Below, one piece after another: positions 1 to 64,000 of a DNA stretch of 64,000 bases. The notes below the pieces were generated by a model, which did no database searches, was not told the origin of the DNA, and saw only the letters and a list, made by a program, of their open reading frames with translations. Origin of the DNA: Candidatus Zhuqueibacterota bacterium (GTDB lineage: Bacteria; Zhuqueibacterota; Zhuqueibacteria; Thermofontimicrobiales; Thermofontimicrobiaceae); contig JBMOPW010000034.1 in assembly GCA_049322915.1 (NCBI GenBank), forward strand, positions 1-64,000, read 5' to 3'. Both the position numbers and the translations under genes were made by a program. Within the stretch, counting starts at the first letter, position 1; each line of letters starts with the position of its first letter.

Positions 1-89
1 TAAACAGACTCCAAAAAACCAAATCCTAACATGTTATATACGTTGTAAGCACAGCCAATAATTTTTTCAGTCAAGCTTGCAAGTTCCAT
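1..89 (-). CDS. GxxExxY protein (PD-(D/E)XK-like), 5' part only; runs off the window start
   Basis: Not in ORF track. Minus strand from ATG at 89 reads MELASLTEKIIGCAYNVYNMLGFGFLESV(Y), containing the GxxExxY motif (GFLESVY); AGGAGG RBS upstream. Confidence 0.9.
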   Translation of the reverse strand, partial: MELASLTEKIIGCAYNVYNMLGFGFLESV

Positions 90-99
90 TACGCAGCCT

Positions 100-210
100 C
101 CTGTGATTTACACGATTATGTTTTGATTAACATGATAAAGAGCTAAAGCTAATTAATCCTGTCTATCCCAAACATCCTGTTATCCTGTCATTCTTAACCA
201 CCCTGTGATC
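100..210. repeat. Degenerate ATCCTGT/ACAGGAT short-repeat element of the kind found next to GxxExxY genes
   Basis: Plus strand aatcctgtc..atcctgttatcctgtc plus imperfect complementary copies (gatttacacgatta, gattaacatgata) directly upstream of the GxxExxY start. Confidence 0.6.
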
Positions 211-267
211 GGTTACTTGATTTTCGTAATAAACCCTTCAATTCACGGTGTTTCCAAATATGATCGC

Positions 268-2058
268 TCATTTGATGATGATGAATTTGCCTACCTGAAC
301 CTTGCCGGATTTCTGATCTTCGACGGTGAACAGGTAAATCCCGCTGGAAATGGCCTGGCCGATATCCGAAGTTAAATTCCAATCTTCATAACCCTGGGTT
401 GGATTGTCATGCGAAATGGACGAGATGAAATCGCCGGCCAGGGTGTAAATTTTGATCTCACAGCGCTCCGGCAAATTAATGAACTGAATGCGGCGATCCT
501 GTTCCATCCATCGGTCGCGGGAACCGGCCGGCTTTTCCCACTGAGGATCGAAGGCATGGTAGGCAATGTCGCCGCGATAGGGATTGGGCACGACCGCAAC
601 CTCGCCGACGGTCTCGGGCGGCTCTGTCCCCGGCACAATTTTTCTGGCATTGGCGTTCAGGCTCGATTCGAGCGATGGAAACTGAATGAGCGCGTCCGGC
701 TTGGAAAAGGCGGTCACGGTGTAAAAATATTCGAGATTGTTGAGCAGTCCCACGTCGACGAACTCGTATTGCAGGCCGGTGTTTTGATAGAATTCATTGT
801 CAGGCACATCGTACTCAGCGAGCAGCGTCCAGGGGCCAGCTTCGCTCTGCGTGCTTTTGTAGACGCGATATCCCTCGAATGGGTGGGCGGAACTATCGGC
901 GCGGTTGGGGTCCTGGTACAGTTCAGGATTATCCTCCGCGGACGTTGGCTGCCAGGTCAGCGTAACCTGGTGATTCCTCGCCTCGTAACGCAGCGGCGGT
1001 CTCGGCGGGGGAGAAGGTATAGCGTAATTCTGTTCGATGAGCCAATCCATGTATTCGGCGTTTTGAAGCATGCCGTCGACGCCCTCGCCCAAAATCAGGC
1101 CGACCGTGAATTTCAACGTATCGCCAACCAGGAGTTCGTACGGTCCCACCGAGAGCATGGATTTTGTGCCATCGCCGGTGCTGCTCTGCGGTTCCATGAT
1201 GCGATGGCTGGCCATTTGCGCGTAGCGATCTGCATCCCGATAGGGCAATCCCTGCAGACGACCGTTGTACCAGATGAATGAGTGATACAGTGAATCGCTG
1301 CGATTGGCCGGAGGATAAATTTTCACCGCGATCGGGCCATAGGCGTCGCCATCGCCTCCGCCAGGCAAATCGATGCCCACTTGCATATTGCCATCTAACA
1401 TCGAGTAAGTCTCATCATCGAGACCGTATTCCTCATTTTCCGCGTAACCAACATTGGCGTTGATCCAACTGGTGATGTAGACATCCGCCAGGTCAGATTT
1501 CGTCGCAAAAATATAGTAGTTGAAAATGATGAATTCATCCAGAGGTGGCGAGCTCCAGGCATAGCTCGTCTGAATCACTTCGATGTTCAGAGGCGCATGG
1601 TTGGTTACTGCCAGGCTCACCGGATTGTAATCGTTATAGCGGCAGACAAAATCCTGATCCGACACGCCCACATATCCCGGCCAGTAAGGGATATCAGCGA
1701 CGTGCCCGCGCTCGACTACCCAGATCGTGTCCCACGGCGCGCTGGTCGGGTAAAATTCCCGCGAAGAACCTTCGCCCTGAGCCACAGACACCAGCGAATC
1801 ATCTCCAACAATGGCGCCAATCCAGAGACCGGCTTCGGTAATGTGCTCTTCGAACGTATTCGGCGGGTACTCGCAATTGATCAGCCGCGTGAAATCGAAC
1901 AGATTGTCGCCCTTGGCATTCAACCCGCCGGTGTTGGTGATGACCAGTCGGACACGCCCGACATCATGGAGTTTCCAATCCAGGGTGGTCTGCTGGCCCA
2001 ACAGTTGAACAGGTAGTGAGAACGCGAAAATGACAGATGCTATCAGGAGTTTTTTCAT
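268..2058 (-). CDS. Secreted protein with FN3-like region and FlgD/T9SS-like C-terminal sorting domain
   Basis: Signal peptide MKKLLIASVIFAFSLPVQLLG (ATG 2058 preferred over 2088); FEGYRVYKS..YFYTVTAF; tail VVPNPY..IKIYTLAG..WNL..SGIYLF..GKFIIIK. Confidence 0.8.
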   Translation of the reverse strand: MKKLLIASVIFAFSLPVQLLGQQTTLDWKLHDVGRVRLVITNTGGLNAKGDNLFDFTRLINCEYPPNTFEEHITEAGLWIGAIVGDDSLVSVAQGEGSSREFYPTSAPWDTIWVVERGHVADIPYWPGYVGVSDQDFVCRYNDYNPVSLAVTNHAPLNIEVIQTSYAWSSPPLDEFIIFNYYIFATKSDLADVYITSWINANVGYAENEEYGLDDETYSMLDGNMQVGIDLPGGGDGDAYGPIAVKIYPPANRSDSLYHSFIWYNGRLQGLPYRDADRYAQMASHRIMEPQSSTGDGTKSMLSVGPYELLVGDTLKFTVGLILGEGVDGMLQNAEYMDWLIEQNYAIPSPPPRPPLRYEARNHQVTLTWQPTSAEDNPELYQDPNRADSSAHPFEGYRVYKSTQSEAGPWTLLAEYDVPDNEFYQNTGLQYEFVDVGLLNNLEYFYTVTAFSKPDALIQFPSLESSLNANARKIVPGTEPPETVGEVAVVPNPYRGDIAYHAFDPQWEKPAGSRDRWMEQDRRIQFINLPERCEIKIYTLAGDFISSISHDNPTQGYEDWNLTSDIGQAISSGIYLFTVEDQKSGKVQVGKFIIIK

Positions 2059-2084
2059 CGAAGCAACTTTCAGGAAACTTGAAT

Positions 2085-2768
2085 TCACGATGTTAATAAT
2101 TTTTCAAATAACTCAAAATCGAGGTAATTCGGGATGATTACCCTGGCGCCCGCGCGGATGAGTTTCTCCTTTTCAGCCCCGACGCCAACTCCAATGAACT
2201 GATAGTTCAATTCCGCGGAAGCAGTCGCATCCCACACGCCATCGCCGACATACACCACCTGTTCGAAATGATCGGTTCGATACTGCTCTCTGGCGCGATC
2301 CAGAACCATTTGCATGATTACCGTCCGCTCAATGGAATCGGAGGATGACGCCATTGGGATTTTTTCAAAATCGAACCCGGCGGTCTGAAGTTTGAGCGCC
2401 GCTGATTCTTTCCAGCATCCGGTGGCAATGGACACGGCATACTGCGGAAGCTGCTTCAGTCTTTGCATCGCTGCAACCGCGCCGGGGATTTCCAGACTAC
2501 AGTTTCTGGAGGCAGCAATTTCGCGCTGCAGGGCGCGCACATAGCTGTTTTTCACCCGCTCCATCTCCTCGCGCGTCGGCGGACGATGAAAGTGCTCCTC
2601 AAAAATTTCTGAGGACAGCCCCTCATCGGAAACATATTTGTATTTCGACCAATCGATCTCTGCGACTGCAATACGAAAGGCATCGTTCAGCGCCACAATA
2701 AAACATCGGGCGTCCACTGCTGTCGTGTCTGTCAGAGTTCCATCCACATCGAACATGATTAATTTCAT
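2085..2768 (-). CDS. HAD-superfamily hydrolase (phosphatase-like)
   Basis: Motif I FDVDGTL, motif II ATG, motif IV YVGDGVWD. Confidence 0.85.
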   Translation of the reverse strand: MKLIMFDVDGTLTDTTAVDARCFIVALNDAFRIAVAEIDWSKYKYVSDEGLSSEIFEEHFHRPPTREEMERVKNSYVRALQREIAASRNCSLEIPGAVAAMQRLKQLPQYAVSIATGCWKESAALKLQTAGFDFEKIPMASSSDSIERTVIMQMVLDRAREQYRTDHFEQVVYVGDGVWDATASAELNYQFIGVGVGAEKEKLIRAGARVIIPNYLDFELFEKLLTS

Positions 2769-2807
2769 AAGAAAAACATCTCCCGGGTCATGGCGCGAAG
2801 CCAGTTG

Positions 2808-5624
2808 TTACCAGTCAATCCGCATGCCAATTTTGACAGTCCGCGCTGAGCTGAATTGTCGCGGGTCCATCAGATTGAACATGGTGTAGTAATTGTAGTA
2901 TTGATTTGTCGGAGGCACCAGATCGCCGTATTTGAAGGGCTTGCCGGTCCATGTATTGAAACCGTATTCAATTTGCATATTGCGCTGGTCGAACAAATTG
3001 AACACGTCGGCGAAGAAGGATAACTCCAACCCTGAGACGAGGAACGATTTGCTCAATTTCAGATCCGTGGACATGGTCACCGGCCCGGTCTCCGAATTCT
3101 CCTTTTTCTGGGCTTCGGCAGGATCCAATGTGCCCGGGGTATAGGCTTTTCCCGATGAGAATCTGGACAGGACGGTCAGATTCCAGTTGTCCGGCAACGT
3201 CATGCCAAACAGTTTCGGGTGATGCTTCGGCGCTGCCGAGATAGTCCCCTGGAAAATGATTTGGTGCCGAATGTCCCAATTCAACCGGCGCTCGCGGATG
3301 GGATTTGGGAAATCAGTCGTGGAACGGACGTAATCATCGAACGCGGAAGAGGAATAGCCGTTGGCCCATTGCACGGTGTAGGTCAATTTTCCGGCGGTCA
3401 GATTGGAATAGCGCTTGCGGAGTTCAAACTCCACACCACGCGCGCGAGCATAGCCTTTGTTGTCGTAAAGGTAGACCGGCGTGCCGCGGGCTGCTGTCAG
3501 ATAGGTGGTTTGAACCTGTTGCGAAATATCCTTGGTGTAGCTTTTAATATCGATCGCCCAGTTTTTGAACAACCTGTGGGTGAAGCCGAATTCGTAGAGA
3601 ATCGTCTGTTCGTAGTCGAGATGGGGATTGCCGGCGAACGAGCCTGTCCAGGGATCGCGGTAATAATACTGAAGCTCAGGCAATTGATTGAAGTGACCAT
3701 AGGAGAAGAAGACCACGGTTTCCAGTGAGATAGGGAAGGAGATGCCAAATCTCGGGCTGAATTTGTATTTGAACGTCTTCCAGTCCGGGGTTAGGCCGGT
3801 GGCGTCGATCCAGGCATCTTTCCATTCGGTCGCATTGACGCTGTTGCCGGTGTAGAACCAGTCCATGCGCAACCCGGCATTGATGATGAGGCTCTCTTTT
3901 TCAAATTTGTCCTGAATGAACATTCCGCCGATGGTTGGCTTCACGTCGAACACCCAGCGATTCTGGCCGAACGCATTGAACGGCCCAGGCGGCGCCGGGG
4001 AGTAGGCTGCGCCTTCGTAGAGATATTTGCCATAATTCGAAAGGGTGGTGCCGCCGTCCTGAATGTCCACATATTTCAAATCGTTGAACTGCACTTCCAT
4101 GCCGGTTTTGACAAGGTGCTCGCGGTGAATTTGGGATGTCAATTCACTTTTAATGGTGAACGTTCGGGTGAAATCATCGCGCCAGATATTTTCATAACCG
4201 AGATCATCGTAAAACAGCGTCAACGGGTCGGTCTGTGGCGCAGTGATCCCGCTCTTGCTGTCCGGCGGTTCGGAGAAGCGGCTGATATAATCCTGATACC
4301 GATAGCCGACGCTGTCTTTGTAAAACGTCCAGAAATCCTGCGGCTGTTTGCCGTCCAGAGAACCCTGATAGGCCACGGAGAGAAAGCCGAAATTGATATT
4401 GTAAAATGTCGAGTTGGAAAGGGTGTGCGTGATTTTAAAATTGACATTATGGTTATCGCGCGTGTACAGCGCGCTGTGATTGGGGTAATAGAGCCACAGC
4501 CAGTTGAAATTGCTCCATCGTTTCCATGAACCGTGATAGCTCAGCGTGAAACTCATTTTCTCGTTCATGTCCCAGTTCAACTTGGCGTTGAAATTGCCGG
4601 TGTTGTTCTGTTTCTCGGTGAACGTCAGGCCGAGCACGGTGATATCATCGCGATCGCGGTGGTTGTTGTACGTGGTGTTTGTGAGATTGAAATTGGTCGA
4701 AATGAAAAAGCTCATTTTCCCGGGCAGTTTCAAACCAATTGCCGGCAGCAGGTTGCCGGTGATTGGCTCCGGGCCGCCGAAGTACAACGAAGCGTAATGG
4801 GTGTGGTAGGAATCGCCGAGGAGGCCGTGCGTGTCATTTTTATATTCAATGCCGCCGGTAAAGACATCGCCGCCGGAGCGCGTGGTGATATTCACAACCC
4901 CGGACTGGGCCTGGCCATATTCGGCATTAAAAGCGCCGGTGAGTAATTCCACGGTCTCGACATCCACCACGTTCAAATCCAGCACATCGCGGCCGCCGTA
5001 AATGGGATGCGTGACCGGCATTCCATCGACCATGTACAAAATTTCACCGCCGCGCCCCCCGCGGATGTGGACGTCCTTGAGGCTCTCGTCGCGGACCTGG
5101 AGTTGTGAACCATCGCCCAATTGCAGCGTCTGCGGCGCCGCATCGACGACTGCCCCACCGTACAGATTGAAAATATCCAGCGTTTGTTCGATGCCGGGCA
5201 TGTTTTTAATTTCCTCGCGCGCTGTCTTTTTTCGCGTGGAGGTGATGTCCATCTGAACGAGCGGTTCTTCAGCGACGATGGTGAACGTGGGCAGCTCAAT
5301 CGCCTGCGACTCCATCTTGAAATCGATTCGCGTCGTCAAATCCACCTGCACGCGGACATTCTCCACTGTCATCTTGTGATAGCCGATGACGCTGGCCATG
5401 AGCTCATACGTCCCGGGAGGAACCTGAAGAATGTAATAGTTACCCTGCATATCCGCCGAAGCGCCCAGATTGGTCCCCTTGATCATGATGTTGGCTCCGA
5501 TCAAGGGTTCACCGCTTTGTTTGTCCGTCACTTTGCCAGCGATTTTACCGGTGTTGCCGGCAAATAGCGTCGCGCTGTTGCAGAGAAACAGAATTATTAT
5601 CATGACATGCTTGAAATATTTCAC
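2808..5624 (-). CDS. TonB-dependent receptor with N-terminal carboxypeptidase-regulatory-like domain
   Basis: GTG start with AAGGAG RBS; signal peptide; GKIAGKVTD..GEPLIGANI; plug HIRGGR..GAFNAEYG..SGVVNITT; barrel ending NLFD..KIGMRIDW. Confidence 0.92.
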   Translation of the reverse strand: MKYFKHVMIIILFLCNSATLFAGNTGKIAGKVTDKQSGEPLIGANIMIKGTNLGASADMQGNYYILQVPPGTYELMASVIGYHKMTVENVRVQVDLTTRIDFKMESQAIELPTFTIVAEEPLVQMDITSTRKKTAREEIKNMPGIEQTLDIFNLYGGAVVDAAPQTLQLGDGSQLQVRDESLKDVHIRGGRGGEILYMVDGMPVTHPIYGGRDVLDLNVVDVETVELLTGAFNAEYGQAQSGVVNITTRSGGDVFTGGIEYKNDTHGLLGDSYHTHYASLYFGGPEPITGNLLPAIGLKLPGKMSFFISTNFNLTNTTYNNHRDRDDITVLGLTFTEKQNNTGNFNAKLNWDMNEKMSFTLSYHGSWKRWSNFNWLWLYYPNHSALYTRDNHNVNFKITHTLSNSTFYNINFGFLSVAYQGSLDGKQPQDFWTFYKDSVGYRYQDYISRFSEPPDSKSGITAPQTDPLTLFYDDLGYENIWRDDFTRTFTIKSELTSQIHREHLVKTGMEVQFNDLKYVDIQDGGTTLSNYGKYLYEGAAYSPAPPGPFNAFGQNRWVFDVKPTIGGMFIQDKFEKESLIINAGLRMDWFYTGNSVNATEWKDAWIDATGLTPDWKTFKYKFSPRFGISFPISLETVVFFSYGHFNQLPELQYYYRDPWTGSFAGNPHLDYEQTILYEFGFTHRLFKNWAIDIKSYTKDISQQVQTTYLTAARGTPVYLYDNKGYARARGVEFELRKRYSNLTAGKLTYTVQWANGYSSSAFDDYVRSTTDFPNPIRERRLNWDIRHQIIFQGTISAAPKHHPKLFGMTLPDNWNLTVLSRFSSGKAYTPGTLDPAEAQKKENSETGPVTMSTDLKLSKSFLVSGLELSFFADVFNLFDQRNMQIEYGFNTWTGKPFKYGDLVPPTNQYYNYYTMFNLMDPRQFSSARTVKIGMRIDW

Positions 5625-5831
5625 AACGTTTCTCCTTTGTGCACCGTTTCAATGGGTTATAAGTTGAATCTGCACAATGAAATGATGACTGTCTCTGTAT
5701 TGGTCTGTACCAAATTCGCTTTCAAATTTTACTCGCCGAATGATTCCCGGCAGACGAAAAATCGATCCTGTCCAGCCTCGCGCTGTTCTCATCCAAGTAG
5801 CTCCCGGTTGTCATTTTCACCGGCGGGCATG

Positions 5832-7283
5832 TCAGAGCCCCAGGCTTTGGAGCACCTCTGCGGCCATGACCCTGGCGTCGTTTTTCCGGATGAAGTAAAT
5901 GGGAAAACCGAACACGGCCGCATTGAAGCTGGTCCCGTAATAGCGAAGCGCGCACGCCATACCACGCGGCGCTACCAGTCCCCAGGAGGGATTGTCATAG
6001 ATGAAAATATTGCTCGTGAATCCGCCCCGGGATGGGATGATATTGATTTGAGACAACATACCGTTGTAGGGAAAAGCTTCGGCTAATTTTGTGGAGTCCA
6101 CTCTGATGCGACTGAATCCGCTGAAACTTACCGCCCCAATGAAATCGCTCGGCACCAGCGGCGTTTCATCAGCCGTGTTGATATGCAGGTAATCGTGAAT
6201 GAAGGTGCCTGCCTGAAATGTCTTTGGAAATGACTCGGTGGGCGCAAATGATTTGAGAATTCGCCAGCCACTCATGATGAAATTACCGCCCACGTTGAGG
6301 TAGTCCATAATGTCGTCGATATGCACCGGTAGTTTGTGCGGATCGCGGTCGCTGGTAAATGCATTGTCGGCGTGCCAGATGATGAGCCGATATTTGCCAA
6401 GTATTTCTTTGGAAGGCATCTCGTTTTTGTTGTAATCCCACTGCTCATTACAATCGAAAATATCAGCGTAGAACGTGTCGACGGAATCGTCATTGGCAGT
6501 GACGCCGGGAGGGAATTTCTCCTCCTGGGTTTCATCGATGATCAAAATACGATTCTCGAATGTTGGTTTGATGAGCTCAACCACCACGGAATCGCCGACC
6601 GGGTCGGTGAGATTGGTGTTATCCCTGGCCGTGACTTTAATCGTGTGCTTGCCTTCAATCGGCATGAAAAAATCAGGGTGAATGAACAGCGTCGTATCCT
6701 CGGTCCAGTTCCAGTCGCCGTTATCCACGGCCCAGGCATATTCCACAACAGCGCCATCCTCATCCTTCGCCGTGTAGGTCAGTTTAATGCCCTGCCACCA
6801 GTCCGAAGTCACGTCGACAGCAAAGAAAATGAGCCCTGTCGTGGGATACAGAATTTCCGACTCCGGAAAGACCGTCTGTTCGGTGTAGAATTTCTTGGTC
6901 GCCGGCGTCGGATCGACATCACCGTTGTTATCCACGGAACGCACCTGGAATTTCTGATAGTTCAATTCGTCGCTGGACTCGAACGCGATGGTGAGACTGG
7001 TCTCTTTAGTTTCCTGCCAGTCTTGCACCGAAGAATCGCCGTCGAAGAGGTGGTAGGTGATATAGCGGTACTGGTAGCTGGCAATAAATCCATCATCGTC
7101 CTCGCCATCCCAATGAAGCGTGATCAACGCGAACAGCGTATCATTTTCAACGGGTATATTGGCCAGGGTTGTATTAGGCAGTTGATTGGGACTTGCCGGA
7201 GAGGTTTTTCTCTCGCACGAGTTCACGAATAAAAAGCAAAGCAGCATCACAGCCAAAAGGATGTGATTGGAGAATCGTTTCAT
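5832..7283 (-). CDS. Lipoprotein with Ig/FN3-like N-terminal repeats and alpha/beta C-terminal domain
   Basis: Lipobox FVNS-C; two repeats (WDGEDDDGFIASYQY..FQVRSVDN..VDP and YTAKDEDGAVVEYAW..IKVTARDN..TDP). Confidence 0.7.
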   Translation of the reverse strand: MKRFSNHILLAVMLLCFLFVNSCERKTSPASPNQLPNTTLANIPVENDTLFALITLHWDGEDDDGFIASYQYRYITYHLFDGDSSVQDWQETKETSLTIAFESSDELNYQKFQVRSVDNNGDVDPTPATKKFYTEQTVFPESEILYPTTGLIFFAVDVTSDWWQGIKLTYTAKDEDGAVVEYAWAVDNGDWNWTEDTTLFIHPDFFMPIEGKHTIKVTARDNTNLTDPVGDSVVVELIKPTFENRILIIDETQEEKFPPGVTANDDSVDTFYADIFDCNEQWDYNKNEMPSKEILGKYRLIIWHADNAFTSDRDPHKLPVHIDDIMDYLNVGGNFIMSGWRILKSFAPTESFPKTFQAGTFIHDYLHINTADETPLVPSDFIGAVSFSGFSRIRVDSTKLAEAFPYNGMLSQINIIPSRGGFTSNIFIYDNPSWGLVAPRGMACALRYYGTSFNAAVFGFPIYFIRKNDARVMAAEVLQSLGL

Positions 7284-7432
7284 ACACTAAATCCTCTCAA
7301 ATATATTTCGCTCGATTTGCTGTGCTTCAAGATGGAAACGATGTTGACGCAGCGCGCTCCAATCTTTAAACACGGAAAATCTTCAACGTCCGAAATGGGT
7401 AACGAGCTAACGCATCACTGGCAAAACACCCG

Positions 7433-8044
7433 TTATTCAGGGTAGTTGACGCCTGCAATCTCCAGCATCCGCATAAAGTGATAGGAGTCCTTGTAGCGAA
7501 CGACGGATTTGAATGGGCTGATTTGTACGTTGACCTCCGTGATGCGACGTTCTTTGAAAACCGTGAAATTCTGGTTGAGATCAATGAGCAAGCTGGCGCC
7601 CCTGGGCAATTCGATCGGAATGCTGAAATAGCCCAGCTTCAACAGGCTGGCTGTGACGCCGATTTGCAGTTTATCATAATCGCCCGGCGGTACAAAGGAC
7701 TCGTAAATGGTGAATTTCCGGTACTGATCATTCTCCTGTTCGAGAATATTGTACGTGATGTCCTGGATCTGGTAGCTCGACGTATCCTTGTAGAGAATGG
7801 CAAAGTTATCGCCGTTGTACACTTTGCCCTGAGTAATAGTTACACCGAACCAGTCGCTTGCGGTCACGCTGAGGGTATCGCTGATGACAATGAGCGTCGT
7901 GTCAGCAGCTTCTGATTGGAGCGTGATGCGAAGAATTCCCGGCTCCGGAGATTCCACCACGCCGGTGTCGCAGCTTAACGCCAGGATGCCGATCAGAACC
8001 ACTGCCATCATCTGGAGAAACAAGAGGTATTTTTTATTGAGCAT
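7433..8044 (-). CDS. Lipoprotein, possibly DUF4382-like beta-sandwich
   Basis: Likely start MLNKKY at 8044; lipobox LALS-C; VPPGDYDKLQI motif. Confidence 0.6.
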   Translation of the reverse strand: MLNKKYLLFLQMMAVVLIGILALSCDTGVVESPEPGILRITLQSEAADTTLIVISDTLSVTASDWFGVTITQGKVYNGDNFAILYKDTSSYQIQDITYNILEQENDQYRKFTIYESFVPPGDYDKLQIGVTASLLKLGYFSIPIELPRGASLLIDLNQNFTVFKERRITEVNVQISPFKSVVRYKDSYHFMRMLEIAGVNYPE

Positions 8045-8172
8045 AATCCTATAGCCAAAGTTTATTCTGGAAAATGAAAAGCGTGAATACAGTTTACTGA
8101 CATGAAAGAAGAGAAAATCAGGTGCCGCATCGAGCGACACCCGATTTCCTCAGATAGATAATTGAATTGAAC

Positions 8173-10227
8173 TTAGCGCAACAGCAGCATCTTCTTCACG
8201 CTCGTGAAATTCTGATAGCGCAATTCGTAGAAATAGACACCACTGGCGATGCTGTGACCGGCTTCGTTGGTAGCATCCCATCGGATGGAATAGTTGCCGG
8301 CGGCGAGAATAGAGTTGTGCAATGTTTTTACTTTCTCACCGAGGAGGTTATAAATAACCAATTCAACTTTATCCTGGTTGGGAATGGCGAAGCGAATCTC
8401 TGTGGTTGGGTTGAATGGATTGGGATAGTTCTGCGCCAGTTTCACAGTTTTCGGTATATTAAAATCCCGTTGCGGATGGACAGGCGAGATCAGTCCGGCC
8501 GAGGCAAAATTATGGACTTTGATATCATCCATTTTGCCTTCGAAGAGAGTACGACCGGCGGCATACCCAATTCGCATCGGAGCGGTCGCCTGCACCGGTG
8601 GATTTTTAACGACGATCGATTTTTGATCCATAAATTGATCGTTGTGATCGCGCAATTCAAAGATGGCGGTGGAATCGGTCACTTCATAAATGACATGATA
8701 CCAGACGCCAGTTGACAATGTGGTACTCAACTGCAGGTCATTCACTGTATAACGATTTTCAGCGGGAAGAAAAGAGCCGGCGCTGATTTTGTTATTGGGC
8801 TGGAACCGAATTTCATAGTTATTCTGATACCAGTTATCCGCAGCAATCGGCCGGTTGACCAATCGGGTGTATTGAATCATGGTGTCCGCGGCAAACCAGA
8901 GTTCCACGCAGAATTCGTTATTGTGCAGGAATGGGGAATCCACTTCGAGGTAGCTGGAATCGCCCTCCAGATAGATGCAGTAATTGTCGCGCACTGTTTC
9001 GTTGGAATAGACCGGATTGCCAACCATTGTCACAGTATGGCCATAGGTCGAATGGTCGAGCGGAGCGCCGGTACCTTCTTCGAAACTGATCTGCAATGTC
9101 CTGGTGTTTGGCTCGTACACGCCAAACGAGTAGTGGATGGGCGTTTCACTCTCAGCTTCCTGGGGCGAAAGTGAGCGCATGCCGTACTCATCCTCTGCAG
9201 AAAGATAGTAGCGAATCATGGTTCCGACCGGTTGGCCAGGAATAACGGCTGTAAAGGAATCGGTAGCCACTTCTGTCATGGGCACTTCATTCCAGACACT
9301 GCCTGTGGTGTAGTGGATGGTTGCTTTCTGTACTTCGGTAGCAAAGAGGGTGGCGATTTTGGCGCTAATTACATACGAGGGCACGCTGGAAACCTGGTTT
9401 CCCATTTCAGTGACGTTGGTGATGGCCGGCGGAATGGGGATCTGCCGCACGGTATTGCTGATGCGAATTTCATCGACAAAACCATCCAGCCAGGAATCAT
9501 TACCGCCGCCGGCGTAGCCGATAAACAGCGGTTGACTCGTCGTGATTGGCGGAGTGTCAGGCGGCGCTTCGAAGGTATTGTAATCTTCCACGGCGAAGAC
9601 GATCAATTCCCGATTGGCGTTATGAACAGCCTGAACCAGAATATGTCGCGACGTGTCCCTGATAAACGTGAGATGATACCATTTTCCCGGCTCCATGGTG
9701 TTGGCCGGGGTGTTCACCTGTGGCCATGCGGACTGATCGGCGGTGTGGTATCCGCAACTGAACATGCGGGCATTGCCCCACATTTCCACAAAGTAGTTGG
9801 GACGCCAGAAAACTTCATCCCCTGTTTTGATGAAAAGTCGCGGCACCCAGCGCCAGTCTGTCGAGCCTTCGCCGAATGTGAACACGTTGATCCAGCCTTC
9901 CAGAGTCCAGTCGCCGGTCAAATCCAGAGAAGCGGTATCTGCAACGGTCACGAACGAAGAATCGGTAGCCGAATCATTGTCGATGCGAAGGCATTGGCCC
10001 AGTCCAGCGACATTATTGGGAATATAGTACAAACTGCCATGGCCTAATGCATCTGCTGACATATCTGATTCATTGATGAGGTTGCCATCAAAATGAAGCA
10101 GTACAACGGTGGCGGAATCCGACTCGTACGGCCCGCCAATTTGCGGTTGCGCCCAGGCCGGAATGAGCAGCGCCAACGAACAAACGACAACAAACAAAAT
10201 TGAGTAGAGTTTTAACAAGAGTTTCAT
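8173..10227 (-). CDS. Secreted protein with two LamG/concanavalin-A-like domains and FlgD/T9SS-like C-terminal domain
   Basis: Signal peptide; WTLEGWI..WYHL..GFVDEIRIS and FCVELWF..WYHV..GKMDDIKV; tail QNYPNPFNP..IYNLLG..SGVYFY..KKMLLLR; GGAGG RBS. Confidence 0.85.
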   Translation of the reverse strand: MKLLLKLYSILFVVVCSLALLIPAWAQPQIGGPYESDSATVVLLHFDGNLINESDMSADALGHGSLYYIPNNVAGLGQCLRIDNDSATDSSFVTVADTASLDLTGDWTLEGWINVFTFGEGSTDWRWVPRLFIKTGDEVFWRPNYFVEMWGNARMFSCGYHTADQSAWPQVNTPANTMEPGKWYHLTFIRDTSRHILVQAVHNANRELIVFAVEDYNTFEAPPDTPPITTSQPLFIGYAGGGNDSWLDGFVDEIRISNTVRQIPIPPAITNVTEMGNQVSSVPSYVISAKIATLFATEVQKATIHYTTGSVWNEVPMTEVATDSFTAVIPGQPVGTMIRYYLSAEDEYGMRSLSPQEAESETPIHYSFGVYEPNTRTLQISFEEGTGAPLDHSTYGHTVTMVGNPVYSNETVRDNYCIYLEGDSSYLEVDSPFLHNNEFCVELWFAADTMIQYTRLVNRPIAADNWYQNNYEIRFQPNNKISAGSFLPAENRYTVNDLQLSTTLSTGVWYHVIYEVTDSTAIFELRDHNDQFMDQKSIVVKNPPVQATAPMRIGYAAGRTLFEGKMDDIKVHNFASAGLISPVHPQRDFNIPKTVKLAQNYPNPFNPTTEIRFAIPNQDKVELVIYNLLGEKVKTLHNSILAAGNYSIRWDATNEAGHSIASGVYFYELRYQNFTSVKKMLLLR

Positions 10228-10543
10228 TTATTTATTCCTCCATGTTTAAAGTGACATACTGTTAATCAGTACATTTGCTCTCATTCAATAATGCCAGTTG
10301 ACTGATACTTCAACGAACAGAGTCTTAAAATAGGCGTGACTAAAAAAATAATGAGAACGAAAAATAGAAGGACGGATTCGGCTTGTACTCATTTTTTGAA
10401 GAAATTTCAAATTAGAAATCCAGTGAAGAGGAAACAGTTCTTCGATAGCTATCACGAGTCAATCAAAACGTATCGATTTACAATGCGAGCCGGAAAAGTG
10501 AAGGATAAGATTTCAAATGCAAACTGTTAAATTAACTTCGTGA

Positions 10544-10572
10544 AATATACTAAAAGACTCACCATTTGTCAA
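10544..10572 (-). promoter_or_regulatory. sigma70-type promoter for the TonB locus
   Basis: Minus strand TTGACA-N17-TATATT. Confidence 0.7.
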
Positions 10573-10691
10573 GCAAAAAAATTATTAAAATTTAACAGTA
10601 TAAAATGCATCGCCGGAAAATTAGTTTTGGTTCATCATTACATGACACTGAATTCATTTCTTATAAAAAAATTGCGGCATAGGAATTCAAC

Positions 10692-10720
10692 TTGACTTTT
10701 ATATTAAAAATAAGTATTTT
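10692..10720 (+). promoter_or_regulatory. sigma70-type promoter for the symporter operon
   Basis: TTGACT-N17-TATTTT. Confidence 0.55.
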
Positions 10721-10845
10721 GAATGCCTGAAAATCAATGTCATTTCAATAGCTTGACGAACTGCTGCAGTCCGGAATCGATCCATTTTCAATGGCATGAA
10801 AACTCAAAAAGTTAAATTTGCTGACCACGTGAACGGGAAAACTGT

Positions 10846-12279
10846 ATGGCCTTTTTAATCACTATCGGCGTTTATCTTGTCGTGCTAGTAAGTCTGGGCG
10901 TTCTTTTTGCATTTCGAGTGAAGAGCCAGGAAGATTTTATGGTCGCGGGCAGAAAGCTGACAGCGCCCATCCTGGTTGGGACACTGCTGGCCACATGGAT
11001 TGGCTCCGGCGATATTTTCAGCGTGGCTGACCTGAGCTATCACCATGGATATTCTTCGCTCATCGGGAGCGCCGGCGGATGGCTGGGAATACTCTTTGTG
11101 TATTTCATCGCCGGTCGCGTGAGAACCTTTGGGCAGTACACTGTGCCGGATATTCTCGAAGTCCGATACAACAAATGGGCGCGGCTGCTGGCGACGCTGA
11201 CAACCATCATCGCCTATGTCACCATCGTGAGCTATCAGTTCCGCGGCGGGGGATTTGTGCTGAACATCTTTTCCGATGGCAAAATCCCCCAGGATCTGGC
11301 CATGCTGATTGTTGCTATATTCGTCGTTCTTTATACGCTCACCGCTGGGATGCTTTCTGTCGCCTATATGGATGTGATCAATGGATTGATGATTCTGACC
11401 GGCGTGTTTATAGCATTGCCATTTTTAATACATCACGTCGGCGGCCTCGACTATATCACTGCAAATCTGCCGCCGCGCAAGCATTTCATTCTGGGCAATA
11501 TGTCCTGGATTCAGGCGTTGGGCTACTTTGTGCCGACGCTGCTGCTGGCGCTGGGAAATGGCAATATGTATCAACGATTCTTTTCTGCTAAAAATCCAGC
11601 CGAGGCGAAGAAGTCGGTGATTGGCTGGGTCATTGGCGTCATTTTCATTGGGATTGCCATGCAAAGTCTGGCAGTCGTGGGGAGCAGTTATTTCAAAGGC
11701 CTGTCTGAGCTTGAATCTGCAAAAATCATCCTGCTTGTCACGCGCAGCGGTGTGCCGGTGGTAATTGGCTGCATGCTCGTGGCAGCTATTGTGGCCATTA
11801 TCATTTCAACAGCGAACAGCTTCCTGCTGGTGCCCGCGACCAATGTGATGCGCGATGTCTATCAACGTTTCATCAATCCGGCTATTTCGGATAAGCGCAT
11901 CATCTTTTATTCGCGCCTCGTGGTCATCCTCCTCGGCGGAATGGCCTACGGATTGATACAATTTTTCCCGCGCGTTCTGGACGCTGCCTATGCTGCCTAC
12001 ACTGTGTACGGCGCCGGCATTACGCCCGCCCTAATCGCGACATTTTTCTGGAAACGGGCGACGCCGCTCGCCGGAGTCGCCTCCATGCTGGCTGGAACCG
12101 TGCTGACGGTTGTCTGGGAAATCATTCGCAGAGTTCAGGGTGAATTCCTGTTCGGCCTGCCGGCTATTTATCCGGCGCTCATCGGCTCGTTATTATGTTT
12201 GATTCTCATCAGTCTGTTACAGCCACCGCCGGCTCGGGAAAAGTGGCAGCCGTTTTTCACTCCAACAAAAGAGCAGTGA
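10846..12279 (+). CDS. Sodium:solute symporter (SSS/PutP family)
   Basis: About 13 TM segments; EDFMVAGR, ATWIGSG, GGFVL, YQRFFSAK, AIIISTANS motifs. Confidence 0.92.
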   Translation: MAFLITIGVYLVVLVSLGVLFAFRVKSQEDFMVAGRKLTAPILVGTLLATWIGSGDIFSVADLSYHHGYSSLIGSAGGWLGILFVYFIAGRVRTFGQYTVPDILEVRYNKWARLLATLTTIIAYVTIVSYQFRGGGFVLNIFSDGKIPQDLAMLIVAIFVVLYTLTAGMLSVAYMDVINGLMILTGVFIALPFLIHHVGGLDYITANLPPRKHFILGNMSWIQALGYFVPTLLLALGNGNMYQRFFSAKNPAEAKKSVIGWVIGVIFIGIAMQSLAVVGSSYFKGLSELESAKIILLVTRSGVPVVIGCMLVAAIVAIIISTANSFLLVPATNVMRDVYQRFINPAISDKRIIFYSRLVVILLGGMAYGLIQFFPRVLDAAYAAYTVYGAGITPALIATFFWKRATPLAGVASMLAGTVLTVVWEIIRRVQGEFLFGLPAIYPALIGSLLCLILISLLQPPPAREKWQPFFTPTKEQ

Positions 12280-12289
12280 GGTTTTTGAA

Positions 12290-12415
12290 ATGAAAGGTAT
12301 TCAAAATCGGCAGAAGAAAATTGTGACGCCGAAACAGACATTTAAAAAAGAAGTGAATAAATTCCAGAAAGCTAAGAAGGACATTAAAAAGAAAGACCAG
12401 TTGGGGCGATCCTGA
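12290..12415 (+). CDS. 41-aa lysine-rich small protein
   Basis: Below ORF-track cutoff. GTGAGGT RBS; MKGIQNRQKKIVTPKQTFKKEVNKFQKAKKDIKKKDQLGRS*; TGATG overlap with the next start. Confidence 0.6.
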   Translation: MKGIQNRQKKIVTPKQTFKKEVNKFQKAKKDIKKKDQLGRS

Positions 12416-13032
12416 TGGCGATCATTTATCCCATTAACTCACAAAATCCGCAGCAGCGATTGATCAGTAAAGTCGCTGAGATTTTGAAAGACGAAGGAAT
12501 CATTGCCTATCCGACGGACACAGTGTACGGGATTGGCTGTGATATTTTCTGCAAACGAGCCATTGAGCGAATTTTTCAGATTAAAGGAAAATCGCACAAG
12601 ACCCCGCTGAGTTTCATCTGTCCCGATCTGAAGGACATCAGCAATTACGCACATGTGTCCAACCGGGCGTATAAAGTGATGCGCCACCTTCTGCCGGGGC
12701 CCTATACTTTCGTGCTGAAGGCCACCCGTCTGGTGCCGAAATTGATGATCACCCAGCGAAAAACAGTCGGCATTCGCGTGCCGGATAATCGGATATGTAT
12801 CGCTCTGCTGCTGGAATTGGGCCATCCAATCGTCAGCACCAGCGCAAGCTTCGGACAGTACGACATCTTTCTTGACGCGGAGGAAATTGATATTCGCCTC
12901 GGCCATCAGTTGGATGCCATCATCGATGGCGGGCCGCTTGGCGAAAGTTCATCCAGCGTGGTCGATTTGACCGACGATGATCATTTCCGCGTCCTTCGGG
13001 TCGGCAAAGGGGACGTCAGTATGTTCGAGTGA
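12415..13032 (+). CDS. Sua5/YrdC/YciO family protein, YciO-like
   Basis: IAYPTDTVYGIGC, LLPGPYT, GIRVP, STSA; lacks the KxR..SxN tetrad of true TsaC. Confidence 0.85.
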   Translation: MAIIYPINSQNPQQRLISKVAEILKDEGIIAYPTDTVYGIGCDIFCKRAIERIFQIKGKSHKTPLSFICPDLKDISNYAHVSNRAYKVMRHLLPGPYTFVLKATRLVPKLMITQRKTVGIRVPDNRICIALLLELGHPIVSTSASFGQYDIFLDAEEIDIRLGHQLDAIIDGGPLGESSSSVVDLTDDDHFRVLRVGKGDVSMFE

Positions 13033-13119
13033 ACAGCGAGTCACCGCTATTCCATAGCGTCGCAGGTTTTGCCCTGTCTCACATGTTCCTGCAATCAATT
13101 TGTTTTCGAGGTTGTTCCA

Positions 13120-14889
13120 ATGAAAGCTCCAACGTCTTCCAACATCATCGCTTCCCGACTCATTTTAGGAATTGTCTCCCTGCTGGCAGGGCTTCAGTGC
13201 CACAACGTCCTGGAAGATAGAAAATTCGATCAATTCATCGAAGATTTTTTAGATCGATACTGCCAGTTTTTTCCAGTCGAAGCCACGCTGATGGGCAATC
13301 ATCGCTACGATAATCTGCTGGAGAATTACAGCCCGGCGTCCCTGAAGGAAGTCCACACCTTCCTGAATGACAATCTCACAGCGCTGGAAAAAGTCGATAC
13401 GCTCACTCTCACAACGCTAAATCGGCTGAACTACCGGATACTCACATCGAAAATCCATGAGAAACAATTTGAACTGCAGGAAATGAAAAGATGGCGGACA
13501 GATGCCACATTTTACAGTGATGTGCTGGAAGATCTGGTCCGCGGTATCAGTCTGCACGCAAAGGATTCGACTCAATTCCATGCGCTCCTTCTGTCCGAAC
13601 GCATCGAGAAAATCCCTGTTCTGTTGAGTCAGGCGCGTGAAAATCTGATTTCACCGGACCCTGTCACTTATGACCTGGCAGCGCAGCGCATCGAACGCGT
13701 GGAGAATTCTTTACCATCTGTCATCGATAACCTGCCGCTCTCAAGTATCGAGCGGGACAGCCTCGCTTCGGTCGTTGCCCGGATATCGAACGCCCTGCTG
13801 GATTTCCGTCTCCACCTTAGCAGCCTCAGCGCTGTGCGGGGCGTTTCAGCGCCGGCATATCCTGGCCAACAATATGAAAATTATTTACATTCGTTCCTTG
13901 TGGCGCCTGTCCCACTGGACTCCGTGATTCATTCTCTGCAACGCGAAATTGACCGCCGCTCGGACGAAATGGTTCGCGCTGCTCAAACCTTTGTGACCGA
14001 TACAAGTGAGATGAAACCGGCGTGCGATGAAGAGGCGCTGTTGCAACTGCTGGAGAATGCAGTTCAATCGGATGTGCTCCAGACGGATGTGATCCTCCCG
14101 TTCTGCGCGTTCACCATCGATCAGATGAAGCGTTTCATCGATGAAATTTGGAATTTGCCCCTGCCTTTGAATTATCATATTGATCTGGAGTGGTCGAACG
14201 ACGCGTTCGCCTTCCCTCTGAAACTGGCTTATTTTGAGCCGCAAGGTTTTTTCGATGAATCGCTGCATTTTTTTTGCCGGGTGAATCCTGTGAAGGATAA
14301 CCAGGACTGGATCATGCAATTGGCGGCCCAGAGAAAATACAATCAGTCATCGATCACGGCAGCGATGCTGCTGGAGGCGAATGTCGGCCATTTCGCGTAC
14401 TGGAAAGAGAACCGGCACCAGATTCCCATCCTGGCCCGGGCCTTTCCCAATCCTGTCTTTCTGGCAGGCTGGCCGTATTATCTGGCGTTCAAACTTTTGG
14501 AGAGCGGATTCCGGGGATATGACGCGAAGCTTCAATACGTCGTTTTAAAAAACTACCTGAGAGTGCTTCATCTTGCCCTGGCCGAGACTCGCTTTTACAG
14601 CGGAGCCATGACGCACCAGAACGTGGAAAAATATCTCATGAGCACTCGGCTGTTCGATGCGGTAGAGGTGCAGCTTGCGCGGGAGCAGATGCTGAACCAC
14701 CCGGCTCAATCGCTCTTTGTGTTCTGGGGCGTGCGGCAATTTCAGGAACTGGAAAGCCAGTGCCGGAATCAATCCGGCCTCGATTTCAGTTTTAATGGTT
14801 TCATCAGTAAAATGATACGTTACGGACCAGTCTCGCCGGCTTATGTGAAGCGACTGGCCAACGAAGAATTCCAGGCGAAAAAGCGATGA
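13120..14889 (+). CDS. DUF885-family lipoprotein with degenerate metal site
   Basis: Start MKAPT at 13120 with GAGGT RBS; putative lipobox AGLQ-C; PVEATLMGNHRYD; LEANVGH and LAGWPYY at the usual HExxPGH and EGW positions. Confidence 0.75.
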   Translation: MKAPTSSNIIASRLILGIVSLLAGLQCHNVLEDRKFDQFIEDFLDRYCQFFPVEATLMGNHRYDNLLENYSPASLKEVHTFLNDNLTALEKVDTLTLTTLNRLNYRILTSKIHEKQFELQEMKRWRTDATFYSDVLEDLVRGISLHAKDSTQFHALLLSERIEKIPVLLSQARENLISPDPVTYDLAAQRIERVENSLPSVIDNLPLSSIERDSLASVVARISNALLDFRLHLSSLSAVRGVSAPAYPGQQYENYLHSFLVAPVPLDSVIHSLQREIDRRSDEMVRAAQTFVTDTSEMKPACDEEALLQLLENAVQSDVLQTDVILPFCAFTIDQMKRFIDEIWNLPLPLNYHIDLEWSNDAFAFPLKLAYFEPQGFFDESLHFFCRVNPVKDNQDWIMQLAAQRKYNQSSITAAMLLEANVGHFAYWKENRHQIPILARAFPNPVFLAGWPYYLAFKLLESGFRGYDAKLQYVVLKNYLRVLHLALAETRFYSGAMTHQNVEKYLMSTRLFDAVEVQLAREQMLNHPAQSLFVFWGVRQFQELESQCRNQSGLDFSFNGFISKMIRYGPVSPAYVKRLANEEFQAKKR

Positions 14890-15079
14890 ACACCGGGCGA
14901 TACTGAGAAATGTGACGCGGGATTGCCGTTGAATCGGCTATAGCCTTTTCATCGAAAGGTGCAATCGAACCGACGTATTGCCCAGATTGGAAAAGGTCTG
15001 TTCGTTTTGCAGGAATATAAATAATTTAGCAAGCAACAGTCAAGGTATTGAAATTAAATTAACATGGAGGAGGCGCGAC

Positions 15080-16093
15080 ATGATTTCATTCGAGGATATA
15101 AAAAAGGCGAAGGGCTCTCATTTAGCTTCGCTGAAGAGTAAATTGAACGTGAACGGCGTCGGCATTGGCCACAAAATCAGTGGAGGAAAAAACACCGGAC
15201 AGACCTGCGTATCCGTTCTGGTTCGAAAAAAACTGACCACATCAGATTTGTCGGCAAAGGACATGATCCCCAAAACCATCGACGGCATTCCTACCGATGT
15301 GCTGGAAATAGGGCACGTTGTCGCGTTGAAATTGCGGACGGATCGATGGCGTCCGGCCCCGGGCGGTGTGAGTATCGGCCATTACGCAATCACCGCCGGA
15401 ACCCTGGGAGCTATTGTGAAAGATGCAACGACAGGGGAGCCGCTAATTCTTTCCAACAATCACGTGATGGCCAATAGCAATGACGCCAGCGTCGGCGATG
15501 TGATTTTGCAGCCGGGCCCTGCGGATGGCGGCCAGAATCCACAGGATCGAATCGCCAATCTGGAGCGATTCGTGCGTATCGAATTTCAGGGCGATGGTGG
15601 AGGCAGCACATGCCCGATTTCCAATGGCGTTGCCAGCGTGCTGAATGCCCTGGCAAAGATGGTCGGGTCCAGTCATCGGCTGATTTCCAAAAAAATGGCG
15701 GCCGCAGCGGCCAATGAGGTGGACGCCGCTGTTGCCAAGCTGGCCTGGTCCGATGTCGTGTCTTCGGAAATCATTGATATCGGCGTGATTACCGGCGCCA
15801 AAGCAGTCACGCTGGGGATGTCGCTTCGGAAGAGCGGAAGGACGACCTCGACGACGACCGGTACGGTTCAGGTCATCGATACCAACGTGGATGTGGGTTA
15901 CGGCGGCAGCAAAATCGCCACGTTCGAAAACCAGATCATTGCCGGCGCCATGTCCAGTCCTGGTGATTCCGGCTCGCTGGTCGTTGATGGATCAGAGCCT
16001 CTGGCCGTGGGTCTGCTGTTCGCCGGGTCCGATGCGACCACGGTGATCAATCCCATCGATCGGGTGATGGCGCTGCTGAATATTCATTTCTAA
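15080..16093 (+). CDS. Nal1-like trypsin-fold serine protease, no signal peptide
   Basis: GGAGGAGG RBS; NVNGVGIG..VLVRKK..IPKTIDGIPTDV N-domain; triad LSNNHV / VDAA / GDSGS. Confidence 0.85.
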   Translation: MISFEDIKKAKGSHLASLKSKLNVNGVGIGHKISGGKNTGQTCVSVLVRKKLTTSDLSAKDMIPKTIDGIPTDVLEIGHVVALKLRTDRWRPAPGGVSIGHYAITAGTLGAIVKDATTGEPLILSNNHVMANSNDASVGDVILQPGPADGGQNPQDRIANLERFVRIEFQGDGGGSTCPISNGVASVLNALAKMVGSSHRLISKKMAAAAANEVDAAVAKLAWSDVVSSEIIDIGVITGAKAVTLGMSLRKSGRTTSTTTGTVQVIDTNVDVGYGGSKIATFENQIIAGAMSSPGDSGSLVVDGSEPLAVGLLFAGSDATTVINPIDRVMALLNIHF

Positions 16094-16097
16094 ATAG

Positions 16098-16141
16098 AAA
16101 ATCCCCGGCTGTAAATTCTGATACCAGCCGGGGATTTTTTT
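16098..16141. terminator. Intrinsic terminator, probably bidirectional
   Basis: aaaatccccggctg..cagccggggatttttt between convergent genes. Confidence 0.85.
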
Positions 16142-16328
16142 ATACAGTCAAAGAAAATGATTCCCTGATGTAGCATGAAGTGCTGTTCACTTCGCTTCAA
16201 AATGTCCAGGTCACGCAGAGCATTCGCGATAACTGAAATTTCCCGCCAGGGTCGCTCCTGAAACAAACCTGCAATTCCAAAATAAACCGTCGTGTTGGCG
16301 ACAATGGCCGCCCTTGACGACGCAGCTT

Positions 16329-18014
16329 TTACTCGGCAAAATGACGATAAATTTTAAAGACAATGAAAATAATAACAATCACTGCTGCCCAACCAATGGC
16401 CAGCGAATGCAGGACTGGCATGTTCCATATCAGATTGAAGAGTCCGCTGAGACCATGCATGAGAGAATCTGATTTTAAAATTGTATGCAATTCGCTCGAA
16501 TCCTTCAACAGGGAGGCGAGCCCCAAAAATCCGATGCCGGTACCAAAGACGATTGCCAGCCGCTGGAGATGAGCGCCATTCTGCTGAATGACCATGTTGT
16601 TGGAATGTGACAGGAAGAAATTCAGTTCTTCGATATTCTTTTGAATGTGTTTTTCAATCTCCCTGAGACTCAGAATTTGTATCAAATAGTCGAACTTCTC
16701 GATGGCATAACTTGCGCGGAAGACCGATGGCGCGACCAGGACATCGCGGATGGAAGGCATCATATTGAAAATATTGGAAACACGCTTGGCCAGTTGATCC
16801 ATCTCTTTCTTCTCATGTCTGGATATGCCTTTTGATGTGAACTCCTGGGTCAACCGCGAGATGAAATCCATTTCGCGGGTGGTGTAGAATTCAACCAATT
16901 GCAGTTCCGACCGCAGCGCGATGATGTGCTCAATGCCCCGAATGATGCATTTCCAATAATCATTGTAGCGGATGCCCTGCTTTCCTTTCTGGCCCCGGAA
17001 GGGCAGATGGACGGACTGTTCGGACAGGGGACAATAGACCAGCGTCCGCTCCGGGCCGATGAGACACAATTCATCGTCCCATGCGGATAAATTTTTCAAC
17101 TTCAGTTTTTCTATTTCCTTTTTGGAAAAGGACGGAAACACGATCTCTTCATTTTTCGAACTGCCTAACAACGTGCCTCCCCAGAGAGTTAACATCGCCC
17201 GACTGTAATCCGGATTGTCCAACAGTTCCGCACCCTGGAGTTTGGCATTTCGTTCGCTCTTATGGTTGTAAATCTCCTTGAAAAAGATGACCGTGTGCTT
17301 TTCCATTATCGGCATGGTGTCGGAATCCCGGGGCATGGTCAGCTTCACTTCCTTTTTGGTATCGAATTTGAATACTTTCACGAGATTGATGAAGATGCCA
17401 ATGATCTGATAAGCAAGCTGCCACGGCAGAGGATGATCGAGCGTTGAAAGAATCGCTTTGCGCTGCGGCTCAGGGAAGTTATTGACTATCTTCAATAGTT
17501 CAGTTTTGATGACATCCTTTTCCGGTTCCAGCAGGTCGATGCTCAAATCGTACAGGCTCATCTCAGCAAATTTCTGGCTGAGCTTCACGACGATGAATCC
17601 ATTGCGAGTCAGCCGAATTTTGAAATGGTCCCAGCGAAACCACTCTTTCTGGAAGATTTCCGATTTGGCAAAATGCTCATCGAGATAATTCAGGCCATCG
17701 GTTTGGTCCAATTCATAGGTGGGGAAGAACCAGTTTTCGACCAGGCGATTTTTGAACACGCCGATCGAGTAGCCCTGTTCCTCAATCCAGGGATCACCGC
17801 CCAGTACGTGGGGCTCAAGTTTAATGAAGGGATGGGGAATGGTGAGCTTTTTCAAGAATTGCACATATTGGCTGCTGCCGCGAATATTTCGAAATATTTC
17901 CCGGCTGACTAGATCTTTTTCAGCCATGAACCGACCAAGATTTATCGCCATGATAATGGTGATTTTGCCTGATCCGGCCAACATCTTCGCTTCGTGATTC
18001 GACTCATCTTTCAT
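16329..18014 (-). CDS. Hypothetical membrane protein with CorA/DUF155-like architecture
   Basis: Large soluble N-domain, long amphipathic helices, two C-terminal TM helices; no GMN motif; GAGGAG RBS. Confidence 0.6.
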   Translation of the reverse strand: MKDESNHEAKMLAGSGKITIIMAINLGRFMAEKDLVSREIFRNIRGSSQYVQFLKKLTIPHPFIKLEPHVLGGDPWIEEQGYSIGVFKNRLVENWFFPTYELDQTDGLNYLDEHFAKSEIFQKEWFRWDHFKIRLTRNGFIVVKLSQKFAEMSLYDLSIDLLEPEKDVIKTELLKIVNNFPEPQRKAILSTLDHPLPWQLAYQIIGIFINLVKVFKFDTKKEVKLTMPRDSDTMPIMEKHTVIFFKEIYNHKSERNAKLQGAELLDNPDYSRAMLTLWGGTLLGSSKNEEIVFPSFSKKEIEKLKLKNLSAWDDELCLIGPERTLVYCPLSEQSVHLPFRGQKGKQGIRYNDYWKCIIRGIEHIIALRSELQLVEFYTTREMDFISRLTQEFTSKGISRHEKKEMDQLAKRVSNIFNMMPSIRDVLVAPSVFRASYAIEKFDYLIQILSLREIEKHIQKNIEELNFFLSHSNNMVIQQNGAHLQRLAIVFGTGIGFLGLASLLKDSSELHTILKSDSLMHGLSGLFNLIWNMPVLHSLAIGWAAVIVIIFIVFKIYRHFAE

Positions 18015-18079
18015 AGTGACGACTCCTCAAAATTATTAGCCATGAAAAACAACATTTCACGATGTTCACATTGATTAAC

Positions 18080-18107
18080 AAAATATGATTTTTATTTAAA
18101 AAGTCAA
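18080..18107 (-). promoter_or_regulatory. Putative sigma70 promoter for the CorA-like gene
   Basis: Minus strand TTGACT-N16-TATTTT. Confidence 0.45.
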
Positions 18108-18167
18108 GAAGAATTTAGCAGTTAATGGAGGTGAAGTCAGAAAAACAGGGAAGATGATTGCCGGCGA

Positions 18168-18986
18168 TTATTTGAAGCCTTTCAAAACATCGGAGGAAAT
18201 TCCTTTTTCCAGCAGCAGGGGCAAAATCTCAAACTCGGGCGGGACTTCCAGCCCCATGGATTTCAATTCGGCCACGTTGCGAAAGACAATTTCGGGCTGA
18301 TCGTCGAAGATGATGCTGCCCTTTTCCAGGACAATCAGGCGGTCGGCGTGAAGCGCTTCTTCGGGAAATTGCGTGACGAGGATGATGGTGATCTGCTCGG
18401 TTGTCTTCTTCTCCCTGTTGTCGGTTTTGATTTCGGAAAGTAGCGACAGAAGCTCGCGCCGGCTCTGGGGATCGAGCATGGATGTCGGTTCGTCGAGGAT
18501 CAGATATTTGGGATTCATGGCCAGAATTGAAGCCAGGGCGACTTTCTGTTTCTCGCCGCCGGAGAGCAGGTGAGGCGGGTACTTTCGATACGGGGTGAGA
18601 TGAAATCGCTCAAGAATCGCCGTGATGACATGGTGAATGGTTTCCGTGGGCACGCCCAGATTTTCCAGGCCAAATGCGATCTCGCGTTCCACGGTGGTGG
18701 AGACCAACTGGTTATCCGGATTCTGGAACACCATGCCCACTTTTTTGCGTATGGCGAGAATATCGGCGTCGCTGGCGGTACAAAGATCATCCACGCAAAT
18801 CTGGCCGAAAGTGGGGCGGAGCAATCCATTCAGGCAGCGCACCAGCGTTGTCTTGCCGCTGCTGTTGTGTCCCATGAGCACTATGTATTCTCCCTCCCGT
18901 ATTTTCAAACTCACTTTATGAAGGGCTAACACCTTTTCCTGATTGGGGCGGGAATATTCAAAATCGATATCTCTGAGGTCAATCAT
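18168..18986 (-). CDS. ecfA: Energy-coupling factor transporter ATPase (EcfA/CbiO family)
   Basis: GHNSSGKT, VFQNPDNQ, LSGGEKQ, LDEPT..LDP. Confidence 0.85.
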   Translation of the reverse strand: MIDLRDIDFEYSRPNQEKVLALHKVSLKIREGEYIVLMGHNSSGKTTLVRCLNGLLRPTFGQICVDDLCTASDADILAIRKKVGMVFQNPDNQLVSTTVEREIAFGLENLGVPTETIHHVITAILERFHLTPYRKYPPHLLSGGEKQKVALASILAMNPKYLILDEPTSMLDPQSRRELLSLLSEIKTDNREKKTTEQITIILVTQFPEEALHADRLIVLEKGSIIFDDQPEIVFRNVAELKSMGLEVPPEFEILPLLLEKGISSDVLKGFK

Positions 18987-18993
18987 GGAGCAG

Positions 18994-19431
18994 TCATTCT
19001 CCCATCATTTGTAGGATAATTTCCCTCTGCCGCGGGCGATTGTCGAAATCGATCAGCACAATCTGCTGCCACGTTCCCAGTAGCAAGCGGCCTGAATTGA
19101 ACGGGACGGTCAGTGAGCAGCCAATGAGGGCGGCGCGGACGTGCGCAAAGCCATTGCCATCACCCCAGGTGGCATCGTGAAAATAGCGAGTGTTCATGGG
19201 AGCAATCTTGTCCAGCATCTCAGGAATATCCTGCAACAGGCCCGGTTCGTATTCGATGGTCGTGACGCCCGCGGTCGAGCCGGAGACAAAGACGGTGACA
19301 GCGCCCGAATTCAACTCCGAGCGTTGCACCGCTGCGGAGACATCCGCAGTGATATCGATGATGTCGGTGAATCCCCGGGTTGAAATTGAAATAGTATCCG
19401 TTCGTACGTTCACGTGTTGATCCTTTTTCAC
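18994..19431 (-). CDS. yjbQ: YjbQ (UPF0047) family protein; true start may be GTG at 19413
   Basis: GSTAGVTTIEYEPGL, HD..GNGFAHVRA, LGTWQQIVLIDFD. Confidence 0.9.
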   Translation of the reverse strand: MKKDQHVNVRTDTISISTRGFTDIIDITADVSAAVQRSELNSGAVTVFVSGSTAGVTTIEYEPGLLQDIPEMLDKIAPMNTRYFHDATWGDGNGFAHVRAALIGCSLTVPFNSGRLLLGTWQQIVLIDFDNRPRQREIILQMMGE

Positions 19432-19461
19432 TTGGTGAAAACGACGATTGCCCGCTTCGGC

Positions 19462-20364
19462 CTATTCGACCCGCGTCAACTCGATGAATTGCCGATAACG
19501 CGCATCGATCTGAGCCTGGGTCAAATCCCTGAGCCGATCCAGGCTGAAACGCTCGACGCAAAAAGAGGCCATGGTGCTCCCGTAAATGATGGCGCGTTTG
19601 AGTGTTTTGCCGGAGAAGTCATCCATTTTAGCCAGGTAGCCGACAAACCCGCCGGCAAAAGTGTCGCCCGCGCCGGTCGGATCCTGAATGGCTGACAATG
19701 GAAATGCCGGCGCCCAGAAATAGCCTTCGTCGTGGATCATCAGCGCGCCATGTTCGCCTTTTTTGATGACGAGAATTTTCGGCCCCATGGCCTGGATTTT
19801 GCGGGCCGCGCTGATGAGATTGGGATCATCGGCCAATTGCTTCGTCTCTGAATCATTGACAATCAAAATATCGATGGATTTCAGTACGCGGCGGAGGGAA
19901 TCCGGCGTTCCCTCAATCCAGAAATTCATGGTATCCATCACCACCAGTCTGGGTTTTTCAATCTGATCCAGGACTTTCTGCTGCAAGTCAGGGTGAATAT
20001 TGGCCAAAAAAATGTAGGGCGTTTTTTTGTAATGATCCGGCAGCACCGGATCGAAATTTTCAAACACATTCAAATGTGTGAACAGCGTTTTGCGCTGGTT
20101 GATGTCGGTCTCGTATTTGCCGCCCCAGCGGAATGTCTTGCCCTGTCGCTCCACGAGGCCATCGAAATTGACGCGTCGATCTTTCAGAAATTGAATTTGG
20201 TCATGGGGGAAATCTTCGCCGACCACGGCTACGACATTCACATCGGTAAAATAACTGGCGCTGGCGCTGAAGTAAGTGCCAGAGCCGCCGATCGCCTCAT
20301 CCACTTTCCCAAAGGGTGTTTCCACGCTATCCAAAGCTACCGAACCAACAACCAATACGCTCAT
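19462..20364 (-). CDS. PfkB/ribokinase-family carbohydrate kinase
   Basis: VGSVALD, GGSG, KKGEHG, DPTGAGDTFAGG. Confidence 0.92.
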   Translation of the reverse strand: MSVLVVGSVALDSVETPFGKVDEAIGGSGTYFSASASYFTDVNVVAVVGEDFPHDQIQFLKDRRVNFDGLVERQGKTFRWGGKYETDINQRKTLFTHLNVFENFDPVLPDHYKKTPYIFLANIHPDLQQKVLDQIEKPRLVVMDTMNFWIEGTPDSLRRVLKSIDILIVNDSETKQLADDPNLISAARKIQAMGPKILVIKKGEHGALMIHDEGYFWAPAFPLSAIQDPTGAGDTFAGGFVGYLAKMDDFSGKTLKRAIIYGSTMASFCVERFSLDRLRDLTQAQIDARYRQFIELTRVE

Positions 20365-20565
20365 GATGAATTCCTTTTCTTGTTTAAATCCAGGGTTGAA
20401 GCGCGAGAGCCTATTATGTTTGGGATTTCCTCAAACCGTTCGCTGCACGCCGCCAGTTCTGAAATTGATCAGTTCTATTTTGAAAATTTTTCTGAAAGTA
20501 TTTTTATTTTATATCGCCCCATCGACCTGACCGAATGCTGTCCAAATGGACGGAATAGGGGAGAC

Positions 20566-22218
20566 TCACATCTTCTCAGGAGCGGTAATTCCCAAAATCC
20601 GCAGTCCATTGGCCAGGACGAGATGCGTGGCCTTTACCAGGAACAACCGCGCTTTGCTGAGCTCTCTGTCCTCCGACACAACGCGATGCAGGTGATAAAA
20701 ATGATGGAAAATGGAAGCCAGTTCATGCAAATAAACAGTCACCCGATGCGGTTCCCAGAGCTCGGCTGCACTGGCAATGATATCCGGGAATTGCAGCAGT
20801 TGGCTGATCAGTTGCTTTTCTTCTTCGACATTGAGACGATTCAAGTCGATTTCATTGTCCAGTGTAACTCCCTGCTCATTGGCAAAAAGGATCACATTGA
20901 CGAGTCGGGCATGGGCGTACTGCACATAGAAAACCGGATTTTCGTCGCTCTGTTTCCTGGCCAGGTCCATATCGAAATCAAGGTGACTCGAGCTTTTTCT
21001 ATTGGTGAAAAAGAAGCGCGCTGCATCCACGCCCACTTCGTCAATCAACTCCTGCATCTCGATAATTTGCCCGGCGCGTTTGGACATTTTGATCACTTCA
21101 CCGCTGCGCAGCAAATTGACCTGCTGTACAATTTCAACCTCAAAATCTTCTTTGCCATAGCCCAATGCCATGATCGCGGCTTTCATGCGTTGAATGTAGC
21201 CGTGATGATCCGGCCCCCAGATGTCATACAATTTTTTATAGCCACGTTCGAACTTATTCCGGTGATAGGCGATGTCCACGAGAAAATAGGTCGGTTCGCC
21301 TTCCTGCGTCAACAGCACACGGTCTTTTTCATCGCCGAATTGCTCGGAACGGAACCAGGTCGCGCCATCTTTTTCGTAGCAATAGCCATGCTCCTGCAAA
21401 TACGCCAGCACCGAAAGATGAGAGTTATCCTTTCGCAAATCGCTCTCACGGAACCAGGTCTGAAAGTGCACCCGAAACTGTTCCATCGCTGTTTTGTGCT
21501 GCTGAATCATTTTTCTCAGAGCAATCTGGGAAAATTCCACTTGCCTGGCTTCGATAGCGAGCGAGGCATAGCGGTCGCCGGATTCTTCGATGATGTCCCG
21601 GGCCAGATCCTTGACATATTCCCCATGATAGCCCTCTTCCGGGAATGATTCGGAGAAACCCAGCAAGGCCATATAACGCGCGCTCACGGACTGGCCTAAC
21701 AGTTTCACCTGCCGGCCGGCGTCGTTGATGTAAAATTCCCGATCCGCAGCGTATCCCACTGCATTGTACAAATTGACCATAATGTCGCCGACAGTTGCCG
21801 CGCGGGCGCTGACCACATTCAGCGGACCGGTGGGATTGGCGCTGACGAATTCTATCTGAATTTTCAAGCCCTGGCCAATGTCGCTGCGACCGAACTGATC
21901 GCCTTGCGCCATTAGGTCTTTCAGCGCTTTGCGGTAATATCCCCAGCCCAGGTGAAAATTGATGAATCCCGGCCCGGCAATTTCGACCTTTTCGAGAATG
22001 CCGGATTCAACCTGTAAATTGGCCGCGATATCCTGGGCGATTTGCCGCGGATTCCTTCGGGCGGTGGCTGCCAATTGCATGGCCACATTGGTTGACAAAT
22101 CGCCATGCTCCGTGGACTTGGGCCGTTCCAGTTTGATGAGCGAGGGCGCTATTTCCAAATTGATCGTTGCAATGGCGGACGAGAGATTTTCCTGAATGAT
22201 TCGTTCGATGTTGATCAT
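20566..22218 (-). CDS. argS: Arginine--tRNA ligase
   Basis: HGDLSTN, EFVSANPTGPL, WGPDHHGY, KMSKRAG, YVQYAHAR, LGITAPEKM. Confidence 0.97.
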   Translation of the reverse strand: MINIERIIQENLSSAIATINLEIAPSLIKLERPKSTEHGDLSTNVAMQLAATARRNPRQIAQDIAANLQVESGILEKVEIAGPGFINFHLGWGYYRKALKDLMAQGDQFGRSDIGQGLKIQIEFVSANPTGPLNVVSARAATVGDIMVNLYNAVGYAADREFYINDAGRQVKLLGQSVSARYMALLGFSESFPEEGYHGEYVKDLARDIIEESGDRYASLAIEARQVEFSQIALRKMIQQHKTAMEQFRVHFQTWFRESDLRKDNSHLSVLAYLQEHGYCYEKDGATWFRSEQFGDEKDRVLLTQEGEPTYFLVDIAYHRNKFERGYKKLYDIWGPDHHGYIQRMKAAIMALGYGKEDFEVEIVQQVNLLRSGEVIKMSKRAGQIIEMQELIDEVGVDAARFFFTNRKSSSHLDFDMDLARKQSDENPVFYVQYAHARLVNVILFANEQGVTLDNEIDLNRLNVEEEKQLISQLLQFPDIIASAAELWEPHRVTVYLHELASIFHHFYHLHRVVSEDRELSKARLFLVKATHLVLANGLRILGITAPEKM

Positions 22219-22562
22219 AGCTCTTCCATTTTCTCGATTCTGGCATCGCCCCAGAACTTCTCCAACCCGTAAAATTCCCGGGCCTCAGGCCGGAAGATGT
22301 GAAATATCACATCGACCAGGTCGACCAGTACCCAATTGGACGAATTTTTGCCTTCGATATGCCAGATTTTTACACTGCTCTTTTTTAACTCGTCACAAAC
22401 ATAGTCGCCAATGGCTCTGATTTGCACATCCGAGTCGCCCGAACACACCACAAAATAATCAGCGATGTTGGTCAGTTCGCGCACATCCATTATAACTACA
22501 TCCTCGGCTTTCTTATCGAACGAGAGTCGAGCGATGAATCGGGCTAATTGTTCTGAGTTCAA
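22215..22562 (-). CDS. rsfS: Ribosome silencing factor
   Basis: DKKAEDV, ADYFVVCSG, WVLVD, HIF..REFYGLEKFW; AGGAGG RBS with TTG start. Confidence 0.95.
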   Translation of the reverse strand: MNSEQLARFIARLSFDKKAEDVVIMDVRELTNIADYFVVCSGDSDVQIRAIGDYVCDELKKSSVKIWHIEGKNSSNWVLVDLVDVIFHIFRPEAREFYGLEKFWGDARIEKMEEL

Positions 22563-22986
22563 TAAAAAAAACCTCCTGCGAATGGTCTGATTCTCTATTA
22601 TTCGTTGAATGATTGCAGCAGCTCAGCTGCAAACTCTCAAGGCGCAATGAAAAAAAAAGATTTAACCTGAATTATTCATGAACTTGCTCAGAATTTGAGT
22701 CAACATTCAGATTTTCAACTAGCTAAAAACTAAGCTATTTTGAAACTCAGTTTTTATACGTTTATTCTAAAAAGAGCACCATTCAGGTTAGCCAGCCTCC
22801 TTTAAAAATACGATGAACAATGCAGGCTAAAAGAATGAATTCTGAAAGCTGATTTTTGTTTTAAAAAAAAGTTGAATAAGAAATTGACATCTTCGTTTAA
22901 CTTCGTGAACTGGAGTCTTGCGGCAAGAAAACATGCCCGAATAGTAATGAATGATTAAAGATAAATTCTGCTTCTGAAGCGTCACA

Positions 22987-24036
22987 TTACCGGCCCATCA
23001 TCATCACCACCGCTTCATAGACCTGGCGCGGAGCAATATCGTTCATACATTTGAAATGCTTTCTGGGGCAGCGTTGCCTGCCGAGATGGGAGCAGGGGCG
23101 ACATGCCAGACCGTGATTTTGAATCACCAGAAATTCTGTGTTATATGGGAAAAACCCTAGCTCTTCGGTCGTGCTGCCAAAAATCGCGACGATCTTCTTC
23201 TTCAACGCAGTCGCAAGATGCATCAGGCCGGTATCATTGGTCAGCAGAATCGAGCAATGATTCAGCAGGGCGGTCGTCTCCTGAAGTGAAAGCTGGCCGG
23301 TGACGTCCAGGACATTTTCTTCAGCATCGATGTTCAATGTCTGAGAAATGTCGCGATCCGCCCCGTTGCCGAAAATAATGATCCCAGCATTGTGCCGGTG
23401 AATAAGTTGATTGATGACTTCGGAAAAACCTTGCGGCGTCCAGCGCTTTGTCCGAAAACTGGCGCCCGGCGCAACGCCGATCAGCACCGGCCATCGATTG
23501 ATGAAGCTGGCGTACCACCCGGTGATTCGATGCTGAACAGACGGATGAATGAAAATCTGCGGCCCCTGCCGGTCGTCGCGAATGTCCAGGAAGGCAACTG
23601 CCGACAGGTACCGTTGATACACCGGGAGCGGCTTTTCCTGCGACTTCATCCTGAATTTGACAAAAAGAAATCGGCGCAAGACGCCTTTTTTGAATCTGGC
23701 AACAGTCCCGGCGCCGGTTCCGATGGAAAGGTAATAACTTCGAATATTTTTATGAAGATCAATAATGATGTCGTAACGAGTCTCCGATATTGCCCTTCGA
23801 ATCTGCCGCAGCGTTCCTGCATTATTCTGTTTATCAAAAATAAGTAGCCGATTCAACAGAGGATGATCGGATAAAATGTCGACAAATTGTTTCTTGATGA
23901 CAAAATCGATCTTCGCTCCGGGAAATTGCTGCTGCAATAGCCGAATGACCGGCGTCGTCAGCACAATATCGCCAATGGAACTCATCCGGATGATCAATAT
24001 TTTGAAAGAAGATGTCCCTGAAAATTGATTTTGCAT
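22987..24036 (-). CDS. waaF: GT9 lipopolysaccharide heptosyltransferase II-like
   Basis: IIRMSSIGDIVLTTP, APGAS..KRW, NDTGLMHLA, CRPC..C..C. Confidence 0.8.
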   Translation of the reverse strand: MQNQFSGTSSFKILIIRMSSIGDIVLTTPVIRLLQQQFPGAKIDFVIKKQFVDILSDHPLLNRLLIFDKQNNAGTLRQIRRAISETRYDIIIDLHKNIRSYYLSIGTGAGTVARFKKGVLRRFLFVKFRMKSQEKPLPVYQRYLSAVAFLDIRDDRQGPQIFIHPSVQHRITGWYASFINRWPVLIGVAPGASFRTKRWTPQGFSEVINQLIHRHNAGIIIFGNGADRDISQTLNIDAEENVLDVTGQLSLQETTALLNHCSILLTNDTGLMHLATALKKKIVAIFGSTTEELGFFPYNTEFLVIQNHGLACRPCSHLGRQRCPRKHFKCMNDIAPRQVYEAVVMMMGR

Positions 24037-24971
24037 CAGTTGAGCTTTTGAGTTTTAAACCAGGCTACGGTTTCAGTCAATCCTTTCTCGAGATTGATTT
24101 TGGGCTCCCAATTCAACAGCTTCCTTGCGCGGCTGATATCCGGCTGGCGGACTTTCGGATCATCCACGGGCAGCGGTTTGAAAATCAGCTTGCTCGTGCT
24201 GTTCGTGGTTTTGATCACCATCTCTGCCATTTCTTTGATCGTCATCTCACGCGGATTCCCGATGTTCACCGGATCATTCAAATCGGAGATCAGCAATCGG
24301 TAGATGCCCTCGACCAGATCGGAGACATAGGTGAAACTGCGCGTCTGTGAGCCGTCGCCGAAGATGGTGATTGGTTCATTTTTCAAAGCCTGGGGAATGA
24401 ACGTTGGAATGGCGCGACCATCATTGGGACGCATGCGCGGGCCGTACGTATTGAATATCCGCACGATCTTCGTATTCACATTGTGGTAGCGGTGGTATGC
24501 CATGGTGAGCGCTTCGGCGAATCGTTTGGCTTCATCGTAAACGCCGCGTGGCCCCACAGGATTGACATTACCCCAGTATTCCTCGCTCTGCGGATGCACC
24601 AGCGGATCGCCGTAAATCTCAGATGTGGACGCCAGCAGCAGCGTGGCATTTTTTGATAACGCCAATCCCAATGCCTTGTGCGTTCCCAGCGCGCCGACTT
24701 TCAGCGTTTGAATGGGAAGCTGGAGGTAGTCCAACGGACTTGCCGGCGAAGCGAAATGAAGGACATAGTCGATCTCGCCGGCAATGTACAGGTATTCAGT
24801 GACGTCGTGTTTGATGAATTTGAAATTTGGGCCTTGCAGATGTTCGATATTTGTGATGCTTCCGGTGAGGAGGTTGTCCATGGCAATAACCTGGTGTCCC
24901 TTGTTCAACAGATATTCACATAAATGTGAACCTAAAAAACCCGCCCCACCTGTAACCAATGTTCTTGGCAT
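24036..24971 (-). CDS. UDP-glucuronate decarboxylase family SDR
   Basis: [34 protein letters not shown]. Confidence 0.9.
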
Positions 24972-25075
24972 TTTTTTTACTCCTCGCTGTTAATTCAAAG
25001 TTGATGTATGGAAAATCAAAAATATTTTAAATTTGAATGATCAGTGCCCCCGCATCTGTCTGGATTCTTGATAAT

Positions 25076-26083
25076 TCAATTTACTGAAAAAGCCTCAATT
25101 AATCCGGACGAAACAACCCAGTGTATCTTTCCCTGTTCTTCGAAGAGAATGACACCTTCGACCTTTGGCAATTCTTCCAGCAATACTAGTCCATCCTTTG
25201 GCCCCAGCACAAACACGGCGGTGCTCAACGCATCGGCCATCATGGCAGACGCCGCCTGGACAGTGGCGCTGATGCATTTCCAGGCCGGATAGCCGGTCCT
25301 GGGATCCAGGATATGATGGTAACGCACAGAGTCCGCGATGAAGTACCGCTCATAATCCCCGGAAGTGGAGACACACCCGGCATCCATCGGAAAATAACCG
25401 AACAGTTCGTTCAGTTTGCGGGGATGTTTGATCCACACCCGGCGTTGCCCACGGGTGAGATCGCTGCATAACGCGCGCAAATTCCCGCCGGCATTGACCA
25501 GGGCGTCAGTGACGCCGTTACGCTGCAACACCCCAATGGCTTCATCCACCGCGTAACCTTTGGCAATTCCGCCCAGATCGATTTTGACCAAAGGCGACGT
25601 GAACGTGACGCGGTTATTGCGCAGAACAACGTGACGCGGATTGACCCATTTGAGGTGATAGGCCAATAGCGCGTCTCCCGGAATACAGTAATGCTCCGGC
25701 GTGAAGTTCCACAGGCGTTCGACGCTCTGAATAGTAATGTCAAACGCTCCCCCCGATATTATAGAAATATCGGCGCTTGCCTGAATTAATTGACGAAGAA
25801 CAGTATCAATTTCAACCTCGGAATAGGCAGCCTCGCGATTGACTCTGGAAATGAGACTGGAGTCGCTGTAAATATTGGCAATTCGGTCGACGAACGCAAT
25901 CCGGTCGAAGGTCAGGTGCATGATGCGTTCCAGTGTATCGATGGGTTTATCCTGATCGTAAATACTGACCTGAAAAAACGTATCCATGAAAATCATTGTC
26001 CGCTCGAACGGGACAATGTCTTTCGCGGGCGTACACTGCATGAGCAGCAGGAAACAGAGAAGTGGACCGCCTCGTTTGAACAT
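25076..26083 (-). CDS. apbE: FAD:protein FMN transferase (ApbE) lipoprotein
   Basis: GAFDIT, DLGGIAKGYAVD, STSGDYER, HHILDP, ADALST. Confidence 0.93.
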   Translation of the reverse strand: MFKRGGPLLCFLLLMQCTPAKDIVPFERTMIFMDTFFQVSIYDQDKPIDTLERIMHLTFDRIAFVDRIANIYSDSSLISRVNREAAYSEVEIDTVLRQLIQASADISIISGGAFDITIQSVERLWNFTPEHYCIPGDALLAYHLKWVNPRHVVLRNNRVTFTSPLVKIDLGGIAKGYAVDEAIGVLQRNGVTDALVNAGGNLRALCSDLTRGQRRVWIKHPRKLNELFGYFPMDAGCVSTSGDYERYFIADSVRYHHILDPRTGYPAWKCISATVQAASAMMADALSTAVFVLGPKDGLVLLEELPKVEGVILFEEQGKIHWVVSSGLIEAFSVN

Positions 26084-26089
26084 TCCGGA

Positions 26090-27058
26090 TTACATTTCCC
26101 GTGAAGTGATGAAATCGGATAACAGCGTTAACGATTTTTTATATGGGGAGTCGGAATATCGCTCCATGCATTCCTGGGCTATTTGGATGTAATGCTGTGC
26201 TGTCGCTTCGGCGTAGTCAATCCCTCCTGTCTCCCGGGCAAAATGAATGATCTTATCCAGCGAATGATCTTTTCCGTTCTGCAGAATAGCGAGGATTTCT
26301 TTGCGACTTTTTTCGTTGCTTTTTTTCAAGCCGTACAGAACCGGCAGTGTGATGATATTTTCGAGGAGGTCTTTGCCAATTGGTTTTCCCAGATCTTTTT
26401 CATTGCCATAAAAGTCCAGCAGGTCATCTTTGATCTGGAACGCTATCCCGAGGCTCTCCCCGAACGTCCTCAAATTTTCAACATGCGTTGCATCCGCGCC
26501 CTGGGAAGTCAATGCGCCTAACTGGCAGGTCGCGGCGATCAACGACGCGGTTTTATTGGAAATCAATTGGAAGTATGTATCTTCATTCATCTGAAAATCA
26601 TGCGCCCGTTCCATCTGCAACAGTTCACCCTGACTCATCTGCTTCGTGACGCTGGAGACAATTTCCACCATCCGTGGACTGTTCAATTTATTCAATCGAT
26701 TCAACACCTCGGCAAAAAGGAAGTCGCCGATGAGCACTGAAATTTTATTTTCCCACAATGAATTCACCGAAGGCCGTCCGCGACGCAAGTCAGAGTTGTC
26801 CACAACATCGTCGTGAATTAACGTTGCCGTATGCAGCAGCTCGACAATGAGCGCTGCTTCATAGGATTTTTCCGTCGGTTTGCCAGTCAAACCACTGCAC
26901 AGAAATAACAACATCGGTCGCACTCTTTTCCCTTTTGCGGCGACGATGTAGGTGAAAATTCTATTGATGATTTCGATTTCACTCTTGATTAACGAAGTGA
27001 ATCTGTTTTCAAGCTCAGCGAGTTCAGATTTAATTGGCTCTTGTATTTTATCAAGCAC
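26090..27058 (-). CDS. Long-chain trans-polyprenyl diphosphate synthase (IspB-like)
   Basis: GKRVRP, LIHDDVVD, RRG, KTA, FQIKDDLLD. Confidence 0.92.
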   Translation of the reverse strand: MLDKIQEPIKSELAELENRFTSLIKSEIEIINRIFTYIVAAKGKRVRPMLLFLCSGLTGKPTEKSYEAALIVELLHTATLIHDDVVDNSDLRRGRPSVNSLWENKISVLIGDFLFAEVLNRLNKLNSPRMVEIVSSVTKQMSQGELLQMERAHDFQMNEDTYFQLISNKTASLIAATCQLGALTSQGADATHVENLRTFGESLGIAFQIKDDLLDFYGNEKDLGKPIGKDLLENIITLPVLYGLKKSNEKSRKEILAILQNGKDHSLDKIIHFARETGGIDYAEATAQHYIQIAQECMERYSDSPYKKSLTLLSDFITSREM

Positions 27059-27188
27059 AACCGATTTTTCCTTGAGTTCCGATGTTTATTTTGCTTAATT
27101 TAAAGTGACCAAGATAGTAATAATTATTTATTTTGTCAATTAAAAAATCATGGAGCTGTAAAATTGATAGGCCAATTTGCATATTTTT

Positions 27189-27533
27189 TTACAGTTCACT
27201 TCCGTCATCGTCTTCGATCAGGATCACTCCGAAACTCTTCCCGGAAATGCTGATGCCGACTTTAATCACGCCCGAGACAGTGACCCGATCATTCCGAAAC
27301 GGAACGTCTTTCTTAGGTTTGACCCAAAGAAAACCGGTGCTATCGTTCAATCGGTATACGCCAATTCCAAGAATGGGCAGGGTGAGGGTTTCATCCACAA
27401 CCCCGCTCACAGTGACTTTTTGATCGTGAAATCGACGCGGTGATTCTTTGATTTCACCAATTCGCACCGTGGATGCGCAGCCGAGAATGACAAGCAACGC
27501 GACCATCGGGACAACTCGGTAGTTTCTCCTCAT
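27189..27533 (-). CDS. Small OB-fold-like lipoprotein
   Basis: GGAGG RBS before MRRNY; lipobox ILG-C; KVTVSGVV..YRLNDSTG..RVTVSG. Confidence 0.7.
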   Translation of the reverse strand: MRRNYRVVPMVALLVILGCASTVRIGEIKESPRRFHDQKVTVSGVVDETLTLPILGIGVYRLNDSTGFLWVKPKKDVPFRNDRVTVSGVIKVGISISGKSFGVILIEDDDGSEL

Positions 27534-27798
27534 GTATTCCTCCAAGATTAATGTTCTTCCGAGCAAATTTAACCACAAAGTATATTGATTTTTCATCAAA
27601 TAGTCAAGCATGATTTTATGAAATGATGAAATTATCACACTCTTGGGGTTCGCGAACAGAATTTTTTTTTCTTCGAAACAGTGTAGAGGCGTCAATCAGA
27701 TTGGAAAATTGAAGTAATGGCGCGGATGGAAAACCTCGACGCCGGTCAGTTTCACAGGGAACTGGTAGGTATGAAGCATGATCAACCTATTGGCAGAT

Positions 27799-28539
27799 TC
27801 AGCTATTAAAAGCGGGGTTGAAGAAAATACGTATGGCTGGCAGATCCGTTTGTTCAGCATCTTTCAGTTTACCCTGAAACAGCACTTTTCCTTCGTCCAG
27901 AAAAATGATGCGATCGGCAATTCGCCGGATGCTGGCCAATTCATGAGAGACGACGATCAAAGTCATGTTCAGAATATCGCGGAGATTGAACAGCAATTTA
28001 TCCAGCGCGGCGGCAGTGACAGGATCCAGTCCGGCGCTCGGTTCGTCTCCAAACAGGATCACCGGGTCCAGAGCAATGGCCCGCGCCAACGACGCCCGCT
28101 TGCGCATCCCGCCGGACAATTGGGCCGGAAATAAATGCATGGCATCGTCCAGTTCCACTAGCCGCAATTTCGTCCGTACCAGCCGTCGGATGATGGCCGG
28201 GGGGAGATTTGTGTGCTGTTCCAACGGGATGGCCACATTCTCGCCCACGGTGATGGAATTCAGCAGCGCGCCATTCTGAAAAAGCACCCCGATTTTTCGG
28301 AGTATCACGTTGAACGGCGCTTCTTCCATCCAGGTCACGTCCTGCCCCATGATTTCAATCGAACCGGAACCCGGCTGATAAAGCCGGATGATATGTTTGA
28401 GCAACGTCGTTTTGCCGCATCCGCTTTTGCCCAAGATGATGGTGATTTCATTGGGATAGAAATCAACGGAGATGTCATCCAGAATGACTCTGTCATCGAA
28501 GCGGGTGGTGAGATTTCGTATGCGAATGATGGGTTCCAT
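27799..28539 (-). CDS. MCE-system ABC ATPase (MlaF-like)
   Basis: GKSGCGKT, LFQNGAL, LSGGMRKR, DEPSAGLDP. Confidence 0.9.
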   Translation of the reverse strand: MEPIIRIRNLTTRFDDRVILDDISVDFYPNEITIILGKSGCGKTTLLKHIIRLYQPGSGSIEIMGQDVTWMEEAPFNVILRKIGVLFQNGALLNSITVGENVAIPLEQHTNLPPAIIRRLVRTKLRLVELDDAMHLFPAQLSGGMRKRASLARAIALDPVILFGDEPSAGLDPVTAAALDKLLFNLRDILNMTLIVVSHELASIRRIADRIIFLDEGKVLFQGKLKDAEQTDLPAIRIFFNPAFNS

Positions 28540-28548
28540 AACCTGAAT

Positions 28549-29646
28549 TTATTGTCCAAAGTAAAAAATCAATCCCAGAATCGAATCAGCAACGATCACG
28601 AAAAAAATCGAAGCGACCACGGATGCCGTCGTGGCGCGGCCAACTCCTTCGGCGCCGCCGGTGACGTTCAATCCCTGGTAGCAGGCGATGATCATGATGA
28701 TCCACGCGAATATCACGCTCTTGAACAGGCCCGTCAGCACGTCCTTCAAAATGAGCACCGTCAGCAATTCATTGAAAAACGCGGTCCCGCTCAACTGAAG
28801 ATAGGTGACGCCGATGACGAATCCGCCGAGGATACCGACCAGGTCCGCCAGGATAGTGAGCAACGGCATGGTGAGTGTAATGGCATGGAATTTCGGGACG
28901 ATGACGAAGCGAATCGGATTGAGGGCCATGGTCTTGAGCGCATCAATTTCCTCGGTGACGACCATGGTGGCAATTTCCGACGCAATGGCTGAGCCGCTGC
29001 GACCGGCTACAGCGATCGCTGTCATGATGGGCCCCATCTCGCGCAGCATGGCGATGCCGATGAGATCGGCCACAAAAATATTGGCGCCAAATTGCCGCAA
29101 TTGCGCGGCGGATTGCAACGCCAGAATGAGACCAATGAGAAATGAGATGAGCCCTACAATTTGAAATGCATTCACTCCGATCAGAACGCTTTGCTGCACG
29201 AACGAACCGGCCCGTTGTCCCTTCCGATCCACCAGACCGATGATGCTCCAGTAAAAAATATCCGCAGTCAGATAGAGCAGGTCCATGGCCTTTTTGCTGA
29301 AAGCGTAAACGCCCTCTCCCATGCGCTCCAGAAACAGCGGCGTCTCCTGTGTCGCGGATATGGGATGTCCTTCGGTCGAGAAACTGGCGATGGCTTTGTC
29401 AATTTTCTCAGGGATGCGGATGAATTGAACAGAAAGGCCCGAGGAAATTGCCGTCGTTTTTATTTCGTCCAGCAGGGCCACTCCGGCGCTGTCAATGTTC
29501 GTTACTTCCGACAGGTCAATTTCCAGGACATCTTCCCGGAGCGACTGAAGCACATGGGTGATGCTGGCCAGCGCGGAGGTCACGGATTCGGTGATTAATT
29601 CGCCGCGCAGAAAAAGTGTTTTGTTGAGTGTGAAAAATTCAATCAT
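28549..29646 (-). CDS. MlaE-family permease with N-terminal STAS domain
   Basis: DLSEVTNIDSAG; REMGP..GRSGSAIASEI..EEIDAL; GAEGVGRATT. Confidence 0.92.
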   Translation of the reverse strand: MIEFFTLNKTLFLRGELITESVTSALASITHVLQSLREDVLEIDLSEVTNIDSAGVALLDEIKTTAISSGLSVQFIRIPEKIDKAIASFSTEGHPISATQETPLFLERMGEGVYAFSKKAMDLLYLTADIFYWSIIGLVDRKGQRAGSFVQQSVLIGVNAFQIVGLISFLIGLILALQSAAQLRQFGANIFVADLIGIAMLREMGPIMTAIAVAGRSGSAIASEIATMVVTEEIDALKTMALNPIRFVIVPKFHAITLTMPLLTILADLVGILGGFVIGVTYLQLSGTAFFNELLTVLILKDVLTGLFKSVIFAWIIMIIACYQGLNVTGGAEGVGRATTASVVASIFFVIVADSILGLIFYFGQ

Positions 29647-29713
29647 ACTGCTTCAGAAAATTAGCCAGTGATGTTCGCAAGACGGAGTTATTTGACTATC
29701 AACTCCGCACCTG

Positions 29714-31246
29714 TTAAAACAGAATGTAGGAATAGCGCAGCAGCAAAATATGCTCATACTGAGTATATGAAATAATCGACGCATCGCGCTTTATCCGCAG
29801 GGTGTAGTCGATGGAAATATTTCGGGACACACGCAGGTTCAGATTATTTTCCCAATCATAGACCAATTGATTCGAGTGACCCGACGGAACCAGCATGTCA
29901 AATTCGGACGTGATCATGATGTTCCTCAGAATGCGGTAGTTCCCGACGAGAGAGGCTTCCGGGCCACGGAGATAAGTGGATGACTTTTTGTAGAATGTGG
30001 AGTCATTATCCTCAGCCTGCGTGTATAAATCACGATTTAAGTTCTGACGGAAGCCCATTCCAAGTCGCACATTGAAATTCGCGCGCAGTGATTTTTTCAA
30101 TGCCAGATTAATTCCAAATCCCTCCTTCAATTCCAGCGGAGAGAAATTGGGCGAAACGACAACTTTTTTGGTATCGAGACGAATGGCTTCGGGATTGCCT
30201 TCAGTGTCGTAGAGATAAACATTCCGCGGCTCATCGTAGTAATGCGTGGTGCGGAACGTATTGGTCTCCAGAAAGAACCGACCGTAGGAGCCGAGCCCGG
30301 GAAGGAAGTAATAGATGTAGATATTCTTCAATCGGACATTATCAAGATAGCTCCGAAACGTGCTCTGCTTCTTTTGCATGTTCCAGCCCTCTTCCAGCAG
30401 GCCGCGCGAGAGGAAGTAATGCCTGGCCGTGCTGTATTTGATGTTGTAGTCGAACTGGGCGACAAAGGCCATGCTGGTCTGTTGCTCTTTGGTGGTCAGG
30501 TCATTGGCGCGATTGAGAGTGAAGCTGCCGTACAGTGCGCTGAACAACGACCAGTTTCTGATTTTGCGGATTTCAGTGCCGAATTCGAGGATGCCGGCGC
30601 CTAAAAAATTCTTGGTATCCGCATCAAGAACAATGGTGAATTGGGTCAATTCTCCCGGCAGGAGCCGCACCGTGGCGAAGTTTGTATGCGTGTTCACGTT
30701 CTCGCCCAGCTTGATAATTTTATACAGCCCGGGCTTCAGAATCCATGTCTGCAAAAACTCACCCAGTTGCTCATCGGCGCCGTAGCCGATGCCGTAGGCT
30801 TCCCGTTCCGGCAACCGATAGATTTCATACGGTTCTTTGAGCCACTCGCGCGCTTCATCGATGATGCGAATTTTCAGACCGCACCAGTCCGGCTCGATGA
30901 TTCTCGTCTCTTCCGCCTTAATGTCCACTACTTTTTTGATGATCTGATCCAGCGTCCCGGAGCCTAATGTGATGGTGTAGGTTCCCGGGCGCAGCCAGAC
31001 GCTTCTGCCCATTTTCTGAACATGAATGACCGAATCGTTCGTCGAAATAGTGTACACCGGCTCATGGTCTGAATTGGTCATGGTCGGCATGAACAGCCGG
31101 CCCAGGCCTTTAATGTCGTCGAGGCCTTCCATGTCCAATTGCGCCCGGGGCTGTGGCGCAATCCAGTTATAAATCTGTTTCTGCTGGCTCAATGAGACGG
31201 CAGTGAACACGAGCGTCATCAGTATGTAGTAATGAATGGTTTTCAT
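29714..31246 (-). CDS. Putative outer-membrane beta-barrel protein with N-terminal soluble domains
   Basis: Signal peptide; two PGxY beta-sandwich repeats; amphipathic strands; ends LLRYSYILF (beta-signal-like). Confidence 0.6.
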   Translation of the reverse strand: MKTIHYYILMTLVFTAVSLSQQKQIYNWIAPQPRAQLDMEGLDDIKGLGRLFMPTMTNSDHEPVYTISTNDSVIHVQKMGRSVWLRPGTYTITLGSGTLDQIIKKVVDIKAEETRIIEPDWCGLKIRIIDEAREWLKEPYEIYRLPEREAYGIGYGADEQLGEFLQTWILKPGLYKIIKLGENVNTHTNFATVRLLPGELTQFTIVLDADTKNFLGAGILEFGTEIRKIRNWSLFSALYGSFTLNRANDLTTKEQQTSMAFVAQFDYNIKYSTARHYFLSRGLLEEGWNMQKKQSTFRSYLDNVRLKNIYIYYFLPGLGSYGRFFLETNTFRTTHYYDEPRNVYLYDTEGNPEAIRLDTKKVVVSPNFSPLELKEGFGINLALKKSLRANFNVRLGMGFRQNLNRDLYTQAEDNDSTFYKKSSTYLRGPEASLVGNYRILRNIMITSEFDMLVPSGHSNQLVYDWENNLNLRVSRNISIDYTLRIKRDASIISYTQYEHILLLRYSYILF

Positions 31247-31345
31247 AGGAGTTCAATAAAAGTAACTTTGGCGTCCATGTAACAAGAATACATGCCGGAA
31301 TAGTAACCTAAAAAATTGATGGCCTTGTAGCTGCATCGTTCAATG

Positions 31346-31993
31346 TCACCGGGATGTGGTGCTATCTGCAGTCTGAGATTGAAAATAGACGATCATCTTT
31401 TTGATAAAAACATCCGTCTCTTCATTTAAAATATCACTGAGCTTCTTAGCGAATAGCTCCATTTTGAAAGTGGCGATCTCTTCCTCTCGCTCGAATTCAT
31501 GACTCAGTAAATTTTCATACCCATCGTAGCTGCGCAGATAGAGTTTCAGGGCGAGGTGGGCTGCTGTGTACGATTCGTTATCGAATTTCTCGATGGCCTC
31601 GATGCTGCCAACGATCTCATAATCCGGGCGGACGTCGAAAAATTCCCGCTGACATTGTTGGAAAATTCTGTAGCTGTTGATGTGCTCAGCGATCAAATCC
31701 GAGATGGTAATCTGCGGACGAATCGCCCAGAGATTGTAACGATAGTAGTCCAGTCGATGGGCCGAATAGCGAACCACAATGCTGACGCGGTCGAATGTCC
31801 GCGGAATTTTCATAGTCTGCACCTGGACGCGGTAGGGGAAAGGCTTCGCCAGCACATAGCTGCTATCGCGAAGCACAGGGCGATAATCCAGAATGTAATA
31901 TTTGGGGTGAATCGTCGTGCTGGAACATTGCGCCAGCAATAAAACAAAGCCCATGATCAGGACACAGAGTGCGATGTATCTTAACCACGCCAT
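31346..31993 (-). CDS. PqiC-like ABC-transport auxiliary lipoprotein
   Basis: Lipobox LAQ-C; YYILD, IVVR..LDYYRYNLWA, GSIEAIE. Confidence 0.8.
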   Translation of the reverse strand: MAWLRYIALCVLIMGFVLLLAQCSSTTIHPKYYILDYRPVLRDSSYVLAKPFPYRVQVQTMKIPRTFDRVSIVVRYSAHRLDYYRYNLWAIRPQITISDLIAEHINSYRIFQQCQREFFDVRPDYEIVGSIEAIEKFDNESYTAAHLALKLYLRSYDGYENLLSHEFEREEEIATFKMELFAKKLSDILNEETDVFIKKMIVYFQSQTADSTTSR

Positions 31994-32001
31994 AGAGTTA
32001 C

Positions 32002-32973
32002 CTACTCCCGAATTTCTTGTTGTGGAGAACTGCGCAACAGCAGCGAAGGATTTTCACTGATGAGCCGGGTGAATTCATTGAAGTTTTCCAGACTTTCCCT
32101 GAGTATTTCGGTGGAACTGATGATGTCGTGGCGGCTTTTCAGCAGGGTCAAATCCAGATGCGTGAATGTCTTATTGGTCTGCTCGATGGCCGCAGCCAAT
32201 TTGGCGATCAGCTCCGAAAGCTTTGCCTGTTCCAGATCTGAGGAAATTCTCTCGACATTGTCTAGGGTTTTGGTCAATTGCGGCGACCTTGTGATGGCCC
32301 GAATATCGCCCAACGCCAGATTGGAAATGACCATAAATGTATCCAGGTGGCTGGTAAATTTTTCGATATGCTGCAGCGTGTTGAAAAAACTGTTTTGATT
32401 CGTATCGAGTAGGGTATTGAAGCTCTGCAAAGCATTGCTGGTATTGTCGACCAGTTTGAACAGCTTCTCCTGGCGCTCGGCCACGGTCATTTGAGCCAGA
32501 TTATTCAAAATCATCTCCAGTTTTTCGGTGATTATCTCCGCCTTGCCGGAGAGATTGTCGACGATGGAATGGCCCGGTTTGATGAATGATTTGGGAGGGA
32601 GCAGCGGCGATTCATTGCTGCCGCCCAGAATTTCAATCATCTTAATGCCGGCAGCGTAGCTGATATAATTGACAACGGCCTCGTTGTCCTCTTTGATCGG
32701 CACATTGGGCGTCACAGTGATCTGCACGATATTAGATGTGACATCTTTGGGATCGATGTAAATATTTTCGATTCTGCCTATTCGAATGCCGCGATATTTG
32801 ACCGGGGAACCAATTTCAAGACCGGCCAGCGAGAAGTTCTGATAGCGGATGAAATAGGTGGTCTTTTTCTTGAACACGCGCGTGCCGGTGATGATGGCCA
32901 CTGAAATGAACAGCACCGAAAAAGCAGTCACCAGAAAAATACCCAGTCGTATTTTTTGTGAACGGGACACCAT
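32002..32973 (-). CDS. MCE (MlaD-family) protein with long helical tail
   Basis: N-terminal TM; GLEIGSPVKYRGIRIG; coiled-coil ending ENPSLLL. Confidence 0.92.
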   Translation of the reverse strand: MVSRSQKIRLGIFLVTAFSVLFISVAIITGTRVFKKKTTYFIRYQNFSLAGLEIGSPVKYRGIRIGRIENIYIDPKDVTSNIVQITVTPNVPIKEDNEAVVNYISYAAGIKMIEILGGSNESPLLPPKSFIKPGHSIVDNLSGKAEIITEKLEMILNNLAQMTVAERQEKLFKLVDNTSNALQSFNTLLDTNQNSFFNTLQHIEKFTSHLDTFMVISNLALGDIRAITRSPQLTKTLDNVERISSDLEQAKLSELIAKLAAAIEQTNKTFTHLDLTLLKSRHDIISSTEILRESLENFNEFTRLISENPSLLLRSSPQQEIRE

Positions 32974-33192
32974 GGTAAAAAATCCTCATGTACATTGTGA
33001 AATCTGCTGCGCCAGCAATGTTGACCATTGCGCCAATTCCTGAGCCAGGGATGCTCTGACGGTTCATTGCAGTGAATGCTACGCACGAGAAAATAGCGAA
33101 ACCGCACATGAAATGCAAGCTAAAACTTGGATTTTAACAGGATTTAAGATTTGACCGGCAGCATAATTTTGATTGAAAATATCACCTGGAAA

Positions 33193-33960
33193 TTATATGC
33201 CTTCTCCTCGCACGACAACCGACAGCGTTTTCAGAATGATCGCTAAATCTGTGCGCAGTAACTGCCAGCCAGTCTTTGCGCGGATGGCATCGTAATACTG
33301 CCGATCCAGTTGCACTCCTTCGAACATGAACTGCTCGTAATTCTCAAGCGCGCGATAGTCCTTGTTCAACTGGTAATACCCGGTGATGCCGCTTTTCAAT
33401 TCATTCCGGAACTGATAATCCAGCTTCTGACCGGCGATGGTGACCCGCCCGGCTTTGTCCGGGAGATTGCGCGGATCGTACAGCGCCACCGGCCGCGGCC
33501 CGACAATGGTCATTTCTCCGATAAAAATATTAAAAACCTGGGGCAATTCATCCATATAGAATTTCTTGAGCAATTGGCCGAAGTGAGTTTTTTCCGCTCC
33601 CTGGTCTTCCCTCCAGTATTCCGGATGCCGCTGAAAATACGACCTGTCCTCCGGCGACAGCAGCCGTTCAATGTGCGCGATCAGGCCAGGAGAGAATGAC
33701 TTCTCATGCGACGGAGAAATGCGACTGACGCGAAATTTAAAGATGATGAAAATGCGGCCGCATGTTTTACGAAACACCCGATGAAAAATTGGCCCTCGGT
33801 CATTCGGGAAAAACAGCATGTTCAGCGCATAGCCAGTGATGATGCCAATGAACAGCGGGATAAGCAGCAACAGGAGGGGGATCAGCAGGGCGAGATCCAG
33901 CATTCGTTTGAAGCGGTGAATGGCGGCCATGCCATTGCAATGATGGTTCGGTCGTGTCAT
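33193..33960 (-). CDS. Monotopic phosphoglycosyl transferase (bacterial sugar transferase)
   Basis: KRMLD, GPIF, FKFR, DELPQ..GEMTIVGPRP, GITG, D..II.KT. Confidence 0.85.
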   Translation of the reverse strand: MTRPNHHCNGMAAIHRFKRMLDLALLIPLLLLLIPLFIGIITGYALNMLFFPNDRGPIFHRVFRKTCGRIFIIFKFRVSRISPSHEKSFSPGLIAHIERLLSPEDRSYFQRHPEYWREDQGAEKTHFGQLLKKFYMDELPQVFNIFIGEMTIVGPRPVALYDPRNLPDKAGRVTIAGQKLDYQFRNELKSGITGYYQLNKDYRALENYEQFMFEGVQLDRQYYDAIRAKTGWQLLRTDLAIILKTLSVVVRGEGI

Positions 33961-33978
33961 ACGCCTGTCGCAGTGAAA

Positions 33979-35265
33979 TTACTGCGCCTCGGGAATGGGC
34001 TTTCCATGCGGGTCGCTCTGTTTTTCGCCCACGGTCTGAATCAATTTCGTCTCCAGATCCTCTTTGATGAAGTGCTCCATGCGATTGGCCGGCTCATGGA
34101 CATGATCCGAAGGCAGGCCGCTCTCATCAAGGAACGTCTCCCAGAGCCTGTGTCGTCGCACTAAACTCGCCGCTTGTTTCATTCCCTCCGGTGTTAAAAA
34201 ATACTGCTGTTGGGTATTGGCCTGAATATACTTTTTCCTTTTGAGGGTGAACCAGGCTAACACAGCGCGCAGCGCGCCTTCTTCTGTCTCACGGAAAAGC
34301 TGGGCGCGGGTCATTAGCGCAGCCGCTTTTTTTTCCGATATGCGATACAGGGATAAAAGGATATGGTCGACGATGACGTTGATTGACAGTAAAAAATGGT
34401 TGAATGCTTTGCTGGCCAGGCCATGCCGGGGGGAAAAAATGAACGCTGACATGAACAGCAGCCCGGAGATGACCGTCATGACCGCAGCGATGGAGCTATC
34501 CCACACCACAGCGACGAAATAGCCGGCAGTGGACGAAATGACTCCGACCAGAACGGACAGCCAGAGCATGGTTTTCAGGTTATCGGTCAGTAAGTACGCC
34601 GTTGCCCCGGGGACAATGAGCATGGCCACGACCAAAATCGCGCCGACGGATTCGAACGCGGCGACTGTAGTCATGGAAACAGCGGCCATGAGCGCGTAGT
34701 GAATCAGTGTTGCATTGATGCCAATGGAGATCGCCATGCCCGGATCGAACGATGAAATCAGCAATTCCTTGTAAAAGAGAAGCACGAACAGAAGGTCGAT
34801 GAAAAATACGATTCCCAACAGCCAGACGGGTCGCGGCCCTAAAGACAGATCGCCCCAGCTCAGCAAATCGAAGGGAGTATAGGCGATTTCACCGTACAGC
34901 ACGCATTCCTGATCCAGGTCAATGTGCCCGGCGTAGAGGGAGATGAGCACCACTCCAAGCGCAAACAGCGCGGTGAAGACAATGCCGATGGAGGCGTCTT
35001 CCTGAACGCGCCATCGCCGATTCAGCGTTTCAATGAGAACTGCGGTGAGCAATCCGAACGCCGAGGCGCCAAGGATCATGGGCAGAGTGCTGCGGCTCCC
35101 GCTGAGCAAAAATGCAATGGCAATGCCCGGCAACACCGAGTGACTGATTGCGTCGCCAATCAGGCTCATTTTTCGAAGGACAAGAAAGGAGCCCAATAGC
35201 CCGCAGGACGCCGCTGCCAGCGCGCCGGTCATGATGATCCAGAATGCCATAGTGAATTCAGACAT
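33979..35265 (-). CDS. Mn/Fe/Zn ABC permease (TroD-like) fused to DtxR-type metal-binding domain
   Basis: AGGAG RBS before MSEFT; GDAISHSVLPG; C-terminal RRHRLWETFL..HVH..MEH..DPHGKPIP. Confidence 0.9.
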   Translation of the reverse strand: MSEFTMAFWIIMTGALAAASCGLLGSFLVLRKMSLIGDAISHSVLPGIAIAFLLSGSRSTLPMILGASAFGLLTAVLIETLNRRWRVQEDASIGIVFTALFALGVVLISLYAGHIDLDQECVLYGEIAYTPFDLLSWGDLSLGPRPVWLLGIVFFIDLLFVLLFYKELLISSFDPGMAISIGINATLIHYALMAAVSMTTVAAFESVGAILVVAMLIVPGATAYLLTDNLKTMLWLSVLVGVISSTAGYFVAVVWDSSIAAVMTVISGLLFMSAFIFSPRHGLASKAFNHFLLSINVIVDHILLSLYRISEKKAAALMTRAQLFRETEEGALRAVLAWFTLKRKKYIQANTQQQYFLTPEGMKQAASLVRRHRLWETFLDESGLPSDHVHEPANRMEHFIKEDLETKLIQTVGEKQSDPHGKPIPEAQ

Positions 35266-35397
35266 AGATAACTCCTGGTAATGCCAAATCAATCTTAACG
35301 TGCGCGTGCTTCTTCACTTCGTGCACGAGTGCAGTACCGCTCACCTCAGGCGATTTTGCGGATGGCTGCTTATTGCGCTACAGGTTGATCCGTTGCT

Positions 35398-36690
35398 TCA
35401 ACCGTGAATATTGACAATTTTCTCGGTGTCAATTCCCTGGCTCTTGAGAATTTTCTCCAACTCATCGAGCACACTGGGCGAAAGGATGTGTTCCATCTCG
35501 TCCGCGTCGCGGTGGACATGGTCGGAGCGCAGCCGCGCCCGATGCACGAGATAGTGTTCCCACAGGCGATGCGTCTTTACAATGTGAAGTGCTTCTTGCT
35601 GGCCAGACGCTGTCAGAGCGATTGCGCCATCCGTCATCTGCACGAGTCTTTTTCGCTCCAGCCGACGGATTGTTCGTCGCATGGTGGCTGGCGACTCATG
35701 AACCTGCCGGGCCAGGTCATCGAGCGCTACTGCCGCTGGACCGGGGCGCTGCTCTCGCAGTTCAATGCAAGCCCGCAGTACGTGCTGCTCGATGACCTGC
35801 CGCTTGTTGTTTCGATGGAGCTGCCATTTGGCGAATAAGCCTCGTTTCGGCGCGGCAATCGCGGAGATAATGAAAAACAGTGTGGCAGTGAGCACCATGA
35901 CCGGGCCCGTTGGAATGCGCGGCGCCATCGCGCTGAAGAACGTCCCGGCAACGCCGGAGATGCCGCCAAAAATCGCTGCTGCAAGCACCATCCGATTGAG
36001 ATGGTTGGTCCAGAACCGGGCCGCCGCCGCCGGAGTGATGAGCATGGCGGCCATCAAAACCACGCCCACTGCCTGCAATCCCACCATTACAGCCAGCACC
36101 AGCAATCCCATCAACAGCAGATCGATGCGTCTGGCATTGAACCCAAGAGAGGTGAGATAATCCGCATCGAAGCACAGCAGGCGAAATTCCTTAAAAAAGA
36201 GCAATACGAAAATCAGGACAGTGAGAGAGATAGCACCCATGACCAGCAAATCATCTGTGACAAGCGACGCCGCCTGTCCGAACAGGAATTTATCCAGGCC
36301 GCTCTGGTTGCCAATGGGCTGGCGCTGGACATGTGTGAGCAGCACAATGCCGACGCCAAAAAACACGGTCAATACCAGTCCCAGCGCCGCGTCCGGTTTG
36401 ATTCGGCTGAATTGGACAATGGCCTGGACGAGCAGAACCCCGACGATCCCTGAAATCGACGCGCCCACCAGCAATGGCACAATCGATTTTGATCCGGTGA
36501 TGAGAAAGGCGATGACCACGCCTGGAAGCGCTGCATGAGCCAATGCATCGCCCATCAGGCTGCGTTTCCGCAGCAGGGCAAAGGAGCCCAGCAGACCGCC
36601 GGTGGCGCCCAGGAGCAGCGAACCCAACAATACAAACTGCACGTTGGCATCGCTCAGGCTGAGAAATCTCAGGATTTCCTCCCACATCAC
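35398..36690 (-). CDS. Mn/Fe/Zn ABC permease (TroC-like) fused to DtxR-like HTH and dimerisation domain
   Basis: GDALAHAALPG; C-terminal LDDLARQV..TIRRLERK and HRLWEHYL..HVHRDADEMEH. Confidence 0.9.
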   Translation of the reverse strand: MMWEEILRFLSLSDANVQFVLLGSLLLGATGGLLGSFALLRKRSLMGDALAHAALPGVVIAFLITGSKSIVPLLVGASISGIVGVLLVQAIVQFSRIKPDAALGLVLTVFFGVGIVLLTHVQRQPIGNQSGLDKFLFGQAASLVTDDLLVMGAISLTVLIFVLLFFKEFRLLCFDADYLTSLGFNARRIDLLLMGLLVLAVMVGLQAVGVVLMAAMLITPAAAARFWTNHLNRMVLAAAIFGGISGVAGTFFSAMAPRIPTGPVMVLTATLFFIISAIAAPKRGLFAKWQLHRNNKRQVIEQHVLRACIELREQRPGPAAVALDDLARQVHESPATMRRTIRRLERKRLVQMTDGAIALTASGQQEALHIVKTHRLWEHYLVHRARLRSDHVHRDADEMEHILSPSVLDELEKILKSQGIDTEKIVNIHG

Positions 36691-37463
36691 AGTTTCCCCC
36701 CGCTTCGTCGCGCCACTTCCTCCGAAGCCTCCGACAGGATCGCAAGCTTTCCGCCGTAGGTCTTGTTTAGATTCTCCTGGGTGAAATGCTCCGCAGTGGG
36801 CCCGGCAGCGACAACGCGCATGTTCAGCATGATGACCCAGTCGAAATATTCCGGCACGGTCTGCAAATCGTGATGCACCACCAGCACCGTCTTGCCGTTC
36901 ATCTTCAAATCCATGAGCAGTTGAATGATGGCCTTTTCCGTGGTCGCATCCACACCGGCAAACGGTTCATCCATGAGATAAATTCGCGTATCCTGGGCCA
37001 GGGCGCGGGCTAAAAAAACCCGCTGCTGCTGTCCGCCGGAAAGCTGGCTGATCTGGCGATTGGCAAATTCTATCATGCCCACGCGCTCCAGGCATGAATC
37101 GGCGAGGATCTTATGGCTTTTCGTTGGCTGCCGGAACAGGCCCAATTTTCCGTAGACGCCCATCAGCACAACTTCCCGGACAGAAACCGGGAAATCCCAG
37201 TCTACCGATTCCCGCTGCGGGACATATCCCACGTGCAAGCGCATGTCCTGGTATGGCTGACCATAGATTTTCACCCAGCCGGACGCTTTGGGAATCAGTC
37301 CCAGAATGGCTTTTATCAGGGTGCTTTTGCCTGCGCCATTCGGGCCGATGATGCCGACCAGTTTTCCTTCCGGAATAGTCAGGTCCACATCCCATAGAAC
37401 CGGCTTTTTATGATAGGCAATGGTCATGTCATGGACTTCAATCGGGAAATTTTCATTCTGCAT
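36687..37463 (-). CDS. Mn/Fe/Zn ABC ATPase (TroB/MntB-like)
   Basis: GPNGAGKS, YVPQRESVDWDFP, LSGGQQQR, DEPFAGVD, VHHDL. Confidence 0.93.
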   Translation of the reverse strand: MQNENFPIEVHDMTIAYHKKPVLWDVDLTIPEGKLVGIIGPNGAGKSTLIKAILGLIPKASGWVKIYGQPYQDMRLHVGYVPQRESVDWDFPVSVREVVLMGVYGKLGLFRQPTKSHKILADSCLERVGMIEFANRQISQLSGGQQQRVFLARALAQDTRIYLMDEPFAGVDATTEKAIIQLLMDLKMNGKTVLVVHHDLQTVPEYFDWVIMLNMRVVAAGPTAEHFTQENLNKTYGGKLAILSEASEEVARRSGGKL

Positions 37464-37647
37464 GTTTTACCTCAATCATCTCGCGCTGAATTCAACGCCG
37501 TTACGGCGCGTATCTCAATCTGTTTCACTCCCAACAACAAACACTGCTTCTGCGGAAGCGATTCTTTCCAACCTCAGTTCAAACAAACGATTCAATGGTA
37601 TCGAAGCCATCTTCGTTGAATGACTCTCATTGTCCCTGTTTCACTCT

Positions 37648-40356
<2,709 letters not shown>

Positions 40357-40428
40357 GTTTCTTCCTTCTGTTGATTCACCAGTTTGAGATAGAACCTAAA
40401 AATCGTCGTTTTGTCCATTGCCCATTTT

Positions 40429-40528
40429 TCGACGGTTAACCGAAGCCATTCGTGGAACAGCCAATGCCGATTTCTTCATCGTGATGAGCCGCCCTTTTAC
40501 TTTGCGGTGAGGGCTGTTTCCCCGTCAA
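40429..40528 (-). ncRNA. Structured 5' leader, yybP-ykoY (Mn2+) riboswitch-like variant
   Basis: Closing stem UUGACGG/CCGUCGA; GGGGAAACAGCC after the stem; UCAUCAC internal segment; cUUCGg hairpin; lies between promoter and a P-IIA ATPase. Loop nucleotides deviate from the recalled consensus. Confidence 0.45.
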
Positions 40529-40540
40529 TTGAGCAGGCAA

Positions 40541-40569
40541 AATATATGCATATTTGACCTCTAATGCAA
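40541..40569 (-). promoter_or_regulatory. sigma70-type promoter for the P-type ATPase leader
   Basis: Minus strand TTGCAT-N17-TATATT. Confidence 0.7.
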
Positions 40570-40725
40570 GGGTATTTTGTTCGGATTTTCACAGTAGATG
40601 TTTCACTGCGTTGAATCGCATTGGATGAGTTCATTGAAAATTAACCCGGGCTTTGTCATCTATTTTTCACATGCAGTTTGTACATAGAGCCACTGGTCTT
40701 GAACGTCAATTGAGCGAAAATTATC

Positions 40726-40754
40726 TTGACAATTTACTTTTATTACTTTATTTT
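40726..40754 (+). promoter_or_regulatory. sigma70-type promoter
   Basis: TTGACA-N17-TATTTT. Confidence 0.6.
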
Positions 40755-40829
40755 TATACCGTTCCCGTGGCAAAGGCTAATCAGCTTCAAATTTCATATT
40801 ATTCAATGATCTTTAAGAGGAGGAAAATC

Positions 40830-41021
40830 ATGGCTGAAATTCAGTGTTCCCAATGTGCGTTTCGGGCGAAATATGACAATAATCCCAAATCCTTCCTGGG
40901 ACGATTGTGGCGCTGGCATGCGAACTGGTGCCCGGGCTGGAAGGAATACATGAAGTCGCTCTCTGAGCAAGAGCGAAATGAATTGGCCAAACGCTATCAG
41001 TTGAAAAAGTACCTGGCTTAA
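40830..41021 (+). CDS. 63-aa small protein with CxxC..HxxxC motif
   Basis: GAGGAGG RBS; MAEIQCSQCAFRAKYD..WRWHANWCPGW. Confidence 0.8.
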   Translation: MAEIQCSQCAFRAKYDNNPKSFLGRLWRWHANWCPGWKEYMKSLSEQERNELAKRYQLKKYLA

Positions 41022-41621
41022 ATCCTGCATCAACCCTGCGCTGATATCCCGTAGTCCGGGCATACCAGCGGTTTGTTTCAGCGTGCGCTCTCCGTTCGGA
41101 TGCATTGAAGGCGATTTCCCTGGTTCATTCGGAAAATGCATCCGGACTATCGCGCCGAAACGCGGAGATCGCTCATTGGACATTATGTCGAATGTCACTG
41201 AAATCTTCAGGATAAGTCGGCCTTTGATGTCACGTGCTCTCAACTCAGAATCGGCGACTGGCTCTCACCGTACATTCTGAAAGCGCGTTCTGCGTTCATG
41301 CGCCGGCGCTATTTTTTTCCGGCGACCTCTGCTGCAACAATTTTCACTCAAAAATACCTCTCTGATATTTGACTATCTTTTAATAATAAAAACATTAATT
41401 TTCAGTTTTCGATGACGATAATAGTTTAGACACGTATGTCAAAAATCGCATCCATCACTGAGGCGTAAATCCGAATGTGCCTTCTCAGTATTTACTCCGG
41501 CAGCAAGAGTGTCTATGTTTCGGATCTGAAAAGGACGCCTTGCATAACTTCCAACGCTCAAATCAATTAACGGTTCTCTTTTAAAATGGAAGCGTCACGA
41601 AATTTGTTTAAGAGGTGAAGG

Positions 41622-42212
41622 ATGAAAATAAGTCAAAGAACCTTTGATAAACCACAAAACGAAGAATTTGGAAAGGATCAAAAAATGGAAAAAACATTTA
41701 ACATCAACACATCAAGCCCCACAGCCACCGTGACCGATTCAACAATGATTTTTGAAGGGATACGATTTGTCGGGGATATTTCAGGTACTCATGATCTGTA
41801 TCTGAACGGTGAAATTGAAGGGAGCGTTGATCTGTCCGCCAATATGACGATCGGACGCACCGGCAGATTCAAGGGCGAAATCAAAGCTCAGAAAGTGATG
41901 ATTGAAGGCGAAGTCGAAGGCAAGGTTCATGCGTTAGATAAAGTTGAACTGCGCGATGGCGCCAAATTCAACGGCGACACAACCTCGCCATCGATCATGA
42001 TATCCGACCAGGCCTTTTTCCAGGGCAATGTCACCATGGTCGTGAATAAGCCAAATCAGGCAAGCACAACGAAGAAGGACAGCTACTCAAAGGATATGGA
42101 TAAAGAGAAATCCATGGATGGAAAAATAAAGATCGTCGACGATATATCCTCGTCACCTGAGCATGAAGAGAAAAGCAGCAAAAAATCCAAACTGATGGAT
42201 TCGTTCAATTAA
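41622..42212 (+). CDS. Bactofilin (polymer-forming cytoskeletal protein)
   Basis: Beta-helix repeats FVGDISG..LNGEIEGSV..IEGEVEGKV..FQGNV; charged tail; GAGGTG RBS. Confidence 0.9.
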   Translation: MKISQRTFDKPQNEEFGKDQKMEKTFNINTSSPTATVTDSTMIFEGIRFVGDISGTHDLYLNGEIEGSVDLSANMTIGRTGRFKGEIKAQKVMIEGEVEGKVHALDKVELRDGAKFNGDTTSPSIMISDQAFFQGNVTMVVNKPNQASTTKKDSYSKDMDKEKSMDGKIKIVDDISSSPEHEEKSSKKSKLMDSFN

Positions 42213-42278
42213 AAGAGAACGCTGTGACCACGCGTAATGGTCGGATTAAATTAAGACTTGATTTGTATTTACCAGAAG

Positions 42279-42309
42279 AAAAAACCCTTGATGACCTCAA
42301 GGGTTTTTT
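42279..42309. terminator. Bidirectional intrinsic terminator
   Basis: aaaaaacccttga-tgacc-tcaagggtttttt between convergent genes. Confidence 0.9.
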
Positions 42310-42392
42310 ATTAATAATTACCATTCTCAGGATAGGGGAGATGGGACTCGATCTGCAATTGCAGGTTTTAATTTGAGCCATCGCTGCCGTTG

Positions 42393-43544
42393 CTAAAAAA
42401 TGGTGTAGCCGTTGTTCTTCATCAGGACCATGGATTTTTCGTTCTTAAAATTCAAAATAACCTGCTCAATGTGAATTCGGGGCTGAGTCTCAGGGATGTA
42501 AATTCTATCGATATGGACCACCTTTTCGATAGAAGTGAAATTGGCGGCGCCAACGGCGCCACCGAAATGATCGCTTCTCCCGAAGGCGATATGCAATCCC
42601 AATTTTTCGTCCAATAAAATTTCACCGCTGGGAAGCACGCCAAAATCCTTCAGCACGCCAAATCCTAACTCTGCAATATTCGCATAGGCTGGTTCCGACG
42701 CAATGTATTTCGCCTCAGCGTCTGAACGGGCGCCACGACTGATCACCTCTTTTGCTGTGTTATTCTCCAATCGGTAGAGCACAACTTCATCGTCGAATTG
42801 AACCGGCAGGACGCCGGACGATTCGCTGGCCGCATCTTGCTCGCCTTCGTAGGGCACAATGTAACTTTCACCGCTGGGCAAATTTCCGGCTGTGCCCGGA
42901 TCAGGCAATCGCCCGCCGCTGGCATGCGCTGTACGAAAACGGAGGTCGAAGTGGCAGGTATACTCCTGCTTTCCATCGACTAAAAACTGGACGTCCAGCG
43001 AATCGGCTTTGTCCAGCAATTTCTTTATTTCAAAGACGCGGCGATTGATCTCTTCGTAATCCAGCCGCAGGGAAGGAATCATTTCAGCAGTGAACCCCGG
43101 CATTGTGGCCGCCCTGAAATTGGATTTTTTAGCCAGCAGCTTCAGAGGCGCTGTCGCTGAAAATTGTGTCGGCGCTAGGATGATCTGGCAGGTATCCAGA
43201 TAGGCGGCAAAATCGAACGGAATGCCTTTGGACAGAAGCGTTCCGGCAGTGACGGTCGCAGCAGAGCCGTTGTAACGGAATGCCTGCTTTGGCAGATCCG
43301 CATTGTTGCTGTGCACATTGGGGTAAAAGACCAGATCAACGTCGCTGAGCTGCAATTCGGTTTTCGCTTCGCGCAGCTTGCCGTGCCACTCACTCGCCAT
43401 TTCGCGGCGCATGCGCCATTTATCGATGTCAGCGACTTTTTCATCGGGCACATCGATGAGTATGGCCAAGCGCCTGTCGTCTTTCCCGGGCGAAAAAACA
43501 GAACGTACCAGATTGATCAATTCGTGGATAGTCAATGTTTCCAT
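42393..43544 (-). CDS. M29-like (thermophilic metalloprotease) aminopeptidase-family protein
   Basis: ATMPG, GNLPSGE, ELGFG, LDEK..HIAFG, VHID. Confidence 0.75.
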   Translation of the reverse strand: METLTIHELINLVRSVFSPGKDDRRLAILIDVPDEKVADIDKWRMRREMASEWHGKLREAKTELQLSDVDLVFYPNVHSNNADLPKQAFRYNGSAATVTAGTLLSKGIPFDFAAYLDTCQIILAPTQFSATAPLKLLAKKSNFRAATMPGFTAEMIPSLRLDYEEINRRVFEIKKLLDKADSLDVQFLVDGKQEYTCHFDLRFRTAHASGGRLPDPGTAGNLPSGESYIVPYEGEQDAASESSGVLPVQFDDEVVLYRLENNTAKEVISRGARSDAEAKYIASEPAYANIAELGFGVLKDFGVLPSGEILLDEKLGLHIAFGRSDHFGGAVGAANFTSIEKVVHIDRIYIPETQPRIHIEQVILNFKNEKSMVLMKNNGYTIF

Positions 43545-43586
43545 TTCGTGAACTCCTTTTGTAAATGACGATGCACATCGCTCAGA

Positions 43587-44729
43587 TTATCTTGGCGAAA
43601 CGTCTGTGGGAACCGCTCCAGCGTGGAGAAACGAAGCGCTGTTCATTGGGTGCAACTGAATGGTGTAGCTGGTGTCGAAAATGACTTCAGTAACCACAAC
43701 CATTTTTTGGAAGATGCCGTCAATGCCGAGGATGTAGGTTACCTGAAGCGAATCATTGTTCATTTCTTCGACCAGTTGACTTTTCAAATCGTGAACAGGG
43801 AATCCGTAACCGTGAAGCGTTGTTTTTATTTCAATCGGAAACTCGAATCGGCCGGATCGAAAAACAGTCTCGCCGGCATCCTGATCCAGGGTGAGGCCAA
43901 TTGGAATGGCTTTGTCGTACGGCTGGACATGGTGGAAATATTCCCGGTACACTGGTTTGGAAAATCCAAAGATGTAGGTGAGAAGTCCGGCAGATCCCGC
44001 AATGCACGCCCATTTCAACACAGGGTATTTTCTCTTCCAGTCCGGGCCGGGTGTCGTCGAAGATCGTCTCATGAGAAAATCGATGACAGCGGCTGCGCCG
44101 CACGTCATCCCGCCGGACCAGAGGACGTCCGATAAAAAGTGGCCCCCCTGAGCCATGCGCGCCGTGCCGATATAGAGTCCCATGGCCAGGCTCATTGCCA
44201 GCGCGATGTGAGCAAGACGCGGATTTTTCTTTCGATACATAAAATAAAAAACAATCAGGAAAAACCCGGTCGATGCATGCCCGCTGGGGAACGAGGCGCC
44301 TTTGCCAGGAATGCCCGGTTGCCAGACTTCGTGATATGTCCATTTGCCGCCGAATTGCTCGATTTGCCGTGGCCGTGGCCGGCCCCAGTGGTCTTTGAAA
44401 ATGCCATTGACCAGCAATCCCGGGCCTAAAATGAAACTGAGAATGATGAATTGTGCGTTTCGTCTGAGCGGGGCCAAATTTGAAATCTTCAGGCTGAGGA
44501 AAAATACAGCAAGAGCGGCAACAAAAATGAGAATGGCAGGGTAGGGGCCGTAGTGATAAGCCAATGTCCAGGGCACGGAATTCCGCTGATACCAACCCGA
44601 CGAGGTTGAGTCGTAAAAATAAGATTCGATTTTCAGATCGAGATTTAAAAAAGAAATGGCGCCTGTGATCAGGGCTAAAATAAATAGACTGATCATGGCG
44701 ATCAACAAAAAGTGGCTGGGTCGATTCAT
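43587..44729 (-). CDS. PAP2-family membrane phosphatase with C-terminal soluble extension
   Basis: K..WGRPRP, SFPSGH, R...GGHFLSD. Confidence 0.88.
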   Translation of the reverse strand: MNRPSHFLLIAMISLFILALITGAISFLNLDLKIESYFYDSTSSGWYQRNSVPWTLAYHYGPYPAILIFVAALAVFFLSLKISNLAPLRRNAQFIILSFILGPGLLVNGIFKDHWGRPRPRQIEQFGGKWTYHEVWQPGIPGKGASFPSGHASTGFFLIVFYFMYRKKNPRLAHIALAMSLAMGLYIGTARMAQGGHFLSDVLWSGGMTCGAAAVIDFLMRRSSTTPGPDWKRKYPVLKWACIAGSAGLLTYIFGFSKPVYREYFHHVQPYDKAIPIGLTLDQDAGETVFRSGRFEFPIEIKTTLHGYGFPVHDLKSQLVEEMNNDSLQVTYILGIDGIFQKMVVVTEVIFDTSYTIQLHPMNSASFLHAGAVPTDVSPR

Positions 44730-44806
44730 GCGATGTATTTCAATGAAATGAAAAGCACAACCCGCAGGCTGTGCTTTTTATCAATTCCGAACGTGATTAT
44801 CAAGAA

Positions 44807-46651
44807 TTACCGATACCCGGCCGGTCTCGGCGGTCGGGACTTGCTCACCCACGATTGCGATGATCCGGGAATTCCAGCGCCATCCACAGGGGACGCTGAA
44901 GTATCCGGCATAAAGACCTGCTTCGTCTTTGTGTCTTTGTAAATTTGGAACGAACTTTCTGCCTCTTTCAAAATCTCGGGTTTCAACCCCTCGCTGGCAA
45001 TTTCATCGGTGAATTTGCGCCGGCCGTCGACAATGTCCTTCAAGTAAAAATCGACTTGTTCTCTCGAGTACAGCTTGAAGGGATTGTACGGTTCAATATC
45101 GCCGCCCTGGCACCAGACAACTTCCTCTGTCCCAAAGATGCCGCGCTGATATTTGTTGGTTCCTCTCAAATCCCCGCGCTGAATGGCGGCCATGAGATTG
45201 ATCGGGACGCGGGTCACCTTTCGAATAACGCGCTTTTTCGGAATTGAGCCATCCATATAGTTATCGATGATCTCCCCGACGCCGCCGGTATTGTACTGAT
45301 AAAATTCAACCTTGCCCGGAAATTTATCCATCAAGTCCATAATAATGCTGTAAAAGCGATTGACTTTGTTGGCGCGCGAACCGACAATGAACGGGTCAGT
45401 GCCCACAACGCGCACAGATTCGCCGGCTTTATCCGGCTGAGAGGCGTAGCTGTGACTGGATTCGCCCCAGAGATAGGCCAGCACAGCCTGCTCGGCCGTG
45501 AGGCGCTGCGCGAACGGCATGATCGTGTTGCGCCGTGTGATGAATGCAAAGGCGATCCCATCCAATTCTTCGAGCGGCGGAAGATTGATGCTCTTGGAAT
45601 CAATGCCGACGAGCTTTCTGCCGCGCTTTATTCTCAGTTTATCTTTGCGAATCACAGCCCGACCATTGCCGCATAAATTTTCATCCAAAAAATCGGGATT
45701 GCCATTCGAATCGATCATGACGTTTTCGTAGAGCGCGGACTTGTCAATCAGCGCGTAGTACATGGCTTCTTGCAGCTCTTTGTCCACGTCTGTTTTAACG
45801 AAGAAGCCCTGCTCGCTGCCATAGGCAGAACCGTCCCGGCGCAGAAATACAATGTCATCCTGCACAGCTTCAGTGCGTTCGCCTTTGGTGTAATCCAATC
45901 CCAACTGGTGGCAGGACCAGGTCGATTTCCCAGTCGCCGAAAGGCCGAAAAGAAAAATGCCGTATCGCTTGAGTTTATTATCCCGTTCATCCCGCACATA
46001 GACTAATTTGGTGCCGGCATGCAAACCGAGCATTCCGTGTTCGTCCGCGTACCACATGGCCTGTCGTAGAAAGCCCTTTTTATCCTCGCCCATATAATCG
46101 GTGCCCAGGGCGATGTTCAAATTATACTCAGGCAACGCCAGTACCTGCTGCCGTATCTGATGTTCCTCCGGAATATGAATCATGGTAAATTCGGGGCCAG
46201 GTCGTTTCGTAGGATTGCCGAGCGTGTTGCCCCACATGTAAGCGATGCGGTGATTTTTAGGATCGGCAGTGGACATGTAAAGATTGCAAATCGGATTGAA
46301 TTCGCTGTTATCGCCCATCTGCCTCCGGATATGGACGAAGGGCAGAGTGCGCATCAGATGCAGCACTTTGTGAAGCTCCTCCGGCGCGCTTTCAATTAAT
46401 TTCGCATGCAAGTCCGATGGTTTGGGAAGCCGCACACGCTCACTCCCAAGATACACGGTCCGGGGAGCGACGCGGCTGGAGACCGCAGAACGCCAGCCAT
46501 AGGAACCGTACTTAGTTTTTGTGCCTCTGGAAAAAGCAAGCTTTCCCAACTTTTTCAAATCATAATGCTTAATAGTTTTACCATCCAACAGGGGTTTCAG
46601 GTTTTGAGAGAATCGTTTGTAGTCCTCTTCGTGGTAAGTTACAGTGCTCAT
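44807..46651 (-). CDS. pckA: Phosphoenolpyruvate carboxykinase (ATP)
   Basis: GTDYMGEDKKG, LHAG, GLSATGKST, QDD, ENV, NGR, NTG. Confidence 0.88.
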   Translation of the reverse strand: MSTVTYHEEDYKRFSQNLKPLLDGKTIKHYDLKKLGKLAFSRGTKTKYGSYGWRSAVSSRVAPRTVYLGSERVRLPKPSDLHAKLIESAPEELHKVLHLMRTLPFVHIRRQMGDNSEFNPICNLYMSTADPKNHRIAYMWGNTLGNPTKRPGPEFTMIHIPEEHQIRQQVLALPEYNLNIALGTDYMGEDKKGFLRQAMWYADEHGMLGLHAGTKLVYVRDERDNKLKRYGIFLFGLSATGKSTWSCHQLGLDYTKGERTEAVQDDIVFLRRDGSAYGSEQGFFVKTDVDKELQEAMYYALIDKSALYENVMIDSNGNPDFLDENLCGNGRAVIRKDKLRIKRGRKLVGIDSKSINLPPLEELDGIAFAFITRRNTIMPFAQRLTAEQAVLAYLWGESSHSYASQPDKAGESVRVVGTDPFIVGSRANKVNRFYSIIMDLMDKFPGKVEFYQYNTGGVGEIIDNYMDGSIPKKRVIRKVTRVPINLMAAIQRGDLRGTNKYQRGIFGTEEVVWCQGGDIEPYNPFKLYSREQVDFYLKDIVDGRRKFTDEIASEGLKPEILKEAESSFQIYKDTKTKQVFMPDTSASPVDGAGIPGSSQSWVSKSRPPRPAGYR

Positions 46652-46703
46652 TTCGATTTCCTGGCTTGGGATAGTGAACAGGGAATGTCAATTTTAATTG
46701 CTG

Positions 46704-46732
46704 AATATAAGATATTTGGACATAAAAAGCAA
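46704..46732 (-). promoter_or_regulatory. sigma70-type promoter for pckA
   Basis: Minus strand TTGCTT-N17-TATATT. Confidence 0.6.
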
Positions 46733-46887
46733 CTGCTTTTTTAGTTGCCAAAATCACTTGTTTCGTGTTTGTGTTTAAATGAAAAACAAAAATAGGTATT
46801 CATCGGAATGCTAATTATTATCTAAAGAGATTCCATTTAAAAGCCTAATAATTACTGATCACGGATGAAAAAAAGTAAAAAAATTTG

Positions 46888-46916
46888 TTGCAATATATTT
46901 TAAATATCCCTATATT
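46888..46916 (+). promoter_or_regulatory. sigma70-type promoter for flotillin
   Basis: TTGCAA-N17-TATATT. Confidence 0.65.
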
Positions 46917-46989
46917 TCCCGACATTTAATCGCCTATAAATTTTTAATTTATTTTCCGCTCACCAATTAAGAGCACCAAGGAGGAACGA

Positions 46990-48402
46990 ATGGAACTAAC
47001 AACGGTTAATTTGCTCATCATTATCGGGTCTGTCGTCATCATCATTGCTTTGTTTATTCTGGCATTAGCCAAGCAATATCGCAAGGTGGGGCCTAATGAA
47101 GTCCTCATCATTTCAGGAGGTCGATCACACAAAGTCACGGATCCGGATGGAACAGTCAAGAAAATAGGGTATCGTATGAGTATTGGTGGCGGTACTTTCG
47201 TGAAGCCGTTCATTGAACAAGTTCAGACACTACCCCTGGAAATTTACACGCTGCAGGTGAAAACGCCGGAAGTGATCACCTCTCAGGGCGTAAATATCAT
47301 CGCCGAAGCAAGCGCTCAGGTGAAAATTAAAAGTGATGAGTTTTCGATTCGAAAAGCTGCGGAACAATTTTTAGGCACTGGATCTCAGGGAATAAAGGAC
47401 GTCTCCTTCAGCGTGCTCGAGGGCTTTGTTCGGGCGATCATCGGCACCATGTCCGTCGAGGACATCTATCGCAACCGCGATAAATTCGCCGAACGAGTCA
47501 TCACCGACTCCCGAATCGATTTTGATCGAATGGGGCTGGAAGTTCTTTCGTTCGCGCTGCGCGATATCAGCGATACCCAGGGATACCTCAATTCGCTGGG
47601 TCTTCCTCGAATTGCACAGGTTAAAAAAGACGCCGCCATTGCCCAGGCCGAGACTGATAAAGAAGCGACCATCAAAGCGGCCCAGGCCAGAAAAGACGGA
47701 GACATTGCCAAACTGAAAGCTGAAATTGAAATCTCCAAAGCCAACCGCGATTTTGAATCGCAGCGCGCTCAGTACCAGGCGGACATTAACCAGAAGCGTG
47801 CACTGGCCGATTTCTCCTACGAACTGGAAAAATATCGTATCGTGCAGCAGATAAAGAAAGAAGAGTCAATGGTAAAATTGATTGAAAAAGAGCAGGCCAT
47901 TAAAATCGAAGAGATGGAAATTTCCCGCAAAGAAAAAGAGCTGGATGCGTCCGTGAAAAAAGCTGCTGATGCGACCAATTACCAGTTGAAATCCCAGGCC
48001 GAGGCTGAAGGCTATCGCATTAAAGAAGAGGCCAAAGCTCAGGTTGAGGCGAAAAAGCTGGAAGGACTGGCCGAAGCAGCATTGATCAGAGCCAAAGGCG
48101 AGGCCGAAGCGGATGCCATGCGCATGAAAGCGGAATCATGGAAAGACTACAATGATGCAGCAATCTATAAAATGGTCATCGATGCGCTGCCGGAATTGGC
48201 CCGCGCCGTCTCCGAGCCATTGTCCAGAATTGAAAAGATCATCATGGTCGGCGGTGGTGATGGTGCGAACGGCGTTTCCAAAATCACCGAACAGGTTGCC
48301 CAGGTTTTGGCGCAACTGCCAACAGTCGTTCAATCTCTCAGTGGCGTTGATTTGACAAAGCTATTGAAAAATCTTCCCGGACAGGAGCAGAAAGACAAAT
48401 AA
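46990..48402 (+). CDS. Flotillin (SPFH domain, FloT-like)
   Basis: AAGGAGG RBS; N-terminal TM, YRKVGPNEVLIISG, GGGTFV, AAEQFLG, EA-rich coiled coil. Confidence 0.92.
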   Translation: MELTTVNLLIIIGSVVIIIALFILALAKQYRKVGPNEVLIISGGRSHKVTDPDGTVKKIGYRMSIGGGTFVKPFIEQVQTLPLEIYTLQVKTPEVITSQGVNIIAEASAQVKIKSDEFSIRKAAEQFLGTGSQGIKDVSFSVLEGFVRAIIGTMSVEDIYRNRDKFAERVITDSRIDFDRMGLEVLSFALRDISDTQGYLNSLGLPRIAQVKKDAAIAQAETDKEATIKAAQARKDGDIAKLKAEIEISKANRDFESQRAQYQADINQKRALADFSYELEKYRIVQQIKKEESMVKLIEKEQAIKIEEMEISRKEKELDASVKKAADATNYQLKSQAEAEGYRIKEEAKAQVEAKKLEGLAEAALIRAKGEAEADAMRMKAESWKDYNDAAIYKMVIDALPELARAVSEPLSRIEKIIMVGGGDGANGVSKITEQVAQVLAQLPTVVQSLSGVDLTKLLKNLPGQEQKDK

Positions 48403-48637
48403 TCAGGTAATTGCCGATCATTTCAGCCGGGATTCCAATTCTTCCCGGACACAATGATCGTCAATTTTCCGATGAGCAGATTGTCGCTGCGCGCCGAGAG
48501 AGACTCCCTGCGCGCTGCGGGGCGTTCCACATCCATCCCGGGTGGGATTGATTTTTCCCATGATAGAAATCGACGTAATAACATTAGCTCACAATTCATG
48601 AACTGTTGTCATTACCAAAACTAAGAAGATTACTTAT

Positions 48638-51028
48638 ATGATATCAACGAGAGTACAGGAAATTGGATTTTCTCCGACATTGCGAATAAACGCCAAAGCG
48701 CAGGCCATGCGCGCAGAGGGCATTGACGTCATCGATTTGAGCGTCGGTGAGCCGGACTTTGCCACGCCGGAGAATATCAAAGATGCCGGGAAGGCCGCAA
48801 TTACCAAGAACCTGACCAAATATACGGCCAATGCCGGAATTCCACAGCTCAAAAAAGCGATTATCAATCGCATTTTCAATGATCATGGCATTACGTATGA
48901 ACCAGACGAAATCATTGTTTCCAGCGGCGCAAAAAACAGTCTTTACAACGTGGCCATGGCCATTTTCAACCACGGGGAAGAGGCAATTTTACCGGCGCCG
49001 TACTGGGTGTCTTATCCTCATATCATCAAACTGGCAAAGGGTGTGCCTGTTGTCATCCCGACGCGAGAAGAGAATGGCTTCAAATTGACGCCAAAAGATT
49101 TGAGCCGGGCCATCAATTCAAATTCAAAAGTGCTCATTCTGAATAACCCCAGCAATCCGACCGGCGCGACTTACTCGCGCGATGAATTGGAGGAGTTGGC
49201 CGATATTGCCATTGATGAAGGCCTGTTGATCATCGCCGATGAAATTTACGAGAAACTGGTTTACGATGGCTTTCGATTCTGCAGCATCGCGGAGTTGGGT
49301 GAAAAAGTGAAGCAAAATACAGTGATCATCAATGGCGTTTCCAAAGCGTACGCCATGACCGGCTGGCGAATCGGATTTGCTGCCGGCCCCAAAGACATCA
49401 TTGCTGCCATGGGAAAAGTCCAGAGTCACAGCACGTCCAACGCGAGTTCGATTTCCCAGTATGCCAGTGTCGAGGCCTTTGCCGGGCCGCAGAACGAAAT
49501 CAATAAGATGGTGTCTGAATTTCAGCAGCGGCGTAATTACATGCATTACCGATTGAGCCAAATTCCCAAAATTTCCTGCTATAAATCCCAGGGCGCATTT
49601 TATCTCTTCCCGAATTTTTCCGCCTATTACGATATGGCCTACGAAGGCAATCCAATCAGGAATTCGCACGGACTGGCCTATTATCTTTTGAAACACGCGC
49701 ACGTTGCCATTGTGCCCGGCGATGCATTTGGCGATGATAAATTCATCCGATTTTCCTACGCCACATCCAGGGAAAACATAGAGAAAGCCATGGATCGGAT
49801 CACTGAGGCCATGGGCAAATTGGTGCCGATTAAAAAATCATCAAAAAAACCGCTGAACAATACTGTCACTCAGCGAAAGTCATTTGTGGAAACTGAGGCG
49901 AACATCAGTCTGGAAATGCGCAATGCGCTCCTGGCTGAGTCGGAAGCTTTCATGACGTTCGAAGGCTATTATGAATGGAATGTCAATATTGCCGGCATCA
50001 TCGTTCAGCTTCGGACAAATAGCCCGCATCTCTATGAGTTCTGGATGGAGAATTTTTACCCGGCCCAGTTGGAAACAGATCTGGAACCACACGCTATCAT
50101 TTATGCGGTGAACTGGATCACGGGACGCGAGGCGCGAGCCTTCTACAACCCTGAATCGCGGACTGTGTTTTACTTCAAATCCGCTTTCTATCCTCAGTTG
50201 CGGAGCCTGGCTCTGGGAATGGTCGCTGATATCACGGAGCGGTTGTACGACATGCACATGGTTCGCGCCCAGTCCGTGGATATTGCTGGCAAAGGGATGC
50301 TGCTCATCGGTCCCCCGGGCACCGGTAAAATGGACCAGTTTGCGGAATTATTGAAGCAGCCAGGGATCAAGCTGCACTCCAACGACGTTGTCCTGATGCG
50401 ATATGTCGGCAATGAAGCGTTCGCCGATGGGGTGGAGAGAAAATTCACCATGTCCACCGATTTTGTCGAGAAGTACCCGCAGATGGTGAGCCTGTTCGAC
50501 ATGAGCAAATGTGAAAATGTGGTCACCTCGAAAGAAGAATGCACAAACGAGAAATGCAAAAGGGAGGACAATTGTCGACTGGATCGCGGAGCGCCATACT
50601 GCTTTTCGGCGTCGGAGCAGTCCATTGCGTTGCTCGACCCCTATTGGCTGGGCGGGCCGGAAAAGCATGTGAAACGAACTTCAGTGCGATGGGTTGTCAT
50701 TTTTAGAAAAGATCCCATTGCTCCGGCAATAGTGAAGGCAACGCCTGAAGATGCCATCAAATTTCTTGAAGAAGGCAGAAATCCGAGCAGCTATGGTAGC
50801 GCGCAGAACGTTCCTTTCTTCAATCCCCATCTGCTCATTAAATCGATAGATCGAATTGATAGTCAAAAACAAAATTTCAAAAAGCTATTCAAGTCGGCAT
50901 CGGTTTACATTGTGAATGCCGGGATGGAATCCAAAGAAGCAATCAAACAGAGGATTTCCGCGCTGGTCGCTGGCAATGAAGAATCGGCGCTGAAGTTATT
51001 CTCGAAGGCAACAGAGCAATATAAATGA
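48638..51028 (+). CDS. Class I aspartate aminotransferase fused to a PEPCK/HPr-kinase-like P-loop domain
   Basis: aa 1-~395: GEPDF, NNPSNPTG, ADEIY, SKAYAMTGWRIG, RFSY. C-half: GPPGTGKM, HSND, five-Cys cluster, FFNPH. Confidence 0.85.
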   Translation: MISTRVQEIGFSPTLRINAKAQAMRAEGIDVIDLSVGEPDFATPENIKDAGKAAITKNLTKYTANAGIPQLKKAIINRIFNDHGITYEPDEIIVSSGAKNSLYNVAMAIFNHGEEAILPAPYWVSYPHIIKLAKGVPVVIPTREENGFKLTPKDLSRAINSNSKVLILNNPSNPTGATYSRDELEELADIAIDEGLLIIADEIYEKLVYDGFRFCSIAELGEKVKQNTVIINGVSKAYAMTGWRIGFAAGPKDIIAAMGKVQSHSTSNASSISQYASVEAFAGPQNEINKMVSEFQQRRNYMHYRLSQIPKISCYKSQGAFYLFPNFSAYYDMAYEGNPIRNSHGLAYYLLKHAHVAIVPGDAFGDDKFIRFSYATSRENIEKAMDRITEAMGKLVPIKKSSKKPLNNTVTQRKSFVETEANISLEMRNALLAESEAFMTFEGYYEWNVNIAGIIVQLRTNSPHLYEFWMENFYPAQLETDLEPHAIIYAVNWITGREARAFYNPESRTVFYFKSAFYPQLRSLALGMVADITERLYDMHMVRAQSVDIAGKGMLLIGPPGTGKMDQFAELLKQPGIKLHSNDVVLMRYVGNEAFADGVERKFTMSTDFVEKYPQMVSLFDMSKCENVVTSKEECTNEKCKREDNCRLDRGAPYCFSASEQSIALLDPYWLGGPEKHVKRTSVRWVVIFRKDPIAPAIVKATPEDAIKFLEEGRNPSSYGSAQNVPFFNPHLLIKSIDRIDSQKQNFKKLFKSASVYIVNAGMESKEAIKQRISALVAGNEESALKLFSKATEQYK

Positions 51029-51031
51029 AAT

Positions 51032-51066
51032 AGGGGCGCACGACATCGCATGCGCCCTTTTCTTTT
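51032..51066. terminator. Intrinsic terminator
   Basis: aggggcgca..tgcgccctttt between convergent genes. Confidence 0.75.
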
Positions 51067-51479
51067 CATTCGATAAAATCAATGTCCATTCGGACTTTGC
51101 GCTGGAAGATTGAGTACATGTCCTTCAAAAAATTCCCTTCGACATCCATTTTTACTGCCATGGTGAAGAAGACAAATTCCACCGGGATTCGTTCGGCGTC
51201 TTTTCCCTGTCCCACACGCTCCATCTTGTTTTTGACAGTGAAATCTTCAATACTCACATTTTCAAATTCAATGTTGTTGTCGTACTGATCGTACGGCGTT
51301 AGTTTCAATTTAATAAGCCGCTTCCTGAAGCCGGCAAACAGGTCAGAAATTTGCAGGGTGTTATTCAACTGCGCCTCGCCTTTGAAGACCATTTTATCGA
51401 GGGTCTCCTTGGTCTCCGGATTCTTTTCCTGCTTGGGCTGAAAAGCCGTAATGCGTGCATCGTCAAATGTGCTGCTCAT
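51066..51479 (-). CDS. Hypothetical protein with internal two-fold repeat
   Basis: 137-aa ORF; own promoter TTGAAA-N17-TAAATT (51592-51564). Confidence 0.7.
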   Translation of the reverse strand: MSSTFDDARITAFQPKQEKNPETKETLDKMVFKGEAQLNNTLQISDLFAGFRKRLIKLKLTPYDQYDNNIEFENVSIEDFTVKNKMERVGQGKDAERIPVEFVFFTMAVKMDVEGNFLKDMYSIFQRKVRMDIDFIE

Positions 51480-51983
51480 TGTATTTTTCCCTTGTGTTAG
51501 ATGTAAATTTCAACCAATCACGAGTTAATGTTCACTTGAAATGGATGCTCAGAAATGGCGCCTAATTTACTCATTTGGAATTTATATTTCAAGAGAAATA
51601 TATTGTAATTTTCATTGCTCTGGTTTTATTGTTAAAACGAACAGCCTGAAAAGAATTTGCAAATTCAGACAACCTATAAAAAATGGATGACTGACATTCC
51701 GCCTCTGCTGTCCATACACGTCAGCGCTTTTCCGATTGTACTCTTTCATTGATTGCACTTGCCGGATCAGCCCGAGATGCTGTTTCCAGGACAGACAGCG
51801 TCAATTGACGAAAAGCATTGACCCTAAAAAAAAATTGTCCATTGAAGATCGATGTTGGATTTAAAAATTGCTTGCATTATAAGAAATAAATTATTAAATT
51901 CAGCCGTTAAAATTTGGTCAACTAAAAAGGCAAAGGCAATCTTGGAATTTGCCAGAGGTAAACACACCCCATTGGCGCACCGG

Positions 51984-52628
51984 ATGAATCAATTTTTTGA
52001 TGCCCGGGAAAAGATGGTCGCAGAACAACTGGCGAATCGGGGGATTTCGAACCAGGACATTCTGAAAACTATGCGCAAAATTGAACGGCATTTCTTTGTC
52101 GATAAGAAATATTGGGGCAAAGCCTACGAAGATTCGCCATTGCCCATTCCGTGTTCTCAGACAATTTCTCAGCCGTACATGGTCGCCTTGATGACTGAAT
52201 TAATCGAGCCCAATAAGTCAAAGCGGGTTCTTGAAATCGGTACCGGTTCAGGGTATCAAACCTCCATCCTGGCGGAGTTGTGCAAACAAGTCTACTCCAT
52301 CGAACGGCACCAGGAATTGGCGGATAGCGCATTTAAGCTGCTCACGCATCTGGGCTATCGCAACATCGAAATTACCACCACCGATGGGACTTTGGGTTGG
52401 CCGGAAGAGGCGCTCTTCGACGCAATCATTGTCACCGCTGGCGCGCCCGGTGTGCCTGAGCATCTTGTCAATCAATTGAAAGATGGTGGACGCATGGTAA
52501 TCCCGGTGGGGAGTGCGTATCAGCAGGATTTGTTGTTAGTCACCAAACGAAGCGACTCATACATCACAAAAACTATCTGCGGATGTATTTTTGTACCGCT
52601 GATCGGCAGCAAAGGATGGGGAGAATAA
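51984..52628 (+). CDS. pcm: Protein-L-isoaspartate O-methyltransferase
   Basis: AYED.PLPI..QTISQPYMVA, VLEIGTGSGYQ, FDAIIVTAG, FVPL; start position uncertain. Confidence 0.93.
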   Translation: MNQFFDAREKMVAEQLANRGISNQDILKTMRKIERHFFVDKKYWGKAYEDSPLPIPCSQTISQPYMVALMTELIEPNKSKRVLEIGTGSGYQTSILAELCKQVYSIERHQELADSAFKLLTHLGYRNIEITTTDGTLGWPEEALFDAIIVTAGAPGVPEHLVNQLKDGGRMVIPVGSAYQQDLLLVTKRSDSYITKTICGCIFVPLIGSKGWGE

Positions 52629-52670
52629 GGAAAATTTCAGTATAAAAATCGTTTTGCGTTTTATAAAATT

Positions 52671-52745
52671 CGGGGCGTAGCGCAGCCCGGTTAGCGCGCC
52701 TGCTTCGGGAGTAGGAGGTCGGAGGTTCAACTCCTCTCGCCCCGA
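52671..52745 (+). tRNA. tRNA-Pro(CGG); CCA not encoded
   Basis: Acceptor cggggcg/cgccccg; anticodon arm cctgc-ttCGGga-gtagg; T arm ggagg-ttcaact-cctct. Confidence 0.97.
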
Positions 52746-52756
52746 CACATGAGATG

Positions 52757-52784
52757 AGGCCTTGTTGAATGACAGGGCCTTTTT
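52757..52784 (+). terminator. Terminator after tRNA
   Basis: aggccttgtt-gaat-gacagggcct-tttt. Confidence 0.75.
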
Positions 52785-52849
52785 CATTGGTGGAAACAGC
52801 TATCGACCTCGGCAACGTTCCTCAAAAATGAAATCCGCTTTTTTTGGGC

Positions 52850-52878
52850 TTGACATCCTCTGCGAATTTTATTATCTT
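52850..52878 (+). promoter_or_regulatory. sigma70-type promoter 6 nt before the ATG
   Basis: TTGACA-N17-TATCTT-acagcc-ATG. Confidence 0.7.
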
Positions 52879-52884
52879 ACAGCC

Positions 52885-54291
52885 ATGAAACAAAATAACG
52901 TGCTTCTGATAAATCCATGGATCTATGATTTTGCTGCCTATGATTTCTGGAATAAACCAGTCGGATTGTTATCAATAGGAAATACTCTCAGCCGAAATGG
53001 TTTTAGCACGCATCTCATTGATTGTCTCGATCGGCATCAGCTTCCCCCGCCGCTTCAGAATAACAAGAAATACGCTACTGGAAAATTTATCCGAACCCCG
53101 GCGCCGAAGCCTCATGCATTGAGCCACATCCCCCGACACTACTGCCGCTACGGCTTGCCCCTGAAACTCTTCCTGAAGCAATTGAATTCAATACCAACGC
53201 CGGACGTGGTCATGATCACTTCGGGCATGACGTACTGGTACGAAGGTGCGTTTTTCGCCATTCGTGTCATCCGTAAAAAATTCCCGGAAGCGCCGATTAT
53301 CCTGGGCGGAATCTACGCGACACTGTGCTACGAGCATGCTGATCGCCACGCCGGCGCGGATTATGTCATTAAAGGAAAAGGTGAGGAAGCCGCCTTGAAG
53401 CTCGCCTGCCTGTTGACTGGCCATCGCGGCGCAGAGACAGATACGTTAACTGCCATCCCGACTGCCAGTTATCACTATTACCCGGATCTGAAATCAATTC
53501 CAATTTTAACTTCAGTGGGATGTCCTTTCCGCTGCTCGTTTTGCGCGTCGCATTTGCTGTTTGATAAATTCATTCAACGCGACCCGGCAGAAGTGATCGG
53601 GGAGATTCACTCATATTATTCCAAACGCCACGTGCGCCACTTCGCCTTTTTCGATGACGCGCTGTTAATCAATCAGGAACGCCATCTGTCCGTTATTCTG
53701 GAGGGAATAAAGGCGCTCAAGGTCCGTGCCGCGTTCCATACGCCCAACGGAATTCATCCGCGGGAAATGACGCCGGAATTGGCCAGGCAGATGGCCGAGA
53801 CGAACTTCCAAACCATTCGGTTGAGTTTTGAAAGCATCAGCACGTCACGGCAAAAGGAGATGGGCTACAAAGTGACGAACGACGCTTTGGCCAATTCAGT
53901 GGATTACCTTGAAGCGGCCGGTTATGCGCGGAAGGATTTGGGAGTGTACGTGATTATGGGTTTGCCGGAGCAATCTGTGGATGAAGTTGTGGAGAGTATG
54001 CTTTTCGTGCATGGACTGGGCGCCAAAATCTATCTGTCGTCTTTCTCACCAATTCCCGGCACGCGCGATTGGGAAAAATCAGTGAATTTGTACAATCTGC
54101 CCAATAGCCTGGATCCGCTTTTAACCAACAATACCATTTATCCGTTGCATCGGAAAGATTTCACGTATGGCATGTTCGACACGCTGAGAAATTTTTCGAA
54201 AGTGCTCAATCACAGCCTGGATCAAAATATCAACCTGGTCACGTCAACTGAGATTTCGAGGGTTATGAGAAAATTATTTGCCGGGGATTAA
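52885..54291 (+). CDS. B12-binding-domain radical SAM protein
   Basis: LLINPWIYDFAAYD..KPVGLL, ILGGIYATL, GCPFRCSFC, FFDDALL. Confidence 0.9.
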   Translation: MKQNNVLLINPWIYDFAAYDFWNKPVGLLSIGNTLSRNGFSTHLIDCLDRHQLPPPLQNNKKYATGKFIRTPAPKPHALSHIPRHYCRYGLPLKLFLKQLNSIPTPDVVMITSGMTYWYEGAFFAIRVIRKKFPEAPIILGGIYATLCYEHADRHAGADYVIKGKGEEAALKLACLLTGHRGAETDTLTAIPTASYHYYPDLKSIPILTSVGCPFRCSFCASHLLFDKFIQRDPAEVIGEIHSYYSKRHVRHFAFFDDALLINQERHLSVILEGIKALKVRAAFHTPNGIHPREMTPELARQMAETNFQTIRLSFESISTSRQKEMGYKVTNDALANSVDYLEAAGYARKDLGVYVIMGLPEQSVDEVVESMLFVHGLGAKIYLSSFSPIPGTRDWEKSVNLYNLPNSLDPLLTNNTIYPLHRKDFTYGMFDTLRNFSKVLNHSLDQNINLVTSTEISRVMRKLFAGD

Positions 54292-54318
54292 CATCATTTT
54301 CAACGGGAGTAGTACCGA

Positions 54319-55023
54319 TTGAATGATAATTTCCTAAATCTGGAATCGACACTCATTCTTTTTGGTCTGACAATTTTCATTTTTGGCAGCATTGCCCTCG
54401 GTTATTTCATTTTCAATTTAATTTTCAGGTCACGCAAAAACAACGATGAGAATAAAAGCAAAGCGCCTTCGGCCTTTTGGCAAAGGGTTAAAGTCATCGC
54501 GATTCTTTTCATGATTTTATCGGGACTGATATTTTGCGCATTGGGCGTGTTCATCCATTCCCTGATTCCGGTGACTGACAAAATACTTGTTGCTGAAGTA
54601 TATTGTACAGATGTTAATACAAACGATAACACAATCGATCTTTTTTTTGTTCAGAAATTTGGTGATAGCGGCAATACATCGAGGAGTTATTTCATCATCG
54701 GAGAGCAATGGCTGGTGCAAGGCGAGTTGATTCACTGGAATCATTTGGCCGGCTCCATTGGCCTGAAGACGAATTGTCGCCTGGTGAGGATTGGTGGCCA
54801 TTTTGTTAATCAGGACATTGGAGACGGGATTATCCCATCCAGATATTCACTGCTTTCGTTGGAGAAAAATTCGGTCTGGCAGTGGCTGTACCGGCTTGGG
54901 TCCCACTTGCCGCTGATCGACCGAATTGACCAGACATTCGCCTATGGCATTCCTATGCCAAACACGAAATATCTCATTTATGCCACTCCGACGGAGATTT
55001 CCACTGAAATTGAAATTCCATAG
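54319..55023 (+). CDS. Hypothetical membrane protein (two TM helices plus soluble domain)
   Basis: GGGAG RBS with TTG start; two hydrophobic stretches. Confidence 0.65.
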   Translation: MNDNFLNLESTLILFGLTIFIFGSIALGYFIFNLIFRSRKNNDENKSKAPSAFWQRVKVIAILFMILSGLIFCALGVFIHSLIPVTDKILVAEVYCTDVNTNDNTIDLFFVQKFGDSGNTSRSYFIIGEQWLVQGELIHWNHLAGSIGLKTNCRLVRIGGHFVNQDIGDGIIPSRYSLLSLEKNSVWQWLYRLGSHLPLIDRIDQTFAYGIPMPNTKYLIYATPTEISTEIEIP

Positions 55024-55072
55024 AAATTGTCTGAATCAAAGTCATCGATTATTTTCGAAAAGGAGAAGTGTC

Positions 55073-55525
55073 ATGTATCAGAGAGTTTTTGCAGTTGCGA
55101 TGTGTTTACTTCTGACTGCCTGCAGCGGTCCGACTGAAGATTCGAAAAAAGTAATTAATAGTCCGCGCGCTCCCAAAGCTATCGGCCCATACAGCCAGGC
55201 GATTCAGGTCGGCAACACACTGTACTGCTCCGGTCAAATTGCCATGAATCCTGAAACCGGGGAACTTGTGCAGGATTCGATTGAAGCTGAGACCAAACAG
55301 GTGTTGGATAATCTTGGGGCTGTGTTACAGGAAGCGGGAATGGATTATTCCGATGTGGTCAGCGCAACTGTCTTCATGTCCAACATGGAATTTTACAAAC
55401 AAATCAATGATGTGTACGCCCGCTATTTCACGGAGAAACCACCGGCCAGAGCGGCGGTTCAGGTTGCCAATTTACCGAAATACGTGAATGTGGAAATTGC
55501 ATGCATCGCCGTCAAGTCCAGATAA
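55073..55525 (+). CDS. RidA/YjgF family protein with lipoprotein signal peptide
   Basis: AAGGAG RBS; lipobox LLTA-C; APKAIGPYSQA, SGQI, PPARAAV, VEI. Confidence 0.9.
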   Translation: MYQRVFAVAMCLLLTACSGPTEDSKKVINSPRAPKAIGPYSQAIQVGNTLYCSGQIAMNPETGELVQDSIEAETKQVLDNLGAVLQEAGMDYSDVVSATVFMSNMEFYKQINDVYARYFTEKPPARAAVQVANLPKYVNVEIACIAVKSR

Positions 55526-55655
55526 GGCGGAGGTTGGCCACAATTTTCAGAGTGAACGCGAAGGGAATTTCCGGCGTTTTGCGCGGTCAGTGCGAGGCGA
55601 TCTGAATTCCCCGGGCACCGTCCAGGAAAAAAATTGAGGCAGCGCCAATAGATTG

Positions 55656-55684
55656 TTGACATTTTGCAATATTTTTCCTATCTT
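55656..55684 (+). promoter_or_regulatory. sigma70-type promoter
   Basis: TTGACA-N17-TATCTT. Confidence 0.7.
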
Positions 55685-55718
55685 ATCGCGCACTGTAATT
55701 TGGAGAAGGGGAAAAAGA

Positions 55719-57020
55719 ATGAGTAAAAGTTTCAGAAAAAATTTGGGTATCTTTCTATTCACTGTTATTACTTTTTTTGTTTTAGATGAAGTAAAACCAC
55801 CGGCCGTTGTTGTGACCGATTCGGCTCAGGAAGCCACCGGCGTTGAAATGGGTCTGGAAAAGAGAATTTGCGACAGCATCAAAAACGGGGAGACGCTATC
55901 TTCGATTCTCACAAAACACCAGATTTGCAGTGCGACCATGCTCGATATCATCGACTCCTTCAAAAGTCTGTATTCGGTCACACGATTAAGGACAGGGGAT
56001 CGATATGAAATTGTGAAGGATAGCTCCAATACGTTCAAATCGTTTTCCTACAAACCCAGTTTGCAGGAAGAATATCGCGTGTCAGTGAATGATTTCGGCC
56101 AGTTCGACGCCGCGGTTGAAAAGATCGAACTGGAAAAGAAGGAGAAGTATCTCACCGGCACGATTCAAACGAGCCTCTATAATGCCATACTCGACAAAGG
56201 CGAAAATCCGGAATTGCTGTTTCTATTCACAGATATTTTCCAATGGGATATCGACTTTTTCATCGATCCCAGAGTGGGCGATGAGTTCAAAATTATCTAT
56301 GAAAAATACTATCTTCCCCAAACAGGTCAGTTTGTGAAATACGGCAGAATCATCGCCGGGCAATATATTTTTTCGAACAAGGAAGAACTGACCGCTCTCT
56401 ATTTCGAGAATCATCCCGCTTCTGCCGGGTATTATGATTTGAATGGCAATTCATTTCAAAAAACATTCCTCAAGTCGCCATTGAACTACCGCAGAATCAG
56501 CTCTTTTTTCAGCCATTCGCGCCACCATCCTATTCTGAAAATCAGCCGGCCGCATTACGGTGTCGATTACGCCGCCCCGGCTGGCACTCCTGTTTCCGCT
56601 GCTGCTGATGGCGTCGTCATCGGAAAGGGATATGATCGCAGCATTGGCAACTTCGTAAAAATCCGCCATAAGAACGCCCGCTTCATCACGCTCTACGGCC
56701 ATTTGAGCCGATTCCAGGAGGGCATTTACGAAGGCATTCGGGTGAATCAGAAAGACATCATCGGCTATGTCGGTAAGACGGGGCTGGCTACCGGGCCGCA
56801 CCTGCATTACGCGTTCTATGATAATGGTCGTCCCATTGATCCCTTGAAAATTAAGAATACGTCCGGCGACCCTGTTCTCGAAGTCAACACCGAGAATTTT
56901 GCCCTGGAAAAAAATGAGGTCATGGAGAAATTGCAGTATCTGGACAATTCTCGGCTTCCGCTCATCTGGTTGACGTCAAATCAGGTGCATTACAATCGCT
57001 ATTCCATTCCCGCCCGATAG
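55719..57020 (+). CDS. M23 peptidoglycan DD-endopeptidase (MepM-like)
   Basis: N-terminal TM; WDIDF; HYGVDYAA; YGHL; TGPHLHY. Confidence 0.92.
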   Translation: MSKSFRKNLGIFLFTVITFFVLDEVKPPAVVVTDSAQEATGVEMGLEKRICDSIKNGETLSSILTKHQICSATMLDIIDSFKSLYSVTRLRTGDRYEIVKDSSNTFKSFSYKPSLQEEYRVSVNDFGQFDAAVEKIELEKKEKYLTGTIQTSLYNAILDKGENPELLFLFTDIFQWDIDFFIDPRVGDEFKIIYEKYYLPQTGQFVKYGRIIAGQYIFSNKEELTALYFENHPASAGYYDLNGNSFQKTFLKSPLNYRRISSFFSHSRHHPILKISRPHYGVDYAAPAGTPVSAAADGVVIGKGYDRSIGNFVKIRHKNARFITLYGHLSRFQEGIYEGIRVNQKDIIGYVGKTGLATGPHLHYAFYDNGRPIDPLKIKNTSGDPVLEVNTENFALEKNEVMEKLQYLDNSRLPLIWLTSNQVHYNRYSIPAR

Positions 57021-57082
57021 CCAGAGCATAATCCCTGGCTGCCCGGTTTTCCATATCATGTATTTCCCACATTCATGAATTC

Positions 57083-57122
57083 AGCGGATGTGATTCAACA
57101 CATCCGCTTCATGTCCTTTTTT
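57083..57122 (+). terminator. Intrinsic terminator-like hairpin
   Basis: agcggatgtg-attcaa-cacatccgct followed by a T run. Confidence 0.65.
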
Positions 57123-57193
57123 CACTGCCGATAATTGCAGCCACTTTGCTCTTTCAGGAGACTGAATTCTCCCTGATTTCATGAAATTTTCGC

Positions 57194-57222
57194 TTGACTT
57201 TCAATCCTAAAAATCTTAACTT
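57194..57222 (+). promoter_or_regulatory. Putative sigma70 promoter for pruA
   Basis: TTGACT-N17-TAACTT. Confidence 0.5.
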
Positions 57223-57338
57223 GTTTCCAACAAATCTAAAATAATATTAGGCTCAAAGAAATTAAAGGGGAATAATATTATAACAACTGCCTAATACAGT
57301 GAAATTCTTGTTTACCAAAAAATTTGAGGAGATCGTGT

Positions 57339-58970
57339 ATGCCGAATGGAATTTTTAAAGTACCTACTCCAAAAAATGAGCCTGTCCTGGCTTACGGACC
57401 TGGCAGTACCGAGAAGAAGAAGTTGAAAGCGAAAATCGCTGAACTGAAAGCACAGCAGATTGAAATTCCTGTGTTGATTGGCGGAAAGGAAATTAAAACA
57501 GGACAAATGGGCGAGTGCCGTCCGCCTCATGAGCATAAGCATTTGCTGGGCACCTACCACAAGGCCGGCGAGAAAGAAGTGGAAATGGCAATTCAGGCGG
57601 CTTTGGCAGCTCGGTCTTCATGGGCCGCAATGAGCTGGGAAGCGCGTGCTTCCATCTTTCTCAAGGCTGCTGAGTTGCTGGCCGGCCCCTATCGCGACAC
57701 TCTGAATGCCGCCACTATGTTGTGCCAGTCAAAAACTGTGTTTCAGGCGGAGATCGATGCGGCCTGCGAATTGATTGATTTTTACCGGTTCAATCCGTAT
57801 TATATGCAGAAAATTTACGAACAACAGCCAGACTCCTCCGCCGGTTGCTGGAACTATCTCGAACAGCGGCCAATGGAAGGATTCATCTTTGCCGTGACGC
57901 CGTTCAATTTCACTTCCATCGCCGGCAATCTGCCAACCGCTCCGGCCATGATGGGCAATGTGGTGCTATGGAAACCGGCGTCATCCGTTGTTTACACGGC
58001 TTATTTTATTATGAAATTATTGAAAGAGGCAGGATTGCCGGATGGCGTCATCAATATGGTTCCCGGAAATGGCGGCGCGGTCGGCAATCCGGTGATGGCG
58101 AGTCCCTATCTGGCTGGAATTCATTTCACAGGGTCGACACCTGTGTTTCAGAATATGTGGAAGACCATTGGCAATAACATCCAGAATTATAAAACTTACC
58201 CGCGAATTGTGGGTGAGACTGGTGGTAAGGATTTTGTTTTCGTTCATCATACAGCAAATTTGGATGCGGTGGCAACGGCGATTGTCCGCGGCGCCTTTGA
58301 GAACCAGGGCCAGAAATGCTCCGCTGCATCCCGGGCGTATATTCCGAAGAGCATCTGGCCTGCGTTGAAAGTGAAGCTCATTGCGGCAGTGAAGAATATT
58401 CGAATGGGCAGCCCTGAGGATTTTTCCAATTTCATGGGAGCTGTGATCGATAAGGCGGCGTTCGATTCCATTGTTGAATATATCAAGTATGCGAAGAATT
58501 CAAAAGAAGCTGAATTTATCACCGGCGGAAATTATGATGACTCGATTGGATATTTCATTGAACCGACGATTGTGCTCACCAGCAATCCACATTTCAAATT
58601 GATGGAAGAAGAAATATTCGGCCCGGTCATGACTATTTATGTTTACCCGGATGAGGAATTCGAAGGGACACTCAGGCTGTGCGACACAACCTCGCCGTAT
58701 GCGCTGACCGGTTGCATATTCAGCAATGACCGTTACGCGATAAATAAAGCGTTCGAGCTTTTGACCAACGCAGCTGGCAATTTCTATATCAATGACAAAC
58801 CAACCGGCGCAGTTGTCGGGCAGCAGCCGTTTGGAGGCGGCCGAGCTTCGGGAACGAACGATAAAGCGGGCAGCATCATTAATTTGCAACGCTGGGTGAC
58901 GCCCAGAACGATCAAAGAGACTTTCGTGCCACCCCTCGATTTTCCATATCCGCACATGGCTGAGAAGTAG
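57339..58970 (+). CDS. pruA: L-glutamate gamma-semialdehyde (P5C) dehydrogenase
   Basis: GAGGAG RBS; PFNFT, FTGST, GETGGKDF, GQKCSA, EEIFGP, SGTNDKAG. Confidence 0.95.
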   Translation: MPNGIFKVPTPKNEPVLAYGPGSTEKKKLKAKIAELKAQQIEIPVLIGGKEIKTGQMGECRPPHEHKHLLGTYHKAGEKEVEMAIQAALAARSSWAAMSWEARASIFLKAAELLAGPYRDTLNAATMLCQSKTVFQAEIDAACELIDFYRFNPYYMQKIYEQQPDSSAGCWNYLEQRPMEGFIFAVTPFNFTSIAGNLPTAPAMMGNVVLWKPASSVVYTAYFIMKLLKEAGLPDGVINMVPGNGGAVGNPVMASPYLAGIHFTGSTPVFQNMWKTIGNNIQNYKTYPRIVGETGGKDFVFVHHTANLDAVATAIVRGAFENQGQKCSAASRAYIPKSIWPALKVKLIAAVKNIRMGSPEDFSNFMGAVIDKAAFDSIVEYIKYAKNSKEAEFITGGNYDDSIGYFIEPTIVLTSNPHFKLMEEEIFGPVMTIYVYPDEEFEGTLRLCDTTSPYALTGCIFSNDRYAINKAFELLTNAAGNFYINDKPTGAVVGQQPFGGGRASGTNDKAGSIINLQRWVTPRTIKETFVPPLDFPYPHMAEK

Positions 58971-59076
58971 CAATTTGAATGGATAGGTAAAAAGCTGGGT
59001 GGGCTGATGCCCAAATTATTAATGCGTTCACAAGTTACTCCGCCGTAAATGGCGGAGCGATTCATAAAATTTTATG

Positions 59077-59121
59077 AAAAAAAAAGTGCAGTTGGAGTCT
59101 ATCATCAACTGCGCTTTTTTT
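59077..59121. terminator. Bidirectional intrinsic terminator
   Basis: A-run gtgcagttg..caactgcgc T-run between convergent genes. Confidence 0.85.
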
Positions 59122-59135
59122 GTTGGACAAAACAA

Positions 59136-60155
59136 TTAAAGCTTGATTTCAATTTCTGTCGTCGGCAGGCTCATTTTCATCAGAGTCACGCCGGCTTCGT
59201 CGAATAGCTGCACCACCATATTGAAATTATCCGGATAATCACCGCAGGTCACCACTTTTCGAATACCGGAATTCACAATCATTTTCGCGCAGATAATACA
59301 TGGACTATGGGTGCAATAGAGCGTGCCGCCCTTGATCGTCACGCCGTGAACGCCGGCCTGAATGATGGCGTTCTGTTCCGCATGAATCGCCCGGCATATT
59401 TCATGGCGCTCGCCGGAGGGAATGTTCAGTTTGTTTCGAAGGCACCCCAGCTTCAGGCAATCGTTGGTTTTTCTGGCAGCGCCATTATAGCCTGTTGTGA
59501 CGACGTGACGATTTTTCACGATGATGGCGCCTACATGGTGTCGCAGGCAGGTGGAGCGCTCAGCCACGAGAAAAGCCATTTTCATGAAATAGTCATCCCA
59601 CGAGATGCGGATCCGTTTCTCCAACTGAGTTGAAATATGGTCAACTTTCCTGTGAAGCTCCGCCACACTGCCGTCATTTACAATCCGGAATTCCGCCAGA
59701 TCCATACATGCGGCGATGTTTTGAAAGTTTGCATCGCTGCTTTTTTCCTGATTTTCAAGCGCAATGAAGGACTCCAGGCTCGCGCTACTTTCAATACGTC
59801 CTCGTTGCTGAGCCCGTTCGAACCGCAACGCAACCGGAGCGTCCACAGCTATCAGAAAGAAATTGTCCAACCGGCGCAATGCCCGGACTTCGGACGGATT
59901 GCGAATGCTATCGATGATAGCCCTGGGCGATTTGAGTTTCCCGATGATTCGCTCAGCCAGAATCGCCGGACCAAAAGCGCTGCGCAGCTCGTTTCCTTTT
60001 CGAATCAGGAGTTCACGGCTCAACGGTAGATTATTCGCTGCCAGTTCATCGCGAATGATATCCGACAATGAGAATGGCTCAAATCGTTTGGATGCCAGAT
60101 AGGTCACAATGGACGATTTCCCTGAAGCATTCGTTCCTGTCAATCCGATTAACAT
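59136..60155 (-). CDS. P-loop NMP-kinase-like domain fused to dCMP deaminase
   Basis: GLTGTNASGKS, DSIRNP.E; SWDDYFM, RSTC, TGYNG, HAEQNA, PCIIC. Confidence 0.92.
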   Translation of the reverse strand: MLIGLTGTNASGKSSIVTYLASKRFEPFSLSDIIRDELAANNLPLSRELLIRKGNELRSAFGPAILAERIIGKLKSPRAIIDSIRNPSEVRALRRLDNFFLIAVDAPVALRFERAQQRGRIESSASLESFIALENQEKSSDANFQNIAACMDLAEFRIVNDGSVAELHRKVDHISTQLEKRIRISWDDYFMKMAFLVAERSTCLRHHVGAIIVKNRHVVTTGYNGAARKTNDCLKLGCLRNKLNIPSGERHEICRAIHAEQNAIIQAGVHGVTIKGGTLYCTHSPCIICAKMIVNSGIRKVVTCGDYPDNFNMVVQLFDEAGVTLMKMSLPTTEIEIKL

Positions 60156-60507
60156 AGGTCACTCCGGATTTTCAAATTAGGCCTGTAAATGAATTTAACC
60201 TCATCAGATCAAGTGAATTTTTTCATCGAAATGATATTTCAAAAAGATCGCATTCACAAAATGGACTGAAATGGCGCGATGCAGGACGGCATTGCATCCC
60301 ATTCATATGCGGCAGGGGAGTGGTGATGAAAGATTTACTCCCGCCCGATCATAAAAAGTATAGACATCCGATACCTGCCCGCGAAAGAAAATGCCTGCGC
60401 CGGCTGTTCGATATCCAACTTATCGGAACATTATCGGGTATCGTTGGGTAACTTTGTCATCACTCGCGCAGCGCACGTTGGTTCCTTTTTTTAAAAACAG
60501 CGCTGGA

Positions 60508-61980
60508 TTACCCCCCAATTTTCTTCACACACTTGTAAGCAGCGCCCAACGCCCCGGGCACGCCGCCAATCTGGTTCGCCCAGCACGAGCCAATCAACAG
60601 ATTTTTAATCGGCGTTTCAACAAAGCTTCCATTAAAATTTTTATAGAATTTATTTTTGGGATTCCAACTCCACGCCGATGTTGCGCCATCTGTATTTTGC
60701 GTGTATCGCTCGTAGGTGAGTGGCGTGGCGGCATCTTCGAACTCGATCATATCCATGAGTTCAGGGATCACCCTCGTTGCTGTTTTCATCACGGCGCGTT
60801 TTGCCTCATCCTTCAGGCGGCGATATTCCTGACGATCACCGCCGCCCCAATTGTTCATCCAGTGATACGGCGTCACAACTTGCAGCATCAGCGATGATTT
60901 GCCGGCCGGAGAAAGTTCGGGATTCATCAGCGTCGGCGAATAGAGAACAATGGACGCCTTTTTAAAATAGCCCGCATCGTCGGAATTGTGAATATCGAAT
61001 CCCGGTGCATCGACAAAATACAGGACGTGCGGCGCCTTCAAATAGGTGTTCAGTCGTTCCTGCGAGAGCTTCAGCCCGAGATACACGGTGAAAATACCTT
61101 CGGAGACTGCACTGGTCTTGATTTTATCCAGCAATGCAAAGGGAAGGGAAGACTGAGAATCCAGCAGCTTCAAGAACGTCTTTTTGTAATCGCTGGCGGA
61201 AATGATGTAGTCCGCTTCATAGCTTTTATCCTTACAGGCAACGCCAATCGCTTGCCCATCCTTTGTCAGTATTTTCTCCACAGGTGTATTCAGCAGCAGT
61301 TCTCCGCCTGATTGTTTGAATTGGGCTGCCATGACATCCGCCCAGGACTGCATGCCGTTTTTTACTGTCCAGTAATCGTCAAACAGCGTGACAATCGCGC
61401 CGCCCAGAATCCATGTCGCCATATCCGGATAGCCGATATTTCTGAAAAAGCGATTCAACAGGCTATCACGTGGAAAATATGTATCCGTAAAATCACCAAC
61501 AGGTATTTTTCCGTATTTGCGATACATCAGCATAAGTCTGATGCCGGCGGAGAGCATCGAGAAAGGTGATGGTTTTGCGGCCATGAGTGGTTTGAAGGCG
61601 CGCACCATTTTATCCACCTCGGAAAAATAGCTGTCCAGCCGATTTTTTTCATTGGGATAGGCGGCAGCAATGAGGTTTTTAAAATCATCATACGTTTCAG
61701 GCGCTCCACTGAAATCGGCGGAGACCCAGCGGGTCTTCTGCCGGACGAATTCGATTTTATCCCGCACCCCAATCTCTTTCATGGCTTTGAAAATCGAACT
61801 CGATGATTCGAACGACAATGTGCCGCTCTCGAAATAATGCCCTTTGCGCCAAAAGCCAGCCGTGTATCCGCCCGGAGCGGAGTGCGCTTCGAATATGGTG
61901 ACGCGATGCCCTTTCTTCGCTAACAAGTTGCCGGCCAGGAGACCACCCATTCCAGACCCGATGATAATGACCTTTTTCAT
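60508..61980 (-). CDS. Phytoene desaturase-family FAD/NAD(P) oxidoreductase
   Basis: IIGSGMGGL, PGGY..F.RKG..FESG, ATPLTYERYT, TPIKNL..G.W..GG. Confidence 0.88.
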   Translation of the reverse strand: MKKVIIIGSGMGGLLAGNLLAKKGHRVTIFEAHSAPGGYTAGFWRKGHYFESGTLSFESSSSIFKAMKEIGVRDKIEFVRQKTRWVSADFSGAPETYDDFKNLIAAAYPNEKNRLDSYFSEVDKMVRAFKPLMAAKPSPFSMLSAGIRLMLMYRKYGKIPVGDFTDTYFPRDSLLNRFFRNIGYPDMATWILGGAIVTLFDDYWTVKNGMQSWADVMAAQFKQSGGELLLNTPVEKILTKDGQAIGVACKDKSYEADYIISASDYKKTFLKLLDSQSSLPFALLDKIKTSAVSEGIFTVYLGLKLSQERLNTYLKAPHVLYFVDAPGFDIHNSDDAGYFKKASIVLYSPTLMNPELSPAGKSSLMLQVVTPYHWMNNWGGGDRQEYRRLKDEAKRAVMKTATRVIPELMDMIEFEDAATPLTYERYTQNTDGATSAWSWNPKNKFYKNFNGSFVETPIKNLLIGSCWANQIGGVPGALGAAYKCVKKIGG

Positions 61981-62068
61981 TCAAAATCCTTTCATCCGTT
62001 AATCTCATGTAGAAATGAATTACTGCATTCAATCGCCTGACTTGAAATTTTTCAATATATTCATCCGG

Positions 62069-62725
62069 CTATTTTATGCCCTGCAACTTCAAACCAATTG
62101 GATTTGCAGATACTGCACAGCGCTCCAGTCCGGTGCCTCGGATCAGCTCTTTCAATTCATCTGGAGTGTAAGCGGCATGGATCGAAGTGAGCAGGCCGGG
62201 ACGGACTTCCTTCGGTCTGGAAAATAACCATAAAAACCACCTGACTGGAAAAGACATATCCCGGCGCAGATCAGAAATGAAAATCCTCCCGCCCGGCTTC
62301 ACCACGCGCGCAATCTCGTCGAAGGTTTTTGCTGGTTCTGACCATTCGTGCAACGAACCATTGGTGAACACTGCATCAAAAGTATCATTTTCAAAAGGAA
62401 TCTTTTCTCCGCTGCTCAACACATACTGCACGCGGTCGGACAGCCCATACTCAGCGGCGTTCTTCTCCGCAAGTTTAATCATGTCAGGGCTGATGTCCAA
62501 TCCTTTCAGCGCAGTGCCGCTGGATACTTTCAGCCATTCAAGACCCAGATAGCCAGGACCCGGGCCAATTTCCAATGCCAACCCTGAAGTGATTCCGCTT
62601 TTGATTATTTCCCTGGTCTCGATCCAGCCTTTGTCCCGAAGATTGCGCTGCATCTGGTCATAGATGGCGACATTGAATTCACCCTGAATTCCCTGGTCGG
62701 TTTCAATATTTCTTTGCCGTGGCAT
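62069..62725 (-). CDS. Class I SAM-dependent methyltransferase (UbiE-like)
   Basis: GGAGG RBS before MPRQ; LEIGPGPG, GLDIS, IPFENDTFD, RVVKPGG. Confidence 0.9.
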   Translation of the reverse strand: MPRQRNIETDQGIQGEFNVAIYDQMQRNLRDKGWIETREIIKSGITSGLALEIGPGPGYLGLEWLKVSSGTALKGLDISPDMIKLAEKNAAEYGLSDRVQYVLSSGEKIPFENDTFDAVFTNGSLHEWSEPAKTFDEIARVVKPGGRIFISDLRRDMSFPVRWFLWLFSRPKEVRPGLLTSIHAAYTPDELKELIRGTGLERCAVSANPIGLKLQGIK

Positions 62726-63404
62726 TGCACATTCCTCCATTTAATTGTGAAAATTATTTTAAAAAGAAATTAAAAAAACTCAGTCCAATTAGTAAAAGTC
62801 TATCGCCGAATGAGCATCATCATCGATTTCAACAGAGAAAGCCACGGTTGAACGTATCACCAACGAAGTGAGAGCATTTCATGAGATGGAAATGAACGGG
62901 AAAAATACATCGTGCAGCATCAACAACGACAAAAATCAGAGTGAAGATATTCCAGGAATTTGGGGAGAAGCGCAGTCCCGCGTTTGCAGCATGCGAGGGT
63001 GGTTGATACCGGTTACAGGGTATTCTGTCAGTCATGGTGGAATATACTCAGTTCATGTTAACGCTATGTTGCAAAAGCATCAAAGAAGCGCATTTATTTT
63101 CAGGCCAGTTTCCGGCAATGGCTTCTGCACGTCACCTGCAGGATTTGCTCCCGAATAAAACGTGCTAAATATAGCGAACGACAATGAAGAAAGTTACACT
63201 GTTTCTGAACGAACAGAGGAAAAATTCAATTCAAAATTGCAGAACTTGAACGCGCAATCCAGGCAATATTGCCGGCATGATAGGGTAGAGGCACTTTAAA
63301 AGTGAGGCTCGGGGCAAATCTGCCGGGACATTTTTTTCACTGGATGCGCGATAGATTGAGCGACGAGGAACCATCCTGTTTTAGTTGTCACCCGTTCTTT
63401 CGAA

Positions 63405-64000
63405 TCAGAGGTTAATGTCCTCAAATGTATTTCCCTGGTTCACATCGCCGGTTTCAAAGCCTTTTTTGAACCAACTCTGGCGCTGTTCCGATGTCCCATG
63501 GGTGAAATCGTCCGGTACGACATATCCCTGGGATCTTTTCTGAATGCGGTCGTCGCCAACAGCGCTGGCAGCGTTGAGCGCTTCGTCGATATCGCCCTCT
63601 TCCAGAATATCATTCATCCGTTGCGCATGATGCGCCCAAACGCCGGCAAAAAAGTCGGCCTGCAGTTCCAGGCGCACCAGGTACTGGTTGAAGTCGCGCT
63701 GGCTCAACTTGTTTCGCATGGCCATCACCTTGTCGTTGATGCCTAACAGATTTTGAACGTGGTGCCCCACTTCATGGGCGATCACGTAGGCCATGGCAAA
63801 ATCGCCCGGCGCTTGAAATCGCTGGTGCAGCTCCTCAAAAAAAGACAGATCGATATACACTTTTTCATCGCCGGGACAATAGAACGGTCCGGACGCTGCG
63901 CTCGAAAAACCGCACGCAGACTGCACCGCATTGGTGTAAAGAACAAGCATGGGTTCGTGATAGTCCTGTCCCATTTGGCTGAACAACGCGTTCCAGACAT
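63405..64000 (-). CDS. Neutral zinc metallopeptidase (YpfJ-like), 5' end outside window
   Basis: GPFYCP, AHEVGHHVQ, ELQAD, FTHGTS; frame stays open to the window end. Confidence 0.92.
   Translation of the reverse strand, partial: VWNALFSQMGQDYHEPMLVLYTNAVQSACGFSSAASGPFYCPGDEKVYIDLSFFEELHQRFQAPGDFAMAYVIAHEVGHHVQNLLGINDKVMAMRNKLSQRDFNQYLVRLELQADFFAGVWAHHAQRMNDILEEGDIDEALNAASAVGDDRIQKRSQGYVVPDDFTHGTSEQRQSWFKKGFETGDVNQGNTFEDINL

Follow-up and report, generated by a model that had tools for sequence, protein, structure and literature searches.

Within the window (the whole 64,000-nucleotide stretch of a Candidatus Zhuqueibacterota contig analysed here), a single uninterrupted open reading frame (48638..51028, plus strand; ORF list) with SKAYAMTGWRIG encodes a 796-aa protein that joins an aspartate aminotransferase (AspAT) half to a compact module with the fold of phosphoenolpyruvate (PEP) carboxykinase (PEPCK) and remodelled active-site positions. 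Our analysis established the fold of the module, its substitutions, its conservation and synteny, and an archaeal fusion of the same module to PEPCK itself. Our preferred reading, tentative and somewhat short of probable, is that the module would no longer catalyse but bind a partner or a ligand, and would thereby couple the conversion of aspartate, oxaloacetate and PEP; we infer both the binding and the loss of activity.

Upstream of the fusion gene lies a gene for a 470-aa flotillin (46990..48402, plus strand) and, beyond an AT-rich intergenic region of 338 bp (46652..46989; 30% G+C), the gene for a 614-aa atypical ATP-type PEPCK (44807..46651, minus strand; ORF list and Pfam). The original prediction had the PEPCK divergent from the fusion. 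The orientation is indeed divergent, but the two genes are not direct neighbours; because the flotillin gene sits between them, the PEPCK diverges from the flotillin-fusion pair. Ten divergent intergenic regions were compared, and no motif was common to all of them. A terminator-like hairpin follows the PEPCK stop codon (44751..44778, minus strand; a 12-pair stem and then a T-rich tail, consensus match only). A G+C-rich hairpin (51034..51057; a 9-pair stem with 7 G-C pairs, again a consensus match only) separates the fusion gene from a convergent 137-aa ORF, and may possibly be a terminator common to both.

Judged by its residues, the N-terminal half (aa 1-395; 48638..49822, plus strand) is an intact class-I AspAT, as originally predicted. 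PF00155 matched aa 30-388 (E 8.5e-81, 272 bits), the PLP lysine lies within SKAYAMTGWR, and the PLP and substrate residues (K236, N173, D201, Y204 and R371) were invariant in 28 sequences. The top solved-structure match was the AspAT 1j32 (E 3.2e-107), and this half aligned end to end with the class Ib AspATs (1j32, 6f35, 1bkg, and the plant bifunctional aspartate/prephenate aminotransferase 5wmh), keeping their PLP lysine and substrate residues. Compared with these enzymes, the fusion alone adds the 400-aa C-terminal module and a 9-residue, family-specific insertion, around aa 327-345, whose RNS.G..Y was also invariant in the 28 sequences. The score against the NCBIfam equivalog was below the cut-off (428 vs. 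617). The genome encodes a second AspAT-like protein (39% identity), so that the housekeeping role need not fall to the fusion.

The predicted model of the C-terminal module (aa 396-796; 49823..51028, plus strand) had a pLDDT of 83.6 and a pTM of 0.84. Foldseek returned 134 PDB matches at E ≤ 0.001, the best being 2pc9_B (E 5.8e-17), and VIA aligned 360 of 401 residues with T. cruzi PEPCK (1ii2_B; Z 26.0, rmsd 3.8), whereas HPr kinase/phosphorylase (HprK/P) reached just Z 12-13, over residues 143-401. The predicted structure is a complete but compact two-lobed PEPCK fold, more than an HPr-kinase lobe. The structure check proposed for aa 400-796 therefore bore out the PEPCK part of the original assignment; what it had called a PEPCK/HPrK-like domain is a whole PEPCK fold rather than an HPr-kinase-like one. 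In Pfam searches the C-terminal half had no match at all to PF01293 and a sub-threshold match to PF07475 HprK_C (aa 540-594; 16.1 bits, cut-off 33.3), and HprK scores were far below family cut-offs (TIGR00679, 24 bits; 1jb1 profile, E 2.9e-5). Aligned by hhalign, the C-half family and the neighbouring PEPCK family matched over 194 columns (probability 97.5%, E 8.8e-12), and the module profile found the neighbouring PEPCK in its own genome at E 1.7e-6. The full-length monomer model (pTM 0.53) gave no confident domain packing, and so no channel between active sites is predicted.

At about 400 aa, the module is shorter than the ATP-PEPCKs (PckA, PF01293; 1ii2, 2pc9, 1oen and 1aq2; 520-610 aa), with which it shares the whole two-lobed fold and the motif order. 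It retains their Glu205, Glu231-Asn232 (the ENV motif), Asp188 and N-T-G motif, but shows replacement or variation at the positions aligned with the catalytic Tyr and His, both Lys, the first Asp, the substrate Arg and the Ser/Thr of the P-loop, and it alone has a Cys4 insert and an aminotransferase fusion. The C-terminal P-loop lobe is similar to that of HprK/P (PF07475, TIGR00679), but, unlike HprK/P, the module has a PEPCK-type N-terminal lobe and overall architecture, and its P-loop is not conserved. The model also matched NDUEG2 (8j9h; Z 19.7, 279 residues aligned), a shortened PEPCK-fold accessory subunit of Euglena gracilis complex I, a membrane-associated assembly (Nat Commun 2024, PMC10884005). 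According to the available text of that report, PEPCK activity was undetectable and the authors judged NDUEG2 unlikely to be functional. Unlike the module, NDUEG2 is eukaryotic and a stand-alone complex I subunit lacking an aminotransferase fusion, and the same text describes no link to a flotillin or a soluble PEPCK partner.

The neighbouring PEPCK matched PF01293 PEPCK_ATP at 91.1 bits (cut-off 26.5) and NF006821 at 288 bits, under the cut-off of 369. Its motifs can be aligned with those of solved ATP-PEPCKs, its aligned catalytic positions are invariant across 19 relatives, and its C-terminus is a conserved basic tail. It is the sole PF01293 match in the 6.25-Mb genome, which gave no match to PF00821 or PF00311. 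The synteny survey suggested with the original prediction found frequent linkage: of the 38 loci in which 2.5 kb or more flanks the fusion on each side, this PEPCK subfamily adjoins it in 31, in three different arrangements. A sample of 151 genomes from the phylum comprised 10 with both fusion and PEPCK, 1 with the fusion only (82% complete), 3 with PEPCK only and 137 with neither. A full-length PEPCK was present elsewhere in 4 of 5 genomes lacking an adjacent copy; in one closed MAG chromosome the fusion is intact but PEPCK is present just as two pieces. The divided PEPCK, the fusion-only genome and the 7 of 38 both-flank loci with no adjacent PEPCK count against our preferred reading.

PEPCK linkage was also observed in archaea. 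Archaeal proteins of roughly 880-900 aa, forming 88 protein clusters and 88 of 104 matches, have the remodelled module on the N-terminal side and a PEPCK of the same subfamily behind it, a fusion independent of the bacterial one. This fusion suggests PEPCK as the module's primary partner. In 0 of 80 archaeal loci was an aminotransferase or flotillin gene found within 8 kb, and the aspartate link is therefore specific to the bacterial clade.

Residues at PEPCK catalytic and metal-binding positions are replaced in the module, with Arg systematically taking the place of Lys and of His, and there is drift in the Walker A loop. The key-residue swaps reported originally were seen in both profile and family alignments, and the motif pairs were reproduced (module/PEPCK: FYPQLRS/YMGEDKK, VRAQ/LHAG, GKMD/GKST and SND/QDD, with ENV kept), except that PEPCK Tyr186 aligns with Phe122 of the C-terminal half, not with the adjacent Tyr. 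We counted residues in 81 bacterial fusions, 39 archaeal modules and 10 stand-alone relatives. At the position aligned with Lys191, Arg occurs in 80/81 bacterial and 38/39 archaeal sequences and Lys in 10/10 stand-alone relatives; the His211-aligned position is R69 H8 N3 E1 in bacteria, Arg in 38/39 archaeal modules and His in 10/10 stand-alone relatives. The Tyr186-aligned position is N37 Y26 F15 in bacteria vs. Tyr in 10/10 stand-alone relatives, and Arg331 is matched by Arg in 25/81, 0/39 and 10/10, respectively. In the decayed Walker A loop (GPPGTGKMD; 50309..50335, plus strand; aligned to PEPCK and to bacterial fusions), Met stands where Ser/Thr follows the P-loop lysine in PEPCK. Among the bacterial fusions the preceding residue is G40/K35/N5/R1, the following one T38/S18/M9/A6/V3/K2/G2, and the lysine itself also varies. 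Asp188, Glu205, Arg206 and Lys207 are invariant or nearly so in the 81 fusions, and the glycine-rich loop is retained in outline.

The arginines at the Lys- and His-aligned positions, the four kept residues and the outline of the glycine-rich loop would suit a cis metabolite sensor, whose metal-free, Arg-lined pocket binds PEP, oxaloacetate, nucleotide or pyrophosphate and tunes the aminotransferase allosterically, without docking of PEPCK. Persistence of the fusion in the 7 loci without adjacent PEPCK also speaks for this, and there is a conceptual precedent in malic enzymes with a fused C-terminal phosphate-acetyltransferase domain, which a review describes as inactive (PMC8100219). There too, an enzyme of the PEP-pyruvate-oxaloacetate node carries a C-terminal enzyme-derived domain, but neither the folds nor the enzymes are related, and the analogy is in logic only. 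We consider such a sensor unlikely, since the fusion partner of the archaeal module is PEPCK and not an aminotransferase, and since the bacterial fusion is co-distributed with this PEPCK subfamily.

The bacterial modules carry a Cys-rich insert (50510..50602, plus strand; alignment of 81 bacterial fusions) that is probably a metal site. C240, C245, C251 and C260 (module numbering) are invariant in 81/81 bacterial fusions and C230 is present in 78/81; the segment has low pLDDT, and the four-Cys insert is deleted in 39/39 archaeal modules. These four cysteines were absent from the original prediction. About 55 alignment columns are invariant, many of them polar, including, across phyla, E51, N53, N55, Q62, R64, N66, H69, E84, E88, H90, R102, E103, D136, R193, E205, R206, K207, E231, N232, D254 and D272. 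This conservation, the cysteines, and purifying selection comparable, in close relatives, to that on the aminotransferase half (81% vs. 84% identity at one locus) could point to a new enzyme with a rebuilt site and a Cys4 metal centre, performing decarboxylation of oxaloacetate or a related acid, tautomerisation, or chemistry with another phosphoryl donor. Against our preferred reading, the invariant columns and cysteines exceed the usual need of a docking surface, and a ligand site or new catalytic site would fit them equally. Yet the Walker A lysine and its two flanking positions vary within the clade, the Tyr- and Arg-aligned positions vary freely, archaeal modules share the Arg/Arg signature without the Cys insert, and profile searches matched no enzyme family beyond PEPCK and HprK. 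A new activity thus seems improbable to us.

The most constant neighbour of the fusion, unmentioned in the original prediction, is the flotillin gene. Its product has SPFH/Band 7 (PF01145, 94.4 bits) and Flot (PF15975, 39.9 bits) domains and a hydrophobic N-terminus, and scored 384 bits against NF058507 FloT, under the cut-off of 700. The gene lies directly upstream in 72/72 testable loci (median gap 69 nt), a tighter link than that of PEPCK (31/38). Flotillin could accordingly be the main partner, tethering the aminotransferase to membrane flotillin assemblies, with PEPCK secondary. We hold this to be very unlikely: none of the 80 archaeal loci has flotillin within 8 kb, and the clade-specific invariant insertion of the aminotransferase half could serve equally.

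The fusion extends far beyond this assembly, as the proposed conservation survey found. A search at E ≤ 1e-3 matched 738 proteins, and among species-representative genomes a relative is encoded in 332 stretches. An assembly chimera or read-through of two adjacent genes, for which we found no evidence, is virtually excluded by the one open frame without a stop, by the same AspAT fusion in 80/80 loci from independent assemblies and several phyla, and by PF00155 in 119/120 database proteins among the matches listed.

The nearest sequence relatives of the module are small stand-alone PEPCK/HprK-like proteins (about 350-470 aa; unnamed, without their own Pfam family), with E down to 1e-56. They share with it the fold-defining T16, L63, H69, Y123, E205, E231-N232 and N365, and 6/11 have its four cysteines, but they are unfused and mostly keep a kinase-type signature (Y-K-H-GK[ST]-DD in 22/33 of stand-alone length). 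The original prediction had missed these intact relatives.

In our preferred reading, of a non-catalytic binding module, the 796-aa protein would be an active class-I AspAT whose C-terminal module descended from this small protein family. The module would have lost the phosphoryl transfer that depends on ATP and Mn, and would now serve as a partner- or ligand-binding domain, in which a conserved cationic cleft and the Cys4 insert persist. It may associate with the neighbouring PEPCK, the only such match in the genome. Aspartate would then be converted to oxaloacetate by the aminotransferase, and oxaloacetate to PEP by PEPCK, as one unit, if flux runs in this direction, and the co-transcribed flotillin would probably organise this unit at the membrane. 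Our literature search found no description of this aminotransferase-PEPCK-module family. A gene that fuses AspAT to a copy of PEPCK, and that keeps company with PEPCK and flotillin, hints that two central-metabolic steps are physically connected in a way not yet described.

The 796-aa protein encoded at 48638..51028 (+ strand) is a single open reading frame (ORF) in which an aminotransferase half (residues 1–395; Pfam Aminotran_1_2, PF00155, residues 30–388, 272.4 bits) precedes a C-terminal module (residues 396–796), and this arrangement recurs well beyond the assembly that holds the window. A word-indexed protein search, with 8000 candidates scored, returned 738 proteins at E ≤ 1e-3; among the matches listed, 119 of 120 carried PF00155, and most were about 786 aa long. 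A relative is encoded in 332 stretches (one genome per species), and the aminotransferase half abuts the module in all 80 loci that we compared. The source records, from KSB1, Zixibacteria, Latescibacteria, Gemmatimonadota, Aminicenantes and Acidobacteriota, name these fusions as aminotransferases only. About 400 residues are thus left unannotated in public records, which means that the module is overlooked when the metabolism of these phyla is reconstructed. In a quick tree, from which 4 partial rows were left out, all 29 sampled bacterial fusion modules formed one clade (SH-aLRT 98), which is compatible with one origin of the fusion. The feature is real, conserved and unannotated; the function of its module we infer.

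The original prediction described the C-half as a PEPCK/HPrK-like domain, and the PEPCK part of that description holds. An AlphaFold2 model of the module (29 sequences; pLDDT 83.6, pTM 0.84) retrieved ATP-dependent PEPCKs first in a Foldseek search of the PDB (2pc9_B, E = 5.8e-17, TMq 0.66; 1oen, TMq 0.70; both query-normalised). Compared by VIA-align with about 48,000 representative chains, the model matched T. cruzi PEPCK (1ii2_B) over 360 of 401 residues, spanning module residues 9–401 (Z 26.0, rmsd 3.8), followed by a GTP-PEPCK (Z 20.1), a PEPCK-fold subunit of Euglena complex I (Z 19.7) and a PPi-PEPCK (Z 13.7). HPr kinases/phosphorylases, in contrast, aligned with module residues 143–401 only (Z 11–13), so an HPrK-type architecture is not what the model has. 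Both structure searches recover the two-lobed PEPCK fold, and because the PEPCK match runs through nearly the whole model and the HprK match does not, the model shows an entire PEPCK fold in compacted form rather than an HPr-kinase domain.

By sequence, the C-half falls below the gathering cut-off of PF01293 (PEPCK_ATP), Pfam giving no match to it in the fusion at E ≤ 0.01. A search against solved structures gave weak P-loop matches only (E ≥ 0.13), and NCBIfam gave HprK-type models far below cut-off; the curated HprK thresholds lay out of reach as well (PF07475, 16.1 vs. 33.3 bits; TIGR00679, 24 vs. 240). Homology to PEPCK is visible only by profile-profile comparison and through intermediates such as P0198, a relative that scores above cut-off for PEPCK_ATP as well as HprK_C in Pfam. 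In hhalign, the module family matched the family of the neighbouring PEPCK with 97.5% probability (E = 8.8e-12, 194 columns), and the module profile finds that neighbour in its own genome (E = 1.7e-6). The closest family is ATP-PEPCK, but the C-half falls outside it by score and at almost all of the aligned catalytic positions. In this genome the module profile also gave two weaker matches confined to the P-loop region (E about 1e-6; loci L082, G000:C45:30407-30610, and L084, G000:C14:1083225-1083401); they lie in ORFs of 338 and 361 aa, which are presumably HprK-type proteins.

The claim that key PEPCK residues are swapped in the C-half was borne out by hhalign. Pairing invariant residues of the neighbouring PEPCK with the module (numbered from its own start) aligns Tyr186 with Phe122, Lys191 with Arg127, Lys192 with Ser128, His211 with Arg148, Lys242-Ser243 with Lys169-Met170, Asp265-Asp266 with Asn187-Asp188, Lys286 with Ser211 and Arg331 with Ile268. 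We take these positions to be catalytic or metal-binding in E. coli PckA, the two substituted by Arg being presumably metal-binding. Among the eight residues Tyr186, Lys191, Lys192, His211, Asp265, Asp266, Lys286 and Arg331, only Asp266 is kept (module Asp188), and the same pattern extends across the clade.

We tallied these positions in 81 bacterial fusions, 39 archaeal modules and 10 stand-alone relatives, setting P0122 aside because its N-terminus is an aminotransferase tail, i.e. it is a fusion fragment. The position of Lys191 is Arg in 80 bacterial fusions and 38 archaeal modules and Lys in all 10 stand-alone proteins; that of His211 is Arg in 69 bacterial fusions (H8, N3, E1) and 38 archaeal modules, and His in the 10 stand-alone proteins. 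These Lys-to-Arg and His-to-Arg changes are systematic across the clade. Tyr186 is replaced more variably (bacterial N37, Y26, F15, G2, H1; archaeal S19, F8, N6 and others; stand-alone Y10), as is Arg331 (bacterial R25, Y16, H11, I7, F7, V6 and others; archaeal without Arg; stand-alone R10). The first Asp reads N50, D16 and others in bacteria, N17, D8 and others in archaea and D10 in stand-alone proteins, and the second D78 and E3, D28 and E11, and D10, respectively. The Walker A pattern G-x-x-G-x-G-K-[ST] is broken in the window, where the module reads GPPGTGKM; in the 81 bacterial fusions the residue preceding the P-loop Lys, Gly in the pattern, is G40/K35/N5/R1 and the one following it T38/S18/M9/A6/V3/K2/G2. 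The full signature Y-K-H-GK[ST]-DD is kept in 22 of 33 stand-alone-length relatives from a 1.8-billion-protein library, which indicates that the module descends from proteins resembling working P-loop phosphotransferases and has lost exactly that signature. In sequence it matches the concept of a pseudo-enzyme, an enzyme homologue without its catalytic residues, and it is predicted to be inactive. The module is nevertheless strongly constrained: 55 columns, many of them polar, do not vary among 29 module sequences from several phyla. Four stand-alone proteins of 381–410 aa (P0199, P0231, P0257 and P0238) form a separate clade (SH-aLRT 99) that has also lost the kinase-type signature; remodelling has therefore occurred more than once in the family.

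A representative search also found the module in a second setting: P0145 has a module of this family ahead of a PEPCK that belongs to the subfamily of the neighbouring PEPCK. A dedicated search returned 104 proteins at E ≤ 1e-5, of which 16 were aminotransferase fusions and 88 were PF01293-bearing proteins of about 880–900 aa, assigned by name to Hodarchaeota, Helarchaeota, Freyarchaeota, Lokiarchaeota, Bathyarchaeia, Altiarchaeota and a few bacterial bins. Like the bacterial ones, the modules of these proteins have the Arg/Arg signature and a decayed P-loop, but they lack a cysteine insert. In bacteria, this insert lies where PEPCK has the loop leading to Arg331 (hhalign) and is the least confident part of the module model; all 81 bacterial fusions keep the same four cysteines. 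Among 80 metagenome loci of this PEPCK type, the module is present in 41 (contig ends truncate some of the remaining 39), and none has a flotillin or an aminotransferase of the fusion kind within 8 kb. In the quick tree, the archaeal modules form one clade (SH-aLRT 100) within an unresolved group that also holds the bacterial clade and four signature-keeping stand-alone proteins. The module-PEPCK protein is a second, independent fusion.

In the window, the fusion gene follows a flotillin gene (46990..48402, + strand; 470 aa), and the PEPCK gene (44807..46651, − strand; 614 aa) diverges from this pair across a 338-bp spacer of 30% G+C. The flotillin exceeds the Pfam cut-offs of Band 7 (PF01145, 94.4 bits) and Flot (PF15975, 39.9 bits) and stays below that of the FloT equivalog NF058507 (384.5 vs. 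700 bits). In 72 of the 80 loci it is the immediate upstream neighbour in the same orientation; the remaining 8 begin inside the aminotransferase or ≤191 nt before it, so every one of the 72 testable loci has the flotillin gene. The flotillin-fusion gap has a median of 69 nt and is 235 nt in the window.

The atypical PEPCK is found in 51 of the 80 loci. It is frequently linked to the fusion: of the 38 loci that extend 2.5 kb or more past the flotillin-fusion pair on either side, 31 have PEPCK adjoining the pair (in 20 it follows directly on the same strand, in 9 it is divergent and upstream, the arrangement of the window, and in 2 it is upstream on the same strand), and 7 lack it there. Whole-genome searches of five genomes without an adjacent PEPCK found a full-length member of the same subfamily elsewhere in four (1068–1150 bits). 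The fifth, the closed MAG chromosome G151 (locus L067), has intact fusion and flotillin genes and a PEPCK in two pieces only (L166 and L167). One of these pieces corresponds to residues 389–614, in a short ORF far away, and the other to residues 5–69, on the strand opposite to flotillin and about 9 kb upstream of it. Across 151 genomes of the window's phylum, the fusion occurs in 11 and the PEPCK in 13: both in 10, fusion only in 1 (82% complete), PEPCK only in 3 and neither in 137. All carriers belong to two families of one order, and the counts describe co-distribution among kin genomes, not a statistical test. The genome that holds the window (6.25 Mb, 96% complete) has the neighbouring PEPCK as its sole PF01293 match, and neither a GTP-PEPCK domain nor a PEP carboxylase domain was found in it.

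Base composition across 44807..51028 is unremarkable. A scan placed terminator-like hairpins behind the PEPCK gene (44751-44778) and behind the fusion gene (51034-51057), the latter in common with a convergent 137-aa ORF (51066..51479, − strand) that has no Pfam match and is 86–90% identical in 5 related loci, where flanking genes are 77–84% identical. No 8–10-mer that could mark a shared operator in the divergent spacer was common to more than 5 of the 10 regions compared, a promoter-like scan stayed near shuffle expectation (12 found vs. 9.2 expected), and Rfam found one tRNA and nothing else in the whole window. Beyond the PEPCK gene lie a PAP2 phosphatase (43587..44729, − strand), whose PAP2 domain covers residues 96–213 only and leaves about 165 C-terminal residues without assignment, and a 383-aa ORF without a Pfam match (42393..43544, − strand); both stand beside the PEPCK gene in one related locus only (L001). 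A bactofilin (41622..42212, + strand), a protein-L-isoaspartate O-methyltransferase (51852..52628, + strand), a tRNA (52671..52745, + strand) and a B12-binding radical SAM protein (52762..54291, + strand) are ordinary neighbours, and those tested are not conserved beside the fusion in the 80 loci.

The neighbour had been called an intact ATP-PEPCK. It scores above the PF01293 cut-off (91.1 bits), and its motifs Y-x-G-E-x-K-K, L-H-A, G-L-S-A-T-G-K-S-T, D-D, E-N-V and N-G-R align with the catalytic motifs of solved PEPCKs and are invariant in 19 relatives. It is divergent from the solved enzymes (best E = 3e-7) and misses the NCBIfam pckA and subfamily cut-offs (TIGR00224, 28.9 vs. 590 bits; NF006821, 288.4 vs. 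369). The protein is a putative enzyme of a divergent PEPCK subfamily. Bacterial members end in a variable linker and a conserved basic sequence, W-x-x-K-S-R-P-P-R...R-x-R, in the window the last ~15 codons of the gene (44807..44860, − strand). This tail, which archaeal module-fused PEPCKs lack, may be a docking or membrane-binding peptide.

The aminotransferase half is intact, as predicted. Its PF00155 score lies above the cut-off for class I membership, and all 28 fusion proteins compared keep the PLP-binding lysine (K236, in S-K-A-Y) together with the usual substrate-binding residues. The closest solved structure is the aspartate aminotransferase (AspAT) 1j32, matched end-to-end (E = 3.2e-107), followed by 6f35, 5wmh (a plant aspartate/prephenate enzyme) and 1bkg (Thermus). 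We infer aspartate specificity only from these enzymes, because the half scores below the NCBIfam aspartate-transaminase equivalog cut-offs (NF004769, 428.2 vs. 617 bits; NF041091, 406.8 vs. 550). A second AspAT-like gene in the same genome is 39% identical to it. Unlike 1j32 and this paralogue, the fused aminotransferase has a 9-residue insertion near residue 335 (fusion residues 327–345, about 49616..49672, + strand), whose motif RNS.G..Y is invariant in the 28 fusion proteins.

Tentatively, the reading that best fits is that the module is a non-catalytic PEPCK copy working with the real PEPCK. In archaea it is covalently attached to PEPCK; in bacteria its fusion partner is the enzyme that produces or uses up the substrate of PEPCK. 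Aspartate, oxaloacetate and PEP would thus be coupled, whichever way the flux runs. Arg at the two presumed metal positions, together with invariant Arg64, Arg206 and Lys207, suggests a metal-free pocket for an anionic ligand, and the constancy of the flotillin gene suggests a bacterial unit organised at the membrane. Because oxaloacetate is scarce and unstable, its hand-over between enzymes is an old question. A complex prediction of PEPCK (614 aa) with module residues 25–395 scored 0.00 and 0.25 against a mark of 0.32, which speaks neither for nor against binding. The full-length fusion monomer (pLDDT 71.2, pTM 0.53; module N-lobe below 50) gave no usable domain arrangement.

Three other functions were weighed. 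That the module is a cis-acting sensor is unlikely in our judgement, and that it is a new enzyme is equally so. A module that serves as a flotillin tether is a poorer prospect still; archaeal module loci showed no flotillin gene within 8 kb. An artefactual or chimeric fusion is rejected with near certainty, the same architecture being present in 80 of 80 loci and 119 of 120 listed proteins, and a relative being encoded in 332 stretches.

The closest precedent for a disabled PEPCK fold is NDUEG2, the Euglena complex I subunit, which its authors judge unlikely to be functional, PEPCK activity being undetected (PMC10884005). The available sections of a review of the PEP-pyruvate-oxaloacetate node mention neither flotillin nor an aminotransferase-PEPCK fusion (PMC8100219), and the full-text literature searched, with subscription journals outside its coverage, held no description of the aminotransferase-module fusion.

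Extending the partner reading to all of these parts gives a picture that we think improbable as a whole. The remodelled PEPCK copy would be an ancient subunit whose dedicated partner is a single PEPCK subfamily, fused to PEPCK in Asgard, Bathyarchaeia and other archaea and to aspartate aminotransferase in the FCB group and Acidobacteriota. The bacterial unit would be a flotillin-scaffolded, membrane-associated aspartate-oxaloacetate-PEP metabolon, with an arginine-lined, metal-free pocket that holds or senses oxaloacetate or PEP and the basic PEPCK tail as docking peptide. This natural, widely conserved construct is present in at least 332 genomes at species level, from phyla that have been little studied; in it an oxaloacetate-forming enzyme is tied to a putatively disabled copy of an oxaloacetate-consuming one, beside the presumed working copy and a candidate membrane scaffold. 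Docking of the module to PEPCK, if it occurs, would provide a directly testable pseudo-enzyme-mediated metabolon at the PEP-pyruvate-oxaloacetate node and a first metabolic client for a bacterial flotillin, and the archaeal fusions would carry the same logic to Asgard archaea.
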